Virus genome (UHGV): UHGV-0353412
Direction: 5' to 3' (one strand)
DNA: 11,079 bases
Source of the DNA: a virus
Part shown: positions 1 to 11,079 of the stretch, piece after piece
Numbering within the stretch: position 1 is the first letter of the stretch
How the letters are laid out: each line of letters begins with the position of its first letter
The notes under the pieces: generated by a model
Told to the model about the DNA's origin: nothing
The model's input: only the letters and a program-made list of their open reading frames with translations
Databases searched by the model: none
Made by a program: the position numbers and the translations under genes

Positions 1-1062
1 TTTCAGGCCGTTGGGATCTTTCAGTGCATCCAGCCAGTCATAGACAATCTGTACCCAGGTGGTGAACGGACTGTACGCCGTCCAGATATGGAATGTGATG
101 GAGCGCGGCGGCGGAATTTCATTATCCGCGGCGCTGAAAAATGTCAGACCGTCACGAGTCCACATGCCCGTGTTTTCACAGATCCACCGCCCGTTACTCT
201 GGTCAAGCTCAGACTGATGGATCACACAGCCATGATGCTCACAAAGGTAGAAAACACTTTCTGGCTTATTCTTCTCCCACTTAAGACCGAAAGGCGAGGC
301 ATCATCGCCAAATTTCAGATACTGCTCCTCCCCACAGTGCGGACAGGGCACATAAAAACGCATGAAATGTGCCGACTCGTTAGCGGCTTTTTCGATCTGG
401 CAGGAGCCTTTGATTTTAGGCGTCGAGCCGCGAATGGATTTTGGCCATACAGAGCCCTCAATACGTTTATCCCCCAGCAGGGTTGGCGAACCCTCTTTTT
501 CAACATCCGGTTCGAACGAGGAAAGCTCGTCATAACAAACCACATCCACGGATTTTTCACGGTAGTTTTTTGCTGCCGCTCCCCCCAGACACCAGAAACC
601 CACACCGGAGGAAAAACGCTTCAGGGTGAGCGTATTATCGCGGTGTTTTCTTCCGAACCATGGAGCCAGCTCCAGCAACGCAGGAACCTCCCTTATCGTT
701 GGCTCAACATGAGATTTCATAAAATCTTCAGCAGCTGAGTCCGTGGGCTGAAAAAGAAGGCTGTTGCGTGATTTATGCTCAATAAAATAAGCCTCCACTC
801 CCAGCAACATCTTTGTATAACCAACACGGGCAGATTTAATCAGGTTAACAGTGCGAATCAAATCGTTGCCCATACAGTTCATGATGCCAACCTGAAACGG
901 CAGTGTTTCCCACCGCCCCGGGGTATAAGACGACTCTTTAGGAAGGTAATAATGTTTATTGGCCCACTGAACTGTCGTCAGTGGAACAGGAATAATGAGA
1001 GATAAAAGCCCTGTTGCTATCGCACCGGCTGCATTAGCTGCCTTCTGCGCGTCTGAAATCAT
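1..1062 (-). CDS. A: Terminase large subunit (lambda gpA-like), N-terminal 354 codons; 3' end lies beyond the window start
   Basis: Reverse-strand translation from ATG at 1062..1060 is open to position 1 and reads [57 protein letters not shown]...[29 protein letters not shown]...[14 protein letters not shown]...[17 protein letters not shown], which matches lambda gpA as I recall it. Start overlaps the 3' end of Nu1 as in lambda. It is absent from the ORF track because it has no in-window stop. Confidence 0.9.
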
Positions 1063-1582
1063 CGATCCACCCGCCCACGTTTTCACCGGCCTTAGCTGAA
1101 ACATTGGAGGCTTTCGCGATTTCAGTTTTCACCACATCAAGGTGTGATGGTGAAATGTCCGGATATTTACGCTGTAATGTCAACGGCACACGCACAAGTA
1201 TCCCCGAAATCTCCTGTGCCACACGTTGCAGAATGAAGGTAAACAGTTCAGTTTCCAGCACTACTCCGTCTTCACGGGCATTTTTCAGTTCCTGCGCATC
1301 TGCCTGCGCTTTTGTGAGCCGGTAGCGTTCATAGTCAATGGTGCCGGGTTGTAAATCTGACTCCGCTGCCGCACGCAAATCGTCCAGTTCTTTGCGGAGC
1401 TTTTCGTTTTCGATATCAGTTTCCCTCTGCGCATACCACTGAATTGCCATGGCAGTATCAAATACAGATTCAATGCCCTTACTACCTTTGGAGGCGCAAG
1501 GGAGTCCCTGAGACTGCCAGCGTTCAATCGTCCGCGGGTCCACGTTGAAAATTTCGGCAAGCCTCTTTTTATTAACCTTCAT
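1034..1582 (-). CDS. nu1: Terminase small subunit (lambda Nu1-like)
   Basis: 182-aa [31 protein letters not shown]...[18 protein letters not shown]...[28 protein letters not shown] is closely similar to lambda Nu1 (MEVNKKQLADIFGASIRTIQNWQEQGMP... from memory). It lies directly downstream of the cos site and overlaps the A start. Confidence 0.93.
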
Positions 1583-1800
1583 GAAAACAACCCATTATCA
1601 AATACAAGGCCCGACATGAAAACGCCAGAAAAAGGCATTTTCGGACACTTTCATGTCGGACCTTTACGGATGCAATATTAAAAAAAACAAAAAGTTATAT
1701 TCGAGAAGTACCGACACGATTTTCCCTGAAAAATTTTCATAAATAGTGAAAAACCGCGAGGTCGCCGCCCCGTAACGATCTGGATCACCGGAAAGGACCC
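1583..1800 (-). other. cos site: cosN with lambda-type 12-nt cohesive end (AGGTCGCCGCCC on plus strand at 1759..1770), cosB between cosN and Nu1, cosQ-like sequence at 1771..1800
   Basis: Reverse complement of 1737..1770 reads GGGCGGCGACCTCGCGGTTTTTCACTATTTATGAAAATTTTT, near-identical to the lambda left end GGGCGGCGACCTCGCGGGTTTTCGCTATTTATGAAAATTTTC. Reverse complement of 1771..1801 reads CGGGTCCTTTCCGGTGATCCAGATCGTTACG, matching the lambda right end. cosB (1583..1750) diverges from lambda and carries an inverted repeat CCGACATGAAA (1611..1621) / TTTCATGTCGG (1649..1659). Confidence 0.85.
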
Positions 1801-1993
1801 GCCAACGACTTTCGCGTGCAGGCATTAAAAATTTTGCAGTTCCATGCCTAGTTGAAACCTCGATTTCTATAACATCCAATTTTGTAAATTTAGATATAGC
1901 TCAACTTTTCCCAATGTTTTCAAGTGTATAAAAACAATTGGCGTTACGCCATAACACTATACTTAGGATAAGTAAAGATTTTAAGGAGTTTTA

Positions 1994-3061
1994 ATGAGTC
2001 AACATCAATATTATCCACAGCTGAAATGGAAGCCTGCTGAATATGAATCTCTGATGCTTTTAGATCAAACTACGCTCTCTGGTTTTACTCCGATCATTAC
2101 CATTCCAGACATAGACTGGGATTATGAAAACGAATGCTACAAGAAGAATTTGAGTTCTTACTTATCTGACTTCGGTATTAACCTTGCGGCATCCTGGAAA
2201 GCCAATCGTCCTGTTTTGCTGGATGTTAAATATTTAGATAAACATGGTTCGAGCCGCCATCATCCTCTAGATATGTGTATCCAAGATGCTAGAGTAAATG
2301 GTAAGGAAATTATCCCTGTTGTTTCTCCCGCATATTCAACAAACTATATACATGCTGTTCAACGCAACTTAATCAATGGGCTCGCTATATCTATCACCCC
2401 CCAGACATGGCACCAATTCACAAGTCTGGTTAACCACTTAAATATTCATCCTAGTTTAATTGATGTAATCATTGATTTTGGAGATATTCAAAACGCAACT
2501 GATAGTTTAAAACAACAAGCATTAAGCATGGTCAACACATTATCAGGCCAAGCTCCGTGGAGAAACTTGATTTTATCTTCAACCGCATACCCGGCATCAC
2601 AGGCAGGGATACCGCAACATCAAGTTCATCATATTCCGCGCCATGAATACGATCTTTGGATGTACGTAGTACAGAATTTTAGCAATGGAAGAACGCCAAG
2701 TTTTAGTGATTATCCCACCGCTAGCTCTACCATTACGAGCGTAGACCCACGCTTCATGTCTCAGTATGTCTCAGTGAGATATTCGAACGATACCTCATGG
2801 ATCTTTGTAAAAGGTACCGCAGTTAAAGGAAATGGATGGGGCCAAACTAAAAACTTATGTACTACCCTTGTTAGTTCGCCAGAGTATCAAGTCTTTGGCT
2901 CCAAATTTAGTTGGGGGGATGATTACATTTACCAAAGATCATTAGGCGCTAACAAATCTGGCGGCTCTAAAGAATGGCGTAAAGTTGCACATACGCACCA
3001 TATTACGTTAGTCGTGAGACAGCTTTATTGGTTGGCGCAGACTCAGCCTGCCAAGCCTTAA
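1994..3061 (+). CDS. Hypothetical 355-aa protein of the AT-rich cassette; possible 'beta protein / sce7725-like' family member (unverified), candidate defence component
   Basis: Uninterrupted 355-codon ORF with a strong SD (AAGGAG, 5-nt spacer, ATG at 1994) and an AT-rich upstream region containing TG-TATAAA at 1925..1932. About 37% GC in sampled 60-nt lines versus about 57% in a sampled line of the Rz gene. It is the only sizeable plus-strand gene in an otherwise minus-strand prophage. N-terminal YYPQLKWKPAEYESL resembles what I recall of beta/sce7725-family N-termini, but I cannot confirm this without an HMM search. Confidence 0.8.
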   Translation: MSQHQYYPQLKWKPAEYESLMLLDQTTLSGFTPIITIPDIDWDYENECYKKNLSSYLSDFGINLAASWKANRPVLLDVKYLDKHGSSRHHPLDMCIQDARVNGKEIIPVVSPAYSTNYIHAVQRNLINGLAISITPQTWHQFTSLVNHLNIHPSLIDVIIDFGDIQNATDSLKQQALSMVNTLSGQAPWRNLILSSTAYPASQAGIPQHQVHHIPRHEYDLWMYVVQNFSNGRTPSFSDYPTASSTITSVDPRFMSQYVSVRYSNDTSWIFVKGTAVKGNGWGQTKNLCTTLVSSPEYQVFGSKFSWGDDYIYQRSLGANKSGGSKEWRKVAHTHHITLVVRQLYWLAQTQPAKP

Positions 3062-3623
3062 CTTTCCAGCCTACGCGTTTCTTTAAGGCTGTTCTGACTT
3101 CAGGCCTGAGATTCGCTATTGGAATATTTTCCGCAATAATATTCCATAACTCAAATCGGGGCTTGCTTTTGATTCCTTTGGAATAGCCCCATCGTTCAAG
3201 TACGTCGATACATTCATCTTTCCAAAGCAATTGAGCGAGCATCAATGTGTCATGGTTTCGATTAAGCTTTTCTCCACGCATGTGCTTTATAAGAATGGCG
3301 CCTTTTGGCCCAACAGAAACCGTTTTAACGCCCCACCAACCTGGGATTAACTTTAATGCTCCCTCAAGGTGTTTCTCAGCTACGACAAGAGTAACCTTGT
3401 CCATTACAGAAGAATAATGCTTGATTTGAAGAGGCAAACGCTCCAAAGAGTCATATTCACTTTTGAGCTCGTACCCGTGTATAACACCATTTATTACAGC
3501 AATGTCTGCTCTACTGGCGCCAAGGGATATGGAAAATTCATCGACCACAAGGCAGTCTGGATCTAAATGCGATTCTTTCAAAAGCTTATGATGCACCGCG
3601 AACCTAACATCTTGATCTTTCAT
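3003..3623 (-). CDS. PD-(D/E)xK nuclease-fold protein, 206 aa (possibly sce7726-like); candidate effector of the cassette
   Basis: ORF with SD GGAGGGAGTAAGGAG upstream of ATG at 3623. The translation carries a canonical PD-(D/E)xK signature: E17 and D28/E29, then SRADIAVING (D40, codon 3504..3506), then GYELKS (E52 at 3468..3470, K54 at 3462..3464), followed by LPLQIKHY. Convergent with the 355-aa gene and overlapping it by 59 nt at the 3' ends. Confidence 0.85.
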   Translation of the reverse strand: MKDQDVRFAVHHKLLKESHLDPDCLVVDEFSISLGASRADIAVINGVIHGYELKSEYDSLERLPLQIKHYSSVMDKVTLVVAEKHLEGALKLIPGWWGVKTVSVGPKGAILIKHMRGEKLNRNHDTLMLAQLLWKDECIDVLERWGYSKGIKSKPRFELWNIIAENIPIANLRPEVRTALKKRVGWKVKAWQAESAPTNKAVSRLT

Positions 3624-3651
3624 GACTTCTCCTTACTCCCTCCGTTATTGA

Positions 3652-3680
3652 ATTATAGCGCACTGCATTTTACTGCATTT
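3652..3680 (-). promoter_or_regulatory. Putative promoter and operator for the nuclease gene: perfect -10 TATAAT (minus strand; plus 3652..3657) flanked upstream by two tandem 9-bp direct repeats (plus-strand ACTGCATTT at 3662..3670 and 3672..3680)
   Basis: Minus-strand sequence reads AAATGCAGTAAAATGCAGTGCGCTATAATTCAATAACGGAGGGAGTAAGGAGAAGATG. The -10 hexamer is consensus, but no good -35 is present; the direct repeats have a 10-bp period and occupy the -35 position, which suggests activator or repressor binding. Confidence 0.4.
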
Positions 3681-3969
3681 GAGAGATTTGACCACTTCAA
3701 TCACAAAATGCTTATCTGCAGCAACAAGATTCATAGCCATACGACTATGGTGATTACCTTTTGTCTGGAAAAATGACCATTCCACGAAGATCAGATAGGT
3801 CTATAGAATCTTGGTTTGTCATAGCGTTCGTCTTACTTTGAGATGAACCTTTGCTGCATAGGAGATCAGCCCGTCAAGGCTCACCAGCACTAACTGACTA
3901 CTCAAAGGCTCATTCCAAAGGGTTTGGTTCGACGTGGTTGAGTGCGCTGCGGTGCGCGGTGAAATACCT

Positions 3970-4002
3970 GTACAAAAATGCCCCGCATCTGCGAGGCATT
4001 TT
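3970..4002 (-). terminator. Rho-independent terminator downstream of Rz/Rz1 (end of the late lysis operon)
   Basis: Minus-strand hairpin AAAATGCCTCGCAGATGCGGGGCATTTT (stem arms AAAATGCC / GGCATTTT with a GC-rich inner extension) followed by TTTTTG, about 40 nt past the Rz stop at 4040. Confidence 0.6.
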
Positions 4003-4039
4003 CCTGAAAGTCACGTATTAAATTTCAGTGAAATTAAAA

Positions 4040-4513
4040 TTATTTTAAGCACTGCGTCCTGATGTACTCCTGCAGGTAGTTGACCTGAGCGGTTAACTTG
4101 TCGATTCCACTTCGGAGACGGTAATAATTGAGTTCAGCATCTGCTGTAAGTCTTGGGCTTTCTCCATCGCCCATGCTGCTGGCTCCGGTCGTTGACTTTG
4201 CACAGGTGGCGGCGACTTGCAGGCGCTTACGCCCAGCAGAAACATCAGCACGAAGACTTTCGATAGTCGCGTTAGCATCAGCAAGCTCCTTTGTGTATCT
4301 GGCGTCGAGTTCTGCTACATCACGCTGACGCATCTGCATGTCAGTAATTGCCACGTTCGCCAGCTTCAGTTCTCTGGCATTTTTGTCGCGCTGGGCTTTG
4401 TAGGTAATGGCGTTATCGCGGTAATGATTAACAGCCCATGACAGGCAGACGATGGTGCAGATAACCAGAGTATAAATAATCGCTGCGACTCTGCTCACTG
4501 ATCTATCCCCCAA
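4040..4513 (-). CDS. Rz: Rz i-spanin (inner-membrane spanin subunit)
   Basis: 157-aa ORF with an N-terminal TM segment ([71 protein letters not shown]...) that is highly similar to lambda Rz as I recall it. Sits directly downstream of the endolysin. Confidence 0.93.
4093..4284 (-). CDS. Rz1: Rz1 o-spanin (outer-membrane lipoprotein spanin subunit), embedded in Rz in an alternative frame
   Basis: 63-aa ORF wholly inside Rz: [22 protein letters not shown] has a lipoprotein signal and lipobox (VSAC), followed by a proline-rich mature region ([16 protein letters not shown]). This is the classic Rz/Rz1 embedded architecture. Confidence 0.85.
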
Positions 4514-5028
4514 CAGGCTAATGCGCTTTCCTGGTCACGACGAATAACCTGTCCATAGCAGTTATTTGAACGTATGCGGCAATCGCGCCCACCATCTTTT
4601 ATCCACCAGCGAATCGCCTCGCATGCGCCCTTACGATCACCGGCATTCAGCCGCTTATAAAACGTCGACGGGAAACACTTACCGGGGCCAATGTTATAGG
4701 GACATAATGACGCTATACCCGCTTTCTGTGGTTCGGTCAGTGGTACTTTAATATTGCGCTCCACCCATGCCAGCGCCTTATCACGTTCAATAGCGTTAAC
4801 CTGGTCGCATTCTTCCTTCGACAGCTTCATTCCCGGTATGACGGGCTTACCATCCACCATTGTGGCACCACGACAGATGGTCCATATACCGGAACCATCG
4901 CGGTATGCCGTAGTGTGGTTACCCTCTTTTTCATCCAGAAACTGGTCAAGTATTTGAGGAGCAGACGCGCCTGCAGCAATCAGCGCCAGAACAGCAGCTG
5001 ACAGGCCGTATTTGATTTTTGCGCTCAT
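4495..5028 (-). CDS. R: SAR endolysin (phage 21 R21-like lysozyme, T4-lysozyme/GH24 family)
   Basis: 177-aa ORF with an N-terminal Gly/Ala-rich signal-anchor-release segment ([17 protein letters not shown]) and the catalytic region [25 protein letters not shown] (E-D-T triad pattern of R21). Same length as K-12 RrrQ as I recall it. Confidence 0.93.
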
Positions 5029-5083
5029 GGATATTTATCAGGATGCTACCAATGAAAGATACTGGAAAGCCAACTGCAAAAAG

Positions 5084-5398
5084 CTAACAACCCGTAATCG
5101 AGTTATCAGAACTGTTAATTTTTATGGTATACCGCGCCTCTGAACAGGGGCGCGTTTCTGGCAACAGCTCGTCCCCTTCACATAACCCGGCAGCAACATC
5201 CAGGAAGACCTGTCTGATGCTCCTTCTGGCTGCTGCCTCATAAAACTCCAGCGCGGCACCTTCAACACGGTCCAGCGAGATGTCCAGGTCAAAAATTTCA
5301 CCGTCAAAGCGTTTTTTGTCCCGTAACGCTAAAGTTACCGTAACTTTATTCTCAAAATTGCGGATCCCTTTCACAATCAGTTCATATTTTTGAGTCAT
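5084..5398 (-). CDS. DUF1327-family protein (YdfR-like), function unknown, placed between holin and endolysin
   Basis: 104-aa ORF in the same position and of the same size as ydfR between essQ and rrrQ in the K-12 Qin prophage (from memory). No signal peptide or catalytic motif recognised. The family name is recalled, not verified. Confidence 0.7.
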   Translation of the reverse strand: MTQKYELIVKGIRNFENKVTVTLALRDKKRFDGEIFDLDISLDRVEGAALEFYEAAARRSIRQVFLDVAAGLCEGDELLPETRPCSEARYTIKINSSDNSITGC

Positions 5399-5402
5399 TG
5401 AA

Positions 5403-5618
5403 TTACTCTCCCCGTGCAGCCTTACGCTTGTCTTCTTTAATCTTGAAATAAAGGTTTGTCAGGTACGTCAGCAGGCCAAATACCAGGCTACCCAGCACAC
5501 CTATTGCTGCCCACTGTGAGGGCGTGACTTTATCGAGCAGCTGTAAAAACCAGTAGCCAGCACTGCCTGCGGAGGTGCCGTAGGCAATGCCTGTTGAAAT
5601 TTTGTCCATGGATTTCAT
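5403..5618 (-). CDS. S: Pinholin S21-type holin/antiholin with dual-start motif (MKSMDK)
   Basis: Translation [71 protein letters not shown] is near-identical to phage 21 S21 as I recall it. ATG at 5618 gives the 71-aa antiholin form and ATG at 5609 the 68-aa holin form. SD GGAGGTGAGG lies upstream of 5618. The track's 90-aa extension to 5675 was not used. Confidence 0.9.
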
Positions 5619-5720
5619 AACCTCACCTCCGCACGGAACGGATGGCATAGTTGTTATGTGTAGGCTTCCAGACACATCAATCAGAGCCTTAATTGATATA
5701 TATGCTGGAGACGATGCAAT

Positions 5721-5744
5721 ATAAAAAGCTCGCCGTAGCGAGCT
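5721..5744 (-). terminator. Putative rho-independent terminator downstream of the lipoprotein moron genes
   Basis: Minus-strand hairpin AGCTCGC-TACG-GCGAGCT (7-bp stem, plus 5727..5744) followed by TTTTTAT, between the lipoprotein gene (ends 5870) and the holin start (5618). Confidence 0.5.
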
Positions 5745-5869
5745 AATAAAATGTATTTCTCTGATATTATGTTTATTTGTATTAGCTCAGACTTGACATC
5801 ACAGGTTTCGTATATAGAACATCATCAAATCTGTCAGTTTGCTATGAATGAGATATAGTAATTGAAGAG

Positions 5870-6265
5870 CTAACCTCGCATGTCAAAGCCAGATTTCTGA
5901 AAATCTCTGTAGACTTCCGGATTGTTGAAGGCCGGAAATTTGGCTTTATGAGCTGCGGACTTTATCGCTTCGCAATAGGCTTTATCACCGTTACTGGTAG
6001 ATATTTTTAACGCCGTGCCATCCTGAGAGAATTCCATATGCAACCTGCATTTTTTCCCTTTCCAGTTATGCGGCTCATCAAGTTTGGCATTAATTGCAGC
6101 TCTGATTCCCCGCGCTTGCGCCCCCCATTCATCCTGATCATCCCAGCGTCCTGAACTGCAACTACCTGTAGCAGTAGTTTTGTGGCAATCTGAAGGGTGT
6201 AAAGGTGTGCATCCCGCAACAAAACCGACCCAAAAAGTCAACATAACGATTTTCTTTAATCCCAC
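5870..6265 (-). CDS. Lipoprotein with a divergent TolA domain-III-like C-terminal domain (moron)
   Basis: 131-aa ORF with GTG start at 6265 preceded by SD GAGGAG. Signal peptide with lipobox (MGLKKIVMLTFWVGFVAGC). The C-terminal KGKKCRLHMEFSQDGTALKISTSNGDKAYCEAIKSAAHKAKFPAFNNPEVYRDFQKS is paralogous to the C-terminus of the adjacent 142-aa lipoprotein and shares its TolA-III-like pattern. Confidence 0.8.
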   Translation of the reverse strand: MGLKKIVMLTFWVGFVAGCTPLHPSDCHKTTATGSCSSGRWDDQDEWGAQARGIRAAINAKLDEPHNWKGKKCRLHMEFSQDGTALKISTSNGDKAYCEAIKSAAHKAKFPAFNNPEVYRDFQKSGFDMRG

Positions 6266-6415
6266 TTCTTGCTCCTCAATCCATTAAAATCTCAGCAATA
6301 GTAGTTGTTACGTCCGCCACTGGCTCAGAGCTGACTATCCGCTAAATTTAGCTCAGTGCCGTAGTTGTGTCAGAACAAACCTAAGCCGAAACCGTTTATT
6401 ACAAAACAATAAATA

Positions 6416-6844
6416 TCAGGGTTTAAAATCCAGCACCCCATTTTGAAATACTTTATATACTTCCGGCGAAGGGGGGGCAGGTATATCAGCATTCTTTATC
6501 GCATTCATCGCTTCACGACATAAATCGAGGTCTCCACTTTCTCTTTTAACCTCCAGTAGAAGGCCATTCGGGGCCATATGCATTCTCAGTGTACACTCTT
6601 TTCCTGAATACTTACTCGCATCCCCGAACTGTTTTTCGATGGCGCTCTTGATTTGATGGGCATACAGACGGATATCCTCACTAACATCAGAAGTACGTTC
6701 AGATGAACTCACATACTGTGTCTCTATTGCTTTATCGGAGTAATATGATGTACGGTCATGATAATTTGTCGATACAGCATCAGTGCACCCGATAATAATC
6801 CCACTAATAATCAACGTAAGAATTGATGCGCTACGAAAACCCAT
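6416..6844 (-). CDS. Lipoprotein with a TolA C-terminal domain (domain III)-like fold (moron)
   Basis: 142-aa ORF with SD GAGGAAAA before ATG at 6844 and lipobox IIGC. The C-terminal YAHQIKSAIEKQFGDASKYSGKECTLRMHMAPNGLLLEVKRESGDLDLCREAMNAIKNADIPAPPSPEVYKVFQNGVLDFKP aligns along its length with the E. coli TolA C-terminus as I recall it (YAGQIKSAIESKFYDASSYAGKTCTLRIKLAPDGMLLDIKPEGGDPALCQAALAAAKLAKIPKPPSQAVYEVFKNAPLDFKP). Confidence 0.85.
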   Translation of the reverse strand: MGFRSASILTLIISGIIIGCTDAVSTNYHDRTSYYSDKAIETQYVSSSERTSDVSEDIRLYAHQIKSAIEKQFGDASKYSGKECTLRMHMAPNGLLLEVKRESGDLDLCREAMNAIKNADIPAPPSPEVYKVFQNGVLDFKP

Positions 6845-6873
6845 TTTTCCTCACATATGTCATATAGTAAAGG

Positions 6874-11079: not shown

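What the first reader, a model, noticed from the sequence alone, without database searches (positions are those of the whole stretch)
1994..3623. AT-rich convergent two-gene cassette (355-aa unknown protein plus PD-(D/E)xK nuclease) in the Rz-cos moron hotspot: candidate anti-phage defence system
Between the lysis-operon terminator (about 3970) and cos (about 1760), where lambda carries bor, this prophage has a 1.6-kb insert of clearly lower GC (about 37% in sampled lines of the 355-aa gene against about 57% in a sampled line of Rz). It encodes two genes that are not part of the late operon: the 355-aa gene is on the opposite strand to every other phage gene, and each gene has its own SD and promoter-like elements. 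The 206-aa protein carries an unambiguous PD-(D/E)xK signature (D40 in RADIAVING; E52 and K54 in GYELK). The 355-aa partner has no motif I can assign; it is not a methyltransferase, so this is not a classical R-M pair. Independently expressed, horizontally acquired nuclease-plus-partner cassettes at prophage ends are the typical signature of lysogen-protecting defence systems. The pair may correspond to the uncharacterised 'beta protein (sce7725)' / 'sce7726' co-occurring families, which I recall but cannot verify here; to my knowledge no function is established for them.
Basis: partly seen in the sequence, partly recalled or inferred. Interest (0 to 1): 0.85.

Follow-up and report, generated by a model that had tools for sequence, protein, structure and literature searches.

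The report
Gop-less beta/cII defence gene pair
This lambdoid prophage carries, next to cos, a two-gene module (a TIM-barrel "beta" protein and a PD-(D/E)xK nuclease) that is a stripped-down relative of the phage P4 gop-beta-cII anti-phage system, so it is probably a defence module of a known kind, not a new one.

Summary
Both ORFs exist as described: 1994-3061(+), 355 aa, and 3003-3623(-), 206 aa, convergent with a 59-nt overlap. They sit in a 2.0-kb lower-GC insert (about 1809-3818) between Rz and cos.

The 355-aa protein is a full-length Pfam Beta_protein with a confident TIM-barrel model. The 206-aa protein is an sce7726 / Phage_P4_cII protein with a PD-(D/E)xK fold and invariant E29, D40, E52 and K54.

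These are the beta and cII components of P4 gop-beta-cII, shown in 2022 to protect against lambda and P1. Beta is also component C of PD-lambda-2. The window has no gop, HigB or Xre-peptidase gene.

In about 110 non-redundant loci from many phyla the pair is always convergent, with 3' ends interlocked at a near-constant spacing. PD-lambda-2-type operons also carry the convergent cII gene. The two-gene form looks like the common core.

Natural IS knockouts of beta leave the nuclease gene intact. That argues against a toxin-antitoxin or restriction-modification logic.

No two-gene form has been tested experimentally.

The parts
1809..3818 (.). Cassette-specific DNA (moron insert) between cos and the DNA shared with other lambdoid prophages
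   Evidence: Flanking homology in about 2,600 E. coli genomes stops at window ~1808 on the left and resumes at ~3819 on the right. The whole cassette is present in 126 of 5,426 genomes. GC is 41.4% for window 1800-3990, which contains the cassette, against 47.9% for the rest of the window (4040-11079).
1983..1988 (+). AAGGAG Shine-Dalgarno of the beta gene, 5 nt before the ATG
   Evidence: Read directly from the sequence.
1994..3061 (+). Beta-family gene, 355 aa, TIM-barrel protein (putative sensor/regulator, possibly an enzyme)
3003..3061 (.). 59-nt antisense overlap of the two 3' coding ends
   Evidence: 107 of 110 unique pairs overlap, and all 107 overlaps are in the same phase. Spacing between conserved anchor codons is 34 nt in 83 of 110 pairs and 73 nt in this clade. 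The conserved motifs are dual-coded in the common form.
3003..3623 (-). sce7726 / Phage_P4_cII-family gene, 206 aa, PD-(D/E)xK nuclease with a C-terminal helical domain and a disordered tail (residues 189-206)
3462..3539 (-). Codons of the catalytic core: E29 (3537-3539), D40 (3504-3506), E52 (3468-3470), K54 (3462-3464)
   Evidence: Invariant in 37 homologues including P4 cII and Gordonia phage copies, and at least 95% conserved in 109 sequences.
3629..3634 (-). AAGGAG Shine-Dalgarno of the nuclease gene, 5 nt before the ATG
   Evidence: Read directly from the sequence.
3667..3694 (-). Promoter-like site upstream of the nuclease gene (TGGTCA-16-TAAAAT, 9 of 12)
   Evidence: A consensus match only, and such sites are not enriched over shuffles.
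1759..1770 (-). cosN (context: the cassette abuts the packaging site)
   Evidence: Reverse complement of GGGCGGCGACCT. Nu1 lies immediately beyond it.
3975..4002 (.). Bidirectional terminator hairpin after Rz (context: lies in shared phage DNA, outside the insert)
   Evidence: -16.0 kcal/mol (+ strand) and -19.8 kcal/mol (- strand), z -4.0 and -5.0, flanked by A and T runs.

Best explanation
The cassette is a minimal, gop-less version of the beta/cII module known from satellite phage P4. It is carried as a moron next to cos in a lambdoid prophage. It most likely protects the lysogen against other phages.

Shown here:
- One gene encodes a Beta_protein-family TIM barrel. The other encodes an sce7726/Phage_P4_cII-family PD-(D/E)xK nuclease with an intact catalytic tetrad.
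- The two genes are an obligate, convergent, 3'-interlocked pair across bacterial phyla.
- The same pair is the shared core of P4 gop-beta-cII and of PD-lambda-2-type operons.

Inferred mechanism:
- Beta is the sensing or licensing subunit. It evolves faster than its partner. It is required for defence, but not for toxin neutralisation, in PD-lambda-2.
- Beta may be an enzyme, because its conserved Asp/Glu/His/Arg/Tyr residues mostly sit at or next to strand ends of the barrel.
- The cII-like nuclease is the effector. It stays inactive until beta responds to a phage cue, as orf184 triggers the P4 system. It then cuts DNA, either directly restricting the phage or aborting the infection.
- Convergent transcription through the shared 3' ends probably couples the expression of the two genes.
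For: - Family assignments.
- Direct homology to P4 beta and cII, with the same convergent layout.
- P4 gop-beta-cII protects against lambda and P1 (PMC9122126) and is triggered by orf184.
- Nuclease fold and invariant catalytic residues.
- TIM barrel with a conserved polar constellation.
- Pairing selected on cII: 161 of 165 sequences (164 loci plus the window) have beta, all convergent. At least 2 of the 4 exceptions are cut by a contig end.
- Pairing selected on PD-lambda-2B: 5 of 5.
- Pairing selected on beta: at least 17 of 21 plasmids.
- Fixed 34-nt anchor spacing and dual coding.
- Defence-island and mobile contexts (type I R-M, KAP/AAA NTPases, resolvases, reverse transcriptase, integrase).
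- The two-gene form is the most common. 32 of 57 diverse loci have no operonic gene upstream of beta, and 11 of 57 have PD-lambda-2 A/B.
- Beta diverges faster than cII (median identity 28% against 45%), and the two co-vary (Spearman 0.72).
- The cassette is 99-100% identical and intact in 126 E. coli genomes.
Against: - No two-gene beta/cII module has been tested for phage protection in anything I could find.
- The only component with demonstrated toxicity in P4 (Gop) and the toxic parts of PD-lambda-2 (A and B) are absent here.
- The PD-lambda-2 clone had only 396 bp beyond the end of C. It probably worked without a complete cII, so the nuclease may be dispensable there.
- Beta's fold match is generic. 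No ligand, substrate or interaction with the nuclease is shown.
- Promoter evidence is weak.
- IS-disrupted beta alleles show that the module can be lost without harm. That is also what a neutral passenger would show.
Confidence: 0.55

Rival explanations
1. Phage life-cycle or DNA-metabolism function. The pair serves the carrier element itself, for example in the lysogeny decision (P4 'cII' is named like a lysogeny-control gene) or in DNA repair or processing (MmcB-like nuclease), and not in immunity against other phages.
Against: Most copies sit in bacterial chromosomes and plasmids, in defence-island or mobile contexts and not in phage functional modules. Rousset et al. call the P4 genes non-essential. 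Related lambdoid prophages do without the cassette. Both characterised relatives gave anti-phage phenotypes.
Confidence: 0.15
2. Classical toxin-antitoxin or addiction module. The nuclease is a constitutively active toxin and beta is its antitoxin, stabilising the prophage.
For: P4 beta is described as counteracting Gop toxicity, and PD-lambda-2 is TA-like. The genes are tightly linked and overlap.
Against: Two independent natural knockouts of beta exist: IS1 at about codon 296 and IS5 at about codon 109. In both, the nuclease gene encodes the identical protein WP_000654791.1 and the cassette sequence outside the IS insertion is 100% identical. Frameshifted or split beta with intact cII occurs in four other loci (that sample was selected on cII). 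Convergent genes with separate promoters are not a TA-operon layout.
Confidence: 0.1
3. Inactive remnant. The pair is what is left of a three- or four-gene system (gop-beta-cII or PD-lambda-2) after the toxic effector was lost, and it has no function on its own.
For: Gop, HigB and Xre-peptidase are the parts with demonstrated toxicity, and all are absent here. IS insertions in or next to beta occur in a few genomes.
Against: The two-gene form is the most common arrangement in diverse phyla (32 of 57). Catalytic and barrel residues are conserved across about 100 divergent sequences. Gop was found only in P4 among the 165 sequences searched. The cassette has intact ORFs, Shine-Dalgarno sites and 99-100% identity in 126 genomes.
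Confidence: 0.1
4. Restriction-modification-like pair. The TIM-barrel beta modifies host DNA (compare the TIM-barrel DNA transglycosylase DpdA), and the nuclease cuts unmodified incoming DNA.
Confidence: 0.07

Closest known systems
P4 gop-beta-cII anti-phage system (Rousset et al. 2022; PADLOC gop_beta_cll; 'Rst_gop_beta_cll')
   Same: Homologous beta (PF14350, both 355 aa) and homologous cII (sce7726 / PF26915). Both have the convergent beta -> <- cII layout. Both sit directly next to the cos site of a mobile element.
   Different: No gop gene, which is the membrane protein toxic without beta. Identity is only 21% (beta) and 27% (cII). The host element is a lambdoid prophage, not a P4 satellite. 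The 3' ends overlap by 59 nt here, whereas P4 has a 27-nt gap with a terminator and a longer cII (264 aa).
PD-lambda-2 (Vassallo et al. 2022): HigB-like A, Xre-HTH/M78-peptidase B, beta-like C
   Same: The window's beta scores best against the PADLOC PD-Lambda-2_C models (6e-32). PD-lambda-2-type operons in many phyla also carry the convergent, overlapping cII gene behind C.
   Different: No A or B gene in the window. The published system is defined by three genes, with no mention of cII in the passages I read. I could not check whether the ECOR42 locus has cII.
MmcB-like / SPO1766 (PDB 3dnx) and other PD-(D/E)xK nucleases (Can2 nuclease domain, NucS, type II restriction enzymes)
Convergently transcribed type II restriction-modification gene pairs (analogy only; from general knowledge)
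   Same: Enzyme plus PD-(D/E)xK nuclease encoded tail to tail, where convergent transcription can set the expression ratio.
   Different: The partner is a TIM barrel, not a methyltransferase. Loss of the partner is tolerated.

Membership tests
Pfam PF14350 Beta_protein | Full-length match above the gathering score | tested here: met
   190.6 bits against a cut-off of 27; residues 6-342 on profile positions 1-342 of 342.
NCBIfam NF033832 sce7726 family / Pfam PF26915 Phage_P4_cII | Full-length match above the curated cut-off | tested here: met
   184.1 bits against a cut-off of 70; residues 1-183 on profile positions 1-182 of 184. Close homologues carry PF26915. The local Pfam copy gave no hit.
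PD-(D/E)xK nuclease superfamily | alpha-beta-beta-beta-alpha-beta core fold with the E...D...(D/E)xK catalytic residues | tested here: met
PD-(D/E)xK nuclease superfamily | Metal-dependent nucleic-acid cleavage | not testable with these tools
   Needs a biochemical assay.
gop-beta-cII system (P4) | beta homologue present | tested here: met
   PADLOC 'beta' 7e-10. BLASTP against P4 beta 3e-7 over the full length.
gop-beta-cII system (P4) | cII homologue present, convergent to beta | tested here: met
   PADLOC 'cll' 4e-31. BLASTP against P4 cII 3e-19. Layout.
gop-beta-cII system (P4) | gop gene upstream of beta in the same operon | tested here: not met
   1809-1993 is non-coding and no ORF of 72 aa or more other than the two genes lies between Nu1 and Rz. 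phmmer and tblastn with Gop found it only in P4 among the 165 sequences searched, which include the window.
gop-beta-cII system (P4) | Protection against phages (lambda, P1); toxicity triggered by orf184 | not testable with these tools
   Reported for P4-type systems only.
PD-lambda-2 | HigB-like toxin gene (A) | tested here: not met
   No such ORF in the cassette. Where present, A is detected easily (PADLOC 5e-34, Pfam HigB_toxin 7e-23).
PD-lambda-2 | Xre-HTH / M78 peptidase gene (B) | tested here: not met
   No ORF of about 400 aa upstream of beta.
PD-lambda-2 | Beta-like component C | tested here: met
   PADLOC PD-Lambda-2_C 6e-32 and 2e-25.
Type II toxin-antitoxin module | The antitoxin gene cannot be lost while the toxin gene stays intact | tested here: not met
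   IS1- and IS5-disrupted beta with an identical, intact nuclease gene in two complete E. coli genomes.
Type II restriction-modification system | DNA methyltransferase partner | tested here: not met
   The partner is a TIM barrel of family PF14350 with no methyltransferase match.

The most novel reading that the evidence does not exclude
The convergent beta/cII pair is an autonomous, ancient two-gene immune core. Its TIM-barrel subunit is a real enzyme with chemistry not yet described in phage defence, for example making, destroying or sensing a small molecule or a nucleic-acid feature. That activity would license a dedicated PD-(D/E)xK nuclease. Gop and the HigB/Xre-peptidase pair would then be plug-in effectors added to this core. 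On this reading 'gop-beta-cII' and 'PD-lambda-2' are one system family, and published PD-lambda-2 has an overlooked fourth gene. The dual-coded 3' overlap would be a conserved regulatory device and a linkage device.
Probability: 0.3. Interest if true: 0.75.

Novelty: new variant of a known kind. Interest (0 to 1): 0.55.

Why it matters
Beta and cII have had no assigned biochemical function since P4 was sequenced. The two published defence systems that contain beta are treated as unrelated.

This cassette is the simplest natural form: two genes in 2 kb, with no separate toxin. That makes it the cleanest construct for asking what the TIM barrel and the nuclease do.

The comparative data predict three things:
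- The pair, not gop or HigB/Xre-peptidase, is the conserved unit. The beta family has 3,768 clusters at 50% identity.
- Detection rules that require gop (not checked here) would miss most copies.
- Annotation pipelines sometimes miss the convergent gene.

For E. coli biology, the cassette is one more candidate lysogen-protecting moron in about 2% of complete genomes, including the enteroaggregative strain 55989.

Tried and rejected
- Sequence search of both proteins against PDB chains gave nothing meaningful. The best beta hit was E 0.46, and the cII hits to TAF1 (E 0.005) are spurious.
- NCBIfam has no model matching beta, so 'beta = sce7725' could not be tested. ORF listing in the Sorangium locus was too noisy (high GC) to find sce7725.
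- I tried to locate the E. coli PD-lambda-2 locus. blastn of a metagenomic four-gene locus against E. coli genomes found nothing. The top 120 PD-lambda-2B homologues included no E. coli protein. The best plasmid hits for B lacked beta altogether and belong to a more distant HigB/ImmA subfamily.
- The megablast search of the phage collection found no phage record carrying the cassette.
- Ghisotti et al. 1990 (PubMed 2403440) is not held, so the P4 genetics are cited only through Rousset et al..
- Literature searches for sce7726, PF14350, PF26915 and gop-beta-cII from 2023 on found no mechanistic study and no test of a two-gene form.
- The hairpin at 1939-1951(-), flagged as terminator-like, is not significant on folding (z -0.7).
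- Rfam found no RNA family inside the cassette.
- The 'phase-locked overlap' (107 of 107) is not an independent observation. It follows arithmetically from the near-constant spacing of the conserved anchor codons.
- The asymmetry 'beta often broken, cII never' is biased, because those loci were selected on cII.
Full report
**Observation**

The window is the late region of a lambdoid prophage, read on the minus strand. In order it holds DUF968, RusA, antiterminator Q, two tRNAs, holin, YdfR, lysozyme, Rz/Rz1, cos and Nu1. One is 1994-3061 on the plus strand (355 aa). The other is 3003-3623 on the minus strand (206 aa). They are convergent and overlap by 59 nt.

Each gene has an AAGGAG 5 nt before its ATG. 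GC is lower than in the neighbouring phage genes, but by about 9 points, not 20. Beta is 41.0% and the nuclease gene 43.3%, against Rz 50.6% and R 51.3%.

Promoter evidence is thin. There is one 9-of-12 match upstream of the 206-aa gene, and promoter-like sites are not enriched over shuffles. The hairpin after Rz at about 3975-4002 is a strong bidirectional terminator-like structure. It lies in DNA shared with other phages.

Flank comparison across 5,426 complete E. coli genomes puts the insert at about 1809-3818. The flanks occur in roughly 2,600 genomes. The complete cassette occurs in 126, always chromosomal and at 99-100% identity, including strain 55989.

Related prophages carry other cargo in the same slot: iss/bor with an HNH gene, a Rha-family regulator, IS100, or nothing.

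**What the proteins are**

Across 99 divergent homologues a polar set is conserved: Y6, E16, D77, D161, R216, D239, Y240, Y263 and H336, plus D157, R190, R233 and H335. Most of these residues sit at or just after predicted strand ends. That placement is what a catalytic or ligand pocket would show. I could not inspect model coordinates, so this is an inference.

**Relation to known systems**

PADLOC's 'beta' and 'cll' models correspond to two of the three genes of the satellite phage P4 locus gop-beta-cII. In P4 the layout is gop (247-648, +), beta (651-1718, +, also 355 aa) and cII (1746-2540, -), so beta and cII are convergent there as well. The window proteins are 21% and 27% identical to the P4 proteins over their full lengths.

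- Rousset et al. showed that gop-beta-cII protects against lambda and P1. They note that Gop is toxic without beta and that the P4 hotspot is adjacent to cos (PMC9122126).
- Silas et al. found that the phage gene orf184 triggers its toxicity.
- In PD-lambda-2 (Vassallo et al.), a HigB-like protein (A) and an Xre-peptidase (B) are followed by a 'P4 antitoxin-like' component C. [quoted passage not shown]

The claim that no function is established for these families is therefore out of date. The window has no gop, A or B. Positions 1809-1993 are non-coding, and Gop searches hit only P4.

**Comparative anatomy**

I collected 160 loci selected on the cII-like protein: 80 species genomes spanning Proteobacteria, Firmicutes, Myxococcota, Acidobacteriota, CPR phyla and others, and 80 IMG/VR contigs. 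I scanned their ORFs with HMMs for both proteins. I scanned the window, the E. coli 55989 locus, P4, Rac-SA53 and Gordonia phage DumpsterDude in the same way.

- Of these 165 sequences, 161 had a beta gene, and all 161 pairs were convergent.
- Two of the four exceptions are cut by a contig end. The other two are the same Xenorhabdus contig, which has lost beta.
- After deduplication, 107 of 110 unique pairs overlap.
- The distance between the codon of the last invariant cII residue (R183) and the conserved beta histidine (H336) is 34 nt in 83 pairs. It is 73 nt (34 + 39) in the E. coli/Klebsiella clade that includes the window. P4 is the outlier at 345 nt.
- In the 34-nt form, cII's conserved 'LKxRxxWR' and beta's conserved 'NHHxTxVVxQLxNL' helix are encoded on opposite strands of the same DNA. 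The single shared overlap phase follows from this fixed spacing and is not separate evidence.

Pairing also holds when the selection is made on other genes:
- Selected on PD-lambda-2B: 5 of 5 neighbourhoods read HigB, Xre/M78, Beta_protein, then a convergent Phage_P4_cII gene with a 50-nt overlap.
- Selected on beta: at least 17 of 21 plasmid records show the overlapping sce7726 gene.
- In the cII-selected set, 12-14 diverse loci have PD-lambda-2 A and B upstream of beta.
- An annotated example is A. tumefaciens pAt1D1460.

With a simple ORF heuristic, 32 of 57 diverse loci have nothing operonic upstream of beta, 11 have PD-lambda-2 A/B and 14 have assorted small ORFs.

The two-gene pair is therefore the common core, and gop and HigB/Xre-peptidase are additions. 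HigB/ImmA pairs also exist without beta, which fits a modular picture.

The published PD-lambda-2 clone extends only 396 bp past the end of C. That is too short for a complete convergent cII of about 570-630 bp. If ECOR42 has that gene, it was truncated in the clone and is dispensable for that phenotype. I could not verify the ECOR42 sequence.

The convergent gene is left unannotated in some records: Gordonia phage DumpsterDude and a Marinibacterium plasmid.

**Constraints on mechanism**

Two complete E. coli genomes carry the cassette with beta disrupted. One has IS1 near codon 296 and the other IS5 near codon 109. In both, the nuclease gene encodes the identical protein and the cassette sequence outside the IS insertion is 100% identical. 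A third genome has IS2 just upstream of beta.

The nuclease is therefore not lethal without beta. This argues against a plain toxin-antitoxin pair and against a modification-dependent restriction system.

Beta diverges faster than its partner (median identity to the window proteins 28% against 45%). The two co-vary across loci (Spearman 0.72). This is the usual pattern for a sensor coupled to a conserved effector. It also fits the positive requirement for PD-lambda-2C.

The beta family is sizeable: 3,768 clusters at 50% identity at E up to 0.001, and the best 150 are nearly all single-domain proteins of about 350-390 aa.

The neighbourhoods I inspected include type I R-M genes, KAP/AAA NTPases, a reverse transcriptase, resolvases and integrases.

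**Best explanation**

The cassette is a gop-less, minimal beta/cII module and most likely defends the lysogen. I infer that beta senses or licenses and that the nuclease executes. I also infer that convergent transcription through the shared 3' ends couples their expression.

In this prophage, Q-dependent late transcription would run in the sense direction through the nuclease gene and antisense through beta. That could shift their ratio during the phage's own lytic growth. This is speculation from gene orientation only.

I give 0.55 to this overall reading and much less to any specific step. The rivals are a phage-intrinsic function (0.15), an addiction module (0.10), a non-functional remnant (0.10) and an R-M-like pair (0.07).

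**Novelty**

The protein families, their pairing in P4 and a defence role for the three-gene system are all published. This cassette fails the membership test for gop-beta-cII (no gop) and for PD-lambda-2 (no A or B). I therefore class it as a new variant of a known kind.

Three points from this work appear new, as far as the held literature shows:
- the two-gene core shared by the two named systems;
- the dual-coded, fixed-spacing 3' interlock;
- the likely overlooked fourth gene of PD-lambda-2-type operons.

All three are computational inferences and need the experiments listed under next steps.

Noticed in passing
window 5870-6265(-) and 6416-6844(-): Two tandem small lipoprotein-like ORFs (131 and 142 aa), each with a TolA C-terminal domain (Pfam PF06519, 1e-14 and 2e-23). 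They sit in the Q-to-holin moron slot. They could interfere with Tol-dependent phages or colicins.
   Followed up: partly
window 6955-7145(-): Full-length match to the sRNA family STnc100 (Rfam RF02076, 114 bits against a gathering score of 47), just downstream of the TolA-like genes.
   Followed up: no
window 7841-7917(-) and 8018-8093(-): Phage-borne tRNA-Arg(tct) and tRNA-Met(cat) downstream of Q. E. coli 55989 has a different tRNA set (Arg, Arg, Ile) at the same place.
   Followed up: no
window 8237-9058(-): The Q antiterminator (273 aa) carries a DnaJ-type CXXCXGXG zinc-finger region (below the Pfam cut-off) in addition to the Antiterm domain.
   Followed up: no
window 7378-7722(-): A 114-aa ORF with no Pfam match, between the tRNAs and the sRNA.
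   Followed up: no
L004:3956-4633(+) (Gordonia phage DumpsterDude) and L180:3540-4139(-) (Marinibacterium plasmid pLA6_006): The convergent cII-like gene is not annotated in these records, and short ORFs on the other strand are annotated instead. The overlapping antisense layout seems to defeat some gene callers.
   Followed up: yes
L038, L048, L057, L059, L061, L066, L069, L073-L077, L079, L081, L083; L165-L169; L179: PD-lambda-2-type operons (HigB-like, Xre/M78 peptidase, beta) are followed by a convergent, overlapping sce7726/cII gene in every case examined. The published system is described with three genes.
   Followed up: yes
83 loci with 34-nt anchor spacing, e.g. L003:6540-6580: Dual coding: cII 'LKxRxxWR' and beta 'NHHxTxVVxQLxNL' are encoded on opposite strands of the same roughly 40-60 nt. 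The window's clade has a 39-nt insertion that separates the conserved cII motif from the end of beta.
   Followed up: yes
L170 (NZ_CP042892), L171 (NZ_CM128593), L172 (NZ_CP115370): Three independent IS insertions (IS1, IS5, IS2) in or just upstream of beta among 126 otherwise near-identical cassettes. None was seen in the nuclease gene among the listed hits.
   Followed up: partly
L011 / L124 (Xenorhabdus koppenhoeferi contig): A cII-like gene without any beta gene downstream. Three same-strand ORFs (165, 241 and 231 aa) follow instead. This is the only clear uncoupled case in the sample.
   Followed up: no
phage collection: About 290 phage records (mostly Staphylococcus and Bacillus phages) have weak matches (E 1e-4 to 1e-16) to the nuclease domain, but only seven records have beta. 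A wider, unpaired PD-(D/E)xK subfamily exists.
   Followed up: no
L003 (Escherichia phage Rac-SA53, 15680-17315): A second E. coli allele of the pair (54% and 30% identical) sits in a different prophage slot, between the replication/early genes and hok/mok, next to an IS1. The same allele is on an E. coli plasmid (CP061267). The pair moves as a unit between moron slots.
   Followed up: partly

What the first reader, a model, noticed from the sequence alone, without database searches (positions are those of the whole stretch)
3003..3061. The two cassette genes converge and overlap by 59 nt at their 3' ends
The 355-aa ORF (plus strand) ends at 3061 and the 206-aa ORF (minus strand) ends at 3003, so the last 19 to 20 codons of each are encoded on opposite strands of the same DNA with no terminator between them. 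Convergent transcription through a shared 3' region implies mutual interference or antisense coupling of their expression. That would be one way to hold a potentially toxic nuclease and its partner in fixed stoichiometry, or to make one gene's expression conditional on the other.
Basis: seen in the sequence. Interest (0 to 1): 0.45.

Follow-up and report, generated by a model that had tools for sequence, protein, structure and literature searches.

The report
Interlocked tail-to-tail defence gene pair
Two facing genes of a prophage defence-type cassette really do share 59 bases at their ends; the length is an accident of one lost stop codon, but facing, interlocked ends are a fixed trait of this gene pair across many bacterial phyla.

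Summary
The Beta-family gene (1994-3061, +) and the sce7726/cII-family nuclease gene (3003-3623, -) overlap by 59 nt, and RefSeq annotates identical ends.

The length is not conserved. The nearest relatives (about 76% nt identity) overlap by 11 nt. In the E. coli lineage one T>C change at 3052 is synonymous in Beta but turns the nuclease's TAG stop into TGG. This adds 16 non-conserved residues, 15 of which are predicted disordered.

The architecture is conserved. In 58 of 63 pairs sampled through sce7726, and 75 of 75 sampled through Beta, the genes are convergent and overlap by 10-158 nt. Almost all overlaps are in one phase. In 49 of 61 pairs the conserved cores sit in one exact register, with Beta's Q codon 5 nt past the nuclease's W codon. 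Only about 12-14 nt are under double constraint; the tails are run-on.

No terminator-like site lies at the junction, so antisense overlap of the two mRNAs is probably unavoidable. Whether this regulates expression is untested. Three E. coli genomes carry IS-disrupted Beta with an intact nuclease gene, which argues against a strict toxin-antitoxin balance.

The parts
1994..3061 (+). Beta-family gene (355 aa), predicted TIM barrel with a long C-terminal helix (residues 325-350)
3003..3623 (-). sce7726 / P4-cII-family gene (206 aa), PD-(D/E)xK nuclease fold
3003..3061 (.). 59-nt convergent overlap of the two ORFs. Phase 1: first codon positions face each other, second faces third.
   Evidence: phase worked out from the coordinates.
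3051..3061 (.). 11-nt part of the overlap shared with the nearest relatives (Klebsiella, Edwardsiella, Pantoea, Pectobacterium)
   Evidence: L002-L005 all overlap by 11 nt.
3051..3053 (-). sce7726 codon 191 TGG (Trp). Relatives have the stop TAG here. The difference is T>C at 3052, which is synonymous in Beta (Ala353 GCT>GCC).
   Evidence: Junction alignment.
3003..3050 (-). Lineage-specific run-on of sce7726 (codons 192-206 plus stop). Non-conserved and predicted disordered. Encoded antisense to Beta residues 337-353.
   Evidence: pLDDT below 50 for residues 192-206.
3023..3061 (+). 39-nt spacer specific to this enterobacterial clade (Beta residues 344-355 plus stop). It separates the two conserved cores that interlock in most other lineages.
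   Evidence: Register +44 in this clade against +5 in 49 other pairs.
2996..3022 (+). Beta's conserved C-terminal motif HH-x6-Q (H335-Q343), used as the Beta anchor for the register
3066..3068 (-). sce7726 conserved Trp186 codon, the end of the conserved core (motif K-x-R-x-x-W)
3667..3694 (-). Promoter-like site upstream of sce7726 (TGGTCA-16-TAAAAT). An equivalent site occurs in the Klebsiella relative.
   Evidence: consensus match only.
1981..3715 (.). Extent of nucleotide homology to related cassettes (74-76% identity), taken as the limits of the mobile two-gene cassette. GC is 41% against 47.5% in the flanks.
1939..1951 (-). First terminator-like hairpin plus T-run downstream of sce7726 on its strand. 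It lies beyond the whole Beta gene.
   Evidence: consensus match only.

Best explanation
The 59-nt overlap is the local, accidentally lengthened form of an old architectural trait of a two-gene module. The module pairs a TIM-barrel 'Beta' protein with a PD-(D/E)xK nuclease (sce7726, the family of P4 cII).

Shown:
- In this family the two genes always face each other and their 3' ends nearly always interpenetrate.
- In most lineages the conserved protein cores interlock in one fixed nucleotide register. Beta's conserved Q codon ends 5 nt past sce7726's conserved W codon, in phase 1.
- Only about 12-14 nt are constrained by both proteins. Beyond that, each ORF runs on through the partner's coding strand to the first stop.
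- The window belongs to a derived enterobacterial clade with a 39-nt spacer between the cores, where relatives overlap by 11 nt.
- In the E. coli prophage one T>C change at 3052 (synonymous in Beta) converted sce7726's TAG stop to TGG. This added 16 non-conserved residues, 15 of them predicted disordered, and stretched the overlap to 59 nt.

The length is therefore a by-product and not a tuned device.

Inferred:
- What probably matters is the layout: two separately promoted convergent genes with no room for a terminator between them.
- Each mRNA must then end inside or beyond the partner gene. This gives complementary 3' regions and head-on polymerase traffic, and so reciprocal dampening of expression.
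- In this prophage, Q-antiterminated late transcription runs with sce7726 and against Beta. Induction should therefore tip the balance towards the nuclease.
For: Ends and gene identity.

Stop loss:
- Relatives read GCT AGG CCC TAA, with TAG on the other strand; the window reads GCC AAG CCT TAA.
- Most homologues are 188-193 aa long and conservation ends at W186.
- The tail is disordered in the AF2 model.
- A 16-codon run-on is ordinary for that antisense frame.

Family architecture:
- Every pair found in 65 genome loci from more than ten phyla is convergent. 58 of 63 pairs overlap, with a median of 50 nt, and 54 of 58 overlaps are 2 mod 3. The Listeria locus adds one more.
- 49 of 61 anchorable pairs sit in register +5.
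- An independent sample chosen through Beta in metagenomes gave 75 of 75 convergent pairs, overlapping by 50 or 62 nt.
- Phage records show the same: Rac-SA53 41 nt, Gordonia phage DumpsterDude 89 nt.

Dual constraint is limited to about -7..+7 around the W codon. For example, the third position of sce7726's Arg codon is A in 48 of 49 loci, while ordinary third positions carry about 1.9 bits of entropy.

No terminator. Promoter-like site for sce7726, conserved in Klebsiella.

Late-operon context: Q, holin, lysozyme, Rz, Nu1 and terL all lie on the - strand, and cosN is at 1759-1770.

Precedent for antisense control through a convergent 3' overlap: mscL-arfA (PMC10070815).
Against: - No transcript data exist for this cassette. 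Rho could end each untranslated read-through soon after the stop codon (my own knowledge of E. coli Rho), leaving little antisense RNA.
- No sigma-70-like promoter for Beta was found in the window, and cassette homology starts only 13 nt before Beta's ATG. Independent convergent transcription of Beta is therefore assumed, not shown.
- P4 and two other loci keep the pair but separate it by 14-39 nt. P4 has a strong hairpin in the gap, so overlap is not indispensable.
- A fixed register is what purifying selection on two interlocked cores would preserve even if the overlap had no function of its own.
Confidence: 0.6

Rival explanations
1. Frozen accident with no regulatory role. The cores came to abut once. 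Any indel there would damage both proteins, so the register is simply inherited. Transcripts are ended by Rho or processed independently, and the overlap has no effect on expression.
For: - Only about 12-14 nt are doubly constrained and the tails are unconstrained shadows.
- Overlap length ranges from 10 to 158 nt with no conserved tail sequence.
- Stop positions are fixed by the partner's conserved residues. For example, sce7726's stop lies opposite Beta's Ile-Asn in the 50-nt subfamily.
- P4 works as a defence system with a 27-nt gap and a terminator.
Against: - Orientation is convergent in every pair seen.
- Where the register has changed (window clade, L055, three Bacillota loci) the genes still overlap, or lie less than 40 nt apart. 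This hints at a constraint on closeness itself.
- With no terminator, some antisense read-through is hard to avoid.
Confidence: 0.3
2. One reading: the 59-nt shared 3' region is itself an adaptive antisense device that sets the nuclease-to-partner stoichiometry, or makes one gene's expression conditional on the other.
For: The overlap is real, no terminator is present, and an antisense precedent exists in mscL-arfA.
Against: - 48 of the 59 nt stem from a single stop-loss change confined to the E. coli lineage.
- The added residues are non-conserved and mostly predicted disordered.
- Sister lineages have tails giving proteins of 190, 192 or 202 aa.
- Three genomes tolerate IS-disrupted Beta with an intact sce7726 gene.
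Confidence: 0.07
3. Linkage device: interlocked ends keep the two genes from being separated by recombination or deletion, so the module always transfers whole.
For: The module is mobile and compact. Its homology block is 1981-3715, with GC 41% against 47.5% in the flanks. It is found in prophages, satellites and chromosomes of many phyla.
Against: Close adjacency without overlap would give almost the same linkage. sce7726 occurs alone in phage Mx4, and Beta occurs without sce7726 in PD-lambda-2.
Confidence: 0.03

Closest known systems
gop-beta-cII anti-phage system of satellite phage P4 (PADLOC gop_beta_cll)
   Same: It has homologues of both proteins (PADLOC 'beta' and 'cll' hits; tblastn to P4 cII). 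Beta and cII are convergent in P4 too. Both cassettes sit next to cos of a mobile element. The P4 system protects against lambda and P1 (PMC9122126).
   Different: There is no gop gene here or in any other sampled locus. P4 has a 27-nt gap with an annotated terminator instead of an overlap. P4 cII is 264 aa, with a C-terminal extension. Identity is low: 27% for cII, and the Beta match has E 7e-4 by phmmer.
PD-lambda-2 defence system (Vassallo et al. 2022)
   Same: The best PADLOC hit of the 355-aa protein is PD-Lambda-2_C (6e-32). [quoted passage not shown]
   Different: PD-lambda-2 pairs Beta with a HigB-like protein and a HigA-peptidase protein. It has no sce7726 nuclease and no convergent overlap has been described for it.
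mscL-arfA convergent pair of Enterobacterales
   Same: A tail-to-tail arrangement in which 3' CDS/UTR overlap allows antisense-RNA control (PMC10070815).
   Different: In mscL-arfA the spacing is not conserved and the arrangement is confined to one order. Here the overlap and its register span many phyla, but no regulation has been shown.
Generic long convergent gene overlaps in prokaryotes (phase-1 class)
   Same: Same phase: first codon positions face each other and second faces third. This is reported as the favoured phase for convergent overlaps longer than 4 nt (bioRxiv 10.1101/2025.11.07.687268).
   Different: From my own recollection of the literature, most described long convergent overlaps are lineage-specific or annotation errors. 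This one is defined by stop codons and recurs in every pair sampled.

Membership tests
Pfam Beta_protein (PF14350) | Full-length match above the gathering score | tested here: met
   190.6 bits against a cut-off of 27; residues 6-342 match model positions 1-342 of 342.
NCBIfam sce7726_fam (NF033832) | Match above the curated cut-off | tested here: met
   184.1 bits against a cut-off of 70; residues 1-183 match model positions 1-182 of 184. The last 23 residues lie outside the model.
PD-(D/E)xK nuclease superfamily (sce7726 protein) | Restriction-endonuclease-like fold with a D...(D/E)xK catalytic motif | tested here: met
gop-beta-cII system (P4 type) | A gop toxin gene upstream of beta | tested here: not met
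   No PADLOC gop hit in the flanking ORFs. phmmer with P4 Gop finds only P4 itself among all loci.
gop-beta-cII system (P4 type) | Beta and cII homologues, adjacent and convergent | tested here: met
PD-lambda-2 system | HigB-like and HigA-peptidase partners next to the Beta homologue | tested here: not met
   The cassette (1981-3715) holds only two genes. The flanks are phage genes Rz and Nu1. The small flanking ORFs have no PADLOC hit.
Antisense-coupled convergent gene pair (mscL-arfA type) | Overlapping complementary transcripts that change each other's level | not testable with these tools
   Only DNA is available. No terminator-like site lies at the junction. A promoter-like site was found for sce7726 only.
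Toxin-antitoxin pair (sce7726 toxin, Beta antitoxin) | The antitoxin gene cannot be lost while the toxin gene is intact | tested here: inconclusive
   Beta is split by IS1, IS3, or IS2 plus ISCro1 in three complete E. coli genomes with an intact sce7726 ORF. Expression and activity of sce7726 in those strains are unknown.

The most novel reading that the evidence does not exclude
The convergent, interlocked layout of Beta and sce7726 is an ancient, selectively maintained expression switch for a widespread two-gene anti-phage module (TIM barrel plus PD-(D/E)xK nuclease). Obligatory sense-antisense overlap makes the two genes mutually exclusive. Any strong transcription entering from one side, such as Q-driven late transcription of the carrier prophage or read-through caused by an infecting phage, flips the module from the Beta-dominated to the nuclease-dominated state.
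Probability: 0.15. Interest if true: 0.75.

Novelty: new variant of a known kind. Interest (0 to 1): 0.5.

Why it matters
Almost all known anti-phage systems are co-directional operons. This is a defence-associated pair whose two genes are always convergent, with 3' ends interlocked in one register across many phyla.

- It is one of the few conserved antiparallel coding overlaps in bacteria that does not depend on gene prediction, because it is defined by stop codons and by two well-supported protein families.
- It gives a clean natural system for studying how two proteins share DNA.
- It offers a testable case for convergent-transcription control of a potentially harmful nuclease.
- It has a practical side: annotators can miss one partner. 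The sce7726 ORF is unannotated in Gordonia phage DumpsterDude.

For this particular window the message is sobering. The eye-catching 59 nt is mostly a neutral stop-loss extension.

Tried and rejected
- **Terminator or stable hairpin in or near the overlap:** none in the window or its clade. Across the family the junction's folding energy is unremarkable (median percentile 0.38).
- **Terminators embedded inside Beta for the sce7726 mRNA:** only sporadic. Two good and about four weak cases among 58 loci, all of the CPR/Bacteroidota type.
- **The clade-specific 39-nt spacer as a tandem duplication of the ancestral dual-coded segment:** no similarity above noise (at most 41% identity). Its origin is unresolved.
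- **A gop-like third gene:** none.
- **Sequence search of both protein profiles against PDB:** nothing significant. Fold searches were needed instead.
- **Megablast of the cassette against the phage collection:** no match.
- **Rfam:** nothing inside the cassette.
- **A sigma-70 promoter for Beta:** none found at the scan's threshold.
- **Ghisotti et al. 1990 (P4 gop/beta/cII transcripts):** could not be read. What I say about it comes from its citation in PMC9122126 and from the P4 record's annotation.
- **A very diverse Beta alignment as a collection query:** unusable. A narrower subfamily alignment was used, so the Beta-based sample covers one subfamily only.
- **Literature searches for sce7726, PF14350 and 'beta family protein':** no functional study of the two-gene form and no mention of the overlap.

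Full report
**The observation.** The window holds an ORF at 1994-3061 on the + strand (355 aa) and one at 3003-3623 on the - strand (206 aa). The sequence shows TAA at 3059-3061, and TAA on the other strand at 3005-3003. The two ORFs therefore share 3003-3061, which is 59 nt.

Both are well-supported genes:
- The + ORF is a full-length Pfam Beta_protein (PF14350, E 7e-56). It also hits PADLOC PD-Lambda-2_C and 'beta'.
- The - ORF is an NCBIfam sce7726-family protein (184 bits against a cut-off of 70). It hits PADLOC 'cll', the cII protein of satellite phage P4.

RefSeq annotates exactly these ends in an identical copy. The cassette is >=99% identical in 127 of 5426 complete E. coli genomes.

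**Context.** The cassette lies in a lambdoid prophage.
- On the - strand lie Q antiterminator, holin, lysozyme and Rz upstream, and Nu1 and the terminase large subunit downstream.
- A 12-nt match to GGGCGGCGACCT, which I recall as the phage lambda cohesive end (the match is tool-verified, the identification is from memory), lies at 1759-1770.
- Nucleotide homology to related cassettes in Klebsiella, Edwardsiella, Pantoea and Pectobacterium covers only 1981-3715 (74-76% identity).
- GC content is 41%, against 47.5% in the flanks.

This is a two-gene insertion between the lysis genes and cos. sce7726 points the same way as the late operon and Beta points against it.

**What the proteins are.**
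- An AF2 model of Beta (pLDDT 93.5) is a TIM barrel followed by a long C-terminal helix at residues 325-350. The Beta residues encoded in the overlap are therefore structured.
- Residues 192-206 of sce7726 have pLDDT below 50.

**Is the 59-nt overlap conserved? No.**
- Homologues of sce7726 are mostly 188-193 aa long, and conservation ends at W186.
- The nearest relatives (80-85% protein identity) end at residue 190 and overlap Beta by 11 nt.
- At the junction they read CCG GCT AGG CCC TAA. sce7726's stop TAG is the reverse complement of gCTAgg.
- The window reads CCT GCC AAG CCT TAA. The T>C at 3052 is silent in Beta (Ala353) but turns TAG into TGG (codon 191). The ORF then runs 16 further codons (Trp191 plus 15 more), to TAA at 3003-3005.
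- Other members of the clade have proteins of 192 or 202 aa, so this stop drifts.
- A 16-codon stop-free run is ordinary for that antisense frame. The mean run is 10.4 codons and 23% of runs are at least 16.

**Is overlap as such conserved? Yes, strikingly.** I fetched 65 loci from one genome per species, using sce7726 peptide patterns far from the junction. They come from:
- Enterobacterales, Vibrionales, Aeromonas and Burkholderiales;
- Myxococcota, Acidobacteriota, Desulfobacterota, Bacteroidota and Ignavibacteriota;
- Armatimonadota, Omnitrophota, Dormibacterota and several Patescibacteria;
- Bacillota and Actinomycetota.

The results were:
- Every locus with a detectable Beta gene has it convergent to sce7726.
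- 58 of 63 pairs overlap, by 10-158 nt with a median of 50. In 54 of 58, the overlap length is 2 mod 3.
- A Listeria locus found with a profile adds another 10-nt overlap.
- Phage records agree: Rac-SA53 overlaps by 41 nt and Gordonia phage DumpsterDude by 89 nt.
- A second sample, chosen through Beta instead, came from metagenomes and covers one subfamily with 52-67% identity. It gave 75 of 75 convergent pairs, overlapping by 50 nt (73 loci) or 62 nt (2 loci).
- The exceptions are P4 (27-nt gap holding a strong hairpin annotated as a terminator), two gammaproteobacterial loci (gaps of 14 and 39 nt), and two pseudogenised loci.

**Anatomy of the shared region.** I anchored each pair on sce7726's conserved Trp (window W186) and Beta's conserved Gln (window Q343).
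- In 49 of 61 pairs the Q codon ends exactly 5 nt past the W codon.
- The phase has first codon positions facing each other and second facing third. This is the phase reported as favoured for convergent overlaps longer than 4 nt.
- A per-position entropy profile of the 49 loci shows a clean hand-over. Upstream of W, only the sce7726 frame is constrained; its third positions carry about 1.9 bits. Downstream of +7, only the Beta frame is constrained; sce7726's second positions carry 1.8-2.0 bits.
- Only about -7..+7 is constrained by both frames. For example, the third base of sce7726's Arg codon is A in 48 of 49 loci, because it is the middle base of Beta's hydrophobic residue after Q.
- About four codons of each gene are therefore truly dual-coded. 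The longer tails are run-on, and their stops fall where the partner's conserved residues create them. In the 50-nt subfamily, for instance, sce7726's stop lies opposite Beta's Ile-Asn.
- The window's clade is derived. A 39-nt spacer (3023-3061) separates the cores, giving register +44. I could not show that the spacer arose by duplication.

**Transcription signals.**
- No terminator-like site lies within 120 nt of the junction in the window or its clade, and the junction is not unusually structured.
- On sce7726's strand the first terminator-like hairpin is at 1951-1939, beyond the whole Beta gene.
- On Beta's strand there is none for 5 kb.
- A promoter-like site (TGGTCA-16-TAAAAT, 3694-3667) precedes sce7726 and recurs in Klebsiella.
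- No such site was found for Beta in the window.

**Function of the module.**
- P4 gop-beta-cII protects against lambda and P1, and gop and beta were proposed to act as a toxin-antitoxin pair (PMC9122126).
- A phage gene, orf184, triggers cell death through that system (bioRxiv 10.1101/2023.04.06.535777).
- The Beta homologue of PD-lambda-2 is needed for defence (PMC9519451).
- gop is absent here and in every other sampled locus. The two-gene Beta plus nuclease form is therefore the common one, and P4 is the exception.
- Three E. coli genomes carry Beta split by IS elements with an intact sce7726 gene. This argues against Beta being an indispensable antitoxin at native expression levels.

**Interpretation.**
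- Shown: the overlap is real. Its length here is a recent by-product of a stop loss. The convergent, interlocked layout is an old and nearly invariant family trait, with a short region that is truly dual-coded.
- Inferred: with no room for a terminator, the two mRNAs must overlap in antisense, and polymerases must meet head-on. This should make expression of the two genes reciprocal. In this prophage, late transcription should favour the nuclease.
- The main rival is that the layout is a frozen accident, with Rho-dependent termination removing any coupling.
- I found no description of this overlap in the searchable literature.

Noticed in passing
window 1759-1770 (- strand): There is an exact single match to GGGCGGCGACCT, which I recall as the phage lambda cohesive-end sequence. 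The cassette therefore sits about 210 nt from cosN, much as the P4 defence hotspot is described as adjacent to cos.
   Followed up: partly
L231 (NZ_CP042892.1), L232 (NZ_CP027312.1), L233 (NZ_CP042350.1): In three complete E. coli genomes the Beta gene is split by IS1, by IS3, or by nested IS2 plus ISCro1. The sce7726 gene and its upstream region remain intact in all three, and no converse case was seen among the 127 genomes.
   Followed up: partly
L069 2932-3633 (Gordonia phage DumpsterDude, MT024859.1): A full-length sce7726 homologue (43.5% identity over 99% of the query) is not annotated in this record. A small gene on the opposite strand is annotated there instead, probably because the ORF overlaps the Beta homologue (gene 33) by 89 nt.
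   Followed up: partly
L033, L040, L047, L050, about 55-82 nt past the junction on the sce7726-sense strand: Some CPR and Bacteroidota-type loci carry a GC hairpin plus T-run inside the Beta ORF, antisense to a Lys-rich variable insertion of Beta. This would terminate the sce7726 mRNA shortly after its stop. The feature is sporadic and absent from the window's clade.
   Followed up: partly
window 5870-6265 and 6416-6844 (- strand): Two adjacent paralogous small ORFs between the tRNA genes and the holin gene each carry a TolA C-terminal domain (Pfam PF06519, E 1e-14 and 2e-23). The corresponding place in strain E100341 holds a DUF6645 gene instead.
   Followed up: no
window 6955-7145, 7844-7917, 8021-8093 (- strand): Rfam finds the sRNA STnc100 (114 bits) and two tRNA genes between the Q antiterminator gene and the lysis genes.
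   Followed up: no
L065 2978-4387 and 5806-7650: One acidobacterial contig carries two copies of the pair side by side. Both copies are convergent and overlapping, and both are partly degraded by frameshifts.
   Followed up: no
one of the viral loci L071-L098, junction region equivalent to window 3040-3046: One E. coli prophage variant differs from the window by what appears to be a single substitution in the overlap, and it changes both proteins at once (sce7726 Ala to Asp, Beta Gln to His).
   Followed up: no
L070 (Myxococcus phage Mx4, OK085710.1) 2992-3561: Here an sce7726 homologue sits inside a co-directional operon with no Beta gene nearby, so the nuclease can occur without its usual partner.
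   Followed up: no

What the first reader, a model, noticed from the sequence alone, without database searches (positions are those of the whole stretch)
5870..6844. Two tandem prophage lipoproteins carrying TolA domain-III-like C-terminal domains (possible Tol-system decoys)
Both morons encode lipobox-bearing signal peptides (IIGC and VAGC) followed by a roughly 80-aa domain. For the 142-aa protein this domain aligns along its whole length with the C-terminal domain III of E. coli TolA as I recall it (about half the residues identical, including KSAIE, CTLR, APxGxLL, IPxPPSxxVYxVFxNxxLDFKP). The 131-aa paralogue is more divergent but keeps the same Cys spacing and the PEVY..F motif. TolA domain III is the periplasmic contact surface for TolB and Pal and is the receptor used by Tol-dependent colicins and by filamentous phage g3p. 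A lipid-anchored copy expressed from a prophage could titrate those ligands, giving colicin or filamentous-phage exclusion, or could modulate Tol-Pal envelope function during lysogeny or lysis. The locus lies between Q and S, the position stx occupies in Stx phages, and has its own promoter and terminator.
Basis: partly seen in the sequence, partly recalled or inferred. Interest (0 to 1): 0.7.

Follow-up and report, generated by a model that had tools for sequence, protein, structure and literature searches.

The report
Prophage lipoproteins copying the TolA tip
A lambdoid E. coli prophage carries two small lipoprotein genes whose folded part copies the tip of the host protein TolA, the periplasmic docking point used by many colicins and filamentous phages. 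They most likely act as decoys that block such entry, but this has not been tested.

Summary
On the minus strand, 6416-6844 (A, 142 aa) and 5870-6265 (B, 131 aa) each encode a signal peptide with a lipobox, a disordered linker and a TolA C-terminal (domain III) fold. Pfam scores are 2e-23 and 1e-14. A is 59% and B 31% identical to E. coli TolA 334-421. The AF2 models fit TolA-III crystal structures at 0.6-1.3 Å.

The genes form one moron-like unit (promoter-like site, no internal terminator, strong terminator) between Q/tRNAs and the P21-type holin. The unit is present at ≥99% identity in 773 of 5426 complete E. coli genomes.

A and B are not recent paralogues. A is confined to E. coli/Shigella prophages. 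B belongs to a strongly conserved family (dN/dS about 0.1) found as single chromosomal genes in Enterobacter, Citrobacter and other genera, after the relaxase gene of IncB/O and IncK/Z plasmids, and on pO157.

A third lineage sits beside a secreted TonB C-terminal domain on 238 mainly Klebsiella plasmids that encode a cloacin/colicin-E3-type bacteriocin.

RefSeq already names the domain, but I found no functional study. The best reading is outer-membrane-tethered decoys of the TolA hub giving tolerance to Tol-dependent bacteriocins and filamentous phages (about 0.5). This is a new variant of a known kind.

The parts
6874..6903 (-). Promoter-like site (TTGAGC, 18 nt, TATAAT) about 30 nt upstream of gene A. 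Candidate promoter of the moron unit.
   Evidence: 10 of 12 matches, the best-scoring site in 5400-8300. This is a consensus match only.
6416..6844 (-). Gene A: 142-aa lipoprotein with a C-terminal TolA domain-III fold.
   Evidence: RefSeq names it 'cell envelope integrity protein TolA'.
6785..6844 (-). A residues 1-20: signal peptide with lipobox IIGC. Cys20 would be the lipidated residue. The +2 residue is Thr, not Asp, so outer-membrane sorting is predicted by the E. coli Lol rule.
   Evidence: Direct reading. The lipobox is kept in alleles only 65-74% identical (LT[TAN]GC). The sorting rule is established knowledge; localisation was not tested.
6683..6784 (-). A residues 21-54: disordered linker or tether.
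   Evidence: AF2 pLDDT below 50. dN/dS 0.50 against allele P0028.
6419..6682 (-). A residues 55-142: TolA-III domain. Helices 56-72, 76-79, 106-118, 127-133; strands 84-90, 96-104, 135-140; Cys84 and Cys109.
   Evidence: Strand β2 is LLEVKR (TolA LLDIKP) and strand β3 is GVLDFK (TolA APLDFK). dN/dS 0.24.
6266..6415 (-). A-B intergenic spacer with no terminator, so A and B are probably co-transcribed. It holds a weak promoter-like site at 6373-6345.
   Evidence: fold no better than shuffles, z +0.63.. The spacing is fixed at 154 nt in 76 of 80 viral contigs.
5870..6265 (-). Gene B: 131-aa lipoprotein (GTG start) with a divergent TolA domain-III fold.
   Evidence: RefSeq names it 'TolA C-terminal domain-containing protein'.
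6209..6265 (-). B residues 1-19: signal peptide with lipobox VAGC. The +2 residue is Thr.
   Evidence: Direct reading. The [VA][AST]GC lipobox is conserved across the family.
6137..6208 (-). B residues 20-43: conserved Cys-containing linker TPLHPSDCHKTTATGSCSSGRWDDQDEW.
   Evidence: AF2 pLDDT below 50, yet dN/dS is 0.08. The C-x8-C pattern is kept in remote representatives. Its function is unexplained.
5873..6136 (-). B residues 44-131: TolA-III domain. Strands 72-79, 85-93, 125-130; Cys73 and Cys98.
   Evidence: β3 is SGFDMR. β2 is ALKIST, and the three lysines that contact colicin A are replaced by E, S and H. dN/dS 0.056.
5717..5744 (-). Intrinsic-terminator-like hairpin (7-bp GC-rich stem, 4-nt loop, U-tract) between B and the holin gene.
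   Evidence: ΔG -16.4 kcal/mol, z -3.6, 0 of 200 shuffles fold as well.
8237..9058 (-). Context: antiterminator Q. The late transcript would read through A and B.
   Evidence: PF03589, 2.6e-55.
5403..5618 (-). Context: P21-type holin (essD), the first gene of the lysis cassette.

Best explanation
A and B are stand-alone, lipid-anchored copies of the ligand-binding tip of TolA.

Proposed mechanism:
1. Each protein is exported, lipidated at the lipobox Cys and, having no Asp at +2, sorted to the inner leaflet of the outer membrane.
2. A 24-34-residue flexible tether holds a TolA-III domain just under the outer membrane. The edge strand β3 of that domain is free, because the protein ends 1-2 residues after it.
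3. The domain lacks TolA domains I and II, so it cannot couple to TolQR or the proton motive force.
4. Any ligand that docks on it by β-strand augmentation is therefore captured non-productively. Candidate ligands are the translocation domains of group A colicins, cloacins and klebicins, g3p N1 of Ff/If1-type filamentous phages, and the TolB N-terminus exposed by colicin-bound TolB.
5. The result would be tolerance of the lysogen, or plasmid host, to these agents.

A keeps both known sites nearly intact (β2 for colicin A, β3 for g3p, colicin N and TolB). B keeps only a β3-type edge, so its ligand range is probably different.

Expression would come from the unit's own promoter in the lysogen, and from read-through of the Q-antiterminated late transcript after induction.

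Shown here: the genes, the lipobox, the TolA-III fold, purifying selection, the distribution and the genomic contexts.

Inferred: localisation, ligand binding and the phenotype.
For: - Fold and sites. Both are TolA-III by sequence and by model. In A, β2 is LLEVKR and β3 is GVLDFK, and K379 and K396 are retained. The known ligands bind mainly through backbone strand augmentation and tolerate substitutions (PMC4339652, PMC3365938).
- No energy coupling. Only the last ~95 positions of the full-length TolA models are matched.
- The lipobox is conserved in divergent alleles, and in 54 of 70 complete short representatives of the class.
- Functional constraint. dN/dS is 0.06-0.12 for B and 0.24 for the A domain.
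- Repeated assembly of the same architecture. A, B and the Klebsiella plasmid lineage are each at least as close to E. coli TolA (59, 31 and 48%) as to one another (28-39%).
- Association with a bacteriocin. 238 plasmids, mainly Klebsiella ColRNAI-type (two 10-12 kb examples read), carry a TolA-III lipoprotein overlapping a signal-peptide-bearing TonB C-terminal domain. The pair lies beside a cloacin/colicin-E3-type (Tol-dependent) bacteriocin-immunity-lysis operon. Related plasmids carry an Exc2 entry-exclusion lipoprotein within the region matched by the same query. TolA-III and TonB-CTD share only their role as the import hubs that bacteriocins and phages exploit.
- Association with I-type pili. 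The B-type gene lies 67 bp after the relaxase gene nikB on IncB/O and IncK/Z plasmids. I pili are the receptor of phage If1 (PMC3102678), and If1 g3p binds TolA-III (PDB 2x9a).
- Context elsewhere. B-family genes are single-gene insertions at different chromosomal sites, once next to GmrSD and HEPN defence genes.
- Reciprocal precedent. Periplasmic g3p-N1 gives colicin A resistance and a 4-log drop in phage uptake by sequestering TolA (PMC10424213).
- Affinities. They favour selective capture: colicin A T-domain to TolA-III about 1.3 µM, against TolB to TolA-III 40-200 µM.
- From memory, paper not held: Levengood-Freyermuth et al. 1993 reported that free periplasmic TolA-III made wild-type cells tolerant to colicins E1, E2, E3 and A.
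Against: - No binding, localisation or phenotype data exist for these proteins.
- PADLOC has no model for them, and PHROG 5772 is 'unknown function'.
- B has lost all three lysines of the colicin A site and is only 31% identical to TolA, so its ligand may not be a Tol ligand at all.
- A TolA residue implicated in TolB binding (Tyr 'Y352' in Walburger numbering, Y353 in the numbering used here) is Gly in A and Asp in B. The numbering offset makes this uncertain.
- From memory, a free TolA-III domain also makes cells leaky. That would be costly and fits the rival explanation equally well.
- Placement in the late operon next to the lysis genes is also what a lysis accessory would show.
- Only 1 of 50,697 sequenced phage records carries the genes.
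Confidence: 0.5

Rival explanations
1. Tol-Pal interference for envelope weakening. The free TolA-III domains titrate the TolB N-terminus and locally disable Tol-Pal. This loosens the outer membrane to help phage lysis and release, toxin or bacteriocin release, or vesicle production after induction.
For: - The genes lie in the Q-dependent late transcript immediately upstream of the holin, endolysin and spanin genes.
- A third lineage lies next to a bacteriocin-lysis operon.
- TolB uses the same β3 site as g3p and colicin N.
- From memory, periplasmic TolA-III causes leakage of periplasmic proteins (Levengood-Freyermuth 1993).
- A paper reports a prophage gene annotated TolA in EDL933 as 32-fold induced by ciprofloxacin (PMC11125564). 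Its homology to A or B was not verified.
Against: - It does not explain the partner TonB C-terminal domain on the bacteriocin plasmids. TonB has no role in outer-membrane integrity.
- It does not explain the B-type genes in the relaxase operon of conjugative plasmids, or the stably inherited single chromosomal genes under strong purifying selection.
- The unit has its own promoter-like site and terminator, as expected for lysogen-expressed morons.
- TolB binds TolA-III weakly (40-200 µM).
Confidence: 0.2
2. B, and possibly the whole class of short TolA-III lipoproteins, is a native envelope protein with its own unknown partner. That partner might be an outer-membrane or periplasmic protein docked by strand augmentation. 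On this reading its presence on phages and plasmids is ordinary cargo, not a decoy function.
For: - The B family sits at conserved chromosomal loci in Enterobacter and in other genera.
- At least 70 complete short representatives exist at 50% clustering, most with a lipobox.
- B's linker with its C-x8-C motif is as constrained as the domain (dN/dS 0.08), which suggests a specific interaction beyond a simple tether.
- The colicin A site is lost.
Against: - The chromosomal sites differ between genera and look like single-gene insertions.
- There is no conserved neighbouring partner gene.
- Repeated recruitment onto mobile elements that are themselves targets or producers of Tol-dependent agents.
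- E. coli holds the gene only on mobile elements.
Confidence: 0.2
3. The genes are decaying fragments of a captured tolA gene with no function, mis-called as genes.
For: RefSeq names A with the full-length TolA name although it holds only domain III.
Against: - Both reading frames are intact, with Shine-Dalgarno motifs.
- Lipoboxes are conserved.
- dN/dS is 0.06-0.36.
- The unit is ≥99% identical in 773 genomes.
- The tandem is invariant in 80 of 80 viral contigs.
- Both folded domains are predicted with high confidence.
Confidence: 0.03

Closest known systems
E. coli TolA domain III (residues ~334-421; PDB 1S62, 3QDP, 1TOL, 2X9A)
   Same: Same fold, same disulfide cysteines and same C-terminal β3 strand ending the protein. 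A is 59% identical, with β2 and β3 nearly unchanged. B is 31% identical.
   Different: No transmembrane domain I and no helical domain II, so no link to TolQR or the proton motive force. Instead there is a lipoprotein signal peptide and a short disordered tether, which predicts anchoring from the outer-membrane side.
Laboratory constructs that export free TolA-III, or free g3p-N1, to the periplasm (dominant-negative tol phenotypes)
   Same: A free hub domain, or its ligand, in the periplasm blocks colicin and Ff phage import. For g3p-N1 see PMC10424213 and PMC3102678. The TolA-III version (Levengood-Freyermuth 1993) is from memory.
   Different: Those are artificial, soluble and overproduced. 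A and B are natural, lipid-anchored genes carried on mobile elements.
Outer-membrane lipoproteins of phages and plasmids that block entry: Cor (φ80, N15, mEp167), Llp (T5), TraT (F), Exc2 (ColE1-type)
   Same: Small lipoproteins encoded by mobile elements and expressed in the carrier state to protect the host from incoming phages, colicins or DNA. Exc2 lipoprotein genes lie next to the bacteriocin genes in related cloacin plasmids, within the region matched by the same query.
   Different: No sequence relation. Those proteins inactivate an outer-membrane receptor. A and B would instead imitate a periplasmic co-receptor. The functions of Cor, Llp and TraT are from general knowledge and were not checked here.
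TolA-III lipoprotein plus secreted TonB-CTD pair on Klebsiella bacteriocin plasmids (WP_001237044.1, WP_072354022.1)
   Same: Lipobox (LTAC), linker and TolA-III domain ending FKNAPLDFRP, carried on a mobile element.
   Different: Only 39% identical to A. Paired with a TonB domain rather than a second TolA-III domain. Lies next to a Tol-dependent bacteriocin operon. Also uncharacterised as far as I could find.

Membership tests
TolA C-terminal domain (Pfam PF06519) | Sequence match above the curated gathering score (25 bits) | tested here: met
   A 82.6 bits, B 54.6 bits.
TolA C-terminal domain (Pfam PF06519) | α/β fold with a three-stranded antiparallel sheet packed on helices, superposable on solved TolA-III | tested here: met
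   AF2 domain pLDDT above 90 for A and mostly above 90 for B. Foldseek: A versus 2x9a_B rmsd 0.6 Å, TMt 0.94; B versus 3qdp rmsd 1.1 Å, TMt 0.92.
TolA C-terminal domain (Pfam PF06519) | Conserved cysteine pair (TolA C363 and C388) | tested here: met
   A C84 and C109; B C73 and C98; same 25-residue spacing.
Full-length TolA (NCBIfam TIGR02794 / PRK09510 equivalogs; 'cell envelope integrity protein TolA') | N-terminal inner-membrane anchor (domain I) that couples to TolQR | tested here: not met
   Only model positions 265-362 and 293-386 are matched. The N-terminus is a lipoprotein signal peptide.
Full-length TolA (NCBIfam TIGR02794 / PRK09510 equivalogs; 'cell envelope integrity protein TolA') | Long helical, Ala/Lys-rich domain II that spans the periplasm | tested here: not met
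   The proteins are 142 and 131 aa, with a 24-34-residue disordered linker.
Full-length TolA (NCBIfam TIGR02794 / PRK09510 equivalogs; 'cell envelope integrity protein TolA') | Score above the curated whole-protein cut-off | tested here: inconclusive
   A passes TIGR02794 (75.6 against 59.45), which explains its RefSeq name, but fails PRK09510 (107.8 against 213). B fails both. The RefSeq name for A overstates what the protein is.
Bacterial lipoproteins (Lgt/LspA/Lnt substrates) | Signal peptide with a basic n-region, a hydrophobic h-region and a lipobox [LVI][ASTVI][GAS]C | tested here: met
   A has R4, ILTLIISGIII and IIGC. B has K4 K5, IVMLTFWVGF and VAGC. The Cys is invariant in both families.
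Bacterial lipoproteins (Lgt/LspA/Lnt substrates) | Actual lipidation, and outer-membrane sorting (no Asp at +2) | not testable with these tools
   The +2 residue is Thr in both proteins. Localisation is inferred from the E. coli Lol rule.
Lambdoid 'moron' (independently transcribed accessory unit) | Own promoter and terminator, inserted between conserved modules, with deviating base composition | tested here: inconclusive
   Promoter-like site with 10 of 12 matches. Terminator hairpin z -3.6. GC 41-46% against 49-51% in Q and the lysis genes. Slot between Q/tRNAs and the holin. No transcript data.
Entry-exclusion or receptor-blocking lipoproteins (Cor, Llp, TraT, Exc2) and known defence systems | Sequence membership in a described family | tested here: not met
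   No PADLOC hit. PHROG 5772 'unknown function'. The resemblance is functional only.
Receptor or co-receptor decoy | Binds the invader's ligand without supporting entry, and protects the cell | not testable with these tools
   Only conservation of the binding edges and genomic associations are available.

The most novel reading that the evidence does not exclude
Lipid-anchored or secreted stand-alone copies of the TolA and TonB C-terminal hub domains may form a widespread, repeatedly evolved and so far unrecognised class of import-blocking decoys. They are carried by prophages (14% of complete E. coli genomes), pO157, plasmids of the IncI pilus complex, Klebsiella bacteriocin plasmids and variable chromosomal sites. 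On this reading they give broad tolerance to Tol- and Ton-dependent bacteriocins and to filamentous phages, acting by mimicry of a periplasmic co-receptor rather than by modification of a surface receptor.
Probability: 0.4. Interest if true: 0.75.

Novelty: new variant of a known kind. Interest (0 to 1): 0.6.

Why it matters
- It would add a new type of protection carried by mobile elements: mimicry of the periplasmic hub that group A colicins, cloacins, klebicins and Ff/If1-type phages must dock on.
- The genes are common in E. coli, including STEC and EAEC strains and pO157, and related genes sit on widespread Klebsiella plasmids. They could therefore shape bacteriocin-mediated competition in the gut.
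- They could also limit bacteriocin-based or filamentous-phage-based antimicrobials and plasmid-targeting 'male-specific' phage strategies.
- The current RefSeq name ('cell envelope integrity protein TolA') is misleading for a 142-aa lipoprotein. It can corrupt analyses that count tolA genes.
- The hypothesis is directly testable with standard colicin and M13/If1 spot assays.

Tried and rejected
- Literature. None returned a study of these proteins. The search and paper caps are exhausted, so a subscription-only or very recent paper cannot be excluded.
- yggA. I suspected the plasmid gene was R64 yggA. It is not: yggA lies on the other side of oriT, and classical IncI1 pESBL has trbC directly after nikB.
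- TolB-box mimicry by B's linker (SSGRWDDQDEW against colicin DGSGWSSE). Rejected as a lead because remote family members keep the C-x8-C pattern but not the Trp/acidic motif.
- Lysis accessory as the main explanation. Downgraded because of the plasmid and chromosomal contexts and the TonB-CTD partner.
- Genome-contig scan with the A domain. It returned only one Shigella flexneri locus, because the back-translated patterns were too specific. The donor of A's domain could therefore not be traced.
- BFVD fold search gave no viral structural match.
- EDL933. The statement in PMC11125564 about an induced 'TolA' gene in prophage CP-933O could not be tied to A or B.
- No enrichment of identity at ligand-contact positions over the domain average could be shown for A. 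Both are roughly 50-65%.
Full report
**1. What is in the sequence**

The window is the late-regulation and lysis region of a lambdoid prophage, read on the minus strand. The gene order is as follows.

| Feature | Coordinates |
|---|---|
| DUF968 | 9436-10491 |
| RusA | 9055-9435 |
| Antiterminator Q | 8237-9058 |
| tRNA, anticodon CAT | 8018-8093 |
| tRNA-Arg, anticodon TCT | 7841-7917 |
| 114-aa ORF of unknown function | 7378-7722 |
| DUF3927 | 7211-7342 |
| Gene A | 6416-6844 |
| Gene B | 5870-6265 |
| P21-type holin | 5403-5618 |
| DUF1327 | 5084-5398 |
| Lysozyme | 4495-5028 |
| Rz, with embedded Rz1 (4093-4284) | 4040-4513 |
| Nu1 | 1034-1582 |

- The same 1.3-kb A-B segment occurs at ≥99% identity in 773 of 5426 complete E. 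coli genomes, including strain 55989.
- It also occurs in phage mEp460_ev081.
- In 80 of 80 retrieved IMG/VR contigs A is followed by B, with a fixed 154-nt spacing in 76 of them. The order is Q, A, B, holin, lysozyme.

**2. Check of the observation**

Both ORFs exist, each with a good ribosome-binding site and a lipoprotein signal peptide.
- A has IIGC with Cys20. B has VAGC with Cys19.
- For B the GTG start (GAGGAG, 6 nt, GTG) is better supported than the internal ATG used by RefSeq, because homologues keep the basic n-region.

Homology to TolA domain III is beyond doubt.
- Pfam PF06519 at 2.4e-23 for A and 1.3e-14 for B.
- E. coli TolA-III chains in the PDB at 5e-28 and 5e-9.
- Identity to TolA 334-421 without gaps is 59% for A and 31% for B.

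The AlphaFold models agree.
- Each has a disordered N-terminal linker and a confident C-terminal domain.
- A superposes on solved TolA-III at 0.6-0.7 Å on 2x9a and 1tol. B superposes at 1.1-1.3 Å on 3qdp, 3qdr, 2x9a and 1tol.
- In both models the last strand (β3) ends the protein, so that sheet edge is free.

**3. Transcription unit**

- The best σ70-like site in the region (TTGAGC, 18 nt, TATAAT) lies 30 nt upstream of A.
- There is no terminator between A and B.
- A strong hairpin with a U-tract follows B, before the holin gene (ΔG -16.4 kcal/mol, z -3.6).
- GC content is 41-46%, against 49-51% in the neighbouring phage genes.

This is the anatomy of a moron. It would be transcribed on its own in the lysogen and read through by the Q-modified late transcript. 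None of this has been shown experimentally.

**4. A and B have different histories**

A is closer to host TolA (59%) than to B (28%).

The A family:
- It is small and confined to E. coli and Shigella (46 clusters; one species-level hit).
- Alleles of roughly 80-94% nucleotide identity occur in a further 136 genomes.
- The one allele whose context was examined (P0028, 66% protein identity) sits in the same Q-to-holin slot without B.

The B family:
- It is large (370 clusters).
- It is found as single chromosomal genes at different sites in different genera. In Enterobacter it lies between gpx and ridA-like genes. In Citrobacter it lies near ars. In a third lineage (protein named from Serratia marcescens) it lies next to GmrSD and HEPN genes.
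- It lies 67 bp downstream of the relaxase gene nikB on IncB/O and IncK/Z conjugative plasmids.
- It lies next to toxB on pO157.
- About 600 plasmid records carry it.
- B is under strong purifying selection: dN/dS 0.11 against the plasmid copy and 0.08 against the Enterobacter copy. This includes its Cys-containing linker.

**5. A wider class**

An exhaustive profile-free search with B found 130 representatives at 50% clustering.
- 70 are complete short proteins of 100-175 aa, and 54 of those have a lipobox-like motif. Only 19 are longer than 175 aa, the class in which genuine TolA falls.
- The named members come from Erwinia, Klebsiella, Enterobacter, Dryocola and Leclercia, and carry only domain-based names.

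A tblastn search of plasmids found about 690 further records, mostly Klebsiella. The most informative are the 10-12 kb ColRNAI plasmids of K. pneumoniae.
- They hold a 123-aa TolA-III lipoprotein with lipobox LTAC that ends FKNAPLDFRP.
- Its gene overlaps the gene of a 121-aa protein made of a cleavable signal peptide plus a TonB C-terminal domain (PF03544 at 9e-11; PDB TonB at 1e-15).
- The pair is divergent from a bacteriocin with a cloacin translocation domain, a colicin-E2-type receptor domain and an E3-type rRNase, followed by immunity and lysis genes.
- The whole 3.8-kb unit is in 238 plasmids, mainly Klebsiella.
- Related cloacin plasmids carry an Exc2 entry-exclusion lipoprotein within the region matched by the same query.

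Another lineage, a 144-aa protein with lipobox LITAC, sits beside a thioredoxin-fold gene on Klebsiella plasmids; the one example examined is typed IncR.

The A, B and Klebsiella lineages are each at least as similar to E. coli TolA as to one another. This suggests that the architecture of lipobox, tether and TolA-III has been assembled more than once. Only E. coli TolA was available as a reference, so this is provisional.

**6. How it most likely works**

Background from the literature:
- TolA-III is the periplasmic hub on which g3p N1 of filamentous phages, colicin N and the TolB N-terminus dock by β-strand augmentation at β3. Colicin A docks at β2 (PMC7391070, PMC3365938, PMC4339652).
- The contacts are largely through the backbone and tolerate substitutions.

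Mapping onto A and B:

| Site in TolA | TolA | A | B |
|---|---|---|---|
| β2 (colicin A), 375-380 | LLDIKP | LLEVKR | ALKIST |
| Colicin A lysines K368, K379, K396 | K, K, K | H, K, K | E, S, H |
| β3 (g3p, colicin N, TolB), 415-420 | APLDFK | GVLDFK | SGFDMR |

Neither protein has domains I or II, so a ligand captured by them cannot be energised.

With Thr at +2, both should be sorted to the outer membrane (Lol rule, general knowledge). The domain would then sit on a 24-34-residue tether exactly where translocating colicin segments and g3p emerge.

I therefore favour non-productive capture, that is, a decoy giving tolerance. Supporting points:
- Periplasmic g3p-N1 blocks colicin A and Ff uptake by sequestering TolA (PMC10424213).
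- From memory, exported TolA-III made cells tolerant to colicins E1, E2, E3 and A (Levengood-Freyermuth 1993; paper not held).
- Colicin A binds TolA-III at about 1.3 µM, but TolB binds at only 40-200 µM. A modest amount of decoy could therefore trap invaders while barely disturbing Tol-Pal.
- The pairing with a free TonB C-terminal domain on a bacteriocin plasmid is hard to explain except through import, because import is the only property the two hubs share.
- The nikB-linked copy sits on plasmids whose pili belong to the I complex. I pili are the receptor of If1, and If1 g3p binds TolA-III (PDB 2x9a). That IncB/O/K/Z thin pili are also If1 receptors is from memory.

**7. Rival explanations**

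1. Envelope weakening by TolB titration, to aid lysis, release or vesiculation (0.2). This fits the late-operon position, but not the plasmid and chromosomal contexts or the TonB partner.
2. A native envelope role with an unknown partner, especially for B (0.2). B's linker is conserved and its colicin A site is lost.
3. Non-functional remnants (0.03). This is contradicted by selection and conservation.

**8. Comparison with what is known, and novelty**

- Membership in the TolA_C domain family is met. Membership in 'TolA' proper is not, because there is no membrane anchor and no domain II. The RefSeq name arises because A passes the TIGR02794 cut-off on domain III alone.
- In function the proteins resemble the entry-blocking lipoproteins of phages and plasmids (Cor, Llp, TraT, Exc2). 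They are unrelated in sequence and would act by imitating a periplasmic co-receptor.
- PHROG 5772 is 'unknown function', PADLOC has no model, and ten literature searches found no characterisation.
- I rate it a new variant of a known kind. The homology itself is already annotated, while the function is open, plausible and easy to test.

**9. Limits**

- No binding, localisation or phenotype evidence exists.
- TolA residue numbering in older genetics papers is offset by one from the numbering used here.

Noticed in passing
window 1994-3061 (+) and 3003-3623 (-): Two convergent ORFs with overlapping 3' ends lie between Nu1 and Rz. The 355-aa one is a 'Beta protein' (PF14350, 7e-56; PADLOC PD-Lambda-2_C 6e-32 and 'beta'). 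The 206-aa one hits the PADLOC model 'cll' (3.8e-31). GC is 41-43%. This looks like an anti-phage defence cargo pair in a known lambdoid hotspot.
   Followed up: partly
window 7211-7342 (-): A small DUF3927 ORF (PF13064, 1.7e-27) matches PHROG 1470, 'TciB-like inhibition of cell division or resistance to colicin' (7.8e-13). It lies about 370 bp upstream of gene A. A second possibly colicin-related moron next to the TolA-like pair.
   Followed up: no
L102 (NZ_CP031718.1) 1512-2764 (-); the same unit is in 238 plasmids: Klebsiella pneumoniae ColRNAI bacteriocin plasmids encode an 82-aa ORF, a TolA-III lipoprotein and an overlapping secreted TonB C-terminal domain. The group is divergent from a cloacin/colicin-E3-type bacteriocin-immunity-lysis operon. 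Related plasmids carry an Exc2 lipoprotein or 'protein K/L' in the same region.
   Followed up: partly
L003 6004-6435 and L004 6004-6435 (IncB/O and IncK/Z plasmids); L005 7003-7434 (pO157): A B-type TolA-III lipoprotein gene (WP_001335086.1) lies 67 bp after the relaxase gene nikB, between nikB and trbC. A near-identical copy (WP_001453090.1) lies next to toxB on pO157. Classical IncI1 pESBL lacks it.
   Followed up: partly
window 6137-6208 (-), B residues 20-43: B's linker is predicted disordered but is as constrained as the folded domain (dN/dS 0.08). It holds two extra cysteines in a C-x8-C pattern that is conserved even in remote family members. Its purpose is unknown.
   Followed up: partly
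window 6416-6844 (-); RefSeq WP_000506936.1: RefSeq labels the 142-aa lipoprotein with gene name tolA and product 'cell envelope integrity protein TolA'. Domain III alone passes the TIGR02794 cut-off, so this is an over-annotation that could mislead gene counts.
   Followed up: yes
window 7841-7917 and 8018-8093 (-): tRNA-Arg (TCT) and a tRNA with anticodon CAT (called tRNA-Ile in RefSeq for strain 55989) lie just downstream of Q, as in Stx phages. No stx genes are present.
   Followed up: no
L018 and L019 5001-7736: In one lineage (protein named from Serratia marcescens) the chromosomal B-family gene lies directly beside GmrSD (type IV restriction) and HEPN-domain genes, which looks like a defence-island setting.
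   Followed up: no
L104 (NZ_CP141857.1) 5217-6246: Klebsiella plasmids (one IncR example examined) carry a thioredoxin-fold gene (DsbA/TraF-like) immediately upstream of another TolA-III lipoprotein (144 aa, lipobox LITAC).
   Followed up: no
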